Assembly: GCA_963727525.1 (NCBI GenBank)
Contig: CAVSGO010000007.1
Coordinates: 768,001-832,000 of the forward strand
DNA from: an uncultured bacterium
GTDB taxonomy: Bacteria; Krumholzibacteriota; Krumholzibacteriia; LZORAL124-64-63
Direction of reading: 5' to 3'
DNA: 64,000 nucleotides
The translations under genes were made by a program, and so were the position numbers. How positions within the stretch are numbered: the first letter of the stretch is position 1; each line of letters begins with the position of its first letter. Below the pieces are notes generated by a model. It saw only the letters and a program-made list of their open reading frames with translations. It had not been told where the DNA came from and searched no databases. Shown piece by piece: positions 1 to 64,000 of the stretch.

Positions 1-63
1 TACGCATACGTCTTCGCCATCGGCATCACGGTGTTCGCCGTGTACCTGACGTTTTCGGGCTAG
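1..63 (+). CDS. nuoL: NADH-quinone oxidoreductase subunit L, 3' end (partial)
   Basis: Frame 1 reads YAYVFAIGITVFAVYLTFSG-stop, a hydrophobic C-terminal helix directly upstream of nuoM. Identity comes from gene order. Confidence 0.7.
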   Translation, partial: YAYVFAIGITVFAVYLTFSG

Positions 64-75
64 GAGGGCGCGAGC

Positions 76-1647
76 TTGGCACTCGTTACTGATCATATCC
101 TGACGTGGGTCACCTTCGTGCCCCTGCTGGGCGCGCTCGTGCTTCTCGCGCTGCGCGGCGAGGTCCTTGCCCGCTGGTTCGCGCTGATCACTGCGCTGGT
201 GGACTTCGTGCTCTCGCTTCACCTGTGGGTGCACTACGACCCGGCGGTGGCCGGCGACCAGTTCGTGGAGCGTGCCGCCTGGTTCCTCGGAGGCAAGGTG
301 CAGTACCACCTCGGCATGGATGGCATCAGCCTGGTGCTGGTCATGCTGACGACGCTCCTGGGGCCGATCGTCATCCTGAGCACGTGGAAAGCCGTGACGA
401 AGCGGGTGCCGCTCTTCATGGCCATGTATCTGCTGCTGCAGACAGCCATGCTTGGCACGTTCTTCGTGCGCGACATGCTGCTCTTCTACGTGTTCTGGGA
501 AGCGATGCTCATCCCGATGACCTTCATCATCGGCATCTGGGGCGGCGAGCGGCGCATCTACGCGGCGGTGAAGTTCTTCATCTTCACCATGGTCGGTTCC
601 GTGTTCATGCTCGTCGGCATCCTCTACTGCTACTTCCAGGCGGGCACCATGGACCTGGGCGCATGGATGGCGCTCGACCTGCCGCTGGGCGCCCAGCTCT
701 GGCTTTTCACCGCCTTCACGCTGGCTTTTGCGATCAAGGTGCCGGTGTGGCCGCTGCATACCTGGCTGCCCGACGCCCACGTGGAAGCGCCCACCGCCGG
801 CTCGGTGATCCTGGCCGGCGTACTCCTGAAGATGGGCACCTACGGCCTGTTGCGATTCTCGCTGCCGCTTTTCCCGGCGGCGGCCGTGGCCGCGGCTCCG
901 GTGATGGCCACCCTCGCGGTGATCGGCATCATCTTCGGCGCGCTCGTGGCCTGGGTGCAGCCTGACGTCAAGAAGCTCGTGGCCTACTCCTCGGTGAGCC
1001 ACCTGGGCTTCGTGGTGCTGGGCCTATTCAGCTTGACGGCCCGCGGCGCGGCCGGCGGTCTCTACCAGATGCTCGCACACGGGATCTCGACGGGGGCGCT
1101 CTTTCTCCTGGTGGGCGTGATCTACGAGCGCCGCCACACGCGCGAGTTGAGCGAGTTCGGCGGGCTGGCCCACGGGATGCCGGCCTACGCCACCGTCTTC
1201 ATGATCGCGATGCTCGCCAGCGTGGGGCTGCCCGGGCTATGCGGCTTCATCGGGGAGTTCATGGTGCTGCTGGGCACCTTCGGCAGCGGCGCGCTCACGG
1301 CGGCGCGCACCTTCGCGGTGCTGGCTGCCACCGGCGTGATCCTCGGCGCCGTGTACATGCTCTATGTTTACCAGCGCGTCTTCTTCGGCCCCTTGACGAA
1401 CGAGAAGAACAAGGGGTTGCCCGATCTCAGCCTGCGCGAGTGGCTGGTGCTGGCCCCGCTGGTGGTGTTCATGGTGTGGCTGGGTGTGGGCCCGCGGCTG
1501 GTGCTGGACAAGGTGGAGAATAGCCTCGACGCCGTGCTGCAGCCCGTACGCGCCCAGATCGAACTGAACCAGGGGGACCTGGGCGACGCCCACGCGGATC
1601 TGCTCCGCGTGACCCCCGAAGGTGCGATGATTGTGGAGGAACGATGA
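76..1647 (+). CDS. nuoM: NADH-quinone oxidoreductase subunit M
   Basis: Multi-TM protein with FYVFWEAML, AFAIKVPVWPLHTWLPDAHVEAPTAGSV and KKLVAYSSVSH motifs. TTG start with GGAGGG RBS. Confidence 0.96.
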   Translation: MALVTDHILTWVTFVPLLGALVLLALRGEVLARWFALITALVDFVLSLHLWVHYDPAVAGDQFVERAAWFLGGKVQYHLGMDGISLVLVMLTTLLGPIVILSTWKAVTKRVPLFMAMYLLLQTAMLGTFFVRDMLLFYVFWEAMLIPMTFIIGIWGGERRIYAAVKFFIFTMVGSVFMLVGILYCYFQAGTMDLGAWMALDLPLGAQLWLFTAFTLAFAIKVPVWPLHTWLPDAHVEAPTAGSVILAGVLLKMGTYGLLRFSLPLFPAAAVAAAPVMATLAVIGIIFGALVAWVQPDVKKLVAYSSVSHLGFVVLGLFSLTARGAAGGLYQMLAHGISTGALFLLVGVIYERRHTRELSEFGGLAHGMPAYATVFMIAMLASVGLPGLCGFIGEFMVLLGTFGSGALTAARTFAVLAATGVILGAVYMLYVYQRVFFGPLTNEKNKGLPDLSLREWLVLAPLVVFMVWLGVGPRLVLDKVENSLDAVLQPVRAQIELNQGDLGDAHADLLRVTPEGAMIVEER

Positions 1648-3143
1648 CCGTCGACATCCGACTCGATGCCCTGCTGCCGTACGTCGTCATGGCCGGCGGC
1701 GGTCTGCTGGTGATGCTGGTCGACGCGATCGTGCGCAGCCGTACCAAGGGGCACCTGGCGGCACTCACGCAGATCGTGTTCGTGGTGACCGGCATCGTGC
1801 TCGTGGTGGGACATCCCGAGCCTGGCTCGTATCTCGGGGGCATGCTCGTCACCGGGTGGTACACGCGGTTCTTCGGACTGCTCTTCGTGGCGGCCGGCCT
1901 CGTGACGACGATCTACGCCTCGGCCGTGTACGATCGCGATGGCGACTATCGGCCCGAGTTCTACCCGCTCGTGCTCTTCGCCGTGGTGGGCATGATGGTG
2001 CTGTCGGCGGCGAACGATCTGCTGTCGCTCTTCCTCGGCCTGGAGACGATGAGCCTGGCGGTGTACGTGCTCGTGGCCGGGCGGCGTACCACGCCGCAGA
2101 GCGGCGAAGCGGCACTCAAGTACCTGCTGCTGGGCAGCTTCGCCTCGGCCGTGCTGCTCATGGGCATGGCGCTGGTCTACGGCTACGCTGGCGGCACCGG
2201 CTACCAGGCCCTCGCCGTGGCGGTGCACAAGGGACTGGGCGAGCCGCTCCTGCTGTCGGCGGGGCTGGGGTTCATGCTGGTGGGCTTCGGTTTCAAGGTG
2301 GCGGCCGTGCCGTTCCACATGTGGACACCCGACGTCTACGACGGCGCCCCCGCGCACGTCACGGGCTTCATGGCTACGGCCGTGAAAGCGGCGGCATTCA
2401 GCGCCCTGGTACGCTTCGCCTTGCTCGTGCTGCCGGGCATGGCCACGGCGTGGTTCGGCCTGCTCATGGTGCTGGCCATCCTCACCATGACCCTCGGCAA
2501 CCTCATCGCGCTCGCCCAGAGCAATATCAAGCGCATGCTCGCCTACTCGAGCATCGCGCACGCGGGCTACCTGCTCGTGGGCGTGCTGACGATGCTCGCG
2601 CCGGCGCGCGGCGCCACCTCGCCCCTGTCGATCGCGAGCCAGGAGACGGTGGGCGCCGCGGGAAGTGGCATCCTGTTCTATCTGCTCGGCTACACCCTGA
2701 TGAACCTCGCCGCCTTCGGCGTGATCAGCCAGCTCGGCCGCCGCGGCGGCGAGGAGGCCAACCGCATCGACGGCTACTGCGGCCTCGCGCAACGCCAGCC
2801 CGTGGCCGCCGCCGTGCTCGCGGTGTGCATGTTCTCCCTCGCCGGCATCCCGCCCACCGTGGGTTTCATGGGGAAGTTCTACATCTTCCAGGCCGCCGTG
2901 CAGGCCGGCCTGGTGCCGCTGGCCATCTGGGGCGTGATCAACTCCCTGCTCTCGGTCTACTACTACCTGCGCGTGGTCGTGGCGCTCTACATGGAACCGG
3001 CCCGCGAGGATGCCTTCGACGGCCGCAACTGGGAATCGGTGGCCGCCGCCGCTGCCCTGGCCGTTGCCGTGCTCCTGCTGGGCATCCTGCCGGCCGGTGT
3101 ACACAACCTGGCGGCGCTGGCGTTCGGGAAGATGTGGCCGTAG
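1644..3143 (+). CDS. nuoN: NADH-quinone oxidoreductase subunit N
   Basis: EAALKYLLLGSFAS, FKVAAVPFHMWTPDVYDGAP and KRMLAYSSIAHAGY motifs. ATGA overlap with nuoM. Confidence 0.96.
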   Translation: MTVDIRLDALLPYVVMAGGGLLVMLVDAIVRSRTKGHLAALTQIVFVVTGIVLVVGHPEPGSYLGGMLVTGWYTRFFGLLFVAAGLVTTIYASAVYDRDGDYRPEFYPLVLFAVVGMMVLSAANDLLSLFLGLETMSLAVYVLVAGRRTTPQSGEAALKYLLLGSFASAVLLMGMALVYGYAGGTGYQALAVAVHKGLGEPLLLSAGLGFMLVGFGFKVAAVPFHMWTPDVYDGAPAHVTGFMATAVKAAAFSALVRFALLVLPGMATAWFGLLMVLAILTMTLGNLIALAQSNIKRMLAYSSIAHAGYLLVGVLTMLAPARGATSPLSIASQETVGAAGSGILFYLLGYTLMNLAAFGVISQLGRRGGEEANRIDGYCGLAQRQPVAAAVLAVCMFSLAGIPPTVGFMGKFYIFQAAVQAGLVPLAIWGVINSLLSVYYYLRVVVALYMEPAREDAFDGRNWESVAAAAALAVAVLLLGILPAGVHNLAALAFGKMWP

Positions 3144-3280
3144 GGAAGTGATTGTCGTGCGGCGAATTGGGCCGATGGCCAGGGTGGTCGCCGGCCCTGC
3201 TTCCTGAGGGTTCGACCGCGCGGGCGTTCTCTTCGTGTCCGGGATCGTGTATGATCCCAGCCATGAAAGGGGGACCCGCC

Positions 3281-4762
3281 ATGCTGTCTCTTCGCGCGTC
3301 ACTCATCGCCATCCTTCTCGCCTTCGCCTCGTCCGCCCTCGCGACCTCGCTGCTCGTCCTGCCGGCCGGTACGGGGCCATACCCCGACCTGCAGGCGGCG
3401 CTCACGGCTGCGGCTGACGGCGACACGATCTTGCTCGGAGACGGCGTTTTCATGGGCGCCGGAAACCGGAACCTCGATCCGGGCGGACGCACGCTTGCAT
3501 TCCTGTCGACCAGCGACGATCCCGAGGCGTGCATCGTCGACATTGCGGGCTCCACGAGCGAGGAGCGGCGGTTCCTCGCTGACGCCAGTGGCGCCGGCAC
3601 CACGATCGCGATGCGTGGGATCGGCCTGCGCAACGGCCGCGTGACCCTGGGCGGTGGCGGCGCAGTGCTCATGAACGGCGGTACGCTGCGCATCACACAC
3701 TGCGCGTTCACGGACAACGCGTCGCTCTACACGGCCGGTCCGACGGGCCATGGCGGGGCGATCGCGGTAGAGAACGGCGACCTGGTCCTCGCGCATGCGA
3801 CCTTCTCCGGCAACATCGCCGGAAACAGCTTCGACGGCGGCGCCATGGGAGGCGCGGTCTACGTGTCGATGGGGACGGCCGCAATCGCCGCCTGCCAGTT
3901 CACGGATAACGAGGTCGGCGGTTCGAACCTGGGTCCGGCCATGGGCGGCGCGGTGGCGACTTACGAATCGAGCCTCGACATCGATGGCTGCGTCTTCACG
4001 GGCAACGACACGCATAGCTACTCGGCCGGCGGCGCGCTTGCCTTGTATGGCGGCAGTGGCAGCGTCCGGCGCTGCACGTTCGCCTACAACTGGGCGTTCG
4101 GATTTCAGGACTACGGTGGCACGGTCTTCGCCCGCGATGGCGCCCTGACGCTCGAGGCGTGCATCATCACCGGCGCGATGGGTGTCGACGATTTCTTTGG
4201 CGGCGACCCCGAACCCACCCCTGCTGCCGAGGCCTACAACGCCACCATCACGGCGAGCCAGTGCGATGTCTGGGGTAACGGCGCGGACTGGGCTGGCCCG
4301 CTCGCCGGACAGGACAGTGCCAACGGCAACATCAGCGCCAACACGTGCTTCTGCGACGGCGACGCCGGCGACTACGGCCTCTGTGCCGACTCCGCCTGCG
4401 CGCCGGCGCAGCACGGCGGCGTGCTCATCGGCGCCCTGGAGGTGGGGTGCGGCGCCTGCGGCTGCGCGGATGACACGGCTGTCGGCGACGCGCCGCCCGA
4501 CGCCCCCCGCATCGCCGCGATCGCCCCGAACCCCTTCAACCCAGCCACGACCATCGCCCTCGTCCTGCCCGCGCCCGCGACCGTGCGTCTGACCGTGCAC
4601 GACCTCGCCGGCCGCTGCGTCGCGACCCTCGTCGACGGGCCGCAGCCTGCGGGGGAACGGCGCATCGCGTTCCGCCCGCGTGGCCTCGCGAGCGGCGCCT
4701 ACCTGCTGCGCCTGGACGCCGGCCAGGATGTGCGGACCCGCAAGCTGGTCTTGCTGAAGTAG
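3281..4762 (+). CDS. Secreted right-handed beta-helix (GGA/FxxN repeat) protein with T9SS C-terminal sorting domain
   Basis: ATG 3281 after AAAGGGGG, signal peptide, repeated CxFTxN...GGAV motifs, Cys-rich linker, and C-terminus PNPFNPATTI...HDLAGRCVATL...LASGAYLLRL...RKLVLLK typical of T9SS type A CTDs. Confidence 0.85.
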   Translation: MLSLRASLIAILLAFASSALATSLLVLPAGTGPYPDLQAALTAAADGDTILLGDGVFMGAGNRNLDPGGRTLAFLSTSDDPEACIVDIAGSTSEERRFLADASGAGTTIAMRGIGLRNGRVTLGGGGAVLMNGGTLRITHCAFTDNASLYTAGPTGHGGAIAVENGDLVLAHATFSGNIAGNSFDGGAMGGAVYVSMGTAAIAACQFTDNEVGGSNLGPAMGGAVATYESSLDIDGCVFTGNDTHSYSAGGALALYGGSGSVRRCTFAYNWAFGFQDYGGTVFARDGALTLEACIITGAMGVDDFFGGDPEPTPAAEAYNATITASQCDVWGNGADWAGPLAGQDSANGNISANTCFCDGDAGDYGLCADSACAPAQHGGVLIGALEVGCGACGCADDTAVGDAPPDAPRIAAIAPNPFNPATTIALVLPAPATVRLTVHDLAGRCVATLVDGPQPAGERRIAFRPRGLASGAYLLRLDAGQDVRTRKLVLLK

Positions 4763-4799
4763 CCGGCTGCGCTATGCTCCTAGTAGGAAGGAGCACGCC

Positions 4800-6170
4800 A
4801 TGGCCAGCTACCAGACGATCAACCCCGCCACCGGCGACACGCTGTCGTCGTACGATCTCCTGGCGCCTGACGCCGCCCTCGCGGTGCTCGGCCAGGTGCA
4901 CGCCGCGCAGGCCGCCTGGGCCGATCTCGTTCCCGCCGGCCGCGCGCCCTATGCGAGCCGGCTCGCGCAGGTGTTGCGCCGGCACAAGGGGGACTGGGGT
5001 CGCCTCATGGCGCAGGAGATGGGCAAGCCCATCACCGAGGCGGAGGCGGAGGTGGAGAAGTGCGCCTGGCTGTGTGACGTCTACGCCGAGCACGCGCCCG
5101 GCTGGCTGGCCGACGAGATCGTGGAGGCCGACGGCGTGAAGCACCGGGTGGCGTATCAGCCCCTGGGCGTGGTGGTGTCGATCATGCCGTGGAACTTCCC
5201 GTTCTGGCAGGCGCTGCGCTTCGGCGTACCGACGCTGATGGCCGGCAACGGTAGCGTGCTCAAGCACGCGCGTAACGTGAGCGGCTGCGCGCTCGCGATC
5301 GAGCAGGCCTTCCGCGAGGCCGGGTTCCCACCGCACGTGTTCCGCTCCATCATCGCGGGCCACGAGGCGGTGAACGCGCTCATCGCCGATCCGCGCGTGG
5401 CCGGGGTGTCGCTCACCGGCAGCACCGAGGTCGGGCGTGCGGTGGCGGCGATGGCAGGGCAGAACCTCAAGAAGTGCGTGCTCGAGCTGGGGGGCAGCGA
5501 CCCTTTCATCGTCCTTGCCGATGCCAACCTCGAAGCGGCGGTGCTGGGGGCCGTGAAGGGGCGCACCCTGAACACGGGGCAGAGCTGCATCGCGGCCAAG
5601 CGGTTCCTCGTGGAGGCCCCCGTGGCGGCCGAATTCACGCGGCGATTCGCGACGGCGATGGCCGACCTGCGCGTGGGCGATCCCCTCGACCCGCTGACGC
5701 AGGTGGGCGCCATCGTCAACGAGGACGAGCTGACGACCCTGCTGGCTCAGCTTGGCGACAGCCTCGCCGCCGGCGCCAAGCTCGTGTGCGGCGGCAAGCG
5801 CCTTGACCGTCCAGGTTCCTTCCTCGAGCCCGCCGTGGTCTCGGACGTGACCACCGACATGCGCGTGTGGCGCGAGGAGGTCTTCGGACCCATCGCGCCG
5901 GTCATGCCCGTGGCCAACGCCGACGAGGCCATCCGCCTCGCCAACGCGAGCTGCTTCGGTCTCGGCGGCAGCGTGTGGACGAGCGACCTCGCCCGCGGCG
6001 AAGCCCTCGCGCGCCGCCTCGAGTGCGGGTCGGCCTTCGTGAACAGCTTCGTCAAGAGCGACCCGCGCATGCCCTTCGGCGGCGTGAAGGAGAGCGGCTG
6101 GGGGCGCGAGCTGGCGTGGTTCGGGCTGCGCGAATTCACGAACGTCAAGGGCCTGAACATCTACTCATGA
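4800..6170 (+). CDS. NAD(P)-dependent succinate-semialdehyde dehydrogenase-like aldehyde dehydrogenase (Sad/GabD1 type)
   Basis: IMPWNFPFWQ, LTGSTEVG, LELGGSDP, GQSCIAAKR and EEVFGP aldehyde dehydrogenase motifs. Confidence 0.9.
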   Translation: MASYQTINPATGDTLSSYDLLAPDAALAVLGQVHAAQAAWADLVPAGRAPYASRLAQVLRRHKGDWGRLMAQEMGKPITEAEAEVEKCAWLCDVYAEHAPGWLADEIVEADGVKHRVAYQPLGVVVSIMPWNFPFWQALRFGVPTLMAGNGSVLKHARNVSGCALAIEQAFREAGFPPHVFRSIIAGHEAVNALIADPRVAGVSLTGSTEVGRAVAAMAGQNLKKCVLELGGSDPFIVLADANLEAAVLGAVKGRTLNTGQSCIAAKRFLVEAPVAAEFTRRFATAMADLRVGDPLDPLTQVGAIVNEDELTTLLAQLGDSLAAGAKLVCGGKRLDRPGSFLEPAVVSDVTTDMRVWREEVFGPIAPVMPVANADEAIRLANASCFGLGGSVWTSDLARGEALARRLECGSAFVNSFVKSDPRMPFGGVKESGWGRELAWFGLREFTNVKGLNIYS

Positions 6171-7483
6171 AGCATCGTCCCCGATCGCACCCGCAGCGCC
6201 GGCGCAGCAAGCGTGGCCACGCCGTCCGTCGCATCGAGGCCATCCTCGACGCGGCCCGCGGCCGCGGGCGCGAGGATTTCGACCGCCGCGATCCCGAGCG
6301 TGGTCCGCGACCGCGCCTGATGGACCTCAAGCGCGACGGCCGCCTCTTCGACCGCCTCGCCGCGCTCGATTTCGAGTACCTGCTCTCCCTCGATTTCAGC
6401 GCCGGCGCCGAGACGTTGCGGCTGCTGCTGCCGCAGTCGGTGCTGGGCCGCGCGCAGAATGGCCACGGATTCTGGCGCAACGAGACGGGCGAACCGCTCG
6501 TCTTCCGCGAGGCCACGTTCGACCGTGTGCTCGCGGCGCTAGAGACTTCGGATCCGGGCCTGACGGCGCGCCACGTCCGCGGCGAGCGCGGCGCCCGCCT
6601 GCAAGCCCTGGCCACGTTTCTCGAGAAGAACCTCTTCACCGAGGAACTCGAACTCGGACCCTTGCTCGGCGTGGAACTGCTGCGCGGCCGCACGGTCAAG
6701 ACGCGCGACTTCCTGCGCGGTCTGCTCCTGGCCGGCTGGATGGACGACTACGACCAGCGCCGCATGTGCATGAGTCGCTACCGCAAGTGCTTCGACGGCT
6801 CGCCCCTGGAGATCGGCGGCGGCAAGACGTACATCGTGCAGCCGGAGTTGCTGACGGCGGTAGGCATCGCCGATCCCGGTCGCGGCGAGTTCGCCCCGGA
6901 GGACATCGCGCACCTGCAGTCGCTCGGCGTGATCATGCGCGACGACGACCGCGAGTTCACCCGGTCCACCTACGAGCAGATGTTCTTCCGCCTGCGCCGC
7001 CAGGACGGCGTGTGCGACGATTTGGCGCTGATCTGGGTGGCCGCGAAGCACGGCTTCGATGCCATGCTCGGCGCCTTCGTCATGGACGCCGTCGACACCT
7101 ACGACAAGTTCCTCTGGACCTTCCGCGCAGGTGGCTTCGACGGCCGGCTCGCCCACAGCCTGCAGGAAGCCTGGCGTGCCCGCCACGGTGAGCCTCTCGT
7201 GCGCGGCGAGGAGATCCTCGACCTCATCCACTTCGCCGCCAAGCTCAACACCCCACCGGCACCCCTCAGCTCGAGCCACCGCCGCTTCATCCAGACCGAA
7301 CGGGGCAGCAAGGTGCCGACCCTGCTCAACCACTGGCGCTTCGTGCATGGCGACCCGATCTACGACATCGAACTGGGCTACAATCGGTATCCGGCGCGCA
7401 AGTTCTACGAGATCGCGTGGAAGCGCCTGCGCTCGGCGAAGTTGGCGGTGCCGGTGCCGACGTACACGATGCTGCGGCGGTGA
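6167..7483 (+). CDS. Hypothetical soluble protein (438 aa), family not recognised
   Basis: ATGA overlap with the ALDH stop, strong GC3 codon bias, globular composition. Start could be somewhat further downstream. Confidence 0.8.
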   Translation: MKHRPRSHPQRRRSKRGHAVRRIEAILDAARGRGREDFDRRDPERGPRPRLMDLKRDGRLFDRLAALDFEYLLSLDFSAGAETLRLLLPQSVLGRAQNGHGFWRNETGEPLVFREATFDRVLAALETSDPGLTARHVRGERGARLQALATFLEKNLFTEELELGPLLGVELLRGRTVKTRDFLRGLLLAGWMDDYDQRRMCMSRYRKCFDGSPLEIGGGKTYIVQPELLTAVGIADPGRGEFAPEDIAHLQSLGVIMRDDDREFTRSTYEQMFFRLRRQDGVCDDLALIWVAAKHGFDAMLGAFVMDAVDTYDKFLWTFRAGGFDGRLAHSLQEAWRARHGEPLVRGEEILDLIHFAAKLNTPPAPLSSSHRRFIQTERGSKVPTLLNHWRFVHGDPIYDIELGYNRYPARKFYEIAWKRLRSAKLAVPVPTYTMLRR

Positions 7484-7596
7484 GTCGTGGGCGCAGACGT
7501 GGGGAGCGGTGAAGAGTCTATTGAGATCGCGAGTGTCGACGGTAGGCCTCCCTCGCCTGGCCCATCGATCCGCAGTGCCTGGTGCCGGCACCAATC

Positions 7597-8769
7597 TTAC
7601 CGGAACGCCGCGATCCCCGTGATCGCTTGCCCCACGATCAAAGTGTGGATCTCGTGGGTGCCCTCGTAGGTGATCACCGATTCCAGGTTCGTCATGTGAC
7701 GGCCCGGCGAGTACTCGTCGGTGATGCCGGCGGCGCCGAGGATGCTGCGGGCGTCGCGGGCGATGTCGAGGGCCATGGCGACGTTCTGGCGCTTGGCGAG
7801 GGAGACCAACGGCACGTCGTTGGTGCCGGCGTCCTTGAGGCGGCCGAGTTGCAGGGACAGGAGCTGGCCGTGGATGATGGCAGTGATCATCGTCACGAGT
7901 TTGGCCTGGGTGAGCTGGAAGCCGGCGATGGGGCGGTCGAACTGCCGGCGCTCGAGGGCGTAGGTGAGGGCGGTGTGGTAGCAGTCGCTGGCCGCGCCGA
8001 CGGCGCCCCAGGCGATCCCGTAGCGTGCCTCGTTCAGGCATGACAGCGGGCCCTTCAGGCCCTCGACGCCGGGCAGGCGCGCCGCGTCCGGCACGCGCAC
8101 CTCGTCGAACGCCAGCTCGCCGGTGTCGCTGGCGCGCAGACTGTACTTGCCCTTCACCGCTGCCGCCGTGAAGCCCTTTGTGCCGCGTTCGAGGATGAAG
8201 CCGCGCACCTTGCCGTCGCCGCGGTCGCGGGCCCAGACGATGGCGATGTCGGCCAGCGTCGCGTTGGTGATCCACATCTTGCTGCCGGTGATCACCCAGC
8301 CGTCGCCGTCGCGGGTGCAGGTGGTCTCCATGCCGGCGGGGTCGGAGCCGTGGCTGGCCTCGGTGAGGCCGAAGCACCCGATCAGCTTGCCGGCACACAG
8401 CGCCGGCAGGTAATGCTGCTTCTGGGCATCCGTGCCGTACACGCTGATGGGCCACATCACGAGGCTGCCCTGCACGCTGGCGAAGCTGCGCAGGCCGCTG
8501 TCGCCGCGCTCGAGTTCCTCGCAGATCAGGCCGTAGATCGTCGCACTCAGACCGTGGCAGCCCGGGCCCTTGACGGCGGGGCCCAGCAGGCCAAGCTCGG
8601 CCATCTCAGGGACCAGGTCCGTGGGAAAGGTGCCGGCCGCGTGATGCTCGCGCACGACGGGCAGGAAGCTGCGCTCGACGAAGGCGCGCACCATCGTCTG
8701 GACCGACCGTTCCTCGTCGGAGAACAGGCGGGAGACGTGGTAGAAGTCGACGCCGTCGTAGGCCCTCAT
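7597..8769 (-). CDS. Acyl-CoA dehydrogenase, glutaryl-CoA dehydrogenase-like
   Basis: ELERGDSGLRSFASVQGSLVMWPI, GCFGLTEASHGSDP, GSKMWITNA, RRQFDRPIAGFQL and TYEGTHEIH motifs. Start overlaps the nfu stop (ATGA). Confidence 0.92.
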   Translation of the reverse strand: MRAYDGVDFYHVSRLFSDEERSVQTMVRAFVERSFLPVVREHHAAGTFPTDLVPEMAELGLLGPAVKGPGCHGLSATIYGLICEELERGDSGLRSFASVQGSLVMWPISVYGTDAQKQHYLPALCAGKLIGCFGLTEASHGSDPAGMETTCTRDGDGWVITGSKMWITNATLADIAIVWARDRGDGKVRGFILERGTKGFTAAAVKGKYSLRASDTGELAFDEVRVPDAARLPGVEGLKGPLSCLNEARYGIAWGAVGAASDCYHTALTYALERRQFDRPIAGFQLTQAKLVTMITAIIHGQLLSLQLGRLKDAGTNDVPLVSLAKRQNVAMALDIARDARSILGAAGITDEYSPGRHMTNLESVITYEGTHEIHTLIVGQAITGIAAFR

Positions 8770-8984
8770 TCGGCCTCGACCGCTTCCACCTCGGGAACGG
8801 CGGCTTTCAGGCGGGCCTCGATCCCCTGCTTGAGGGTCATCTGACTCATCGGACAGCCGCCACAGGCGCCCTTCATGCGCACGGTGACGATACCATCGTG
8901 GAAGTCGACGAACTCGACGTCGCCGCCGTCGGCCTGCAGCGCGGGCCGGATGCCGTCGAGTACCTGCTTGATGCGCGTTTCCAT
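8766..8984 (-). CDS. NifU/Nfu family Fe-S cluster carrier (72 aa)
   Basis: IRPALQADGGDVEFV...GACGGCPMSQMTLKQGIE with CxxC. Confidence 0.93.
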   Translation of the reverse strand: METRIKQVLDGIRPALQADGGDVEFVDFHDGIVTVRMKGACGGCPMSQMTLKQGIEARLKAAVPEVEAVEAE

Positions 8985-9008
8985 GGGCGTCCTTTCGTTG
9001 GCATGAAA

Positions 9009-9036
9009 AGACTACAATCACGAGGGGGCGTGTCAA
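9009..9036 (-). promoter_or_regulatory. Putative sigma70 promoter for nfu and the acyl-CoA dehydrogenase
   Basis: On the - strand: TTGACA (9036-9031), 16-nt spacer, TAGTCT (9014-9009). Confidence 0.55.
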
Positions 9037-9044
9037 GACCGTGC

Positions 9045-9073
9045 TTGAGACGGTTCCGCGCCCCGCCTACAAT
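9045..9073 (+). promoter_or_regulatory. Putative sigma70 promoter for the suhB operon
   Basis: TTGAGA (9045-9050), 17 nt, TACAAT (9068-9073), then AAGGAG RBS before ATG 9103. Confidence 0.65.
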
Positions 9074-9102
9074 GCCCGCACACCCAGGAAGGAGCCCCTG
9101 CG

Positions 9103-9903
9103 ATGGACGCCCCGCTCACCGCCGTTCGCGACCTTGCCCTGCGCGCGGGCGATTTCCTGCTCGCCAACCTCGACCGCATCGCCCGCGTCGACCTCAAGGC
9201 CGGCACGGAGCTGGTCACCGATCTCGATCGGCGCTGCGAGGCCATGGTGGTCGAGGCACTGCACCGGCTATTCCCCGACGACGCCATCCGGGGCGAAGAG
9301 GGCGGTGCGCAGGAAGGCGGATCGGGCCGGTCGTGGTACGTCGACCCGATCGACGGCACCACGAACTTCGTCCATGGCTACTCGCACTTCTGCGTGTCCA
9401 TCGCTTGCGTGGACGGTGACGGCCCCGTGCTCGGCGCCGTGCACGCACCGTACCTCGACGAGCTGTTCACCGCGAGCCGCGGCACGGGCGCCGCGATGGA
9501 ACGGCCGCGACGTGGTGAGCGGCGCGACTTGCCGCGCCGCGAGCCGGTCGTCCTCACGTCGGCCCTGCTGGCCACCGGCTTCCCCTACCTGCGCGACGCG
9601 CGCGTCGATCGCAACGTGGAACTGGTGCGGCGGATGCTGAAGGGCGGGTGCCACGGTGTGCGGCGCGCCGGCAGCGCCGCGCTCGACCTCTGCCACGTGG
9701 GGGCGGGCAAGCTCGACGGATACTGGGAGATGGGCCTGCGCCCATGGGACGTGGCCGCGGGGCAACTCGTGGTGCGGGAGGTGGGAGGCGTCGTCTCCGA
9801 CTTCGCGGGCCACGATGACGGCCTGCCCTGCGAGTCGGTGGTGGCTGCCGTGCCCGGATTGCACGAGGAACTGCTGGCGATCATCGCCGGGGTCGCTCCG
9901 TGA
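9103..9903 (+). CDS. suhB: Inositol monophosphatase family protein
   Basis: WYVDPIDGTTNFVHG, RRAGSAALDLCHV and LRPWDVAAG motifs. Confidence 0.9.
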   Translation: MDAPLTAVRDLALRAGDFLLANLDRIARVDLKAGTELVTDLDRRCEAMVVEALHRLFPDDAIRGEEGGAQEGGSGRSWYVDPIDGTTNFVHGYSHFCVSIACVDGDGPVLGAVHAPYLDELFTASRGTGAAMERPRRGERRDLPRREPVVLTSALLATGFPYLRDARVDRNVELVRRMLKGGCHGVRRAGSAALDLCHVGAGKLDGYWEMGLRPWDVAAGQLVVREVGGVVSDFAGHDDGLPCESVVAAVPGLHEELLAIIAGVAP

Positions 9904-11456
9904 CGGGCTCCTGGGTCAGCATCCTGCCGCCGCTGCTGGCGATCGCGCTGGCGCTGATCACGCGACAGGTGCTGCCCTCGCTCATCGTCGGCGGCTACTG
10001 CGGCGCACTCGTCCTCGCCCATTTCCAGCCGCTCACCGCCTTGCTGCGCCTCGGCGATCACTTCCTCGTCGGGGCGCTCGCCGATCATGACCACGCGACC
10101 ATCGTGCTGTTCACCACGATCCTCGGCGGCATGGTCGGGGTGATGGCCGCGGGCGGCATGAGCGAGGGGCTGGTGCGCGCGCTCGCGGGCAAGGTGAGCA
10201 GCCGCCCCGCCGGTCAGACGTCGACGGCGATCATGGGCACCGTGATCTTCTTCGACGACTACGCCAACACCCTGCTCGTGGGCACCACGATGCGCCCGCT
10301 CACCGATCGTCTGCGCATCTCGCGCGAGAAGCTGGCGTACCTCGTCGACAGCACCGCCGCCCCGGTCACGGCCCTCGCCGTGGTGTCCACCTGGATCGGG
10401 TTCGAGGTCGGACTCATCCAGGAGGCCCTCGTGCGCGGTGGCCAGGACGGCGGCTCCGCCTACGCGTTCTTCGTGCAATGCCTGCCCTACAGCTTCTATC
10501 CCGTGCTCACGCTCGTGATGGTGTACCTGGTCGCGACCACGGGCCGCGACTTCGGCCCCATGTTCACCGCCGAGGCCAGGGCCTGGCAGCGCGACGAGGC
10601 GGCGCCGCTCGCCGGTGCCCGGGGCACGACCACGGCGCCGCTATCGCCGCTGCTCGGGCTCCTGCCGGTGGCCACCGTGATCGCCACGACCGCACTGGGT
10701 CTCTGGCTCGGCGGGCGGCAAGAGGCGATACGACAGGGTATTGCCTCACCATCGCTCAGGGATGTTCTCAACCACGCGGACAGCTACGCCGTCCTCATGT
10801 GGGCGGCCGTGCTCGGGGCGTTGATGGCGGCCGGCATCGCGCTCGGCAGCCGCCGTCTCTCCCTGGCGAAGGTCGTGGACGGGTTCATGAGCGGGTGCCA
10901 GTCGATGCTGGTGGCCATCGCCATCCTGATCCTGGCCTGGACGCTCAGCGCCGTGTGCGCCGACCTGGGTACGGCCGATTTCGTGGTCGGCGCGTGCCAG
11001 GGGGCGCTGTCGGCGCACCTGCTGCCGGCGGTGACGTTCCTGATCGCCGCCGTCGTGAGCTTCGCCACGGGCACGAGCTGGGGGACCATGGCCATCCTGA
11101 TGCCCCTCGTCTTCCCGCTCGGGCTCGCGCTGCCGGCCGCGGAAGGCGTGCCTGCGGGTGTGGCCCAGGCGATCCACCTGGCGACGGTGCGGGCCGTGAT
11201 GGCGGGCGCCGTGTTCGGCGACCACTGCTCGCCGATCTCCGACACCACGATCATGTCGTCCCTGGCCTCGAGTTGCGAACACGTCGATCATGTGCGGACC
11301 CAGCTCCCGTACGCGCTCGCCGTGGCCGGCATCGCGATCGTATGCGGGTACCTGCCGGCGGGCTGGGGGATGTCGCCCGTCCTCGGCAATCTGGTCGGCG
11401 CCGCCGTGGTGGCGGGGCTGGTGGTTGTCCTGGGACGCAACCCCGCGAGGTCGTGA
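9900..11456 (+). CDS. NhaC-family Na+/H+ antiporter / amino-acid transporter-like membrane protein
   Basis: IFFDDYANTL, ISREKLAYLVDSTAAP, SFATGTSWGTMAI, GAVFGDHCSPISDTT and HVRTQLPYA motifs. Confidence 0.9.
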   Translation: MTGSWVSILPPLLAIALALITRQVLPSLIVGGYCGALVLAHFQPLTALLRLGDHFLVGALADHDHATIVLFTTILGGMVGVMAAGGMSEGLVRALAGKVSSRPAGQTSTAIMGTVIFFDDYANTLLVGTTMRPLTDRLRISREKLAYLVDSTAAPVTALAVVSTWIGFEVGLIQEALVRGGQDGGSAYAFFVQCLPYSFYPVLTLVMVYLVATTGRDFGPMFTAEARAWQRDEAAPLAGARGTTTAPLSPLLGLLPVATVIATTALGLWLGGRQEAIRQGIASPSLRDVLNHADSYAVLMWAAVLGALMAAGIALGSRRLSLAKVVDGFMSGCQSMLVAIAILILAWTLSAVCADLGTADFVVGACQGALSAHLLPAVTFLIAAVVSFATGTSWGTMAILMPLVFPLGLALPAAEGVPAGVAQAIHLATVRAVMAGAVFGDHCSPISDTTIMSSLASSCEHVDHVRTQLPYALAVAGIAIVCGYLPAGWGMSPVLGNLVGAAVVAGLVVVLGRNPARS

Positions 11457-12226
11457 TGCTCACGCTGCTCACGGATTTCGGACAGCGCGACCCATACGTG
11501 GCCGAGGTGAAGGCCGCACTCGTGCGTGGGGGTGTGCCGTTGGCTCGGATCGTCGATCTCAGCCACGACATCGACGCCGGCGACGTGGCGGGGGCCGCCT
11601 GGTTCCTCGATCGGGTGTGGCGACAGTGGCCCACGGGCACGGTGCATGTGGCCGTGGTCGATCCGGGCGTGGGCATGGCGCGTCCGCCGGTGGCCGCAAA
11701 CTGTGCCGGGCATGTTTTCGTGGCGCCGGGTAATGGCCTCCTGGCGCCTCTTGCCAGGCGTGCCGATCTGCAGGTGGTGCGCCTGGCCGGCAGCGCCATG
11801 CAGCCGCCGCCGGGGCGGCGCCACTCCACGACGTTTCATGGTCGCGACCTCTTCGCGCCCGTGGGCGCCCGCTTGGCCGGCGGCGAGCGCCTCAATAGCG
11901 TGGGGATGCCCGCGACGGTGCAGGACCTCGGCACGCTGCCCCCGGCCGCGGACGGCCGCGTGGTGTGGATCGATCGCTTCGGCAACCTGATCAGCGACAT
12001 CGCGCGCGCGAGTGCGCTGGGCCAGTCGCTCGCCGAGGGCGCGGAACTGCGCGTGGCGGAGATGGCGGTCCACGGCCCGGTGCTGGCCTTCGCCGAGGCC
12101 CCGCCGGACACGCTGATCTGGTACTGGGGAAGTCATGATACGCTCGAGATCGCGCTGCGTGACGCCAGCGCGGCCCGTCGTCTGGGCGCCCGGCCGGGGC
12201 TGGCCATCCAGCGGCCGAGTCCGTAA
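11456..12226 (+). CDS. SAM hydroxide adenosyltransferase (DUF62, chlorinase/fluorinase superfamily)
   Basis: LTLLTDFG, VHVAVVDPGVG, STTFHGRDLFAP and IDRFGNLI motifs. TGATG overlap with the antiporter. Confidence 0.9.
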   Translation: MLTLLTDFGQRDPYVAEVKAALVRGGVPLARIVDLSHDIDAGDVAGAAWFLDRVWRQWPTGTVHVAVVDPGVGMARPPVAANCAGHVFVAPGNGLLAPLARRADLQVVRLAGSAMQPPPGRRHSTTFHGRDLFAPVGARLAGGERLNSVGMPATVQDLGTLPPAADGRVVWIDRFGNLISDIARASALGQSLAEGAELRVAEMAVHGPVLAFAEAPPDTLIWYWGSHDTLEIALRDASAARRLGARPGLAIQRPSP

Positions 12227-12268
12227 CGTCACGCGGTCGCGCGCACCTAGCAGGAGGCAATCCCACCC

Positions 12269-13063
12269 ATGCGGAATCCGTCTCGCCTGACTCCCGTCGT
12301 GAGCCGTCTCGCCGCGTGCCTATGTGCCGTGATCGCGCTGAGCGCGCTGGGCGGCTGCACGGGCAAGTCGATCGAGTTTCACTATCCGGCCGAACACATC
12401 ACGTTTCCCGGTCAGGGCATCGTGCGCCCCACGCTCTACGTGGAGTTCATCCACGACATGCGGCCGGAGGTCGAGCGCGTGGGCAAGGGCAAGATGTTCG
12501 ATATCACCTTCCCGGGCGATGAGGACTGGGACCGACCGGTCCAGCAGATCTACTACGAGGCGCTCGTGCAGGATCTCACGCAGACGGAGCTGGTGGCACT
12601 CGTGCCGATGCGGGCGCAGGCCGATTACGTGCTCGAGGTCGATCTGCAACGGCTCGGCGCGCGCCTGAAGCGTTCGGCCGGCGGCTACATGCTGGCCGCG
12701 CTCACCGGTGCGGGCGTCGGCTACGTCGTCACCCAGAGCGCGGGCGGGGCGGCCGGAGGTGTGGTGCTCGGCATCGGCGCCATGCCCATGCCGGCGCGGA
12801 TGGAGGCCACCGCGGAGGTGCGTCTGCGCCTCTACGACACCGATCATGAGCTGGTGTGGGATCGCGCCTGCCGCGGCGAACGGGTCAAGGAGATCTGGAC
12901 GGGCGTGACGGCGCGTAACGACCAGGAATGGGTGGACAGCTACCTCACCGTGGCCGTGAAGCGGTGCAATGCGTGCCTGCTGGGCCAGCTCCGGCAGGCG
13001 TTGCTCAGCGCCGGCGAGCCGATTCCGGACAAGCCGCGGCGACCGACGATTCCGCGACCCTAG
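12269..13063 (+). CDS. Hypothetical lipoprotein
   Basis: AGGAGG RBS, signal peptide ending LSALGG-C, central glycine-rich hydrophobic segment. Confidence 0.75.
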   Translation: MRNPSRLTPVVSRLAACLCAVIALSALGGCTGKSIEFHYPAEHITFPGQGIVRPTLYVEFIHDMRPEVERVGKGKMFDITFPGDEDWDRPVQQIYYEALVQDLTQTELVALVPMRAQADYVLEVDLQRLGARLKRSAGGYMLAALTGAGVGYVVTQSAGGAAGGVVLGIGAMPMPARMEATAEVRLRLYDTDHELVWDRACRGERVKEIWTGVTARNDQEWVDSYLTVAVKRCNACLLGQLRQALLSAGEPIPDKPRRPTIPRP

Positions 13064-13069
13064 TCGCGG

Positions 13070-14434
13070 CTACAGTAGCTGCGCGGCCAGGCTGGCCAGC
13101 GTGCTGCGCTCGCTCTTTGCCAGCGTGATGTGGCCGTAGATGGGCTGGTCCTTGAACCGTTCGACCACGTAGGTCAAGCCGTTGCTCGCCGCGTCGAGGT
13201 ACGGATTGTCGATCTGGTACGCGTCGCCGGTGAGGACCACCTTCGCGTCCTCGCCGGCGCGGCTGACCACGGTCTTCACCTCGTGCGGCGTGAGATTCTG
13301 CGCCTCGTCGATGACGATGAAGAGCTTGGGGAGGCTGCGCCCGCGGATGTACGTCACCGCTTCCATCTCCAGGATGCCGGTGTCGAAGAGATAGCCGACC
13401 TTGTCGCTGCTCTGCTCGAGCTTGGGGTCGACGAGGTACTGCAGGTTGTCGAGGATGGGCTCCATCCAGCTCTCGAGCTTCTCTTCCTTCGAGCCTGGCA
13501 AGTAGCCGATGTCCTTGCCCAGCGGCATGATCGGGCGCGATACCATGATGCGCCGGTAACGCTTTTCCTCGGCCACCATCTGCAGGCCCACGGCGAGTGC
13601 GAGCAGCGTCTTGCCGGTGCCGGCCTGGCCGAGCATGGTCACGAGCTGGATGTCCGGGCGCAGGAGCAGCTCGAGCGCGAACTGCTGCTGCAGGTTGCGG
13701 GCGGACAGTCCCCACGGGTGCGCGTCGCCGTAGGTCAACGGTTCGATACGTCTGCTGTCGGCGCGCCAGATGCCGCGCGCGGTCTGCTTGGGTCGCGTCT
13801 CGGCGCGCAGCAATACGCCCTCGTTCGGACGGAAGTCGCCCTCGATCACGACGGGCTCGCCGGCGTAGAAGCCGTTGACCACGTCTTCGGACACGACGTG
13901 CTCGCTCCAGCCGTTGTACAGCTCGTCGAAGTTCACCTTGCGGTTGCGGAAGTCCTCGGCCTTGATGCCCAGCGCGTCGGCCTTCACGCGGGCGTTGATG
14001 TCCTTCGAGATGAAGGCGACGTCGGCGCCCGCCTCCTGCAGGGCGATGGCCGTGGCGAGGATGCGGTTGTCCGGCACGGTGCTGTCCATGCCTGCGGGGA
14101 GGTGATCAACGAAGCTCTTCACGAGCACATAGAGCTTGCCGCCGCCCGGCAGGGCGACACCCTCGCTCAGCGGCTTGCCGTTGCGCAGCCCGTCGAGCGT
14201 GCGGGCCACGTGACGGGCGTTGCGCGCGCGCTCGTCGTTGCCGCGCTTGAAGCGGTCGAGTTCCTCGAGCACGTCGACAGTGAGTATCAGGTTGTGTTCG
14301 GAAAAAGCGCTCAGGGCCGTGGCGTCGTGGAGGAGGACGTTGGTGTCGAGGAGGAAGCTGCGTCCGACCGGAACGGGGAGCTGGCCACCTACGAATTGTC
14401 CAACGTCCCGCGAGGTGTCGCGGTGAGCTGACAT
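13070..14434 (-). CDS. PIN domain-PhoH family ATPase (PhoH2/YlaK-like)
   Basis: LLDTNVLLHD PIN motif, GQAGTGKT Walker A, IGYLPGSKEEK, YIRGRSL, IDEAQN and GDAYQID motifs. AAGGAGG RBS before ATG 14434. Confidence 0.93.
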   Translation of the reverse strand: MSAHRDTSRDVGQFVGGQLPVPVGRSFLLDTNVLLHDATALSAFSEHNLILTVDVLEELDRFKRGNDERARNARHVARTLDGLRNGKPLSEGVALPGGGKLYVLVKSFVDHLPAGMDSTVPDNRILATAIALQEAGADVAFISKDINARVKADALGIKAEDFRNRKVNFDELYNGWSEHVVSEDVVNGFYAGEPVVIEGDFRPNEGVLLRAETRPKQTARGIWRADSRRIEPLTYGDAHPWGLSARNLQQQFALELLLRPDIQLVTMLGQAGTGKTLLALAVGLQMVAEEKRYRRIMVSRPIMPLGKDIGYLPGSKEEKLESWMEPILDNLQYLVDPKLEQSSDKVGYLFDTGILEMEAVTYIRGRSLPKLFIVIDEAQNLTPHEVKTVVSRAGEDAKVVLTGDAYQIDNPYLDAASNGLTYVVERFKDQPIYGHITLAKSERSTLASLAAQLL

Positions 14435-14563
14435 GAAGCCTCCTTGTCGCAGCGCGAACTCCGTTTCACTATCGGCAGGAGAGCGCTGAGATTTATAGCA
14501 GGGTCGGGCGGGGCGTGGCAAGACCTTGTCTTGGCCAGATCCCGTGGTTATCGTGGCGGCACC

Positions 14564-16365
14564 ATGCGTGTCCTGTTCCTTCTGCTGCTGGTGAGCGCGG
14601 CCGCGGCCGCGGAGCCCCCTGCCACCCCGCCGCCGGCCGTCCGCTGGCCTCTCGACCTGCCCACGCACTACCTCGCCAGTAATTTCATGGAATACCGCGA
14701 CGGCCGCTTCCACGCGGGTCTCGATCTGAAGACGAACAGCCGCACGGGCTATCCCTGCCACGCTGTGGAATCGGGTTACGTGAGCCGCGTGCGCGTGGGC
14801 TACACCGGTTATGGACGCGCCGTGTATCTGCACGGGGTGTCGGGCCGCACCTACGTCTACGGTCATCTCGAGCGCCTGGCCGACCCGCTGCGCGCCCTCG
14901 TCGCCCGCGCGCAGAACCGGCGCGGCGTCTACACGGTCGATCTCAGTGTGAAGGCCGGCGCGGTCCCGGTTCGAGCCGGCGAGGTGATCGGCACCTCCGG
15001 CCAGAGCGGGACCGTCGGACCACATCTGCACTTCGAGGTGCGCGACGCCGCGCAGCGCCCGCTCGACCCGCAGCTCTGCGGATTCGCGGTGGACGACACG
15101 CGGGCGCCGCGGATCCTCGCGGTGCGGGCGCTCCCGGCGAGTCCCGAGGCGCGCATCGCCGGCACGGCGACGCCGCGGCTCGTGCGTGGCGGCGGCGACT
15201 TGCCGCCCCTGGCGGTGCTCGGGCCGGTGGCGTTCACCGCGCAGGTGGTGGAGACGAGCGACGCCATGGGCCATCACCTCGCGCCCTGTCTGCTGCGCCT
15301 GGAGGTGGATGGCACGGAGGTATTCGCGGCGCGCAACGACACGATCGAGTGGGACCGCAACGGGCAGCTCCGACTCGAGTTTCTCGAATGCGACGACGTG
15401 CGCGAGCGCTGGCTGCACCGCTGGCCGGCCGACACGGTGCCCGGACGCCGCGGCGGACTCTGGTACGAGGGGCCGCAGAGGCACGGGCTCGCGCCAGGCC
15501 ATCACCGCTGCGTGCTGACGGCCGCCGACCGCGCGGGCAACACGGCGCTTGCTACCTGGGATCTGCTGGTCCTCGCCCCCGAAGCGCCTTGGCCCGACAT
15601 CGCGGGCGGCTGGGAGGCCATGCCCACCGGTAGCCGGCTCGCGAGCCCGGATAGTCCGGCCAGCGCCGATCTCATCCCGCCGCTCGTGCCGCCGGACCCG
15701 TTGCCGGCGGCGAGCGCCATCAGGTTGTCCCCGCCGACGATGCCGGGGTCCTGGCGGCGACCACGCTCTGGTGGCGCGCCGTCGCGACCCCGACCGACGA
15801 TCCCGTCTCCGGCCTGCTCAGTGCCGGCGCCGCAGCGTCTTATGCGGCCGGCACCTGGCCCGTCCAGGGGGCGATCACAGTACCGCTGCCCGGAGCGGCC
15901 GGCGTCATCGGGGACCCCCGGGCCGCGGTCTATCGCCAGGATGGCCGCCGCTGGCTCTACGTCGGGCAGGTGGCCGTCGACGGCGACGGCTTACCGGCCT
16001 TCCGGCTGTCTGGCCCCGGTTTGCACGCGGTCATGCGCGACGTGGATCCGCCGGTGATCGTGGCCGGTGGCGATACCCTGCGCGTGGGGCCCGGACCCGC
16101 CCGGATCGCGCCCACGGTAACGCCACCGGTCTGGGCGCCGGTGATCGTGTCCGTGGGTGATCACGGCAGCGGCGTCGACTGGGAGGCCCTGCGCGTGTGG
16201 CTCGACGGCCAGCCGCTCCTGGCCGAGCCGGACCCGCCCCGCGATCGTGTGCTCGTGGCACTGCCCGACGATCTCGCCCCGGGTCCTCACGCCCTGGGGC
16301 TGGAGGTCGTGGACCGGGCCGGCAACCACGCCGCGCGCGTTCTCGCGCTGCTAGCGAGGTCATGA
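14564..16365 (+). CDS. M23 family metallopeptidase, apparently split by a -1 frameshift near 15680-15730
   Basis: Signal peptide, RFHAGLDLK and GPHLHFEVRD M23 motifs in frame 2. After about 15700 frame 2 is Pro/Arg/Ser-rich nonsense, while frame 1 (open 15634-16365) reads AVYRQDGRRWLYVG...GLHAVMRDVDPPVI...DHGSGVD...EVVDRAGN. Confidence 0.8.
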
Positions 16366-16392
16366 CCCGCCGGATGATGTTCCGCCGGACGG

Positions 16393-16421
16393 TTTACGCA
16401 CCCGCGCCGGCCTGCTAAGGT
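16393..16421 (+). promoter_or_regulatory. Putative sigma70 promoter for dnaE
   Basis: TTTACG, 17 nt, extended -10 TGcTAAGGT, then GGAGG RBS before ATG 16447. Confidence 0.45.
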
Positions 16422-16446
16422 CGGCACCTGGAGGATAGACGTCAGC

Positions 16447-19400
16447 ATGCCCGAGGCCACCTTCGTCCATCTGCACAATCATTCCGACTACTCGCTCCTC
16501 GACGGCGCGATGAAGGCGCGCGCCATGGTGAGCAAGGCAAAGGCCGATGGTCAGCCGGCCCTCGCGCTCACCGACCACGGAAACCTGTTCGGGGCTGTCG
16601 AGTTCTACCTGGAATGCCGTAAGCAGGGCATCAAGCCCATCCTCGGGATGGAGGCCTACGTCACGCGCGATCGCCACGACCGCTCGGGCAAGGACGCGGC
16701 GCGCAACCATCACACCGTGTTGCTGGCGGCCAACGCGACGGGCTGGCGCAATCTGATCCAGCTGGCCTCGGCGGGTTTTCTCGAGGGCTTCTACTACAAA
16801 CCCCGCATCGACAAGGATCTGCTCGCGGCCCACAGCGACGGCATCATCGCCCTCAGCGCCTGCCTCGGCGGCGAGCCCAACAGTCTGCTGCGTCGCGGCG
16901 ACGTGCCCGGCGCGATCCGTGCGGCGGGGGAGTACCGCGAGATCTTCGGGCGCGATCGCTACTTCCTCGAGATCCAGAACCATGGCCTGCCGGACGAGGA
17001 GCAGGTACGCCGCCTCATGCCCGAGGTGGCGCGCGAACTGGGTCTGGAGATCGTGGCCACCAACGACTGCCACTTCCTCGAGCGCGAGCATTACGAGGCC
17101 CACGACATCCTGCTGGCGATCCAGACGGGCAAGACCCTCGAGGACGACGCGCGCTGGAAGTCGGCCACGCCTGAGGTGTACTTCAAGTCCACGCAGGAGA
17201 TGCAGACGCTCTTCCAGGACTGGCCCCAGGCGCTGGCAAACACGCTGCGGGTCGCCGATCTGGTGGACCTCGATCTGGAGCTGGGCAAGCTGCTGCTGCC
17301 GGCCTTTCCTCTGCCATCGGGCTTCGCGACGGCAGAGGACTACGTGGAGCACCTGGCGCGCACCGGTCTGGCGCGCCGTTACGCCACGATCACGCCGGTC
17401 ATCGAGGAGCGGCTGTCCTACGAGCTGGGTGTGATCCGCGCCACCGGCTTCGCGGGCTATTTTCTCATCGTCGCGGATTTCATCGAGGCTGCGCATCGCA
17501 TGGCCATTCCGGTGGGGCCCGGCCGCGGCTCGGCTGCGGGCAGCCTGGTGTGCTACTGCATGGGGATCACCGATATCGACCCCATCCGGCACAACCTGCT
17601 CTTCGAACGCTTCCTCAATCCCGAGCGCATCTCGATGCCCGACATCGACGTCGACTTCTGCTTCGAGAAGCGCCCGCAGATCATTCGCTACGTGGAGGAG
17701 AAATACGGCCGCGACAACGTGTCGCAGATCATCACCTTCGGCACGATGGCGGCGCGCGCGGTGATCAAGGACGTGGCGCGCGTGCTCAGCCTGGGCTTCC
17801 AGGACGCCGACCGCATCTCGAAGCTCGTGCCCGAGGAGATCGGTATCACCCTCGAACGCGCGATCAAGGAGGCGCCCGGGCTCAAGGACGTGGCGCGCGA
17901 AAGCGACGTGCACGCGAAGCTGCTGCGCAACGCGCTCGTGCTGGAAGGGTTGAACCGCAATCCCGGCATCCATGCCGCGGGCGTGCTGATCACGCCCACG
18001 CCGCTCGTCAACCACGTGCCGCTCTACAAGACCACCAAGGGTGATATCACCACCCAGTTCGACATGCGCATGAGCGAGGAACTGGGCCTGCTCAAGATGG
18101 ATTTCCTCGGCCTGCGCACGCTCACCGTCATCGACAAGGCTCTGCAGCTCATCGCGGAGACCAAGGGCGTCACGATGACGGCGCAGGACATCCCCACCGA
18201 CGACCCGGGGACCTACAAGCTCCTGCAGGAAGGGCGCACCGTCGGCGTGTTCCAGCTCGAGAGCAGCGGCATGCAGGAGCTGGTGCGCAAGATGAAGCCC
18301 ACCTGCTACGAGGACATCACGGCCATCAACGCGCTCTACCGGCCCGGGCCGCTGGGCGCGGACATGGATGAGGTCTTCGTGGAGCGCAAGCACGGCCGCC
18401 AGAAGATCACCTACAAGCATCCCGATCTCGAACCCATCCTGCGCGATACCTACGGCGTGATCCTGTACCAGGAGCAGGTCATGCAGATCGCCAGCAAGCT
18501 GGGCGGCTTCTCCATGGGCCAGGCCGACAAGCTGCGCAAGGCCATGGGCAAGAAGAAGGCCGACATGATGGCCGAGATGAAGGTGAAGTTCCTGGACGGC
18601 GCGGCGAAGCTGGACGTGGACGAGCGCATCGCGCGCGAGGTCTTCGAGGAGATGGAGTTCTTCGCGCAGTACGGCTTCAACAAGAGCCACTCGGCGGCGT
18701 ACGCCCTGCTGTCGATCCAGACGGCGTGGCTCAAGGCGCACCATCCTGCCGAGTTCATGGCCGCCACCATGACGTCCGAGATGCGCAAGAGCGAACGCAT
18801 CATCCAGCTCATCGACGAGTGCAAGAACCTGAGCCTGCGTATCCAGCCCCCGGACATCAACCGGCCGCGGCGCGAATTCGCCGTGGCCGACGGCCAGATC
18901 GTCTTCGGCATGGGCGCGGTTAAGGGCGTCGGCGGCACGGCCATCGACGCCCTGCGGGAGGCCGACCGCATCTTCGCCGATCTCTTCGACCTCTGCGAAC
19001 ACGTGGACCTGCAGAAGGCGAACCGCAAGGTACTCGAGGGCTTGATCCATGCGGGGGCGCTCGACCGCTTGCCCGGCGACCGCGCCACGCTCATCGCCAA
19101 TCTCGACCGCGCCATCACCTATGGACAGAAGGCGGCCCGCGATCGCGACGGCGGCCAGGTATCCCTCTTCGGCGGCGCCGCCGCCACCACCACGCTGCGG
19201 CCCACTCTGAGCGTGGTGGAGCCCTTCGATCCCCTGGTGCAGCTCAGCCATGAACGCGAGGCGGTGGGCTTCTTCCTCTCGGGCCATCCCTTCCACGAGT
19301 ACCGCGAACTCATGGCGGCGTTGCCGGTGGCGACGGCGCGGGAGGTGGCCGCCAGGGGCGAGGGCACGCGGGTCGATCTGGCCGGCGTCGTCACGAGCCA

Positions 19401-19914
19401 CACCAGGAGCCGCGATCGGCACAAGCGCGTGTACGCCCGGGCGCACTTCGAGGACCGCACCGGCATCGTCTCGCTCACCGTCTACGCACGCCTCTACGAG
19501 GAGGTGAAGGACCTGGTGGCGAGCGACGGCATCCTGGTGGCGACCGGCCGGATCCAGGTGCGGGGCGACGGTCAACGCGAGGTGGTGGCGGATCGGCTGA
19601 CCCCGGTCGACGAGGTCCTCGCGCAGTGGACCCGGGAAGTGCTCTTGAAGCTCGACCTGGCCCGCATGGGGCAGGATGGTCTGCAGGGGCTCGAACAGGT
19701 CCTGATCGACCACAGCGAGGGCGGCGGAGTGCCGCTTCTTGTTGACACGAGCCGCGGGGGGCGCAATTGGTTGCTGCGCTCGAGCGGGCGCTCGCTGCGT
19801 CTGACGCTGGCGAGTCTGCGCGCCCTGCGCACCATCGCGGGGGTGGAGGCCATCCAATTGCGTGTGGCGGTCCCGGCGCCGCCGCGATCCGAGCGAATCA
19901 GCGCCCACGGCTAG
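16447..19914 (+). CDS. dnaE: DNA polymerase III alpha subunit
   Basis: FVHLHNHSDYSLLDGA PHP domain, GPGRGSAAGS, PDIDVDF, HAAGV, KMDFLGL and YGFNKSH motifs, C-terminal OB fold. Confidence 0.98.
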   Translation: MPEATFVHLHNHSDYSLLDGAMKARAMVSKAKADGQPALALTDHGNLFGAVEFYLECRKQGIKPILGMEAYVTRDRHDRSGKDAARNHHTVLLAANATGWRNLIQLASAGFLEGFYYKPRIDKDLLAAHSDGIIALSACLGGEPNSLLRRGDVPGAIRAAGEYREIFGRDRYFLEIQNHGLPDEEQVRRLMPEVARELGLEIVATNDCHFLEREHYEAHDILLAIQTGKTLEDDARWKSATPEVYFKSTQEMQTLFQDWPQALANTLRVADLVDLDLELGKLLLPAFPLPSGFATAEDYVEHLARTGLARRYATITPVIEERLSYELGVIRATGFAGYFLIVADFIEAAHRMAIPVGPGRGSAAGSLVCYCMGITDIDPIRHNLLFERFLNPERISMPDIDVDFCFEKRPQIIRYVEEKYGRDNVSQIITFGTMAARAVIKDVARVLSLGFQDADRISKLVPEEIGITLERAIKEAPGLKDVARESDVHAKLLRNALVLEGLNRNPGIHAAGVLITPTPLVNHVPLYKTTKGDITTQFDMRMSEELGLLKMDFLGLRTLTVIDKALQLIAETKGVTMTAQDIPTDDPGTYKLLQEGRTVGVFQLESSGMQELVRKMKPTCYEDITAINALYRPGPLGADMDEVFVERKHGRQKITYKHPDLEPILRDTYGVILYQEQVMQIASKLGGFSMGQADKLRKAMGKKKADMMAEMKVKFLDGAAKLDVDERIAREVFEEMEFFAQYGFNKSHSAAYALLSIQTAWLKAHHPAEFMAATMTSEMRKSERIIQLIDECKNLSLRIQPPDINRPRREFAVADGQIVFGMGAVKGVGGTAIDALREADRIFADLFDLCEHVDLQKANRKVLEGLIHAGALDRLPGDRATLIANLDRAITYGQKAARDRDGGQVSLFGGAAATTTLRPTLSVVEPFDPLVQLSHEREAVGFFLSGHPFHEYRELMAALPVATAREVAARGEGTRVDLAGVVTSHTRSRDRHKRVYARAHFEDRTGIVSLTVYARLYEEVKDLVASDGILVATGRIQVRGDGQREVVADRLTPVDEVLAQWTREVLLKLDLARMGQDGLQGLEQVLIDHSEGGGVPLLVDTSRGGRNWLLRSSGRSLRLTLASLRALRTIAGVEAIQLRVAVPAPPRSERISAHG

Positions 19915-19980
19915 TGGGCGGCGAGGACGCCTTCGGGCTATCTTGCCGCGATTGCCGCGCGTGACGGAAAGGACGGTGAC

Positions 19981-20961
19981 ATGGCGACCATGCCCAAGGG
20001 TCCGTGGCTCGATTTCGAGCAACCGATCGTCGAGCTCGAGGAGCGTATCCAGACCCTGGAAGACGCGGCGGCGGCGCGTGGCGTCGACGTCAGCACCGAG
20101 GTTCGCCAGCTCAAGACCAAGGCGGAGAAGCTCAGCCGCGAGATCCTGGGCGGCTTGCAGCCGTGGCAGCGCGTCCAGCTCGCCCGGCACGGTCGCCGTC
20201 CGACCACCCTCGACTATATCCAGCACATCTTCGGGGATTTCGTGGAGTTGCACGGCGACCGGCAGTTCCGGGACGATCCCGCCATCGTCGGCGGCATGGT
20301 GGCCCTGGGGGACCGGCGGCTCATGGTGATCGGGCATCAGAAGGGCCGCGACACGAAGAGCAACATCAGGCGCAACTTCGGCATGGCCCATCCCGAGGGG
20401 TACCGCAAGGCCCTGCGCCTGATGGAGATGGCCGAAAGGTTCGACCGCCCCATCCTCACGTTGATCGACACTCCGGGCGCCTTTCCGGGCCTCGGCGCCG
20501 AGGAGCGCGGCCAGGGCGAGGCCATCGCGCACAACCTGCGGGACATGAGCATGTTGCGGGTGCCAGTGATCTGCGTCGTCACGGGCGAGGGTGGCTCCGG
20601 GGGAGCACTCGCGCTGGGCGTGGGCGATCGTGTCTATATGCAGGAGAACGCGGTCTACAGCGTCATCAGCCCCGAGGGCTGCGCCGCCATCCTCTGGCGC
20701 GATGCCGCGAAAGCGCCGGAGGCGGCGCGGGCGATGAAGTTGACGGCAGAGGATGCCCGTCACCTCGGCGTCATCGACGGGGTGATCAAGGAACCCATAG
20801 GCGGTGCCCACCGGGACCACGAGGCGGCGGCGCGCGAGGTGGCGGCGGTGGTGCTGGATGCCCTTGCCGAACTGGAGGCTGTGACCGCGGCCCAGCGTCT
20901 GGACGCGAGGTTGCAGAAGTTCCTGGCCATTGGCGAGTTCGTCGAACGCGAAGGATCGTGA
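19981..20961 (+). CDS. accA: Acetyl-CoA carboxylase carboxyltransferase alpha subunit
   Basis: LDFEQPI, ELHGDR, GHQKGRDTK, PEGYRKALRLM, GEGGSGGAL and YSVISPEGCAAILW motifs. Confidence 0.97.
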   Translation: MATMPKGPWLDFEQPIVELEERIQTLEDAAAARGVDVSTEVRQLKTKAEKLSREILGGLQPWQRVQLARHGRRPTTLDYIQHIFGDFVELHGDRQFRDDPAIVGGMVALGDRRLMVIGHQKGRDTKSNIRRNFGMAHPEGYRKALRLMEMAERFDRPILTLIDTPGAFPGLGAEERGQGEAIAHNLRDMSMLRVPVICVVTGEGGSGGALALGVGDRVYMQENAVYSVISPEGCAAILWRDAAKAPEAARAMKLTAEDARHLGVIDGVIKEPIGGAHRDHEAAAREVAAVVLDALAELEAVTAAQRLDARLQKFLAIGEFVEREGS

Positions 20962-20963
20962 TG

Positions 20964-20992
20964 TTGACAGGTCGGTCGCATTCCCGTATCAT
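20964..20992 (+). promoter_or_regulatory. Strong sigma70-type promoter heading the trm112-porU-porV locus
   Basis: TTGACA (20964-20969), 17 nt, TATCAT (20987-20992). Confidence 0.75.
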
Positions 20993-21149
20993 CGGAGGTG
21001 CCAACCATTGCGAGGATCCCGCCCTTCCGCCGAGCCGGCAACATCTGGCGCGGTGGATGCTTGTGTTGAATTTCCGCGCATACCTGGAGTCCTGACCGTA
21101 TCCATCGTGTGGGTTTCACGAGTCTCATCGCGCCGGATGGAGGCCTGTC

Positions 21150-21326
21150 ATGCTCGACCCGAAATTGCTGGAGATCCTGGCCTGCCCCAAGTGCAAGGGA
21201 CCTGTTCAGCCCGACGCACAGCACACGCGACTCGTGTGCCCGACGTGTCGCGTCGCATACCGGGTCGAGGACGACATCCCGGTCATGCTCATCGAGGAAG
21301 CGCAAGCGCTGGCGCAGGGGGAGTAG
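21150..21326 (+). CDS. Trm112/YcaR family small protein (58 aa, absent from the ORF track)
   Basis: Manual translation MLDPKLLEILACPKCKGPVQPDAQHTRLVCPTCRVAYRVEDDIPVMLIEEAQALAQGE, with GGAGG RBS. LLEILACPxCK...YxxxDxIPVML is the family signature. Confidence 0.93.
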   Translation: MLDPKLLEILACPKCKGPVQPDAQHTRLVCPTCRVAYRVEDDIPVMLIEEAQALAQGE

Positions 21327-21329
21327 CTC

Positions 21330-24300
21330 ATGGGGAACCGACATCCGCTGATGGCAGGCGTCCTGCTGGTCGTGCTCCTGGCCCTGGGCGCGCCGCGCGC
21401 CCGGGCCGAGTTCCGTCCCGAGGGCGCCGACGGGATGATGGATCTTCCGGCCGTCGAGGTGCTCAGCGGCGACGTCAACAGCACGGTGGTGGCTCTGAGC
21501 TTCCCGGTGCGCACGATGCCCAAGAGCTGGGCCAAGGCGGCGAGCGACGGGATCGGCTGGCCCCGGCCCTGGGGCGAGCTCCCCAATCCGGACGGCACGA
21601 CGACCGAGCTACCGCGCGTGGCGGAGGCCCGGCTGGCGGTTCCCGCCGGTTGCACACTGCAGTATCGCGTCGAATCGGTCGACTGGTGGGTGGATCCCGT
21701 TACCCCAGTCTCCGATGATGCCCTGGTCTATGTCCACGGTCCGGACACCATGCGCGACGTCGGACTCGTGGGCGTCACGGTGCAGGCGTTCGTGCAGCAG
21801 GTCGGCGGGAATCGCGCGATCGTGCGGCGCGTCGTGGTCGCCATCGACCATCCCACGAGCGCCCGGCAAGCCGACTGGCTGGCCCGGGCCGTCGACGAGC
21901 CGCAGCTGCGCAGCCGTGCGGCGCGCGAGGCCACGCCCGCGCTCGTCAATCCCGAGGTCTTCACCTCCCTGCGGGCCGCGGCCATGATGAGCGCGCCGAA
22001 CAAGGCGCGGGAAGGCCGCGGCAATGTGCCTGACTGGTTCTCGCTCAGCTCGCACTGGCTGCGGCTGGAGATCGACGGCACGGGCATGTACCAGCTCACC
22101 GGATCCGAGATGACGTTCATGGGCGCGGTGATCTCCGGCATCGACCCTGGGAAGCTACGGCTCTTCCACGGCGGCGGTCTGCCGGTCGACGACGACCCGA
22201 CGCTTGCGGACAGCCTGCAGGTCGATCGCATGGGATTGCACGAGGTGCGCATCGCCGTTCAGGATGGCGGGGATGGGGAGTGGAACGCCGATGACCGCAT
22301 CATCTTCTACGGCGTGGGCTGCGATACGTGGACCGATCGGTTCGATCCCAGCGCAGCGCCTCTCGACCATGTCGAGCATCCGTACCAGAGTCACGCGGTC
22401 TACTGGCTGACGTGGGAGGGAGACGCTGACCCCACACCGTTCGCGGGCGCGCCGCGGCGTGTGGAGCCGGTGGCCGCCCCGGCCCACGACGGCGTCACGC
22501 CGGTCACGGAGCAATGGGCGCGGTATCACGGCGAGGAGAGTGTCGCGTCGGTGCCGGGTGTCCTGGCCGACAACTGGGCCTGGTATCCCTTGATCACGGG
22601 CACCCAGTCGTCGCCCTTCCTCTTGCAAAGCGTGGTCCCCACGACGTCGGCGCGGTTCGTGGCCGACGTGCGCGGGCATCGCGCCGAGTTGCACGCGCCG
22701 ACGTACCGTACGCGAGCCTGGTTGAACGCCGACCAGGCCCATGCCGATACGCTGGTGTTTCTGTACACCCTGCAAAAGGACAGTCTTCGCGTACGGCTGA
22801 TCGGTGAGAGCGACGCGCTCCATAGCGGCACCAATACCATCACGATCAGCCACGACTCGTACAACACGCCGGGCAATCATTATCCGCTCGCACTCGATTC
22901 GTTCGATGTGCGCTACCGCCAGGCTCTCGACAAGCGCGCCATCTCCGGTGCCCTGGTCTATCAGCATTTCGCAGACGAGGTGACGGCACCCGGCATGCCG
23001 TTGAACGTCGCGTTCACATTGCCGGCGAGCGAGGCGGCAACGATCTGGGACGTCTCGATGCCGGATTCCGCCGTGGCGCTCGCGGGCGATATCGTGGCGG
23101 GCGATCCGCAGACGGTCACGGTGGGGCTGACACGCGATCCGACCTCGGCCGCGCATCTCGTCGTGTTTTCCGATGGCAACCTGCATGCGGTGGCGAGCGG
23201 CCAGGCCGAGTCGCCGCGCGCACTGCGCGTCGCGGTGCCGCCGGTGGATTACGTGGTCGTCTACAATTCGCGATTCCGCAACGCGGCCGAGGCGCTTGCC
23301 GATTTGCGCGGCCGGATGTTGCCTGGCGTGGTGGCGCCGGCGGCGGCGGCCGTATCGGTGCAGGAGATCTATGACAACTTCTCGGGTGGCCAGAAGGACA
23401 TGCTCGCCATTCGCAACTTCCTGCGCTGGTCCTACTACGCCGGGGGTCAGCGCCTGCGCTGGGCGTGCCTGCTCGGCGACGCGTCGGTCGACTGGCGCAA
23501 CTACCTCGGTCATGATCCGAACAGCCAGATCTACGATTTCATCACGGCGCCGCTCGTCACGCGGTTCCCGCTGATTCCGGACCGGTCGACGCTCGATCAT
23601 CCGTGGACATCCGACGAGACCTACGGGTGTTTCGACCTGCCCCAGGCCGATCGGGAGTTCGACATCCCCGACGTGGCGATCGGCCGGATCCCCGTGACCT
23701 CGGCCGCGGAGGCGAGCGCTGCGGTGAACAGGATCATCACCTACACGGAGACGCCTGACGTCGGTCTGTGGCGCAACCGCGCGGTGTTTTGCGCCGACGA
23801 TCTCTGGCAGCCGAGCGACGGCTCGGGCACGGGGAGTCAGGCCTATCACACCGACGAGGCCGAAGATATCGCGCTGCATGACGTCCCGGGATCGATCGAC
23901 ATGCAGAAGGTGTACCTGGTCGACTACCCGCGTGTGGGCGGTGCCAAGCCGGCCGCCAAGGCGGAACTCACGCGCCAGCTCAACCGGGGCACGACCATCT
24001 TCTACTATGTCGGGCACGGGGCGCCGAACAACCTCGCCGACGAGCAGGTCTTCGTGCTGGCGGACGTCGCGAACCTCACCAACGGCAACAAGCGATTCCT
24101 GTTCATGGCCTTCAGCTGCGACGTGGGGATCTACGACGACTACGCGTCTCAGAGCATGGGCGAGGAATTCGTGACCTCGGCCAACGGCGGGGCGATCGCC
24201 TCGATCGCGGCCTCGTGGCTCAGTTATCCGAGCTATAACGACCAGCTTTCCGAGGGTATCTTCGCCGACATCTATCCGACCCAACGGGTGGACGAGAATA

Positions 24301-25451
24301 CGACCCTCGGGGAATCGCTGCGCGTGGGCAAGGCCGGGTTGTGGGCGCAGATCGGGGCGAACCTGACGATCCGCAACGCCAGGCGCTACAACCTGTTCGG
24401 CGACCCGGCCACGCATCTACCGAATCCCGTCGACGACCTCGCCTTCGCGCCCACGAGCATGGACTCGCTGCTGACGGGACGGCCCCACCAGGTGGTGCTC
24501 GATCTCGCGGACCAGGGGCTCGCCGCCTCGGCGAGCGCGACGTACGATCTGAACGTCGAGGAGTCGGGCGTCGACGTGCTCTACTACTCGGGTTCGACGG
24601 GTGACTATTACTGGCGACGAGCTGGCAACACGGCTTTTCACGGCACCGGTGCGCCGGCGAACGACCCGCTGATCGTCCCTTTCCTGGCGCCGTTGCAGAT
24701 GCGCCGCGGGGATCTCGGGCGTGTGCGTCTGGTCGTGAACGACGGCAGCTCCGAGCAGGTGGCGGAGATCGCCGTGCCCGTGGTGGGTGCGTCGGCGAAC
24801 AGCGGCGGCGACGTGGCCGGTCCGCAGATCCAGCTCGCGTTCGGCGACGGTCTCGTGCGCGTGCCAACGGGCTCCAGCTTGCAGGCCGTGATCTCCGACA
24901 CCAGCGGCGTCAACACGCTCGGGAGCAATCCGGGCAACAGCGTGCTGCTCGAGTTTGACGGATCGGGCATATACAGCGACGTCTCCGACCAGTTCGCCTT
25001 CGATGCGGGCAGCTACACGCGCGGACGCTTGCAGGTGGCCCTGCCCAGCGAGCTCGGCCTCGGACAGCACCGCGTGGCCTTGCTGGCCAGCGACATGTTC
25101 GGCAACGTCGGTTCCGACACGCTGGGTTTCGAGCTCGTGGCGAGCGTGATCCCTGACATCTACGACGTGTCGGTGTTCCCCAATCCGACTGCCGGGCCGT
25201 GCCGGCTGCTCTGCGATGTGAGCGAGCCGATGGCTCTGCGGTGGGATATCTACACGGTCGCCGGACATTGCATCCGGACGATCCGCGCGGACGGCAGTGC
25301 GGCGGGGCCGAAGATTCTCGCCTGGGACGGACGCGATGGCGAGGGCGACGGCATCGCCAACGGTGTCTATCTCTACGTCCTGCGCGGCACGGCCGCGGCG
25401 GACGCGGCACACGAGATTCGAAAGACGGGGCAACTCGTCATCATGCGGTAG
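21330..25451 (+). CDS. porU: Type IX secretion sortase PorU-like C25 (gingipain-family) cysteine peptidase with CTD
   Basis: Signal peptide, QEIYDNFSGG, LLGDASVD, DVAIGRIP, catalytic YVGHG (His about 24015) and AFSCD (Cys about 24117), YNLFGDP, CTD FPNP...YTVAG...WDGRDGEGDGIANGVYLY. Directly upstream of porV. Confidence 0.88.
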   Translation: MGNRHPLMAGVLLVVLLALGAPRARAEFRPEGADGMMDLPAVEVLSGDVNSTVVALSFPVRTMPKSWAKAASDGIGWPRPWGELPNPDGTTTELPRVAEARLAVPAGCTLQYRVESVDWWVDPVTPVSDDALVYVHGPDTMRDVGLVGVTVQAFVQQVGGNRAIVRRVVVAIDHPTSARQADWLARAVDEPQLRSRAAREATPALVNPEVFTSLRAAAMMSAPNKAREGRGNVPDWFSLSSHWLRLEIDGTGMYQLTGSEMTFMGAVISGIDPGKLRLFHGGGLPVDDDPTLADSLQVDRMGLHEVRIAVQDGGDGEWNADDRIIFYGVGCDTWTDRFDPSAAPLDHVEHPYQSHAVYWLTWEGDADPTPFAGAPRRVEPVAAPAHDGVTPVTEQWARYHGEESVASVPGVLADNWAWYPLITGTQSSPFLLQSVVPTTSARFVADVRGHRAELHAPTYRTRAWLNADQAHADTLVFLYTLQKDSLRVRLIGESDALHSGTNTITISHDSYNTPGNHYPLALDSFDVRYRQALDKRAISGALVYQHFADEVTAPGMPLNVAFTLPASEAATIWDVSMPDSAVALAGDIVAGDPQTVTVGLTRDPTSAAHLVVFSDGNLHAVASGQAESPRALRVAVPPVDYVVVYNSRFRNAAEALADLRGRMLPGVVAPAAAAVSVQEIYDNFSGGQKDMLAIRNFLRWSYYAGGQRLRWACLLGDASVDWRNYLGHDPNSQIYDFITAPLVTRFPLIPDRSTLDHPWTSDETYGCFDLPQADREFDIPDVAIGRIPVTSAAEASAAVNRIITYTETPDVGLWRNRAVFCADDLWQPSDGSGTGSQAYHTDEAEDIALHDVPGSIDMQKVYLVDYPRVGGAKPAAKAELTRQLNRGTTIFYYVGHGAPNNLADEQVFVLADVANLTNGNKRFLFMAFSCDVGIYDDYASQSMGEEFVTSANGGAIASIAASWLSYPSYNDQLSEGIFADIYPTQRVDENTTLGESLRVGKAGLWAQIGANLTIRNARRYNLFGDPATHLPNPVDDLAFAPTSMDSLLTGRPHQVVLDLADQGLAASASATYDLNVEESGVDVLYYSGSTGDYYWRRAGNTAFHGTGAPANDPLIVPFLAPLQMRRGDLGRVRLVVNDGSSEQVAEIAVPVVGASANSGGDVAGPQIQLAFGDGLVRVPTGSSLQAVISDTSGVNTLGSNPGNSVLLEFDGSGIYSDVSDQFAFDAGSYTRGRLQVALPSELGLGQHRVALLASDMFGNVGSDTLGFELVASVIPDIYDVSVFPNPTAGPCRLLCDVSEPMALRWDIYTVAGHCIRTIRADGSAAGPKILAWDGRDGEGDGIANGVYLYVLRGTAAADAAHEIRKTGQLVIMR

Positions 25452-25496
25452 GGCGGCCGCATTCCGCCCGGTTGGATACCTGGAGGTTGACAGGTA

Positions 25497-26519
25497 ATGA
25501 AGTCAAGATTCGTCGTGGCACTGGTCAGTCTGCTCTGTCTCGTGGTGGTACCGCAACTCGCGGAAGCCGGAGCCGGTGCTGGCGCCATCGTGCTGTCCTT
25601 CCCGATCGGCGCGCGCTACAACTCCCTGGGTGAGTCGGGCGTGGCCCTGGCTCAGGATGCCGCGTCCACGTGGTTCAATCCCGGGGGGCTGGCCTTCCTG
25701 CCCGACCGTCAGGAGACCCACGACCTGCAGGTCATGCAATCGCCTCTGGCTACCGGCCTCGCCAACGATATCGGCCTCTACTGGGGCGGGTACGCGGGCA
25801 CGACCGGCGGCGGTGCCTGGGGCCTCACGTTCACCTACCTCGACATGGGCACGCAGGTGGCCACCGACGAGCAGGGTGTGGAGAAGGGCACGTTCTCGTC
25901 GTACGAGTTCGTGTTCCAGGGAAACTACGCCTTCAAGCTCACACCCAACCTCGGCCTGGGCATGGGCGCGAAGTTCTTTCGCGACAAGCTCGCCGACGAT
26001 TCCGTGCTCCAGGACCAGACCGGCGGTTCGGGCAACAGCTTCGGCGTCGACATCGGCGCGCTATGGAAGATCCCGAGCATGCGGACGAACCTCGGCCTCT
26101 CCGTCATGAACCTCGGGCCGAACATCACGCACGTGGATGCCGATCAGTCCGACCCGATGCCGCGCAAGCTCACCGGCGGTTTCGCCTACGGATTGATCCA
26201 GAGCCCGTACATGGGTCTGATCCTCGTCGGCGACTACCAGCTGCCGCTCTACAACTGGAAGGGCAACGACTACGGTCTCGGCTTCGAGCCCGACCAGGAT
26301 GAGTGGGGTGTGGGCGCGGAGTGGAACTACGACCACTCACTCTTCCTGCGCCTCGGCTACAAGAGCGCCAACTATGGCGACATCACGGACTACACGTTCG
26401 GCTTCGGCGTGGATTTGAAGAAATGGCTGCGCAAGGCGATCACGTTCGATTTCGGTTCGGTGCCGCAGGCGACCGGGCTCGATCGCGTGAGTCGGTTCTC
26501 GCTTGGTTACCGCTGGTAG
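25497..26519 (+). CDS. porV: PorV/PorQ family outer-membrane beta-barrel (T9SS shuttle)
   Basis: GARYNSLGESGVALAQDAASTWFNPGGLAF, NLGPNI, DPMPRKL and LFLRLGY motifs, C-terminal FSLGYRW. Confidence 0.85.
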   Translation: MKSRFVVALVSLLCLVVVPQLAEAGAGAGAIVLSFPIGARYNSLGESGVALAQDAASTWFNPGGLAFLPDRQETHDLQVMQSPLATGLANDIGLYWGGYAGTTGGGAWGLTFTYLDMGTQVATDEQGVEKGTFSSYEFVFQGNYAFKLTPNLGLGMGAKFFRDKLADDSVLQDQTGGSGNSFGVDIGALWKIPSMRTNLGLSVMNLGPNITHVDADQSDPMPRKLTGGFAYGLIQSPYMGLILVGDYQLPLYNWKGNDYGLGFEPDQDEWGVGAEWNYDHSLFLRLGYKSANYGDITDYTFGFGVDLKKWLRKAITFDFGSVPQATGLDRVSRFSLGYRW

Positions 26520-26561
26520 ACATTGGCTGCGCACCCCTGAGCGCACATCCGGGAGGCTGCT

Positions 26562-29500
26562 GTGAAACGAGGATCAGGGGCGTTGCGCCATGGTCTATGG
26601 TCTCTGGGGCTACAGTCACTGGCTCTATGGCTCGCAGTGGTCTGGACGCTGACGGCTGTCGCCGCGTCAGCGTCCAGACCCGATCGCATTCCCGTACACA
26701 AGATGAATCGCGATGCGATCCTGGCGTTGCCGGGCGGCTCCGCGATGCTGGAGCGGGAACAGACTCGCGCCCGCATCGAGGGTGACCGCTGGCGGCAAGT
26801 GCACGACCTGCTCGGTTCGCGCCACATCTCGGTGAAGGGGCAGCGCCAACTCACACGCATGGGCCTGGGGCCCGCGCGCCTGCAGGCCGACGCTGACAAG
26901 GCCGCGGACGTGACGGCGGCGTGGGATGGCGTCGACACGTTGCGGGTTCTCCTCGTGCGGATCGGCTTCGAGACCAACCGCGACTCCACGCTCACTACCG
27001 TGACCAACGGCGGCGACTTCATGCTCGCCCCGGCGGACACGAGCGATGCGTTGCCCATCGATCCGTCGCCGCACAACAAGGCGTTCTTCGAGGCGCACCT
27101 GAACGGCCTGGCCGACTTCTACCGCTTCCAGTCGGGTGGTCGGTTGCACATCGAGAGCCGCGTGCTGCCCGAGGGCGACACCGACAGTTACAAACTCGCA
27201 GACATCGCCGACTATGGCCCCGGCGCCGACGGCTACTGGACGATCGACGGCCTCGAACGCTTCGTGCGGGACGCTATCATGGCCGCGGACCAGGGCACCC
27301 AGGCCGACGGCTCGGCGAACCTGGCCGACTACGACGACGACAATCCGTTCACGTACATCATCTTCGCGCACGCCGGCAGCGACTGGCAGAGCGACGTCAA
27401 TCAGGACTCGCCGAACGACATTCCCACGTTCTTCGTCACCCTGGGTGAAGATCAGCCGCTCACCAGCATCGACAGCCACACCGGCGCCGTGGGGGCACTC
27501 ACGGAGTGCTCGGTGATTCCCGAGACCACCACGCAGGACGGTTACAAGGGCAGCATCGCCGCAGCGCTCTACCACGAGTTCGGCCACGCACTCGGACTCG
27601 TCGACGTGTATGACACGACGACCGGTCTGCCGAGCGTGGGTGTGTGGGATCTCATGGATTCGGGCACGAATCTGGCGGCCAATCTGGCCACGGATGCGAA
27701 CCACGATGGCGAGATCACCGACGACGAGGTCTTCTCCGTGACCGGAGTCCTGCCGCCCTCACTGGGGGCGTGGAACAAGTGGTTCCTGGGCTGGGCCGAG
27801 GTGGGCACGCTCACCGGCGCGGAGGAGACGGTGAAGCTGCCAGCCGTGGGCGTGCCGCGCGCCGAGTACCACCGCTATGCCACCACCAGCGGCGACTTCT
27901 CGGAGGAGTACCCGCAGCTCCTGGAGGCCGGCGCCTCGCCGCGCGAGTTCTTCCTCATCGAGAACCGGTGGGTGCCGCTCGACGAGCAGGATACACCCTT
28001 TGATAACTACGATCCCCAGACCGGTGCCGGCGGGCTCTTTTTCGTTCGGGACGAGGCGACCGGCGTGGTGCTGTATCTCGGGGGCGAGTTGCACGGCGTG
28101 CAACAGAACACCGGGCTCTACGACTATTTCCTGCCCGAAGGCGGCTTACTCGTCTGGCACGTGAACATGGACCGTATCGAGCCCAACCTGGCTTCGAACA
28201 CCATCAACTGGCACGCGGATGGTCTGAAGCTGGTGGAGGCCGACGGCATCCAGGACATCGGCGTCGTCGACGCCTACGTGCTCGGCTGGTACGGTTCGAG
28301 TCGCGATCCCTTCACGCCCTACAACCTGATCGGGTCGCTCTCGCTCGAGGTGGCCGACCGTCCGAGCAGCCGTGCGTACGACCGTTCCTACACCGGTGTC
28401 CACCTGTGGAACATCGCCGACGACGGCGATTCCCATGGAGCCGTGATGCGCTTCCAGGCAGCAGTCGAACCGGTGGTGGGCGCGTTCCCTTACGAGCTGC
28501 CGCCGCGAATCGATGCCGGCGACACGCTGCGAGCACGCGCGCTCGACCTCACGAGCCTGACGCCCCTGAACGACCACCTCTTCCTGGCCGACGCACCTCC
28601 GCTGGGCGAAACGGCCACGCTCTTTGCCCTCGACCGTTCCGGTCAGCCCGCGTTTCCCGTGGAGACGACTCTGCCGGTCGGGGCCGTCGCCACGCTCGAC
28701 GGCGCGCTCGCCGGCCCGCCGGCCACGACGACGTTGACCGATCTCGACGCATTCGTCGCCGTGACGGTGCATGGCACCGTGACCGCCTGGCGTGTGAACG
28801 ACACGGCTGACGGGGTGCAGGCGATGTGGTCGACGGCGGTGGCCGATACCGCGCTCGCGGGCGCGATACCCGTAGACCTGAACGGGCAGACACGTCTGCT
28901 GTGTCCGCTCTCGCCGACGCACGTCGCCCTGCTGGGCAGTGACGGCAACCCGGTTGGTGACACTGCCGTGCTCGTGGGGCCGGGGGGGATGTCGCCGTCC
29001 ACGTTCGTCGCGCCCCCGCGGGTGTGGCGACGGGATACCGACGCGGTCCTGCTCTGCTTCACGCCCGACGGCTGGTATGCCGTCACGGCCGAGGAACTGG
29101 GTTTTTCCGGCGACCCGGTATTCCATGCCTACGCCGAGGGCACCCAGGACACCGTGTGGCCAGCGCTGGTCGCGACGACGACGGGCGCCGAGCTGGTGGT
29201 CTTCGGCTCTGGCGGTGATCTGGGCGCCTGGGCACTGACGGGCAACCAGGTCGCGCCGGCCCCATGGCACGGGGCAGTGAGCGAACCGCTCGTGGGCGAG
29301 CCCGCGGTGGCCGACCTCGACGGCGATGGCGATGACGACATCGTGGCGGCGACGCCGCTGCGCGTGTTTGCCTGGCAGGCCGACGGCACCGTCCTGACCG
29401 GATTCCCGGCGGTGCTGCTCAACCTCTTCCCGCTGGCCGACAGCACGCAGGTGCGAGGCACGCTCGTGGTGGCCGACATCACGGGCGATGGTTCCGACGA

Positions 29501-30113
29501 GGTCGTGTTCACGACGAACGAAGGCCACCTCCTCGCGCTCGACGCGCGCGGTGAACTGCTCGACCATCTCCCGTTCCGCAGCGGTGACGAGAGCGAGCCC
29601 ATTCTCGCGCTCGGCGACGGTCCTGGCGGCGATGTCCGCACGATTTACATGCTCAATCGTGGCGGGTACACGGGGCCGCCGCACGATCGCCTGCTCGGCA
29701 ACGGGCGGATCGTCGGCTACGGCGTGCCGGGGGCGTCGAGCCAGGGCACGAGCGAGTGGCTCGGCGTCGGCGGTGGGCCCGCGCGCACCGGCACGATGGG
29801 CACTGCACGCGATCTCGGCGGCATCTCGCCGGCCGATGCATATCGTGACGCAGTGGTCTACTATCCCAACCCCGTGAAGGGGCCGGAAGTGACCGTTCGT
29901 TTCAGCAGCGGCAGCTCTCGCGAGGCGCAGCTGACGATCTATAACCTGCAGGGCGAGGAGGTGCTGCACCGCGCCATCCCCGTCAGCGCAGGACAGGTGA
30001 ACGAGGCGACGGTCCCCTTCGACGTGGCCTCGGGCATGTACGTGTGCCGGCTGGAACGGGAAGGCCCGGCGGGCTGGACGCGAACCGTCACCACACTCGC
30101 CGTGGAACGCTAG
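26562..30113 (+). CDS. Secreted M6/immune inhibitor A-like zinc metalloprotease with FG-GAP repeats and T9SS CTD
   Basis: HEFGHALGLVDVYD zinc motif (27573), WDLMDSG Met-turn, EFFLIENR, GLLVWHV, ADLDGDGDDDIV and ADITGDGSDEVV repeats, CTD YPNPV...YNLQGE...VASGMYVCRL. Confidence 0.85.
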   Translation: MKRGSGALRHGLWSLGLQSLALWLAVVWTLTAVAASASRPDRIPVHKMNRDAILALPGGSAMLEREQTRARIEGDRWRQVHDLLGSRHISVKGQRQLTRMGLGPARLQADADKAADVTAAWDGVDTLRVLLVRIGFETNRDSTLTTVTNGGDFMLAPADTSDALPIDPSPHNKAFFEAHLNGLADFYRFQSGGRLHIESRVLPEGDTDSYKLADIADYGPGADGYWTIDGLERFVRDAIMAADQGTQADGSANLADYDDDNPFTYIIFAHAGSDWQSDVNQDSPNDIPTFFVTLGEDQPLTSIDSHTGAVGALTECSVIPETTTQDGYKGSIAAALYHEFGHALGLVDVYDTTTGLPSVGVWDLMDSGTNLAANLATDANHDGEITDDEVFSVTGVLPPSLGAWNKWFLGWAEVGTLTGAEETVKLPAVGVPRAEYHRYATTSGDFSEEYPQLLEAGASPREFFLIENRWVPLDEQDTPFDNYDPQTGAGGLFFVRDEATGVVLYLGGELHGVQQNTGLYDYFLPEGGLLVWHVNMDRIEPNLASNTINWHADGLKLVEADGIQDIGVVDAYVLGWYGSSRDPFTPYNLIGSLSLEVADRPSSRAYDRSYTGVHLWNIADDGDSHGAVMRFQAAVEPVVGAFPYELPPRIDAGDTLRARALDLTSLTPLNDHLFLADAPPLGETATLFALDRSGQPAFPVETTLPVGAVATLDGALAGPPATTTLTDLDAFVAVTVHGTVTAWRVNDTADGVQAMWSTAVADTALAGAIPVDLNGQTRLLCPLSPTHVALLGSDGNPVGDTAVLVGPGGMSPSTFVAPPRVWRRDTDAVLLCFTPDGWYAVTAEELGFSGDPVFHAYAEGTQDTVWPALVATTTGAELVVFGSGGDLGAWALTGNQVAPAPWHGAVSEPLVGEPAVADLDGDGDDDIVAATPLRVFAWQADGTVLTGFPAVLLNLFPLADSTQVRGTLVVADITGDGSDEVVFTTNEGHLLALDARGELLDHLPFRSGDESEPILALGDGPGGDVRTIYMLNRGGYTGPPHDRLLGNGRIVGYGVPGASSQGTSEWLGVGGGPARTGTMGTARDLGGISPADAYRDAVVYYPNPVKGPEVTVRFSSGSSREAQLTIYNLQGEEVLHRAIPVSAGQVNEATVPFDVASGMYVCRLEREGPAGWTRTVTTLAVER

Positions 30114-30136
30114 CCGCGGCGCGAAAGGACGAAACG

Positions 30137-31069
30137 ATGCGCACGACAATGCGTGGAGCCTGGTTGCTGATCGGCGTACTGGGCCTGTTCGCCGTGACGG
30201 CGGCCCAGGCCAGCGACTCGACCTGGTGGCAACGGCAGGCCGCCCTCGAGGTGGCCAGCCTCACGGGGCAGCTCGCGACGGATACCTTCGGCAACGCTGG
30301 GAGCGACGGTCCCGTACTCAGCGAATCGAGTCAGGGACACTCGCCGGCCGTACCCATGCTGCTGTCCCTGCTCGTGCCCGGCGCCGGAGAGGTCTATCTC
30401 GGCAAGAAGATCGGGTTCCTGTTCATGGCGGGCGACCTTTTCTCCTGGTACGAGGTGATCCACAACACCAGCGTCGGCAACGACAAGCGCGACGAGTACT
30501 ACGTCTACGCCCAGCAACACTGGTTCGAGGACAAGCTCGACGCGGCATACGATCCAAACTACCTCGATCGTGCCGATGCGAACCTCGCGTATACCGATGT
30601 CGTCGACGTCGGCCATGACTACTTCAGCGACTTCCCCGTGGGCTACCAGAACATCCCGCTGTGGGTGTCGTCGATCGCCGATCGGCGGGAGTACTTCGAG
30701 AACCTGGGCAAGTGGGATCAATTCGTCTTCGGCTGGGACGACTTCCGGAATCCCACCACGTTCCTCGACGGCATCGATCCGGATCCGATCTACCTTAAGG
30801 ATCCGCGCACGTCGGAGCACCGCGAGACCTATCGCGCGATGCGCCGCGATTCGAACAATGCCTTCGACCGCCGCGACCGCTTCATCTACGTCTCGCTAGC
30901 ACTGCGTGTGGCGAGCGTGCTCCACGTCGCCTACCTCGAGGGCCTGCTATTCGGCGACGGCGGCGCAAACAGCGGCAACGACCTGCAGGTGGCCGGGCAT
31001 CCGGTGCAGATCTTCGCGGAGCCGGTGGGGCGGTCGGCGGGTATCGTCGGCGCCTCGCTGAGCTTCTGA
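30137..31069 (+). CDS. Hypothetical envelope protein (SLLVPGAG motif, C-terminal Phe)
   Basis: Signal peptide, LSLLVPGAGEVYLG, EYFENLGKWDQFVFGWDD, C-terminal amphipathic strands ending ASLSF. Confidence 0.75.
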   Translation: MRTTMRGAWLLIGVLGLFAVTAAQASDSTWWQRQAALEVASLTGQLATDTFGNAGSDGPVLSESSQGHSPAVPMLLSLLVPGAGEVYLGKKIGFLFMAGDLFSWYEVIHNTSVGNDKRDEYYVYAQQHWFEDKLDAAYDPNYLDRADANLAYTDVVDVGHDYFSDFPVGYQNIPLWVSSIADRREYFENLGKWDQFVFGWDDFRNPTTFLDGIDPDPIYLKDPRTSEHRETYRAMRRDSNNAFDRRDRFIYVSLALRVASVLHVAYLEGLLFGDGGANSGNDLQVAGHPVQIFAEPVGRSAGIVGASLSF

Positions 31070-31080
31070 AAGGAGACGCG

Positions 31081-31875
31081 GTGAAGACGTTCGACACGAC
31101 ACGACGCGCGACCCTCGCGATCTTGCTGGGGATGGCGCTGGCCGGTTCGGCCGCGGCCGGCGACCGCGACTGGTACGGCGCGGGCGCTTCGGGCGGGTGG
31201 CGCGACCTGCTGGGCGCCCAGGAGATCGGTGGCACCCACGTCGAACCGCGCGCCGGGCATGGGGGCGGTTCGCATCGCATGAGCACCAAGCTCAAGGCGG
31301 GTGCTCTGTCCCTGCTCGTCCCCGGGGCCGGGCAGATCCTCGTCAACGGGGATCGCGAGAAGGGTTTCATCATGATGGGCGCCGAGGCGGCGATCTGGGG
31401 GGCGTTCCTGGTCTTCGATCACCAGGGCGACGGCTGGGCCGACGACTACCGCGAGTGGGCCGGGATCTACGCCGGCACGCAAGGCGACCACGGCGACTAC
31501 TACTGGCAGTCCGTGGGCCGATACTCCGACAGCGACGCGTACTACGAATCCCAGTTGCGCGAGGCGCGGGCATTCGGCGAGGCGACGCCGGACCCGCTGC
31601 CCGCGAGCGACGCGTGGCAGTGGCGGAACGCAACCTACCAGGGGCAGTATCAGGGGATGCGCGCCGACGCCTCGCGCGCCTATGATCGGCGCGACTTCAT
31701 GATCCTCTTCGCGATCCTCAACCGGGCCGTGTCGGCCTTCGACGCCGTACGCAACGCCGGTCACGGCGACGAGCCGGCGCTGGGCGCCCGCGTGATGGGC
31801 CTCGACCTGGCGGTCGATATCAGTCCGTCGCTTCGCCACCCGGAGGCCCGCTGCGGCCTCGGGCGGAGCTTCTAG
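31081..31875 (+). CDS. Hypothetical envelope protein, paralogue of the preceding gene
   Basis: AAGGAG RBS, GTG start, signal peptide, LSLLVPGAGQILV, YQGMRADASRAYDRRDF, C-terminal GLGRSF. Confidence 0.75.
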   Translation: MKTFDTTRRATLAILLGMALAGSAAAGDRDWYGAGASGGWRDLLGAQEIGGTHVEPRAGHGGGSHRMSTKLKAGALSLLVPGAGQILVNGDREKGFIMMGAEAAIWGAFLVFDHQGDGWADDYREWAGIYAGTQGDHGDYYWQSVGRYSDSDAYYESQLREARAFGEATPDPLPASDAWQWRNATYQGQYQGMRADASRAYDRRDFMILFAILNRAVSAFDAVRNAGHGDEPALGARVMGLDLAVDISPSLRHPEARCGLGRSF

Positions 31876-31876
31876 C

Positions 31877-32875
31877 GTGCGCGCGCGGCCGGTTCTCGTG
31901 GGATACGCGGTCGTGGGCCTGGCGCTGGCGCTGGTCGGCTGCGCGAGCACCATCCACGATGCCGGCGGTGGCAGGGCGTCGCCGGTTCGCGCGTCGGCAG
32001 CAAAGCCGGGCACGGTGCCCACAGGCGTGACCTTCCTTTACGCGTTCGAGAACGAGCGCGGCGCGGTGTACTACCCGTTCGAGGGCCTGGCCGGTGCCGA
32101 CTACGGCGACGATGGAACCCTGGTCATCTGCGACGAGAAGCGCAGCAAGGTCTACGGGCTCGATCCCCGGACACAGGAGTGGTACGAGTTCGCCACGGCG
32201 TCCGGTGCCAACTACCGCCCTGTGGATGTGCGAATCGACGGCTTCAAGGTGCTCGTGCTCGACATCGGTGGTCGCAGTCTCGATCGCTACGATCTCGACG
32301 GCGCGTACCAGGACCGGCTCGTGAATTTCCGCACGCTCGATCCCGCCTACGACACCACGCCCAGCGCCTTCGACGTCGACGTCGACGGTCGGTTGGTGGT
32401 CGCCGACGGCGGCGATAACCAGATCGTCATGCTCGATGCGTTCCTCAACCTGCAGATGCGCGTGGGTGGCCCGGGACCGAACACGGACCAGTTCCACGAG
32501 CCGAGCGGCGTGGCATTCCTGCCCGACGGCGGCTTCCTGGTGAGCGACCGGGGCAACCGACGCTTGCAGCGGTTCAACCGGCTCGGCTTCTACGAGGACG
32601 TGATAGGCGGGGAATTCAATGTCGACAATCCCTTCGTCACGCCGCAGGGCGTCGACGTGGACCGCTGGGGCAACGCCTTCGTGGCCGATCCGGTGGCGGG
32701 TCTGGTGCACGTGATCGATGCCTCGGGCCAACCGCTCTTCATCATCGGACCGGACCTGAATCTCCTCGCCGCCTTGCAGGCGCCGATGGATGTCGCGGTG
32801 GGGCCCCAGGACCTGCTGGCCGTCACTGACCGCACGCGCGGCGCCGTCCTGGTCTTCCAGCTCCTCTACGACTGA
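31877..32875 (+). CDS. NHL-repeat beta-propeller lipoprotein
   Basis: Lipobox LVG-C, and repeats such as FHEPSGVAFLPDGGFLVSDRGNRRLQRF and PQGVDVDRWGNAFVAD. Confidence 0.85.
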   Translation: MRARPVLVGYAVVGLALALVGCASTIHDAGGGRASPVRASAAKPGTVPTGVTFLYAFENERGAVYYPFEGLAGADYGDDGTLVICDEKRSKVYGLDPRTQEWYEFATASGANYRPVDVRIDGFKVLVLDIGGRSLDRYDLDGAYQDRLVNFRTLDPAYDTTPSAFDVDVDGRLVVADGGDNQIVMLDAFLNLQMRVGGPGPNTDQFHEPSGVAFLPDGGFLVSDRGNRRLQRFNRLGFYEDVIGGEFNVDNPFVTPQGVDVDRWGNAFVADPVAGLVHVIDASGQPLFIIGPDLNLLAALQAPMDVAVGPQDLLAVTDRTRGAVLVFQLLYD

Positions 32876-35800
32876 GGCGGCTGCACCGCGGGAGGTGTCC
32901 GGTGAGCCGTGTCGTCCTCCTCGGGCTCACATTCCTCGCCCTGGTGGCACCGAAAGGCGCCGGGGCAGCGAGTGATGCCGCGCCGTCGGACGACGCCCTC
33001 ATTCCCGAGCTCGAGTTCTTCGTCTTGCCGGAGGGGAGCCAGGCCCTGGCCCTGGCACACGGGTACGTGGATCCCGCGAGCTTCCGGCTCACCGTCGGTG
33101 GTCGTCTGTGGGAGGCGGACCACGATTTCCGGTTGCGGTCGCGAGCCGGACTCGTCGTGCCGCTCCGTCACTGGGCGGCGCCCGGCGCGGGGCCGGTGGT
33201 GGTGAAGGCCGCCTACCGGTATCTGCCCGTGGCCTTCGCGCCACGCCTGGACCTGCGGCCACTCGCGCAGGCGCCCGTGCCCGCCACGTCCGGCGCGCGG
33301 GCGACCCCGGAAGCCACGGCGACGGGCCCGGGCAGCTACGGCACGCTCACCGTTCGCGGCAGCAAGTCGGTGCAGGTGTCCTCGGGTAACCGGCGTGATT
33401 TGACAGTGGACCAGAACTTGCGCCTGAGCATCGCTGGCCAGCTCACGCGCGACATCAGCGTGCGGGCGGCGCTCTCGGACGACAACCTCCCGGTGGTTCC
33501 CGAGGGCAATACCACCGAGCTACGCGACATCGACAAGGTGCTCGTGGAGCTGACCGCCCCGCACTGGCGAGCCACCCTCGGTGACTTCGTGGCGCTGCGT
33601 GGCGGCACGGTGTTCGGCAACTATCGACGCAAGCTGCAGGGTTTCTCGATCGCGGCGGAGGGCGTGGACGTGCTGGCGGGTTCGCCGCGCGGGCGTTATC
33701 GCACGGTCGAGATCCGCGGGCAGGAAGCGAACCAGGGCCCGTACTACCTGGGCGCCGGCGACAGTGGTACGAATCTCTACATCGTCGCGGGTTCCGAGCG
33801 CGTGACCCTCGATGGTGCCGAACTCACGCGGGGCGCCGACCGCGATTACGTGATCGACTACGTGCGCGGTACCGTCACGTTCACGTACCGGCGGATGATC
33901 ACTGCCGAGTCGCTGATCGTGGTGGAATACGAGGAAGGCGAGGGGCCGTACGCACGCACAGTGGTCGGGGCAGGCGCCGGCGCCAGTGCCCGGGTGCCGT
34001 TCCTGGGCGGAAGCCTCGCGTCGCTCACGGTGCGCCTGACCCGCGAGAAGGACGATCCCCAGCGTTTGCGCACGGGCACGCTCGACGCCGAAGACGAGAA
34101 TGTGCTGGCGGCGGCCGGCGACGATCCTCTCGCGGCCCTGGCCTCGGGCGTGACGTCGGTGGATCCGGGAACGGGCGATTACACGGCGCAGGAGCAGGGC
34201 AGCGACACGATCTACGTCTACACCCCAGGCGGCGATCTCACGGTGGCCTTCGCGTACGTGGGCGCCGGCTTCGGCGACTACGATCTGCAGTCGCTCACGG
34301 AAGCGGGCACGCGGGTCTACGTCTACCGCGGGCCGGGACTGGGCGCGTACCGGGTGGGACGCCTGCTGCCGCTGCCGGAGTCGCACAGCCTGGTGACCAT
34401 CGCCGGCGCGCTCGGCGACACCAGCGGCGCGGGCGTGGACGTGGAATGGGACATCTCCAAGCTCGACCGCAACGTCCTGTCCACCAGCGACAGTGGCGAC
34501 GATCATGGCGAGGCGGGCCGCGTGCGTCTGCGCAGCGGCGCCGTAGGCCTCGCCGGAGGGACGCTGGCCGCAAGCGCGTCGCACACCGACCGGGGCGGAT
34601 TCTTTCAGCCGCTGCTCTCGGACCGCACGATCTTCGATTATGAACGCTGGGGCCTGGCCGACCGCGCGCGGCGTGCGAACTTCCTCGCCCAGCGCGATAA
34701 GGTGACGGACGTTGCGACCCACTGGGCCGCCGGCGATGCCGGCCGCCGGCTCGCCCTCGGCGGCACCTGGGCGCACCTGGCGCATGGGCCCGACCTCACG
34801 GCGCGGCGCTGGCAAGCCTCCGGCGACGCGGAACTCGGCCGGGCACAGTGGCGCGGCACCATGCGGCGCGCCACGGCGCGCGACCGGGTCGATCCTCTTG
34901 AAGTGACGCGGCGCGACCAGGACCACCAGGTGGTGTGGCAAGGCCGCGCGGTCGTGCCACGCGTCAGCTACCGCCGGCAGGAATGGACCGATGCAGCGAT
35001 CGCCGGCCCCCGCGCTGCGGGATACCGCCTGCGTGAGTACGGCGGCGCCCTGGCGGGCCCCGCGGCCGGTACGTGGTCCTGGGACTTGGGGTTCGACCAC
35101 GGCCTCGCCGATTCGCTGCGCACCGGCGCGTGGCAGGGCGTGCGCGACAGCCGTACCTGGCACGCCCGCGCCGGCACGCCGCGCGTGGGCGGGGTGCGCC
35201 TCGTGGGTGAGGGAACGGTGCGCGAGGTGCACCTGCCCGGCGGCGGCACGGAGACCACGCGTCTGGCCAAGGCCGACCTCGCCGGACTGTGGCCCACCCT
35301 GGGTAGTGACTGGAGCCTGAGCTACAGCGTCGACAACAGCCGCGCCGAGGTGCTGCGGCGCGAGATCGTGTTCGTGGGTACGCATCAGGGCAGCTATGAT
35401 GCCGTGGGCGACTTCGTGGGCTTCGAGCAGGGCGACTACAACCTCGTACTCGCCGGCACCGACAGCCTCGTGGCGACCACGGCAGTCAAGGCCGATCTCG
35501 CCTGGCGTCAGGACTTCAGTGGCCTCGGCCACGACCGCGCGTGGGGTGCCTGGACCAGCGTCACGCGCGCCGCGGTGGAAGGCCGCAGTCGCACGGACGA
35601 CGTCGGCAGCCTGCTCGCGCTCAACCCCCGCGTGCTCTTCGACCCGGACACCGTGGTGCTGGCGCGCGTACAGCTCAACCAGGAGTTCGACTTCCTGCGC
35701 CATCTGCGCGACTGGGACCTGCGTGTGCTCTGGGATCACGACGAGTCGCGCGATCGGCAATATGCCGCGAGCCAGGAAGACCGCCTGCTGCGCCGGCAGC

Positions 35801-36271
35801 ACGGCACGTTGAGCTGGAACGCCACGCGGCAGGTCACGCTGCGGCTGCAGGGCGAGCGCGAGGCCGATCGGCGTACCACCGACGCCGTCGCGAACGAGGC
35901 GCGCCAGAGCTACGACGCGCACACGCGCCACGTCGATCTCGAAGCGGTTCTGCGACCACGTGCCGGCGACCGCGTGGCGTTCGGTGTGGAGGCGCTGACG
36001 CGCGACGACAGCTTCTCAGGCGTGTCGCAGACGGAGTACGCCGTGAATCCGAGCTTGCGGTGGCGTCCTCGCAACGATTGGACGCTGCAGTGCGACCTCC
36101 GTGTGGCCGAGGTCACGAGCGACGAGCCGGCGGGCGCGCGCCGTCCCTATTTCTTTCCCCGGCCCGGACGCAATGTCGATGCCAGCGCGCGCCTGGCCTG
36201 GAATCCGAACGACCATCTGACCTTCGCGCTCGCCTACTTCGGGCGCAAGCAGGGAGACCTGGAGTGGCAGC

Positions 36272-42882
<6,611 letters not shown>

Positions 42883-42892
42883 GGAGAGACCA

Positions 42893-44173
42893 ATGACGCG
42901 TGTCGACCTGCTCGTGGACTCGATCGGACAGCTCTGCACCGTCTCACGCCCCACCGACGGCGACGGTCCGCGGCGCGGCGCGGCGCTCGCGGATGTCGGA
43001 GCCATCGACGACGGCGCGCTCGCCATCGCCGATGGGCGGGTGGTGGCGGCGGGCCCGCGCCACGCGGTACGCCAGAGGCTCTGGCCGCACGGGGGGCCCG
43101 GGCCGGAGGTGACGGTGGTGGATGCCGCGGGTCGCTGTGTGGTACCGGGCTTCGTCGACCCGCATACCCATGCGGTCTTCGGCCGCACCCGCCAGGACGA
43201 GTATGAACGTCGGGTGCGCGGCGAGACCTACCTGCAGATCGCGGCGGCGGGTGGTGGGATCAACGCCTCGGTGCGCGATCTGCGCGAGCGTTCGGAGGAC
43301 GATCTCGTGGCACTGGCCGTCCCGCGGTTGCGGGAGATGGTGGCGCATGGCACCACAACTGTCGAAATAAAAAGCGGTTACGGGCTCAACTTGAATGATG
43401 AGCTGAAGAGCCTGCGCGCGGCGCGCCGGGCCGCTGACGCGGCCGGGATCGGCGCCGTGCTCACCTGCCTGGCCGCCCACGAGGTGCCGCCGGAGTACCG
43501 CGACCGTCGCGGCGACTACGTGCGCGTGGTGTGCGCGGAGGTGCTGCCGGCGGTGGTGGAGTCGGGCCTCGCCGACCGCTGCGACGTGTTCTGCGAGCCG
43601 TCGGTGTTCCCGCTGGCCGAGACGGAAACCATCCTCACCCGGGCTCGCGAGTTGGGGCTGCGGCTCACGGTGCACGCGGACGAACTGGAACCGATGGGTG
43701 GTGCGGCGCTGGCGGCGCGGCTCGGCGCGGATAGCGCCGACCATCTCATCGTCATCGACGCGGCCGGTCAAGCGGCGCTGGCAGGTTCGCGGACCGTGGC
43801 CACGCTGTTGCCGGGCACTGTCTTCACCCTCGGATTGCGCGCCTACGCGCCGGCGCGCGCCATGATCGACGCCGGCTGCGCCGTGGCGTTGGCCACGGAT
43901 TTCAACCCCGGCAGCAGCCCCATCCTGTCCGTCCCGCTGATCCAGGCGATCGCCTGCAGTCAGATGCGACTGCTGCCGGGGGAGGCGCTGGTGGGCACCA
44001 CGCTCAACGCGGCCTGGGCCCTGGGCCTGGCCGATCGCGTGGGATCGCTGGCGCCGGGCAAGGCCGCCGACTTCCTCATCCTCGACGGCGACGATCACCG
44101 TCTGGTGCCTTACCAGGCGGGGCATAATCCGGTGGCCGCGGTGTATCGCGCCGGCCGTCGCATCGCCGGTTGA
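42893..44173 (+). CDS. hutI: Imidazolonepropionase
   Basis: PGFVDPHTH, GGGINASVR, GTTTVEIKSGYGL, CDVFCE, HADEL, SADHL and ATDFNPGSS motifs. Confidence 0.95.
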   Translation: MTRVDLLVDSIGQLCTVSRPTDGDGPRRGAALADVGAIDDGALAIADGRVVAAGPRHAVRQRLWPHGGPGPEVTVVDAAGRCVVPGFVDPHTHAVFGRTRQDEYERRVRGETYLQIAAAGGGINASVRDLRERSEDDLVALAVPRLREMVAHGTTTVEIKSGYGLNLNDELKSLRAARRAADAAGIGAVLTCLAAHEVPPEYRDRRGDYVRVVCAEVLPAVVESGLADRCDVFCEPSVFPLAETETILTRARELGLRLTVHADELEPMGGAALAARLGADSADHLIVIDAAGQAALAGSRTVATLLPGTVFTLGLRAYAPARAMIDAGCAVALATDFNPGSSPILSVPLIQAIACSQMRLLPGEALVGTTLNAAWALGLADRVGSLAPGKAADFLILDGDDHRLVPYQAGHNPVAAVYRAGRRIAG

Positions 44174-44251
44174 GCGCGGCTCCCCCAAAAAAAGCGCTCA
44201 ACCTGCGCTCATGCTGAACGAACTATGGGGACGCCAGGCCGGACCGCGGCC

Positions 44252-45850
44252 ATGAGTGGCCAAAGCATCATCGCCTCGTCGGGGAGCGACTCCTTGTCGT
44301 CCAAGCTCAGCAACCTGAAGCAGGAAGCCTACCAGGCAGCGAAGCGGCGCAACTGGGTCGAGGCCATCTCGATCTACGAGCGTCTGCTCGACCTCGACAA
44401 GAATAATCCCGCGCTCCTCAACGAGCTCGGCGATATCTGCCTGAAGAACCAGGACCCGCCGAAGGCCGTGCGCCAGTTCCTCAATGCAGCGGCGAAGTAC
44501 AAGCAGAACGGGCTGCTCAACAACGCAGTCGCGGTGTACAAGAAGGTGCTGCGGCACGAGCCCGACAACATCAATGCCCACTGGTTCCTCGCGGAGATCC
44601 GCTCGAGCCAGGGGCTGGTCATGGAGGGCGAGGTCCACGCGGAACGCTTCCTTGCGGCCGCGGACGTGGTGGCGGGGGAGATCAAGGAGATCTTCCTGAA
44701 GCGCTGCGTGCAATTGCTCGCCCTCTACCCGGGCAGCCGCGCGATCCTCGAACGCATGCAGGGCGTCTTTCGCGTCTGGAACCTGCCGCTCGAGGAGGCG
44801 CGCACGGCCTGCCTGCTCGCGGTCGTCCTGCGGGGAGAAGGGGAGGCCAAGGCCGGTGCCGCCCTCGTGCAGCGCGCCCTGGAGTTCTGTCCCGAAGTGG
44901 CGAATTACATCGAGTACACGCGCTGGCAGACGGCCAGCGGCACCACGACCAATCCGGCGAACTTCGCCGATGTCAACACCGTGGAACTCGGAGCGGCCGA
45001 CGAACCCGTCGCGGCGCCTGAGCCGGTCGTACCCGAGGTACCGGTACGGCCCGAACCGACGACGATGAGCTGGGACATCGGCGCGGAACTGGAGCTGGAG
45101 CCGGAGCCTGTGCCGCCCCCGGCGACTCCGTCCGCGCTGCCGGTGGACGCTTTCGAGCAATTCCTCGCGGGCACGAGCGATACCGACGACGCCGTGACCA
45201 CGAACGCGCCCGGCCAGGACGCCGTTGGCGCCTTCGGCCGCGATTCCGACGACGGCCTGCCCCGAGACGACGACGGCTGCTTCGCCATCGACACCGACGA
45301 CACCGGGACGGAGACGAGCTTCGCCGATCTCATCGACGCGGCCACGGCCAGCATCGGCACGCCGGCGAAGTCTGCGGATCCACTGCAGAAGATCCTCGAC
45401 GATGTGGGGCCGGACAGCGGTGGCGACGCGGGTCAGGTCGACACCATCACCAGCGAGATCGGCCAGCACGTGGGTGGCGAAGGCGAGCAGGATGCCGAGG
45501 CGCTGTATCAGCAGGGGCTGGTCTACCTCGAGCTGGGCCTGCACGCCCAGGCGGCCGAGAGCTTCGCGGCGGCGTCGGGCAGCGCGCAGTACGCCCTGCG
45601 GGCGTGCGAGATGCTCGGCGTATCCCTCGAGCGCGACGGTCGCGACAGGGAGGCGCTCACCGCCTTCGAGCAGGGCCTGGCCGTAACGGGCGTCGAGCCC
45701 CGGTCGATCCTCGGCCTTCACTACCACGCGGCGCAGCTCCACGAGCGCCTCGGCAACGCCGTTCGCGCCCGGGCCCACTACGAGGAGATCCACGCGATCG
45801 ATCCCACCTTCCTCGACGTCGCCCAGCGCATCCAGCAGCTCGTGCCGTAG
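44252..45850 (+). CDS. Tetratricopeptide repeat protein with acidic linker (N- and C-terminal TPR clusters)
   Basis: TPR helices at both ends and a Pro/Glu/Asp-rich middle. Start uncertain (ATG 44225, ATG 44252, or TTG 44294 after GGGGAG). Confidence 0.85.
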   Translation: MSGQSIIASSGSDSLSSKLSNLKQEAYQAAKRRNWVEAISIYERLLDLDKNNPALLNELGDICLKNQDPPKAVRQFLNAAAKYKQNGLLNNAVAVYKKVLRHEPDNINAHWFLAEIRSSQGLVMEGEVHAERFLAAADVVAGEIKEIFLKRCVQLLALYPGSRAILERMQGVFRVWNLPLEEARTACLLAVVLRGEGEAKAGAALVQRALEFCPEVANYIEYTRWQTASGTTTNPANFADVNTVELGAADEPVAAPEPVVPEVPVRPEPTTMSWDIGAELELEPEPVPPPATPSALPVDAFEQFLAGTSDTDDAVTTNAPGQDAVGAFGRDSDDGLPRDDDGCFAIDTDDTGTETSFADLIDAATASIGTPAKSADPLQKILDDVGPDSGGDAGQVDTITSEIGQHVGGEGEQDAEALYQQGLVYLELGLHAQAAESFAAASGSAQYALRACEMLGVSLERDGRDREALTAFEQGLAVTGVEPRSILGLHYHAAQLHERLGNAVRARAHYEEIHAIDPTFLDVAQRIQQLVP

Positions 45851-45913
45851 CACGCTTCGCCGGTGTTTGCCGTAGCGCTTGCCACCGCCCCCACCTTTGC
45901 CTACGATCCGGTC

Positions 45914-48496
45914 ATGTCAGACACGCCCAGGCAATCGTCCTCGTTTTCCGGGGTCCGGCAGGCCGTCTTGCTGGGCCTTTTTACGGGTACGGGGTGCGGG
46001 CTCGGCGTCCTGCTGTCCGGGGTTCCCAACGTGGAACTGATCACCCTCACGTCGGTTCTCGCCGGCGTTGCGCTCGGTCCGGTCGGCGGGCTCGTCGCCG
46101 GCGCGCTGGCCGAGGCGGCGTACTCGCTCGCCAGTCCCTATGGCGTTGCCCTGCCGGTGCTGTTCGTGGCGCAGGTGGTCGGCATGGGCCTGGCCGGGCT
46201 CGTGGGCGGGCTGACGGCGCCACCGCTGCTGCGTTTGCTCGCGCAGCGCCGACGGCTCGTGACCGGCGTCCTGGCGGCGACCCTGGGAGCAGCGACGACC
46301 GTGGTCTTCGACCTCCTCACCAACCTGGCAATCGGTCTCGCCACCGACATCGACTTGCGCGTCGCTCTCGCGGGCGGCATCGTGTTCGCGTTGCTGCACG
46401 TCGGCGCGAACTCGCTCGTCTTCGGCGCGCTCTGGCCCCTGCTCGCGCCGCGGGTGCGGCGGTTGCGCGCGCCCAGTCTGCGCGTCCAGGTGGTGGCCTG
46501 GCTCGCACTCGGGGTGTTCGCTTGCGCGGCGCCGGGGCGGGCGCAGCTCGCGCCGGTGCTGGCCGACTCCGACACGGCGATCGCCGTCGTGGATACCGCG
46601 GCCGCGATCGCGGCGATGGACACGCTCGGCGCCGTCGCCGATACGACGAGGACCTTCGCGGGCGTCGACACGACGACGGCCGTGCCCGACACCGCGGCCA
46701 TCCTCGTCACCACGCCGCCCGCGGTGCGCACGGTGCGCGGCTGGCGCCGCCCGTTGTGGGAGCCGTTCTACTCGTCACTGCGCGAGGACCTCGCGCGGCG
46801 GTCGCAGTGGCTGGCCGTCGCCGACGGCGGCTTCGGCGCGCGGGTCTTCCTCGCCGGCGAACCCGGCACGTCATTTTTCCCCACGGTGCTGCGGGACGGT
46901 TTGCCGGTGCTCGTGGGGCATCGCTTCCTCGACGACGTCGAGAGCGTGCCCATCACCGGCACGCGGCTCGGCGCCACGACCTTCGGCCTCGACGGCTGGG
47001 GCGGTACCGACGGCGTCGTGAGGCGCAACGAAGCCGACCTGCGCCCCGATGCAGCCTTCACCGATACGCGCTGGCACGCAGGTTCGCAGCAAGATCTCTT
47101 CCGCAGCGTCCACCTGCTGACGGCCGTGGCGCCGTGGCGCGTGGGGCTGGATATCGAGGAGCACCTGAACGACGAGGCCTACGATTTCCGTACGCCTGGC
47201 GAGACCCGCTATTCCGGACTTGCTGATGCGGAGGTGGCCGGCTTCCCGGGGCGGGCGAAGTTCCGCAGCGGGCGCGGCGTGCTACGGCGCTATCTCGACT
47301 TGCAGACCAGCCTCACCGTCTCGGTCGAGGATGTGCGCAAGCTGAAGAACGCGTTGCCGGCCTTCGATGCGACCGAGCAGGATCTCTGGCGCCACACCTT
47401 CGCGGTCGACTGGCGTGAGCCGGGGTTGCGGGCGGCCGCGTACACCATCGACGAAGCAGTCGACTGGAATCGCCCTGCCAGCAGCGGCAACCCGCCGCCC
47501 GCGCGCAAGCTCGAGGGCGGGCGTGAGGGAATCCTGCTCACGCTCGGCGACGGTCTGTTGAGATTCACCGCTGAGCGCTGGACCCTCGCGGATACCGGCG
47601 CCGACACGAGCTGGGCGCCCGACGACGCGGGACCGGTGGACGGCAGCGGTGCGTCGACCAACCTCGGCGCGGCACGCGCATGGACCGTGGGCCCGGCGCG
47701 GCTGGCGGCGACGGCGGCGGCGCGCTGGGACGACGGCGCCGGCTGGGCGCCGGAAGCCGCGGTGCACGTCGCGTCGGCGGACTCGCTGCCGTGGTGGACG
47801 GTGTCGCTCGAGCGCGGCGGTCGGGCGCCGCGCAGTGACGAACGGTTGACGGCCTGGCGTTTCGCGGCGCCGGAGCGCATCGACACGGTGGTGCTGCCAG
47901 GACACGGTCTCGCGCGGGAACGCACGTGGCGCGGGGTGGCGGCGCTGCAGCGGCGCGTGGCTGGCCTCGATGTTGCCTTGTCGGCCGCCTATCGCCGTCT
48001 CGAAGACGGCATCGGCTGGCGGGCGCAGGACGGCACCCGCACCGGACGCTGGGCCAACGGGCTCGACCTGCGGTCGCACACGATACGCGCCGGTCTCAGC
48101 CGAGAGGGTCGCTTCCTCGGCTGGGTCCGCGTGCAGGCTGACGCGGCCTGGCGCGGCTGGACCCGGGACGGCGACGTGCGCATCGCACTACCGCCGCGCC
48201 AGGACTGGCAGGTGGGCGTGCTGTGGGAGAATCACTTCTTCGACGAGGACGGCATCCTGCAGGTGGGATGGTTCCTCGACCATCGCGGCGAGATGGACGA
48301 CCCGTGGTATCTCGCGCGCCGGATCGTGCTGCCGGCAACGACGCAGCAGGACCTCGTCCTCGGCTTCCGGCTCGTAGGCACCAACCTCGGCATCGCCTTG
48401 CTCAATCTCACCGACCAGCGTGTGCTCACGAGCGCGGGCTCGCTCACGGATGGACGCCAGATGCGCTGGCGCCTGCACTGGACCTTCCTCTTCTAG
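45914..48496 (+). CDS. Fusion: ECF-type S-component (6 TM) + internal signal peptide + TonB-receptor-like outer-membrane barrel
   Basis: Single uninterrupted ORF. N-terminal GVPNVELIT and six hydrophobic helices, then RVRRLRAPSLRVQVVAWLALGVFACAAPGRA-Q, plug-like segment (VLRDGLPV, GGTDGVV), and amphipathic strands ending RWRLHWTFLF. Confidence 0.75.
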   Translation: MSDTPRQSSSFSGVRQAVLLGLFTGTGCGLGVLLSGVPNVELITLTSVLAGVALGPVGGLVAGALAEAAYSLASPYGVALPVLFVAQVVGMGLAGLVGGLTAPPLLRLLAQRRRLVTGVLAATLGAATTVVFDLLTNLAIGLATDIDLRVALAGGIVFALLHVGANSLVFGALWPLLAPRVRRLRAPSLRVQVVAWLALGVFACAAPGRAQLAPVLADSDTAIAVVDTAAAIAAMDTLGAVADTTRTFAGVDTTTAVPDTAAILVTTPPAVRTVRGWRRPLWEPFYSSLREDLARRSQWLAVADGGFGARVFLAGEPGTSFFPTVLRDGLPVLVGHRFLDDVESVPITGTRLGATTFGLDGWGGTDGVVRRNEADLRPDAAFTDTRWHAGSQQDLFRSVHLLTAVAPWRVGLDIEEHLNDEAYDFRTPGETRYSGLADAEVAGFPGRAKFRSGRGVLRRYLDLQTSLTVSVEDVRKLKNALPAFDATEQDLWRHTFAVDWREPGLRAAAYTIDEAVDWNRPASSGNPPPARKLEGGREGILLTLGDGLLRFTAERWTLADTGADTSWAPDDAGPVDGSGASTNLGAARAWTVGPARLAATAAARWDDGAGWAPEAAVHVASADSLPWWTVSLERGGRAPRSDERLTAWRFAAPERIDTVVLPGHGLARERTWRGVAALQRRVAGLDVALSAAYRRLEDGIGWRAQDGTRTGRWANGLDLRSHTIRAGLSREGRFLGWVRVQADAAWRGWTRDGDVRIALPPRQDWQVGVLWENHFFDEDGILQVGWFLDHRGEMDDPWYLARRIVLPATTQQDLVLGFRLVGTNLGIALLNLTDQRVLTSAGSLTDGRQMRWRLHWTFLF

Positions 48497-48530
48497 CTTG
48501 CCCCTGGCACGCCGCCACGTGGGGACGGTC

Positions 48531-48974
48531 ATGACGCGGCGTGAGGCCGCAGCCCTGCTCGTGGCAGCCGCGCTCATCCTCGCCGGGCGCGGGCTGCGGC
48601 ACTGGCTGCTCGTGGGGCCCGACGGAGCCTGGCGAGATCCCGAATGGCTCGCTACGGCCCTGCCGCCGCTGGAGTCGGAGTCACCCGACCCCGAGCCCGC
48701 GCGTGCTGTCCTCATGGGCCCCCTGGCCGTCAACACCTGCCCTGCGGAGTCCCTCGTCGCCTTACCGGGCGTCGGACCCGTGCTCGCCGGGCGCATCGCA
48801 ACCGCCCGCGAGCAGGGCGTGCGTTTTGCAAACCTCGACGACCTCCAGCAGATCAAGGGCATTGGCCCGCGCCTCGCCGCGAAACTCGCGCCCTGGGTCG
48901 TATTCGGCCCGTTCGCGGCCACCGACACGTGCCGGGCGCAGCCTGCAATGCCACCCCCCGCCCGGGTCCCGTGA
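48531..48974 (+). CDS. comEA: ComEA-like helix-hairpin-helix DNA-binding membrane protein
   Basis: N-terminal MTRRE+TM, VNTCPAESLVALPGVGPVLAGRI and FANLDDLQQIKGIGPR HhH motifs. Confidence 0.85.
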   Translation: MTRREAAALLVAAALILAGRGLRHWLLVGPDGAWRDPEWLATALPPLESESPDPEPARAVLMGPLAVNTCPAESLVALPGVGPVLAGRIATAREQGVRFANLDDLQQIKGIGPRLAAKLAPWVVFGPFAATDTCRAQPAMPPPARVP

Positions 48975-49094
48975 TTGCTGGGATTCTGCCCTCAAGGCCA
49001 CGGCGTATTGCGACGATATGAGGCCTGATCGGGTTGCCGTAGGAACGGTCAGCCACGACCACGCCTCATGTGTCCCGGAGTGGAGTACCCGCCC

Positions 49095-50792
49095 ATGAAC
49101 ACTGGCACCGCCGTGAACGTCAGGGACAAGATCGCCAATCGCCTGCTCGAGGCCGGGCTCGTCGACCAGGCCCAGCTCGCGCAGGCGATCGAGCAGCAGA
49201 AGAAGGACGGCGGCACGCTCGGCCAGATCCTCGTGCGCATCGGCGCCGTGGACGAGGCGAGGTACACGGAGTTCCTCGGCAAGGTCTATAATCTGCCGGT
49301 GGTCGATCTCGACAAGCTGCCTGTGGCCGACGACTGCATTGCGCTCATTCCCGCCGACGTGGCCGCGAAGTTCCAGGTGCTGCCGGTGCGGCGTCAGGGC
49401 CGCGTGCTCACCGTCGCCATGGCGAATCCGAGCAACATCTTCGCGATCGACGACATCAAGTTCATCACCAGCCTCGACGTGCGACCGGTGGTGGCGAGCG
49501 AGTTGGCTCTCAAGAAGGCCATCGACAAGTACTACCAGCCCACCGATTCGCTGTCTTCGATCATGGAAGGCATCGAGGACGATATCGAGATCGTCGAGGA
49601 GAGCGACGAGGACGATCTCGGCAACAACGACGCGCAGAACGCGCCGGTGGTGAAGCTCGTCAACACGCTGCTCGCCGAAGCGGTGAAGATTGGCGCCAGC
49701 GATATCCACATCGAACCGTATGAGCGCAGCATGCGCGTGCGCTACCGCATCGACGGCGTGTTGCAGGAAGTGATGGAGCCGCCGATCAAGCTGAAGAACG
49801 CCATCATCAGCCGCCTGAAGATCATGTCCGAGCTGGACATCGCCGAGCGCCGCATCCCGCAGGATGGCCGCATCAAGATCAAGATCGGCGACAAGAAGGT
49901 GGACCTGCGTGTCTCCACCTTGCCCTGCATCTTCGGCGAGAAGGTCGTGATGCGTATCCTCGACAAGGGGAACCTCACCCTCGACCTCGCCAGCTTCGGC
50001 ATGGAAGACAAGGCGCTGCGCGACGTCAACGAGGCGATCGCCAAGCCCTACGGCATGGTGCTCGTCACGGGCCCCACAGGCTCCGGCAAGACGACCACCC
50101 TGTACTCCTGCCTCTCGCGCGTGAACAACATCGACGTCAACATCATGACGGCCGAGGACCCCGTGGAATACAACCTTGACGGCATCAACCAGGTGCAGGT
50201 GCGCGACGAGGTGGGGCTCACCTTCGCCGCCGCGCTCAAGGCCTTCCTGCGGCAGGACCCGAACATCGTGATGGTCGGCGAGATCCGCGATCTCGAGACG
50301 GGCTCCATCGCGGTGAAGGCGGCGCTTACCGGTCACCTCGTGTTTTCGACGCTGCACACCAACGACGCGCCGGCCACCGTGAACCGTATGGTCGACATGG
50401 GCATCGAGCCGTTCCTCGTGGCGTCGTCAACCAACATCATCATGGCCCAGCGCCTCGTGCGCCGGATCTGCAAGGGTTGTCGGGAAGAAGATGCGGTGCC
50501 CCCGGAGGCGCTGTCGGACATCGGCCTCGCCCCGGGCACCAAGGTCTTTAAGGGCAAGGGCTGCGAGAAGTGCAAGGGCTCGGGCTACTCGGGTCGGCAA
50601 GGGCTCTACGAAGTGATGCCCATCACCTCGCGTTTGCGCGAGCTGATCCTCGACCGAGCCTCGACCGCCGAGCTGCGCAAGCAGGCCATCGCGGACGGCA
50701 TGCTCACGCTCCGTCAGGATGGGCTGAAGAAGATCGAACGAGGTATCACGACCATCGCAGAGGTCCTGCGCGAGACCACGGTGCAGGACTAG
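49095..50792 (+). CDS. pilB: Type IV pilus assembly ATPase
   Basis: ASDIHIEP, LDIAERRIPQDGRI, GPTGSGKTTT, EDPVE, LRQDPNIVMVGEIRD, TLHTN, tetracysteine zinc motif. Confidence 0.96.
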   Translation: MNTGTAVNVRDKIANRLLEAGLVDQAQLAQAIEQQKKDGGTLGQILVRIGAVDEARYTEFLGKVYNLPVVDLDKLPVADDCIALIPADVAAKFQVLPVRRQGRVLTVAMANPSNIFAIDDIKFITSLDVRPVVASELALKKAIDKYYQPTDSLSSIMEGIEDDIEIVEESDEDDLGNNDAQNAPVVKLVNTLLAEAVKIGASDIHIEPYERSMRVRYRIDGVLQEVMEPPIKLKNAIISRLKIMSELDIAERRIPQDGRIKIKIGDKKVDLRVSTLPCIFGEKVVMRILDKGNLTLDLASFGMEDKALRDVNEAIAKPYGMVLVTGPTGSGKTTTLYSCLSRVNNIDVNIMTAEDPVEYNLDGINQVQVRDEVGLTFAAALKAFLRQDPNIVMVGEIRDLETGSIAVKAALTGHLVFSTLHTNDAPATVNRMVDMGIEPFLVASSTNIIMAQRLVRRICKGCREEDAVPPEALSDIGLAPGTKVFKGKGCEKCKGSGYSGRQGLYEVMPITSRLRELILDRASTAELRKQAIADGMLTLRQDGLKKIERGITTIAEVLRETTVQD

Positions 50793-50802
50793 GAGGCCAC
50801 AC

Positions 50803-51879
50803 GTGACCGGAATGCGCGAACTTCTCGAGGACATGGTCGCCCGCGGCGCGAGCGACCTGCACCTCACGGCCGGACTCCCCCCGCAGTACCGCGTGGACGG
50901 AAGCATCGAGTCGAGCGACTACGCTGTGCTCACGGGGGAGGACACGCGGCGGCTCGCCTATAGCATCCTCAACGAGGAGCAGAAGAAACGCTTCGAGAAC
51001 GACCGCGAGCTCGACCTCTCCTTCGGTGTGCAGGGGATCAGCCGCTTCCGCGCGAACGTCTTCATCCAGCGCGGAGTGACGAGCATGGCCATCCGGCAGA
51101 TCCCTTACGAGATACACAGCTTCGAGGCACTCGGGCTGCCGCAGGTGTGCCGTGACCTGATCAATCGCAGCCAGGGACTCATCCTGGTGACCGGCCCCAC
51201 CGGTAGCGGCAAGTCGACCACACTGGCCACCATGGTCGACACGATCAACCGTAGCCGCAGCGGCCACATCATCACCATCGAGGACCCGATCGAGTACGTG
51301 CACCAGCACAAGAAGTGCATCGTCAACCAGCGCGAGGTCAACAACGACACCAAGACCTTCGGGGGCGCGCTCAAGTACGTGTTGCGCCAGGATCCCGACG
51401 TCATCCTCATCGGTGAGATGCGCGACCGCGAGACGATCGCGGCGGCCCTCACCATCGCGGAGACGGGCCACCTCGCCCTCGCCACGCTGCACACGAACAG
51501 CACGTTCGAGTCGGTGAACCGTATCATCGACGTATTCCCGGCCGAGCAGCAGAACCAGGTGCGTTCGCAGCTAAGCTTCTGTCTCTCGGGGGTCATCACT
51601 CAGCAGCTCATCCCGCGGGCGAAGGGTTCGGGGCGCGTCCTGTCGCTTGAGATCATGATCTGCACTCCAGCCGTGAAGGCCATGATCCGCGACAACAAGA
51701 CGCATCAGATCTACGGCATCATCCAGGCCGGTCAGAAGTACGGCATGCAGACGATGAATCAGTCGCTCTATCAGGCGTACGAGAATCGCTGGATCTCGCG
51801 CGAAGAGGCCCTCGGACGCAGCATGGACCAATCGGAACTGCTGCAGATGATGGGCGAACCCGCGAAGGTCGGCGTCTAG
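50803..51879 (+). CDS. pilT: Type IV pilus retraction ATPase
   Basis: ASDLHL, RFRANVF, GPTGSGKSTT, EDPIE, LRQDPD, AETGHL and GMQTM motifs. Confidence 0.95.
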   Translation: MTGMRELLEDMVARGASDLHLTAGLPPQYRVDGSIESSDYAVLTGEDTRRLAYSILNEEQKKRFENDRELDLSFGVQGISRFRANVFIQRGVTSMAIRQIPYEIHSFEALGLPQVCRDLINRSQGLILVTGPTGSGKSTTLATMVDTINRSRSGHIITIEDPIEYVHQHKKCIVNQREVNNDTKTFGGALKYVLRQDPDVILIGEMRDRETIAAALTIAETGHLALATLHTNSTFESVNRIIDVFPAEQQNQVRSQLSFCLSGVITQQLIPRAKGSGRVLSLEIMICTPAVKAMIRDNKTHQIYGIIQAGQKYGMQTMNQSLYQAYENRWISREEALGRSMDQSELLQMMGEPAKVGV

Positions 51880-51894
51880 TCGGGAGGTCGAGGT

Positions 51895-53112
51895 TTGGCT
51901 GCAACCACCACATACATCTGGAAGGGCCGCAGCGCCAAGGGCGAGGAGCTCAAGGGCGAGTACGTGGCCGAGGATCGGCGCCATGTCGGCGAGTACCTGC
52001 GCAAGCGCCGCATCGTCATCCAGTCGATCCGCAAGAAGCCGAAGGACATCACGCTGTCCTTTTTGCAGAAGAAGGGCGTGTCGGTCAAGGACCTCAGCGT
52101 CTTCACGCGCCAGTTCGCGACCATGGTCAACGCCGGACTGCCGCTCGTGCAGTGTCTCGACGTGCTGGCGCGCCAGCAGACGAAGCCGCACATGAAGGCC
52201 GTCGTCTCCCAGGTCATGATGGACGTGGAGGGTGGGGCCACGCTGGCCGAGGGGCTAGCGAAGGCGCCGAACGTGTTCTCCGAGCTGTATGTCAACATGA
52301 TCGCGGCCGGTGAGACGGGTGGTATCCTCGATACGATCCTGCAACGCCTGGCCGTATTCATGGAGAAAGCCGACGCCCTGCAGCGCAAGATCAAGGGCGC
52401 GATGACCTACCCGGCGATCGTGCTCTTCGTGGCCACGGGCGCCTGCATCTTCATGCTCATCGGCGTGATCCCGATCTTCGCCAAGATGTTCTCCGACTTC
52501 GGCGGCGAGCTGCCGGCACCCACACGCGTGGTCATGGGCATGTCCAACTTCCTGCGCCAGAACTGGTACATTCTGGTGGCCGTGGCGGTCGCGTGCGTCT
52601 TCGCCTACAAGCGCGTGCGCGCGAATCCGCGCGGGCAGTACATCACCGACAAGCTCTTCCTGCGCATCCCGATCATCGGCAACGTCCTGCGCAAGGGTTC
52701 CGTGAGCCGCTTCACGCGCACCCTCGGCACGCTCATCGGTTCGGGCGTGCCCATTCTGCAGGGCCTCGAGATCACCTCCAAGACCTCGGGCAACCGTGTG
52801 CTGCAGGAGGCCATCGAGAACGTGAGCCGCAGCATCAGCCAGGGCGAGACCATCGCGGACCCACTCAAGCGCAGCGGTGTGTTCCCGCCCATGGTGGTGC
52901 AGATGATCGGCATCGGCGAGCAGACCGGCGCCCTCGACGAGATGCTCTCGAAAGTCGCCGACTTCTACGACGACGAGGTGGACGCCGCGGTCGAGGCGCT
53001 CACGGCCGCGATCGAGCCCATCATGATCGTCGTCATGGGTACCATGGTCGGCGGCATGCTGGTCGCCATGTACCTGCCCATGTTCAAGATGGCCAGCGTG
53101 GTCGGAGGCTAA
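51895..53112 (+). CDS. pilC: Type IV pilus platform protein (T2SSF family)
   Basis: FTRQFATMVNAGLPL, AGETGGILD, AMTYP, GEQTGALDEML, IEP and MYLPMF motifs. TTG start. Confidence 0.95.
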   Translation: MAATTTYIWKGRSAKGEELKGEYVAEDRRHVGEYLRKRRIVIQSIRKKPKDITLSFLQKKGVSVKDLSVFTRQFATMVNAGLPLVQCLDVLARQQTKPHMKAVVSQVMMDVEGGATLAEGLAKAPNVFSELYVNMIAAGETGGILDTILQRLAVFMEKADALQRKIKGAMTYPAIVLFVATGACIFMLIGVIPIFAKMFSDFGGELPAPTRVVMGMSNFLRQNWYILVAVAVACVFAYKRVRANPRGQYITDKLFLRIPIIGNVLRKGSVSRFTRTLGTLIGSGVPILQGLEITSKTSGNRVLQEAIENVSRSISQGETIADPLKRSGVFPPMVVQMIGIGEQTGALDEMLSKVADFYDDEVDAAVEALTAAIEPIMIVVMGTMVGGMLVAMYLPMFKMASVVGG

Positions 53113-53113
53113 C

Positions 53114-54769
53114 GTGTTCGACCTCGACGCACGGCGGACCCAGGACCAGACCACGTCGCTCACGGCGTGGCGCGCCCTGCTCGCAATGTTCCTCACAGCC
53201 GCCGGGTTTGTGATCTACGCGCTGAATAGCGACCAGGTGGGCGCGGTCGCGGTGCTGGTATCCCTGATGCCCGTGGCGTTCGGCTTCGCCCTCGAGCCGC
53301 TGGGCGCGCGCGTGGGCTGGCTGCCGCGGCGTCGTCATGCAGTGCAGATCTCCCTCGACGTGCTCGGCATTGCGAGCCTCAGCCTGGTGACGGGTTCGGC
53401 GGTGACGGCGATCCCGGTCTTCTTCTGTGTGCCCATCGTGCTGTCCGCCGGCTGGCTCGGACGCACGGAAGCCGTGGCGGCCGCGGCCTGGGCCGCCCTC
53501 TTCGCCGTGCTCGTGCCGCTGGTGGGGCGTCATCCCGACGCCGCGGCATCGGCGCTGTTCGTGGCCACGGTGCAGGCTGCGGTGTTCCTGGCCATCGGCC
53601 TCGTGGCCGGCGGCCTCGCCGATCGTCTGCAAGCGCGGCGTCGACGTCAGGCGCGCGCAGAGATGTCGATGGCGCGCACCCGCAGCGAGGTGCGCAACAT
53701 CCTCGACAACCTCGGCAGTGGACTCATCACGGTCGATCCCGAGCACCGGATCACGCGCCTCAATCCGGCCGCGCAGCGGATGCTCGGCCTGCCCGGCGAC
53801 GAACCCATCGGCCACGCGCTGAGCGACGTGCTCGGCGACAGCCGCCAGGAACTGGTGGCGTGCATCGATGCGGCGCTCGAGAGCGGTCGGCCGCGCAAGC
53901 GTGCGGAAGTGGAGATCGCTGTCGGCGGTGTGGTCGTTCCGCTAGGCCTGAGCGTCGATTTCCTCGATGACGGCTCGGGGAGCGTGGGCGGTGCGGTGGC
54001 GGTGTTCACCGACCTCACCGAGGTGCGGCGGATGCAGGAACACCTGCGTCGGGCCGATCGGCTCGCCGGTGTCGGCGAGCTCGCGGCGAGCATCGCCCAC
54101 GAGATCCGCAACCCTTTGGCCAGCATCCGCGGCAGCGTGGAGATCCTGGCCGGCGAGCTGGACCTGGAAGGGCATCAGGCGCAGTTGCTGAAGCTCATCC
54201 TCAAGGAGAGCGGCCGCGTCAACAAGATCATCGAGGACTTCCTGAACTTCGCCCGCCTGCGGCCCGCCCAGGCCCGAGCGCTGCCCCTGCCCAGCTTCCT
54301 CGCCGACATCGCCCTGCTCGTGCGCCAGCACGTCACCGCGAGCGACGGCGCGGTGGACGTGCAGTGTACGGTCGACCCGCCCCACCTCGCCGTGCTCGCC
54401 GACCCGGAGCAGCTCATCCAGGTGCTGCTGAACCTGGCGATCAACGGCTGCGAGGCGATGCAGTACCGCGGCGTCCTGAACGTGACGGCTCGCAGCAATG
54501 GCGACTGGTGCATCATCGAGGTGACCGACGAGGGCCCGGGCCTCGACCCGGAGGTCCGTTCGCAGGTCTTCACCCCGTTCGTGACGACGAAGAAGCACGG
54601 CACCGGCCTGGGACTGCCCATGGTCGCGCGCATCGTGCACGGCCACGGCGGTACCGTCGAGGCCAACAACCGCCCGCAGGGCGGCGCCATCTTCACCTTG
54701 CGTCTGCCGCTCGCCCCGGAAGCCGCGCAAACCACGCCGGAGACCCAACCGGCGACGATCTCGCAATGA
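53114..54769 (+). CDS. pilS: PAS-domain sensor histidine kinase, PilS-like
   Basis: Six N-terminal TMs, PAS domain, H-box AHEIRNPLASI, NLAING, DEGPG, FVTTK, GTGLGL. Position matches Myxococcus/Geobacter pilS. Confidence 0.88.
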   Translation: MFDLDARRTQDQTTSLTAWRALLAMFLTAAGFVIYALNSDQVGAVAVLVSLMPVAFGFALEPLGARVGWLPRRRHAVQISLDVLGIASLSLVTGSAVTAIPVFFCVPIVLSAGWLGRTEAVAAAAWAALFAVLVPLVGRHPDAAASALFVATVQAAVFLAIGLVAGGLADRLQARRRRQARAEMSMARTRSEVRNILDNLGSGLITVDPEHRITRLNPAAQRMLGLPGDEPIGHALSDVLGDSRQELVACIDAALESGRPRKRAEVEIAVGGVVVPLGLSVDFLDDGSGSVGGAVAVFTDLTEVRRMQEHLRRADRLAGVGELAASIAHEIRNPLASIRGSVEILAGELDLEGHQAQLLKLILKESGRVNKIIEDFLNFARLRPAQARALPLPSFLADIALLVRQHVTASDGAVDVQCTVDPPHLAVLADPEQLIQVLLNLAINGCEAMQYRGVLNVTARSNGDWCIIEVTDEGPGLDPEVRSQVFTPFVTTKKHGTGLGLPMVARIVHGHGGTVEANNRPQGGAIFTLRLPLAPEAAQTTPETQPATISQ

Positions 54770-54856
54770 TCGCGGAAGGCCCGTCAAGCAGCGCCGCCGC
54801 GTGTCGATAACGGGGCACGCCCCAGAGTCTCGCCGATTGCGTAGAGGAGTTTCACG

Positions 54857-56344
54857 ATGTCACAGGGCCGCATCCTGGTCGTCGATGACGAAGAATCCAT
54901 GTGCCAGTACCTGTCGATCCTCCTGAGCAAGGAGGGTTACGAGGTCGCCACCGCCACCTCCGGCGTGGCCGCGCTCCAGCACCTCGAGGGCAACGCGTGC
55001 GACGTGGTCATGACCGATATCCAGATGCCCAAGATGGACGGGATCCAGCTCCTGAAGGGCGTTCGGGCGATCGAACCGGGCATGCCCGTGGTCATCATGA
55101 CCGCTTACGCCACGGAGCAGACGGCGATCGACGCGGTGAACCTGGGCGCCTTCTCGTACCTGCAGAAGCATTGCAAGAATGACGACATCAAGATGGTCGT
55201 CCGCAACGCGCTGCAGCTGCGTCGCGCGGAGTCGGAGAACAAGCTGCTACGCCGCGAGCTGAAGGGCAAGAAGAGCCGCCAGCGCATCATCGGCCAGAGC
55301 ATGCGCATGCGCGCGGTCTTCAAGATGATCGACAAGATCGCTGGTACGCCGGCCACCGTGCTCATCAACGGCGACAGCGGCACCGGCAAGGAACTCGTGG
55401 CGCGGGCGATCCACGACCGCAGCCGCCGCGCGGGCGGGGCCTTCGTGGCGATCAACTGCGGGGCGATCCCGGAAACCCTGCTCGAGAGCCAGCTCTTCGG
55501 CCACGTGCGCGGCTCGTTCACCGGGGCCGACCGGGACCACGACGGCTTCTGCCAGCAGGCCAACGGCGGCACCATCTTCCTGGACGAGATCGGCGAGATG
55601 CCCCAGAGCACCCAGGTCAAGCTGCTGCGCATGCTCCAGGAGCGCGAGGTGATCCCCGTGGGTAGCTCCACGCCGGTGAAGGTGGACCTGCGGGTGATCG
55701 CGGCCACCAACCGCGATCTCGAGGCCGGCGTCGCGGCAGGCAACTTCCGCACCGATCTCTACTTCCGCCTCAACGTGATCCCTCTCGAACTGCCGCCCCT
55801 GCGCGACCGTACCGAGGACATCCCGCTGCTCGTCGACCACTTCCTGCGTCGCTGCTGCCCCGACGACTACAAGGGCAATCTCAGCACGATGATGGACGAC
55901 GACACGATGCGTGCCCTGCAGAACTACGAGTGGCCGGGCAATGTGCGCGAGCTGGAGAACGTGATCGAACGCGTCAGCATCATGCGCGACGGCCCCCGGG
56001 TCACCCTGCGCGACCTACCCGCCATGATCGCTCAGCCCGGCGCAGAGATGGAACCCTCCCACACTCTGGTGGGCGGCATGGTCACCCTGGAGGAGCTGGA
56101 GAAGGCCCACATCCTCAAGGTGCTCGAGGCCGTGGGCGGTCACAAGAAGCGCGCGGCCGAGGTGCTGGCGATCAACCCCTCGACCCTCTATCGCAAGCTC
56201 CTGCGCTATGGCGTGAACGACATGACAGACGAGGATCGCGCCGAGTTCGGATGCGACGAAACGGACGCCATGGTGGCCGCGGTGGAGGCCTTGCGCGCCG
56301 TGGAGTCGGAGGAGTCGGAAGAAAATTCCCTGGTCGGCCATTAA
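54857..56344 (+). CDS. pilR: Sigma54-dependent response regulator, PilR-like
   Basis: REC domain, GDSGTGKEL, GSFTGA, FLDEIGE, WPGNVRELEN, C-terminal HTH. Confidence 0.9.
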   Translation: MSQGRILVVDDEESMCQYLSILLSKEGYEVATATSGVAALQHLEGNACDVVMTDIQMPKMDGIQLLKGVRAIEPGMPVVIMTAYATEQTAIDAVNLGAFSYLQKHCKNDDIKMVVRNALQLRRAESENKLLRRELKGKKSRQRIIGQSMRMRAVFKMIDKIAGTPATVLINGDSGTGKELVARAIHDRSRRAGGAFVAINCGAIPETLLESQLFGHVRGSFTGADRDHDGFCQQANGGTIFLDEIGEMPQSTQVKLLRMLQEREVIPVGSSTPVKVDLRVIAATNRDLEAGVAAGNFRTDLYFRLNVIPLELPPLRDRTEDIPLLVDHFLRRCCPDDYKGNLSTMMDDDTMRALQNYEWPGNVRELENVIERVSIMRDGPRVTLRDLPAMIAQPGAEMEPSHTLVGGMVTLEELEKAHILKVLEAVGGHKKRAAEVLAINPSTLYRKLLRYGVNDMTDEDRAEFGCDETDAMVAAVEALRAVESEESEENSLVGH

Positions 56345-56476
56345 CTGGCACGGGTTGCCGGGAATCCGGCATCCTGCACGCGCGAATCGCTGATAATGCA
56401 CGGCAAGAGAACGCGCGTGAATATATAAGTTGCTGTGGAGCATTGCGTTGCCGCGGAAGGCGGGCCCGCCGAAACC

Positions 56477-56492
56477 TGGCACGGCCATTGCA
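56477..56492 (+). promoter_or_regulatory. Sigma54 (-24/-12) promoter of pilA
   Basis: TGGCAC-GGCCA-TTGCA, a consensus match with correct GG-N10-GC spacing, between pilR and pilA. Confidence 0.85.
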
Positions 56493-56573
56493 AACACACC
56501 ACCGGCATCAGCGGACACCCGGGGGCACGGGGCCCTCAACCCTGGTCGCAATGACCGGAACAAGGAGGAAGGC

Positions 56574-56975
56574 ATGAATCGCAAGGGCTTTACGTTGATT
56601 GAGCTCATGATCGTGGTCGTCATCATCGGCATCCTGGCCGCCATCGCGATCCCCAACTTCATCGCCATGCAGGACCGCGCCAAGGAAGCCAAGGTCAAGA
56701 GCGCCGCGCACACCACGCAGCTCGCGGCCGAGGACTGGGCCGTGCGGAACGATGGCATCTACGGCGTCATCGGTGACCTGACCGCGCTGTTCCCCGGCGG
56801 CGTGCTGCTCGACAACGCGTTCACCGGCAACGCGACCGAGCCTTCGGCTGCCGTGGCCGCGGCTGCTGGCCAGATCGGCTACGCGCCGACGGTCCAGGGC
56901 GGCGTGAACGTGGGCTACACGATCACCGGCTTCGGCAAGATTGCCACGGTGATCACGCTGTCCAGCGGCTCCTAG
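56574..56975 (+). CDS. pilA: Type IVa major pilin
   Basis: AAGGAGG RBS, MNRKG|FTLIELMIVVVIIGILAAIAIPNF class III signal, 133 aa. Confidence 0.95.
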   Translation: MNRKGFTLIELMIVVVIIGILAAIAIPNFIAMQDRAKEAKVKSAAHTTQLAAEDWAVRNDGIYGVIGDLTALFPGGVLLDNAFTGNATEPSAAVAAAAGQIGYAPTVQGGVNVGYTITGFGKIATVITLSSGS

Positions 56976-56996
56976 TCGATTCGCAGTCCAGCACCC

Positions 56997-57034
56997 GAGA
57001 CGGACCCCCTCCCACGGGGTCCGTCTCTCTTGGT
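56997..57034 (+). terminator. Hairpin / probable intrinsic terminator after pilA
   Basis: Perfect 12-bp stem GAGACGGACCCC (56997-57008) / GGGGTCCGTCTC (57016-57027) followed by TCTTGGT. Confidence 0.7.
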
Positions 57035-57035
57035 G

Positions 57036-57051
57036 TGGCACGTCTGTTGCC
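57036..57051 (+). promoter_or_regulatory. Putative sigma54 promoter for the ABC-permease-TPR-pilD genes
   Basis: TGGCAC-GTCTG-TTGCC with correct spacing, about 50 nt before ATG 57103. Confidence 0.6.
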
Positions 57052-57102
57052 ACGGTAGGAGCGGAACGCCGGATACCGACGACATTCAGCCGCGAGGACG
57101 TC

Positions 57103-58092
57103 ATGATCGACACCACGGTGACCAGAAACCAGGCAGAGCCGACCGCCGCGGTCGCGCCCCGGACGGCCTCGGCCCTGGTCGTCAACGACCTTCACAAGAC
57201 CTATCGCCAGGGCTTCTGGGGGCGGCGGGCGAAGCCGGCGGTGGCCGGCGTGAGCTTCGCCGTGCCGCGCGGCTCGGTCTTCGCCCTGCTGGGGCACAAC
57301 GGGGCGGGCAAGACGACGACGATGAAGGCCCTGCTGGGGCTCATTCGCCCCGACCGCGGCACGCTGACGATCGAGGGTGTGGATGCGAACCGTCCGGCGT
57401 CGCGTGCACGGGTGGGCTACCTGCCCGAGTCGCCGCACTTTCCCGAGAATCTCAGCGTGCGCGAGTTGCTCGACTACTATGGTCGGTTGTACACGATGCC
57501 CGCCGCGCAGCGCCGCGCGCGTATCGATGCGTGCCTCGCGCAGGTGCAGATGAGCGAGTTCGCGGGCCGGCGCGTGGGCGCGTGTTCCAAGGGCATGCGC
57601 CAGCGCGTCGGGCTCGCCCAGGCCCTGCTCAACGAACCCGCGGTGCTGATCCTCGACGAGCCGCAATCGGGCCTCGATCCGCTCGGGCGCAAGCAGGTGC
57701 GTGAGATCCTGCTCGCGCAGAAACGCGCCGGCGTCACCATCCTCTTCTCTTCCCACATCGTGCCCGATGTGGAGGCGGTGGCCGACCAGGTGGCCATGCT
57801 GCACCATGGTCGGCTCACCGAGATTCGCGACCTGGCCCATACCGGCGCAGCCACGCGCTATCGTGCGCGTATTCGCCGTCCGGCCGCCGGCAGCGAAGCC
57901 GCGCGGCTGCTGGCGGGGTGCACCGTCGACGAGCTCGACGCCCAGCGCTGCGACGTCACGGTTGCCGACGCTGGCGAACTGGGCAACCTGCTCGTCGCCT
58001 GCGCCGCCGACGCCGTCGAGGTACTCCACGTGGCCAGCGTGGACACCGATCTCGAGAGCGACTTCCTCGCGAAGCTGGGGGTGGGGTCATGA
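57103..58092 (+). CDS. ABC transporter ATP-binding protein (Myxococcus PilH-like)
   Basis: GHNGAGKTT, SKGMRQR, ILDEPQSGLDP and SSH motifs, located next to pilA. Confidence 0.92.
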   Translation: MIDTTVTRNQAEPTAAVAPRTASALVVNDLHKTYRQGFWGRRAKPAVAGVSFAVPRGSVFALLGHNGAGKTTTMKALLGLIRPDRGTLTIEGVDANRPASRARVGYLPESPHFPENLSVRELLDYYGRLYTMPAAQRRARIDACLAQVQMSEFAGRRVGACSKGMRQRVGLAQALLNEPAVLILDEPQSGLDPLGRKQVREILLAQKRAGVTILFSSHIVPDVEAVADQVAMLHHGRLTEIRDLAHTGAATRYRARIRRPAAGSEAARLLAGCTVDELDAQRCDVTVADAGELGNLLVACAADAVEVLHVASVDTDLESDFLAKLGVGS

Positions 58093-58868
58093 TGACGGAA
58101 TCCCTGGCACGTGTGGCTGCCGTGGCCGACGGCACCTTCCGCGAGGCGGTGCGCGACCGGCTCTTTGCCCTCGTCGGGTTCTTCGGGCTGCTGCTCGTGG
58201 CCGCCACCACGGTGCTTGCGCCGCTCACCGTGGGCGCGCAGGCCAAGATCGTGGCCGACGTCGGCCTGGCCGGCATGGCGCTCTTCGGACTGCTCGTCGT
58301 GGTGCTCGTGGGCAGCAATCTCGTGCGCAAGGAGATCGACCGCCGCACCCTCGTCACCGTGCTCACCAAGCCGGTGGCGCGCACCGAGTACCTGCTGGGC
58401 AAGTACGCGGGGCTCGCGCTCACGGTGCTGGTCATGCTCGCGCTGATGGGCCTGATCTATCTGGGCGCGGTGGCGCTCACGCCGGCCACCCTGAGCGGGA
58501 CGCTGGCGAGTGCGATGGTGCTGGTCTTCCTCGAGCTGCTGGTGCTGACGGCGGCGGCGCTCACGTTCTCCCTGCTCGTCTCGCCGGCCCTGGCCGCCGT
58601 GTTCTCGCTCGCGTTCTACGCGATCGGTCACCTGAGCACGTCGTTGCTGGCCTTCGGCGAGATGGGTGGTCCCGGGTTGCGCCGCACCGTGTGCCGCGCC
58701 GTATTCGCGGTGCTGCCCAACCTCGAGTTCTTCAATCGCCGCGCGGACGTGGTGCACGGCGACCCCGTCGGTCTGGGTTATCTCGGGCTGGCCGCGCTCT
58801 ACGCCGGCGTGTACGTGATGCTCTTCCTGCTCCTGGCCCGCGCGCTCTTTGCGCGCAAGGAACTGTGA
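58089..58868 (+). CDS. ABC-2 type permease (Myxococcus PilI-like)
   Basis: FREAVRDR, KEIDRRTL.TVLTKPV.R.EYLLGKY and LPNLE motifs, about six TMs, ATGA overlap. Confidence 0.88.
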   Translation: MMTESLARVAAVADGTFREAVRDRLFALVGFFGLLLVAATTVLAPLTVGAQAKIVADVGLAGMALFGLLVVVLVGSNLVRKEIDRRTLVTVLTKPVARTEYLLGKYAGLALTVLVMLALMGLIYLGAVALTPATLSGTLASAMVLVFLELLVLTAAALTFSLLVSPALAAVFSLAFYAIGHLSTSLLAFGEMGGPGLRRTVCRAVFAVLPNLEFFNRRADVVHGDPVGLGYLGLAALYAGVYVMLFLLLARALFARKEL

Positions 58869-59569
58869 TGCGCGCGTTGTGGGGCGTGGTGGCACTCGCG
58901 CTCGTCGCGTCGGCGCCGCTGCTGCAGCACCAACTCGCCGCGCAACCGCGATCCGAACGTGCGCAGGAGCGTCTGTACTATCCCGACGGCGCGCATCTGC
59001 ACGCGGCGTCGCTCGGCTTCAGCGCGCCGGCAGCCGACTACCTCTGGCTGCAGACCACGCAGTACTACGGCGCCTATCGCTGCGGCGAGCACGACCTGCA
59101 GTATTTCGACGGCCTGGTCGCCGCCGTCACGCAACTCGACCCGCGCTTCGTCGACGCCTACGTCTTCTACTCCCTGGTCCTCTGCATGGACACCGGCGAG
59201 TACGACCACGCCGTCGACCAGCTCAAGCGCGGTATCCTCGCCAATCCCGGCGACTGGCAGTTGCCCTTCAACGTGGGCTTCATCTACTACGTCTTCGAGC
59301 ATCGGTACGACGAGGCCTCGATGTGGTTCGAGCACGCGGCCAGCCTCGACGGTGCCAGCGACTTCTGCCGCCGCTTCGCCGCGTTCGCCAAGCGGCGCAG
59401 CGGCGATCGTCGGGGCTCGTTGTTGCTGTGGCAGGAACTGCGTCGCACCACCGATAGTCCGGACATGCGGGCCCTCGCCGACACGATGATCGGCAAGCTG
59501 CAAGGCGAAATGCAGAACGACGGGTTGCCGCAGCACGCACCGTCGAATCCCGCGAAAGCAGGTCTGTGA
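58868..59569 (+). CDS. TPR-like pilus accessory membrane protein (Myxococcus PilG-like)
   Basis: N-terminal TM, ADYLWLQTTQYYG, LDPRFVDAY, KRGILANPGDWQL.FNVGF.YY motifs. Confidence 0.75.
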   Translation: MRALWGVVALALVASAPLLQHQLAAQPRSERAQERLYYPDGAHLHAASLGFSAPAADYLWLQTTQYYGAYRCGEHDLQYFDGLVAAVTQLDPRFVDAYVFYSLVLCMDTGEYDHAVDQLKRGILANPGDWQLPFNVGFIYYVFEHRYDEASMWFEHAASLDGASDFCRRFAAFAKRRSGDRRGSLLLWQELRRTTDSPDMRALADTMIGKLQGEMQNDGLPQHAPSNPAKAGL

Positions 59570-60330
59570 TGACCCTCGTGATCGTCCTTGCCGCACTTCT
59601 CGGGGCCTGCCTGGGCAGCTTCGGGAACGTGCTCATCTACCGTTTGCCCCGCAACGAGAGCCCGGCCCGCGGCCGCTCGCGCTGCCCCGCGTGCGGGGAG
59701 ACCATCGCTTGGTACGACAACGTTCCCGTGCTGAGCTGGGTCCTGCTGCGCGGCCATTGTCGCCGCTGCCACACCGGCATCAGCGTACGCTATCCGCTGG
59801 TCGAACTGGCCGGGGCGGCCTTCGCCACCTTGGCCGTCGCCCTGCTCGGACTGACCTGGGCGGCCCTCGCGGCTTTCATCTTCCTCTACCTGCTGGGCGC
59901 GATCGCCCTGATCGACTGGCAGCACATGATCATCCCGCACACCCTCTCGGTGGCGGGCATGGCCTGCGGCCTCGCCCTCGCGCCTCGCACCGGCCTCGGG
60001 ATCGGGCATGCGTTGCTCGGGATGGGGGTGGGCGCGGCCGTGGTGCTGGCCCTGTCGTACGGCTACAAGCTGGTGCGCGGACAGGTAGGCATGGGTGACG
60101 GCGATGCCATGCTCATGGCCATGGTGGGCGCGTTCCTCGGACCCTGGGGCGTGGTGGGGGTGCTGGGGGGCGGCGCGCTGCTGGGCACGCTCTACGCCGT
60201 GGTGCGCGGCGGCGGACGCCTGGCCGGCGAGGCCAAGCTTCCCTTCGGCACTTTTCTCGCGGCGGCGGCGGCGGTGGTCTTCTGGGCCGGACCCGCGATC
60301 TGGCACTGGTATTCCGGCCTGTTCGCGTGA
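59569..60330 (+). CDS. pilD: Prepilin peptidase / N-methyltransferase
   Basis: GSFGNVLIYRLP, SRCPAC, NVPVLSW..LRGHCRRC, IDWQH and GMGDGD aspartate motifs, LPFGTFL. Confidence 0.95.
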   Translation: MTLVIVLAALLGACLGSFGNVLIYRLPRNESPARGRSRCPACGETIAWYDNVPVLSWVLLRGHCRRCHTGISVRYPLVELAGAAFATLAVALLGLTWAALAAFIFLYLLGAIALIDWQHMIIPHTLSVAGMACGLALAPRTGLGIGHALLGMGVGAAVVLALSYGYKLVRGQVGMGDGDAMLMAMVGAFLGPWGVVGVLGGGALLGTLYAVVRGGGRLAGEAKLPFGTFLAAAAAVVFWAGPAIWHWYSGLFA

Positions 60331-60451
60331 TGCGGCAGCTTCTGCCGCCGCGCGTGCACGATGCACAGGCGGTGGGTCTCGATGGCGCCTTCTGCCCACC
60401 ATCTCCCGGCGATAACGCTCAAGTGCCCTTGATTCCGGACGATTCAACTTC

Positions 60452-60467
60452 TGGCATGCATGTTGCC
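60452..60467 (+). promoter_or_regulatory. Putative sigma54 promoter of pilMNOPQ
   Basis: TGGCAT-GCATG-TTGCC with correct GG-N10-GC spacing in the pilD-pilM intergenic region. Confidence 0.65.
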
Positions 60468-60533
60468 CCGTGATGCGGGCGGCGCCCGATCCGGGCGTGA
60501 TGGGATCGATCACCAGTCTAGAGGACGGCAGCG

Positions 60534-61700
60534 ATGTTCGGATTCCTCAAGCCAAAACCCAAGGCCCTCATCGGCCTGGATATCGGCTCCAACGTGGTCA
60601 AGTGCATCCGGCTGGATCTCACCAAGCCGCGGCCCGTGGTCACGCATTTCGCCATGGAAGATCTGCCGCCCGAGGCGATCGTCGATGGCGAGATCATGGA
60701 TCGCGACCTCGTGATCCAGGCCGTCACGGCCTGCGCCGCCAAGGCGAACCTGCCCAAGGAGCCTGTGGCCACCGCAGTGTCCGGGCGCGCCGTGATCGTG
60801 AAGAAGATCGTGATGGACAAGATGAGCGAGGACGACGCGCGCGAGGCCATCTACTGGGAGGCCGAGCAGCACGTGCCCTTCGACATCGACGACATCACGC
60901 TCGATTTCCAGATCCTCAACGGCGACATCGGTGCGGGCCAGATGGAGATCCTGCTCGTCGCCGCCAAGAAGGACATGGTGCAGAGCCACGCCGAATTGAT
61001 CCGCGACGCCGGTTTCGTGCCGCGGGTGATCGACGTGGCGTCGTTCGCCAACCAGAACGCCTGGGAGTTCCTGCACGACCTGGCCACCGAGCCGGCGGCC
61101 GCGGGCGAACCGGGCGGCCCGGCCATCGCCGGAGACGCGGACGAACTGGTCGAGCCCGCCGACGAGGGGGACCTGCCGGACGAAGAAGAGACCGCGGGCG
61201 AGTTCGTAGCCCTCCTGGATGTGGGCGGTGGCGTCACCAACGTGCACATCGTCAAGGACGGCGCGCCCTACTTCACGCGCGACCTGCCCATCGGCACGAG
61301 CCACTTCATCGAGGAGTTCCAGAAGCAGCTCGGCCTCACCTACGACACGGCCCAGCGCGTGGCTCGCGGGCACACCGACGAGGTCGATGCCCAGCTTGTT
61401 ACCGATATCGTCCGCTCCGTGGGCGCGGACATCTTTCAGGGCCTGGAGCCCTCGCTCTCCTATCTGAAAACCTCCGGCGAGGCCGAGGGTATCGACCGCA
61501 TCGTCCTCAGCGGCGGTGGTGCCAAGTTGCCTGGCCTGCTCGAATATCTCGGCGAGTGCTACCACGCTGCGGCCGAGATCGCCGACCCCATCAGCAACCT
61601 CGATTTCGATCCGGCCGTGTTCGGCGAGGTCGATCCCGAGGAGCTGAGTCCCATGCTCACGGTCAGCGTGGGCCTGGCGCTGCGAAAGGCGGTGGATTAG
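60534..61700 (+). CDS. pilM: Type IV pilus alignment protein PilM
   Basis: IGLDIGS, EAEQHVPF, LLVAAKK, LLDVGG, LSGGGA and VGLALR actin-like motifs. Confidence 0.93.
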   Translation: MFGFLKPKPKALIGLDIGSNVVKCIRLDLTKPRPVVTHFAMEDLPPEAIVDGEIMDRDLVIQAVTACAAKANLPKEPVATAVSGRAVIVKKIVMDKMSEDDAREAIYWEAEQHVPFDIDDITLDFQILNGDIGAGQMEILLVAAKKDMVQSHAELIRDAGFVPRVIDVASFANQNAWEFLHDLATEPAAAGEPGGPAIAGDADELVEPADEGDLPDEEETAGEFVALLDVGGGVTNVHIVKDGAPYFTRDLPIGTSHFIEEFQKQLGLTYDTAQRVARGHTDEVDAQLVTDIVRSVGADIFQGLEPSLSYLKTSGEAEGIDRIVLSGGGAKLPGLLEYLGECYHAAAEIADPISNLDFDPAVFGEVDPEELSPMLTVSVGLALRKAVD

Positions 61701-62279
61701 ATGATCCGCATCAACCTGCTGCCGCGCGACGAGGTCCCCGCGAACCGCAGTCTGAAGATACCGAGCCTCAGCACCTTCGCACCGCTCGTGCTGATCGCGA
61801 TCGCGGTGGGCGCGATGACCGTGATGTCGGTCTATCAGAACCAGAAGATCGGCTCGCTCCAGCAAGCCATCGCCGCCGACGAGGCGGAGAGCCGTCGCCT
61901 GGCGCCGGAGATCGCCAAGATCAAGCGCCTTGACGAGCAGCGTCAGAGCCTCAACCAGCGTCTCGACGTGATCACCGCTCTCGACCGCGATCGCTACTTC
62001 CGGGTGCACCTGCTCGACGAGCTGAACCGCGCGCTGCCCAGCAACATGTGGCTGATCCGATGCGAGAACACGAGTGGCGACAGCTACTCCATCGAGGGTG
62101 TGACCTTCTCGAATTTCCTGATCAGCGACCTGCTGCAGAATCTCGCGCGCTCGCCCTATTTCGACGGCGTGAGCCTGCAGATCGCCGAACGCGGCACGAT
62201 CGAGGACGTCGACGTGGTCAAGTTCAAGCTAGCGACGCGGGGCGTGCGCACGCCGCCCACCGCGACGTTCGGAGGCTGA
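61701..62279 (+). CDS. pilN: Type IV pilus alignment protein PilN
   Basis: MIRINLLP signature, TM, coiled coil, LPSNMWL. Confidence 0.92.
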   Translation: MIRINLLPRDEVPANRSLKIPSLSTFAPLVLIAIAVGAMTVMSVYQNQKIGSLQQAIAADEAESRRLAPEIAKIKRLDEQRQSLNQRLDVITALDRDRYFRVHLLDELNRALPSNMWLIRCENTSGDSYSIEGVTFSNFLISDLLQNLARSPYFDGVSLQIAERGTIEDVDVVKFKLATRGVRTPPTATFGG

Positions 62280-62282
62280 GTC

Positions 62283-62951
62283 GTGGATATCGACATCAAG
62301 GACCCCAAGCTTCTACGCTGGGCCGGGGCCGTGCTGGTCGTCCTCGTGGTGGTGCCGCTGTTTTTCATGTCGAGCGCCTACCCGATCACGTACGCCGCGC
62401 GGCAGACGAAGGTGCATGAGCTGGAGGCGCGGCACGAGGCGCTGGGCCGTGACCTCGAGAAGGCGCATCTGCTGGTGCGCAACCTCGCGCGCGTGGAGCA
62501 CGAATACGAGATCCTGCACGACCAGTGGGACGTGGCCAGCACGTTGCTGCCCGAGCAGAACGAGATGCCCAACCTGCTGCGCAAGGTGACGGCGGCGGGC
62601 AAGCAGTCGGGCATCGACTTCAAGCTGTTCCGGCCGGAACCGCTGGTTCCGCACCAGTTCTACACCGACAACCCGGTGGCGATCAAGGTCGTGGGCGGTT
62701 ACCACCAGACCGGCGTCTTCCTGAGCCGTCTGGCCAACCTGAACCGCATCGTCAACGTGGAGAACCTGAAGATGGTGGGCGCCACCGGCGACAAGGTCGG
62801 CGCGAACACTGTCGAGACCGAATTGACCCTGACGGCTTACACCCTGGGCGGCACCGGCGTCCCTGTGACCGATGGTCAGGGACGTCAGCTGGCCAGCGCG
62901 TCCGCCACCCCGGCACCGGCAACGGCGAAGACGTCGGCCGTAAAGAACTAG
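62283..62951 (+). CDS. pilO: Type IV pilus alignment protein PilO
   Basis: TM, coiled coil, LP.QNEMPNLL, FY...PV.I.V.GGYH..G.F...LANLNRIVNV. Confidence 0.92.
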   Translation: MDIDIKDPKLLRWAGAVLVVLVVVPLFFMSSAYPITYAARQTKVHELEARHEALGRDLEKAHLLVRNLARVEHEYEILHDQWDVASTLLPEQNEMPNLLRKVTAAGKQSGIDFKLFRPEPLVPHQFYTDNPVAIKVVGGYHQTGVFLSRLANLNRIVNVENLKMVGATGDKVGANTVETELTLTAYTLGGTGVPVTDGQGRQLASASATPAPATAKTSAVKN

Positions 62952-62961
62952 GAGACCGACC

Positions 62962-63438
62962 ATGCTCCGCATGATGCTGCGCTTCGTCATCGCACTCGTC
63001 GCCGCCATGGCGCTGGGCATGACCGTCTTCGCGGTCGACAACGCCAAGGCGCAAACCGACGAGTCGACCGGCGCGTCGCCCTCGCAGGAGGCGCGCGAGC
63101 GGATCAACGAGATCCGGGCCAACGAGTTTTTCTACCAGTCGTACGGCAAGGTCGACCCGTTCAAGCAGCTCGTCAACGGCAAATACGAGCAGGCTTCGGG
63201 CGCCGCCGAACTGGTCGATCTCAACAGCGCCAAGCTGGTGGGCGTGATGTGGGGCGAGGCCGATAGCTTTGCCCTCGTGGAGGACGGCGCAGGCTTCGGT
63301 TACATCCTGCGCGTCGGCGATCGTGTTCGCAACGGCCGCGTCGTGAGCATCCGGAAAGACGCCTTGACGGCCAGTATCACCCTGTACGGGATCACCAATT
63401 CGGTGGTCCTCAAACTCGACAAAGCGGAGGACAAGTGA
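62962..63438 (+). CDS. pilP: PilP-like protein
   Basis: YQSYGKVDPF, LVGVMWG, ALVEDG.G.GYILRVGD...NGRVVSI motifs, between pilO and the secretin. Confidence 0.8.
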   Translation: MLRMMLRFVIALVAAMALGMTVFAVDNAKAQTDESTGASPSQEARERINEIRANEFFYQSYGKVDPFKQLVNGKYEQASGAAELVDLNSAKLVGVMWGEADSFALVEDGAGFGYILRVGDRVRNGRVVSIRKDALTASITLYGITNSVVLKLDKAEDK

Positions 63439-64000
63439 TGTTCGGACGGATCCGCACCACGCTGATTCTGGCGGCTGCCATGGTGGCCATGTTGCCGGCC
63501 CTGGCGACGGCGCAGGACGCGATGAACGCCACGCCGAATCCGGCAGACCAGGTCGGCCCGCGCGTGTCGCTGGACGTCCAGGACGCCGAGATCGGTACGG
63601 TCCTGCGCTCGCTGGCCAGTTACTCGGGCACCAATATCGTGGCCTCGCCGCGCGTGACGGGCAAGGTCACGGTGAAGCTGGAGGAGGTGCCTTGGCGCGA
63701 GGCGCTCACGGTGATCCTGCGTGCGCACAGCTTCGACTACGTCGAGGAGAACGGTGTGCTGCGCGTGGACACGGCCGATCAACTCCGCCAGGAGCGCGTC
63801 GCCGAGAAGATGGCGGAGAAGCAGGTCGATGACCTCGCCAAACTCACGCTGGGCATGGCCAATCTGCGCTATGCCAACGCGAAGGAAGTGAAGGACGCGC
63901 TGAAGGAGATGCTCACCGACCGCGGGAACATCGACATCGACGTTCGCACGAATTCGCTGCTCATCAACGACATCGCCGATCGCGTGGCGGTCATCCAGGC
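63438..64000 (+). CDS. pilQ: Type IV pilus secretin, 5' part (runs off the window)
   Basis: ATG overlapping the pilP stop. MFGRIRTTLILAAAMVAMLPALATA signal, then RVSLDVQDAEIGTVLRSLA..SGTNIVAS..VTGKVTVKLEEVPWREAL (N0) and LRYANAKEV...DVRTNSLLI. Confidence 0.9.
   Translation, partial: MFGRIRTTLILAAAMVAMLPALATAQDAMNATPNPADQVGPRVSLDVQDAEIGTVLRSLASYSGTNIVASPRVTGKVTVKLEEVPWREALTVILRAHSFDYVEENGVLRVDTADQLRQERVAEKMAEKQVDDLAKLTLGMANLRYANAKEVKDALKEMLTDRGNIDIDVRTNSLLINDIADRVAVIQ

Follow-up and report, generated by a model that had tools for sequence, protein, structure and literature searches.

A single gene joins an ECF S-component-like domain to a TonB-type outer-membrane receptor through a putative internal signal peptide

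Introduction

In an uncultured bacterium of the Krumholzibacteriota (LZORAL124-64-63), one gene joins an inner-membrane transporter of the vitamin type to an outer-membrane receptor of the TonB type by way of an internal signal peptide. Since the two transporters are encoded together, a single precursor probably furnishes both membranes with the halves of one uptake route. The gene lies in a window of 64,000 nt, which is the whole stretch of DNA analysed here (assembly GCA_963727525.1, contig CAVSGO010000007.1, positions 768,001-832,000 of the forward strand). The original prediction, which was made from the letters of this DNA, described an uninterrupted frame of 860 amino acids, and the frame is indeed open from the ATG at 45914 to the stop at 48496. 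An alternative in-frame start, the GTG at 45863, would give a protein of 877 amino acids, and the frame is open to the same stop either way. The genome contains one copy of the ORF. Its parts and its upstream neighbour are the following:

45914..48496, + strand: whole ORF, 860 aa from ATG, plus stop
45914..46471, + strand: ECF S-component-like domain, residues 1-186, six helices (profile, model, superposition)
46451..46489, + strand: basic segment RVRRLRAPSLRVQ, residues 180-192 (sequence of the junction)
46490..46543, + strand: hydrophobic core and c-region VVAWLALGVFACAAPGRA, residues 193-210 (junction alignment)
46544..46741, + strand: linker, disordered in the model, residues 211-276 (full-length model, motif count)
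46742..47056, + strand: plug-like segment, residues 277 to about 381 (model, structure matches)
47057..48493, + strand: predicted beta-barrel, residues about 382-860, ending in W-T-F-L-F (model, structure matches)
44225..45850, + strand: gene of a TPR protein, 541 aa, upstream neighbour (context only)

The TPR gene lies 63 nt 5' of the ORF and is a conserved neighbour; a signal peptide is not evident in its product.

Results

The N-terminal domain

Residues 1-186 are modelled as a six-helix ECF S-component fold. This assignment and that of the C-terminal part, described below, are based on the profiles of relatives and on predicted structure. In the window protein itself, no S-component family is above the Pfam cut-off (gathering threshold): residues 30-170 match ECF_trnsprt, PF12822, weakly (E = 6.3e-4, 20.2 bits, cut-off 30.7), and PF07155 scores 15 bits against a threshold of 26.7. 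When 58 fused homologues were scanned for these families, 20 reached E <= 0.01, and the Pfam S-component threshold is passed by the relatives P0109 and P0113.

The structure model of the domain was built on 105 sequences and has a pLDDT of 97.3. It superposes best on FolT (7nnt_C), with a Z-score of 16.1 and an rmsd of 2.7 (161/169 residues), and rows 1-22 of the superposition list are S-components throughout, which bears out the fold first proposed for this part. The Foldseek E-values of the domain were weak, with a best value of 0.021, and the usable Z-scores come from the later structural superposition. The profile of the 105 N-domains was also compared with the PDB sequences. It has a single significant match, 6fnp_A (E = 1.7e-10, 173 of 179 profile positions), and no further S-component chain is among the matches listed at E <= 10. 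Only the N-domain profile gave a match; the full-length profile returned nothing useful from the PDB sequences.

The PN motif pointed out in the original prediction is present as PNVE, in which P38 and E41 are invariant or nearly so. The segment G21-x3-G25 is invariant, and E41, Q87, T136/N137 and H162 are also carried. In S-components, an AxxxA motif in helix 1 docks on EcfT, according to PMC11109136. The corresponding A-L-L-T-A of CbrT aligns with the invariant G21-L-F-x-G25, which keeps the small-xxx-small pattern with residues other than Ala.

Folds of the S-component type are also found in receptors and in MreD (PMC11109136). The precursor could be cleaved and its N-terminal part might be a sensor, a scaffold, an export helper or a co-expressed neighbour fused when a stop was lost by chance, rather than a transporter for the substrate of the barrel. 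We give this little credence. The polar intramembrane residues E41, Q87, H162 and N166 (protein numbering) are invariant in fused and free forms alike, and the closest solved relative is a genuine vitamin S-component; both points argue against it, and the genomic evidence on each side is given below.

The C-terminal plug and barrel

In the model, residues 277-860 form a plug and a barrel with the fold of a TonB-dependent transporter (TBDT), that is, a 22-strand barrel with an N-terminal plug. The C-terminal part of the window protein has no match to Plug, TonB_dep_Rec or any other family in Pfam. The full-length model has a pLDDT of 86.3 and a pTM of 0.80, with residues 290-860 mostly above 90, and it matches TBDTs across plug and barrel, as had been anticipated from the translated frame. 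The best match is BtuB, 1nqg (E = 2.6e-22, TM 0.77 on target, 594 columns); BtuB is the smallest solved TBDT, so the match in size may favour it in this position. There are 201 chains at E <= 0.001, and TBDTs only are seen among the matches listed. By hhalign, the barrels of the fused family align to the TBDTs of the two-gene loci described below with a probability of 98.5 and an E-value of 3.9e-15 over 535 columns. The plug-like segment begins at a conserved W-R-R-P-L-W-E-P-F. At the other end, the aromatic C-terminal Phe to which the original prediction drew attention is not a feature of the family: the last residue of the 58 fused homologues is Y in 27, H in 12, Q in 10, F in 6, R in 2 and K in 1, and the conserved feature is W-x-F at -5 and -3.

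The junction

The two domains are connected by RVRRLRAPSLRVQ, followed by VVAWLALGVFACAAPGRA and then by Q211. The succession of a basic stretch, a hydrophobic core and a small-residue site, which was noticed at the outset, recurs in all 58 aligned fused homologues, with a net charge of +1 to +6 in the basic stretch and small residues at -3 and -1. The sequence of the junction varies among them and the build is constant. In residues 180-210 the n-, h- and c-regions and the -3/-1 site of a Sec-type signal peptide can be recognised. S-components have an N-in/C-in topology, from which the orientation of this segment would follow. The segment RVRRLRAPSLRVQ closes the last S-component helix and also forms the n-region of the putative signal peptide, and would lie in the cytoplasm. 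The signal peptidase I site is predicted after A210, with Q211 as the first residue of the released part. A small-x-small-Q site is found in 39 of the 58 homologues, compared with 17.4 +/- 3.1 in shuffled junctions (maximum 27 in 1000 shuffles); the picking of cleavage sites favours Q, so the shuffle control is the one unbiased measure of this enrichment. Two other export signals were considered and rejected. A Cys follows V-F-A in this protein, as in a lipoprotein signal, but Cys is not conserved at the junction, and the twin Arg of a Tat signal is not conserved across the fused homologues.

The linker that follows varies from 15 to 94 residues among the 58 homologues, with a median of 56. 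In the window protein it carries six D-T-hydrophobic motifs, in the place where a TonB box would be expected. Motifs of the type D-[ST]-hydrophobic occur at 5.0 per 100 aa in the linkers and at 0.19 elsewhere, and 49 of the 58 proteins have two or more copies. These motifs may be likened to Ton boxes.

The chain could also stay whole and cross the envelope, with a seventh transmembrane helix as its anchor, the linker spanning the periplasm, and the barrel tied to the S-component for direct handover of the substrate. A linker of median length, if extended, could reach across the periplasm, and the linker is disordered in the model. Such a tether is nonetheless unlikely. Some linkers have merely 15, 26 or 27 residues, and for an anchor the uncharged stretch at the junction is short, its median being 19 residues with the small-residue c-region counted in. 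Confidence in the modelled internal helix is low (low pLDDT for helix 191-201, and below 50 for internal helix and linker). The enriched small-x-small-Q site would be superfluous in an anchor, and the orthologues that are encoded in two genes, or as the barrel alone, export the barrel by an ordinary N-terminal signal peptide. Moreover, we know of no BAM-assembled beta-barrel that remains joined to a polytopic inner-membrane domain, which also counts against a tether.

A different source of a free barrel would be internal initiation of translation, from an in-frame GTG or ATG that lies within the basic segment, such as the GTG at 46454 at its beginning, by which the barrel precursor alone would be made besides the full-length chain. 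The two-gene relatives have a coupled restart at the same point. We regard this second product as very improbable, because the S-component part has no stop and all upstream ribosomes would read through; it would in any case supplement the cleavage of the precursor and not replace it.

Fused, split and barrel-only forms

A single uninterrupted match over both halves was found in 45 of the 91 genomes of the same family, so that the fusion recurs in related genomes, and 70 loci were found in species genomes. In the database, 57 of 62 other matches extend over 98% or more of the query, with identities of 35-54%, and 413 representatives match the full-length profile at E <= 1e-10. The profile is matched in its N-terminal part by 17 further fused proteins of 766-902 aa. 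Six of these were scanned with Pfam; P0109 has PF12822, Plug and TonB_dep_Rec above the cut-off, and P0111 has PF07155, Plug and PF12822. This second, Pfam-positive group of fusions is found in KSB1 and other MAGs.

These counts make it hardly conceivable that the frame is an artefact or pseudogene, produced by an assembly error or by a stop newly lost in this genome. It is intact in the 45 family genomes and in the 57 near-full-length database proteins, and many residues are invariant in each half. Two observations point towards an artefact: one genome of the family (G092) has a frameshift within the junction, and in distant relatives a stop codon stands at the corresponding position. Relatives with a stop near 46450 had been named as a point that would speak against the original prediction; such a stop is confined to distant two-gene relatives and, with 45 of 91 family genomes retaining the fused frame, does not indicate a one-off lost stop.

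Two genes occupy this chromosomal slot in five other families of the class, first one for an S-component and then one for a TBDT, so the separate genes that had been envisaged for relatives exist as adjacent pairs. After each of the 13 stand-alone S genes inspected in these families comes an ORF of 585-680 aa, at a distance of -23 to +15 nt; its N-terminal signal peptide stands exactly at the place of the internal one in the fused proteins. Plug is above the cut-off in 6 of the 10 TBDT-type ORFs that were scanned. In the stand-alone barrels, the N-terminal signal peptide lies immediately ahead of the conserved LWxPF, without a linker. At 4 of the 13 two-gene loci, the pair shares one reading frame and is parted by a single stop plus a few codons, so one mutation would be enough for a fusion. 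We infer that the fusion arose from a translationally coupled pair of an S gene and a TBDT gene, which is still extant in sister families, and the two-gene state looks ancestral. One clade retains the barrel alone: the N-domain is absent from the whole genome in five of five barrel-only genomes, while the same search found it in four of four fused genomes as a control. Strict functional coupling of the two halves is therefore not universal.

The gene order amidohydrolase-TPR-[pair]-PilB-PilT-PilC is kept in seven of the eight larger loci. A functional link to the downstream pilus and ComEA genes was considered and dismissed; the block LigA-helicase-amidohydrolase-TPR-X-ComEA-PilBTC is syntenic across the class and is read as conserved gene order.

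These loci bear on whether the N-terminal part belongs functionally to the barrel. The in-frame pairs would suit a chance fusion, as would the position of the locus inside a block of unrelated housekeeping and pilus genes whose synteny extends through the phylum, and the barrel-only genomes do without any N-domain. Against this, five families keep the S gene next to the TBDT gene, with stop and start mostly overlapping, and fusions of the two occur in no fewer than two groups that diverged deeply. There is also the precedent of a solitary S-component paired with a TBDT, namely BtuM, which was predicted by co-localisation with btuB according to PMC6072759.

Discussion

Proposed route

We consider it fairly likely that the precursor is cut by signal peptidase I into two transporters that act in series, one in the inner and one in the outer membrane. 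The S-component domain would enter the inner membrane so that its N- and C-terminus both face the cytoplasm, which is the arrangement of solved S-components, and the basic stretch that follows it would stay inside. The hydrophobic segment would then act as an internal signal sequence and thread the remainder of the chain through Sec, and signal peptidase I would cut after A-x-A (A210/Q211 here). The signal segment would remain on the S-component and add a seventh helix to it. The plug and barrel, once released, would pass through the periplasm to BAM and then into the outer membrane. One scarce small molecule could thus be taken across the outer membrane by the TonB-energised barrel and across the inner membrane by the S-component. 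The genome has two signal peptidase I genes and 13 matches to TonB_C, and an Omp85 gene lies within the window. In sum, the polyprotein interpretation of the original prediction is supported and the tether that it offered as an alternative is weakened; the cleavage, and the 1:1 rationale that came with it, are presumed here.

ECF module and substrate

As first reported, there is no riboswitch and there are no ECF A/T genes beside the ORF. The Rfam scan found no riboswitch or other family in the 64 kb, nor any match at 22 homologous loci, 8 of them fused and 14 split. The S-component is probably solitary, since no convincing ECF module is encoded. One weak CbiQ/EcfT-like ORF in the genome (31.9 bits), between the asd and transaldolase genes and with no ATPase adjoining, leaves room for such a module.

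A corrinoid is our leading guess for the substrate, if a rather doubtful one. For cobalamin there are two weak hints, CbrT and BtuB, and one against: no riboswitch is found at the locus, and the genome's sole cobalamin riboswitch stands before another TBDT, a canonical one accompanied by a PduO-type adenosyltransferase. No FecCD-type permease is above the cut-off in this genome. For a corrinoid substrate, the missing inner-membrane step beside that riboswitch-controlled BtuB-like receptor would be supplied by the gene described here.

Significance

If the precursor is cleaved in this way, an outer-membrane beta-barrel would be synthesised as the C-terminal part of a polytopic inner-membrane protein. 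This would bear on how internal signal sequences are handled by Sec, signal peptidase and BAM, on how the cell balances transporter amounts between two membranes, and on how a solitary S-component functions when there is no ECF motor. The fusion is a Rosetta stone that ties a large unannotated family of S-component-like proteins of about 180 aa to small TBDTs, and it offers a testable function for genes that are now labelled hypothetical in several uncultured phyla. More tentatively, and at somewhat less than even confidence, we propose that a polyprotein split by signal peptidase seeds two membranes with matched partners, a CbrT-like solitary S-component and a small TonB-dependent receptor, and that the pair of S gene and TBDT gene, split or fused, is an unrecognised two-membrane route for a micronutrient, possibly a corrinoid, that runs with neither an ABC nor an ECF motor and is present in Krumholzibacteriota, KSB1 and related uncultured phyla.

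Comparison with known systems

A search of the literature, without supplements, found no description of a fusion between an S-component and a TBDT, and the words 'barrel', 'outer membrane' and 'TonB' do not occur in PMC11109136. The closest solved protein is CbrT; 6FNP is ECF-CbrT, the B12 ECF transporter of Lactobacillus delbrueckii (PMC5997447). It is the only solved protein found by the N-domain profile, almost end to end (E = 1.7e-10), and it has in common with the window protein both the six-helix fold of S-components and a P-N-V motif that follows helix 1. However, CbrT is a free protein of about 182 aa from a Gram-positive and docks on EcfAA'T, whereas the domain described here is fused to an outer-membrane protein in a diderm. 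CbrT has AxxxA where the family has an invariant GxxxG, and no convincing ECF module is encoded here.

BtuM is a solitary S-component for B12, predicted by co-localisation with btuB (PMC6072759). BtuM and BtuB resemble the present system in that an outer-membrane TBDT is combined with an inner-membrane S-component without an ECF module and the genes are co-localised, but they are encoded by separate genes and are found in Proteobacteria. The N-domain profile has no match to BtuM, a protein with a structure in the PDB, among solved chains at E <= 10. BtuM is reported to ligate cobalt through a Cys, while the family described here has no invariant Cys.

The C-terminal part is like BtuB and other TBDTs (PF07715 and PF00593) in its predicted plug and barrel fold over about 594 columns, and its mature size of about 585 aa is that of the smallest TBDTs. 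Plug is carried by the positional orthologues of the window barrel. Unlike these proteins, the window barrel has diverged past detection by Pfam and is made behind a polytopic membrane domain, and where they have one N-terminal TonB box, its variable linker bears as many as six D-(S/T)-hydrophobic motifs.

The cytochrome b/c1 precursor FbcH of Bradyrhizobium is a membrane polyprotein that is split at an internal signal peptide, and both its products belong to the same inner-membrane complex. The proposed precursor has the same order of parts, a polytopic inner-membrane part, an internal signal sequence and then an exported part released by signal peptidase, but its second product would go to a different membrane.

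The fused gene and its family

45914-48496 (+), fused gene, 860 aa, with an N-terminal part resembling an S-component of ECF transporters, a predicted internal signal peptide, a linker and a C-terminal part resembling the plug and barrel of a TonB-dependent transporter (TBDT)

The frame of the fused gene is open from GTG 45863 (877 aa) or ATG 45914 (860 aa), from which residues are numbered here, to the stop at 48496, and the gene is single-copy in its own genome (4.66 Mb, 96.7% complete). In Pfam, residues 30-170 match ECF_trnsprt below threshold (20.2 bits vs 30.7) and the last 650 residues have no match, while NCBIfam gives a weak FolT-family match. A word-based search retrieved 63 proteins, one of which is the window's own 877-aa version; 57 of the other 62 have at least 98% query coverage at 35-54% identity. 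Source labels among these homologues include 'hypothetical protein', 'ECF transporter S component' and a Krumholzibacteriia MAG label. The alignment built from 58 of them, named A1, has invariant residues in the first half (e.g. G21, G25, E41, Q87, T136, N137 and H162) and in the second (e.g. W282, D340, R531, W771 and E772).

When species genomes were scanned, 70 loci were obtained. Most are labelled Krumholzibacteriota/Krumholzibacteriia, 'uncultured Fibrobacteraceae', 'bacterium' or 'uncultured bacterium'; the label Gemmatimonadales is found once, and a single fragment has the label Gammaproteobacteria. A phylum-wide profile scan matched 166 of 208 genomes, including 86 of 90 in the window's own family, the own genome not being counted. 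With that genome included, at least 45 of 91 family genomes have one uninterrupted match across both halves (starting no later than profile position 9 and reaching at least 858), and in most of the others the matches are broken at contig ends or divided in two at the variable linker. The uninterrupted frame of the original prediction is therefore real, being open to its stop and recurring in homologues and across the family genomes. The fusion is a family and no accident.

Structures of the two halves

The full-length AlphaFold model, made from A1, has a pLDDT of 86.3 and a pTM of 0.80. Long helices reach to residue 182, and then come a low-confidence helix [191-201], a disordered segment [201-271] and a confident β-rich part [290-860]. 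Only TBDTs were found among the listed Foldseek matches of this model to the PDB, with 201 chains at E <= 0.001. The best match is the B12 receptor BtuB (1nqg; E 2.6e-22, TM 0.77 on target), over 594 columns that comprise plug and barrel, followed by PfeA, Cir, FepA, FrpB and others. This match of the predicted model agrees with the earlier assignment of the C-terminal part as a TonB-receptor-like plug and barrel.

For the N-terminal part, 105 sequences were aligned as A2, namely residues 8-186 of the window protein, 35 translations of loci and 69 free homologues; the model made from A2 has a pLDDT of 97.3. Foldseek placed S-components on top, with weak E-values. Structural comparison with VIA aligned the model to FolT with Z 16.1 and an rmsd of 2.7 over 161 of 169 residues, followed by ThiT, RibU, PanT, BioY, HmpT, NikM and CbiM. 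The best 22 rows are all S-components, after which comes Lnt at Z 9. The predicted S-component fold is thus borne out. The A2 profile has one significant match among PDB sequences, 6fnp_A (182 aa; E 1.7e-10), which is nearly end to end and has the P-N-V motif in common with the profile; it is the only solved S-component among the matches listed at E <= 10. According to PMC5997447, 6FNP is the ECF-CbrT vitamin B12 transporter. From its size, we infer that the 182-aa chain is CbrT itself.

Junction and linker

In all 58 aligned fused proteins, a conserved L-x-P-R-L-x-x-L-x-R closes the last S-component helix. Past this motif the sequence is variable and the build is constant.

Table. Build of the junction in 58 fused proteins.
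Basic part: net charge +1 to +6
Uncharged stretch: median 19 residues, small residues at its end
Linker: 15-94 residues, median 56
End of linker: conserved G-W-x-R-P-L-W-x-P-F

A small-x-small-Q site is present in 39 of the 58 proteins, compared with 17.4 +/- 3.1 in shuffled junctions (maximum 27 in 1000 shuffles). The shuffle is the fair control, as the scripted site-picking prefers Q and biases the +1 tally (Q in 38 of 58). The predicted cleavage site of the window protein lies between A-P-G-R-A and Q211. Motifs of the form D-(S/T)-hydrophobic, which may resemble Ton boxes, occur at 5.0 per 100 residues in the linkers vs 0.19 elsewhere; 49 of the 58 proteins have two copies or more, and the window protein has six. 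Relatives with separate S and TBDT genes have a single A-D-S-L-x motif directly ahead of the plug, where a TonB box would lie.

In a close relative (L081, G092:C2:344700-348300), the fused gene is divided between two frames by a shift within the signal-peptide/linker region, perhaps through a sequencing error or a recent break.

Related forms

An exhaustive HMMER search with A1 against 1.84 billion representatives gave 635 matches at E <= 0.001; the stricter limits of 1e-10 and 1e-30 leave 413 and 84, respectively. They were sorted into four kinds.

Table. Kinds of HMMER matches.
Kind 1: fused, full-length
Kind 2: barrels alone, 577-639 aa; signal peptide at their own N-terminus, ending a few residues ahead of L-W-x-P-F (e.g. 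P0080, P0085, P0086)
Kind 3: free S-component-like proteins, 170-215 aa; many
Kind 4: seventeen proteins, 766-902 aa; N-part match, five with a second matched stretch

Pfam was run on six of the seventeen proteins of kind 4, whose sources are candidate division KSB1 and MAGs that are unclassified or labelled Bacteroidota. Above cut-off, P0109 has PF12822 (33.2), Plug (33.6) and TonB_dep_Rec (60.9), and P0111 has PF07155, Plug and PF12822. The automatic JGI name of one protein of this kind is 'outer membrane cobalamin receptor/uncharacterized membrane protein'. The junctions of the seventeen mostly have the same basic-hydrophobic-small build.

Barrels alone were found in about 20 genomes from seven genera of the window's family, among the matches listed in the phylum scan. 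At five such loci the amidohydrolase gene is directly upstream, and both the TPR gene and the S-part are absent. The N-domain was found nowhere in these five genomes (0 of 5), whose completeness is not given; the control matched 4 of 4 fused genomes. In a FastTree of 64 barrel parts, rooted at midpoint only and with two further free barrels dropped because the motif cut failed, the six free barrels included form one clade with support 0.999 and long branches. At L047 only the S-part is lost: the TPR gene is kept, and a remnant of helix 1 runs directly into the signal peptide.

Neighbouring genes and split pairs

36272-56344, one-strand block: Omp85, LigA, helicase, amidohydrolase, TPR, fused gene, ComEA-like, PilB, PilT, PilC, PAS histidine kinase and a further ORF
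44225-45850 (+), TPR protein of 541 aa, acidic and of low complexity in its middle, no signal peptide evident, 63 nt upstream of the fused gene
48420-48974 (+), ComEA-like ORF (HHH_3, 50.7 bits), hydrophobic segment at its N-terminus, within the ~570 bp that separate the fused gene from pilB

The block is syntenic among the families sampled in the class. The ComEA-like ORF is distinct from a 185-aa ORF in another frame (48541-49098), which has no Pfam match. Wherever PilB was matched, there is a gap of 550-810 bp ahead of it (59 of 59 loci).

Families other than the window's gave, among the matches listed in the phylum scan, N-part matches only (E 1e-17 to 1e-43), several with an in-frame stop inside. 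Sixteen such places were retrieved, and 13, from five families, have a free S gene. After each of these 13 S genes, at -23 to +15 nt, comes a 585-680-aa ORF with a signal peptide at its N-terminus; the first candidate start of this ORF overlaps the S-gene stop by one base at eight loci. Of ten downstream ORFs compared with Pfam, six have Plug above cut-off and four have no match. A further place, in genome G183, has the fused form (810 aa). The order amidohydrolase-TPR-[pair or fusion]-PilB-PilT-PilC-kinase is present in seven of eight larger stretches; around the fused gene, TPR is upstream at 39 of 43 loci, with amidohydrolase at 43 of 43 and PilB downstream at 48 of 54. Since this order is common to split and fused loci, the split pairs are positional orthologues of the fused gene. 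Furthermore, a profile-profile comparison aligned the fused-family barrels to the split TBDTs (probability 98.5, E 3.9e-15, 535 columns). On whether relatives have a fusion or separate genes, the answer is that the fusion recurs and sister families have two adjacent genes.

The S and TBDT genes are in one frame at four of the 13 split loci, L083-L086 (G209, G049, G216 and G213), with a single stop codon (TGA or TAG) plus one to five further codons between them, so that one mutation would be enough for fusion. This share of same-frame loci is about the chance expectation.

Proposed processing and transport

In solved S-components both ends are cytoplasmic. The basic stretch that follows the S-component would therefore stay inside the cytoplasm, and the next hydrophobic segment would cross the membrane outward, oriented as a signal peptide is, with Sec exporting the rest of the chain. 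Signal peptidase I would cut after A210, the S-component would retain the hydrophobic segment as a seventh helix, and the plug-barrel would be assembled in the outer membrane. The own genome has two signal peptidase I genes and 13 TonB_C matches, and an Omp85 gene is within the window. The folds, the recurrence, the build of the junction and the split orthologues support the reading first proposed, and a cleaved precursor for uptake across two membranes is, in our judgement, reasonably probable.

A solitary mode of the S-component is more likely than an ECF-module mode, because the fused gene is the only S-component-like sequence of its genome, and the one CbiQ-like ORF there is a weak match with no adjoining ATPase. 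CbrT has AxxxA, whereas the fused family has an invariant GxxxG at the aligned position, which may or may not be compatible with docking. PMC11109136 and PMC6072759 describe the solitary mode for BtuM and some BioY.

Substrate

A corrinoid, or B12-type compound, is a possible rather than a probable substrate. The sequence link of the A2 profile to CbrT, the rank of BtuB as best barrel match and the presence in the own genome of a cobalamin riboswitch with a TBDT and an adenosyltransferase gene downstream (L106, below) speak for it, as does the own genome having no FecCD-type permease above cut-off, so that an inner-membrane B12 carrier would otherwise be missing. Against it, no riboswitch was found at the fused locus or at 22 homologous loci. 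BtuB is the smallest solved TBDT, and the match in size may be the reason for its best score. Moreover, BtuM has a conserved Cys, whereas the fused family has none.

C7:266054-266255 (+), cobalamin riboswitch (L106), the only one of the own genome, 81.7 bits

Downstream of this riboswitch are genes for a canonical 715-aa TBDT, a 462-aa FlgD_ig-domain protein and a PduO-type cobalamin adenosyltransferase; no inner-membrane transporter was found in the operon.

Comparison with known systems

The S-component and the TBDT are of known kinds, and cooperation between a TBDT and a solitary S-component is a known idea too, from BtuB with BtuM. No published description of such a fusion or pair was found in full-text searches of main articles, including the S-component fold survey PMC11109136. 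What is new is the pair of S gene and TBDT gene as a conserved unit in Krumholzibacteriota and relatives, and the fusion of this pair into a single precursor with an internal signal peptide. The nearest precedent for the processing is the cytochrome b/c1 precursor of Bradyrhizobium.
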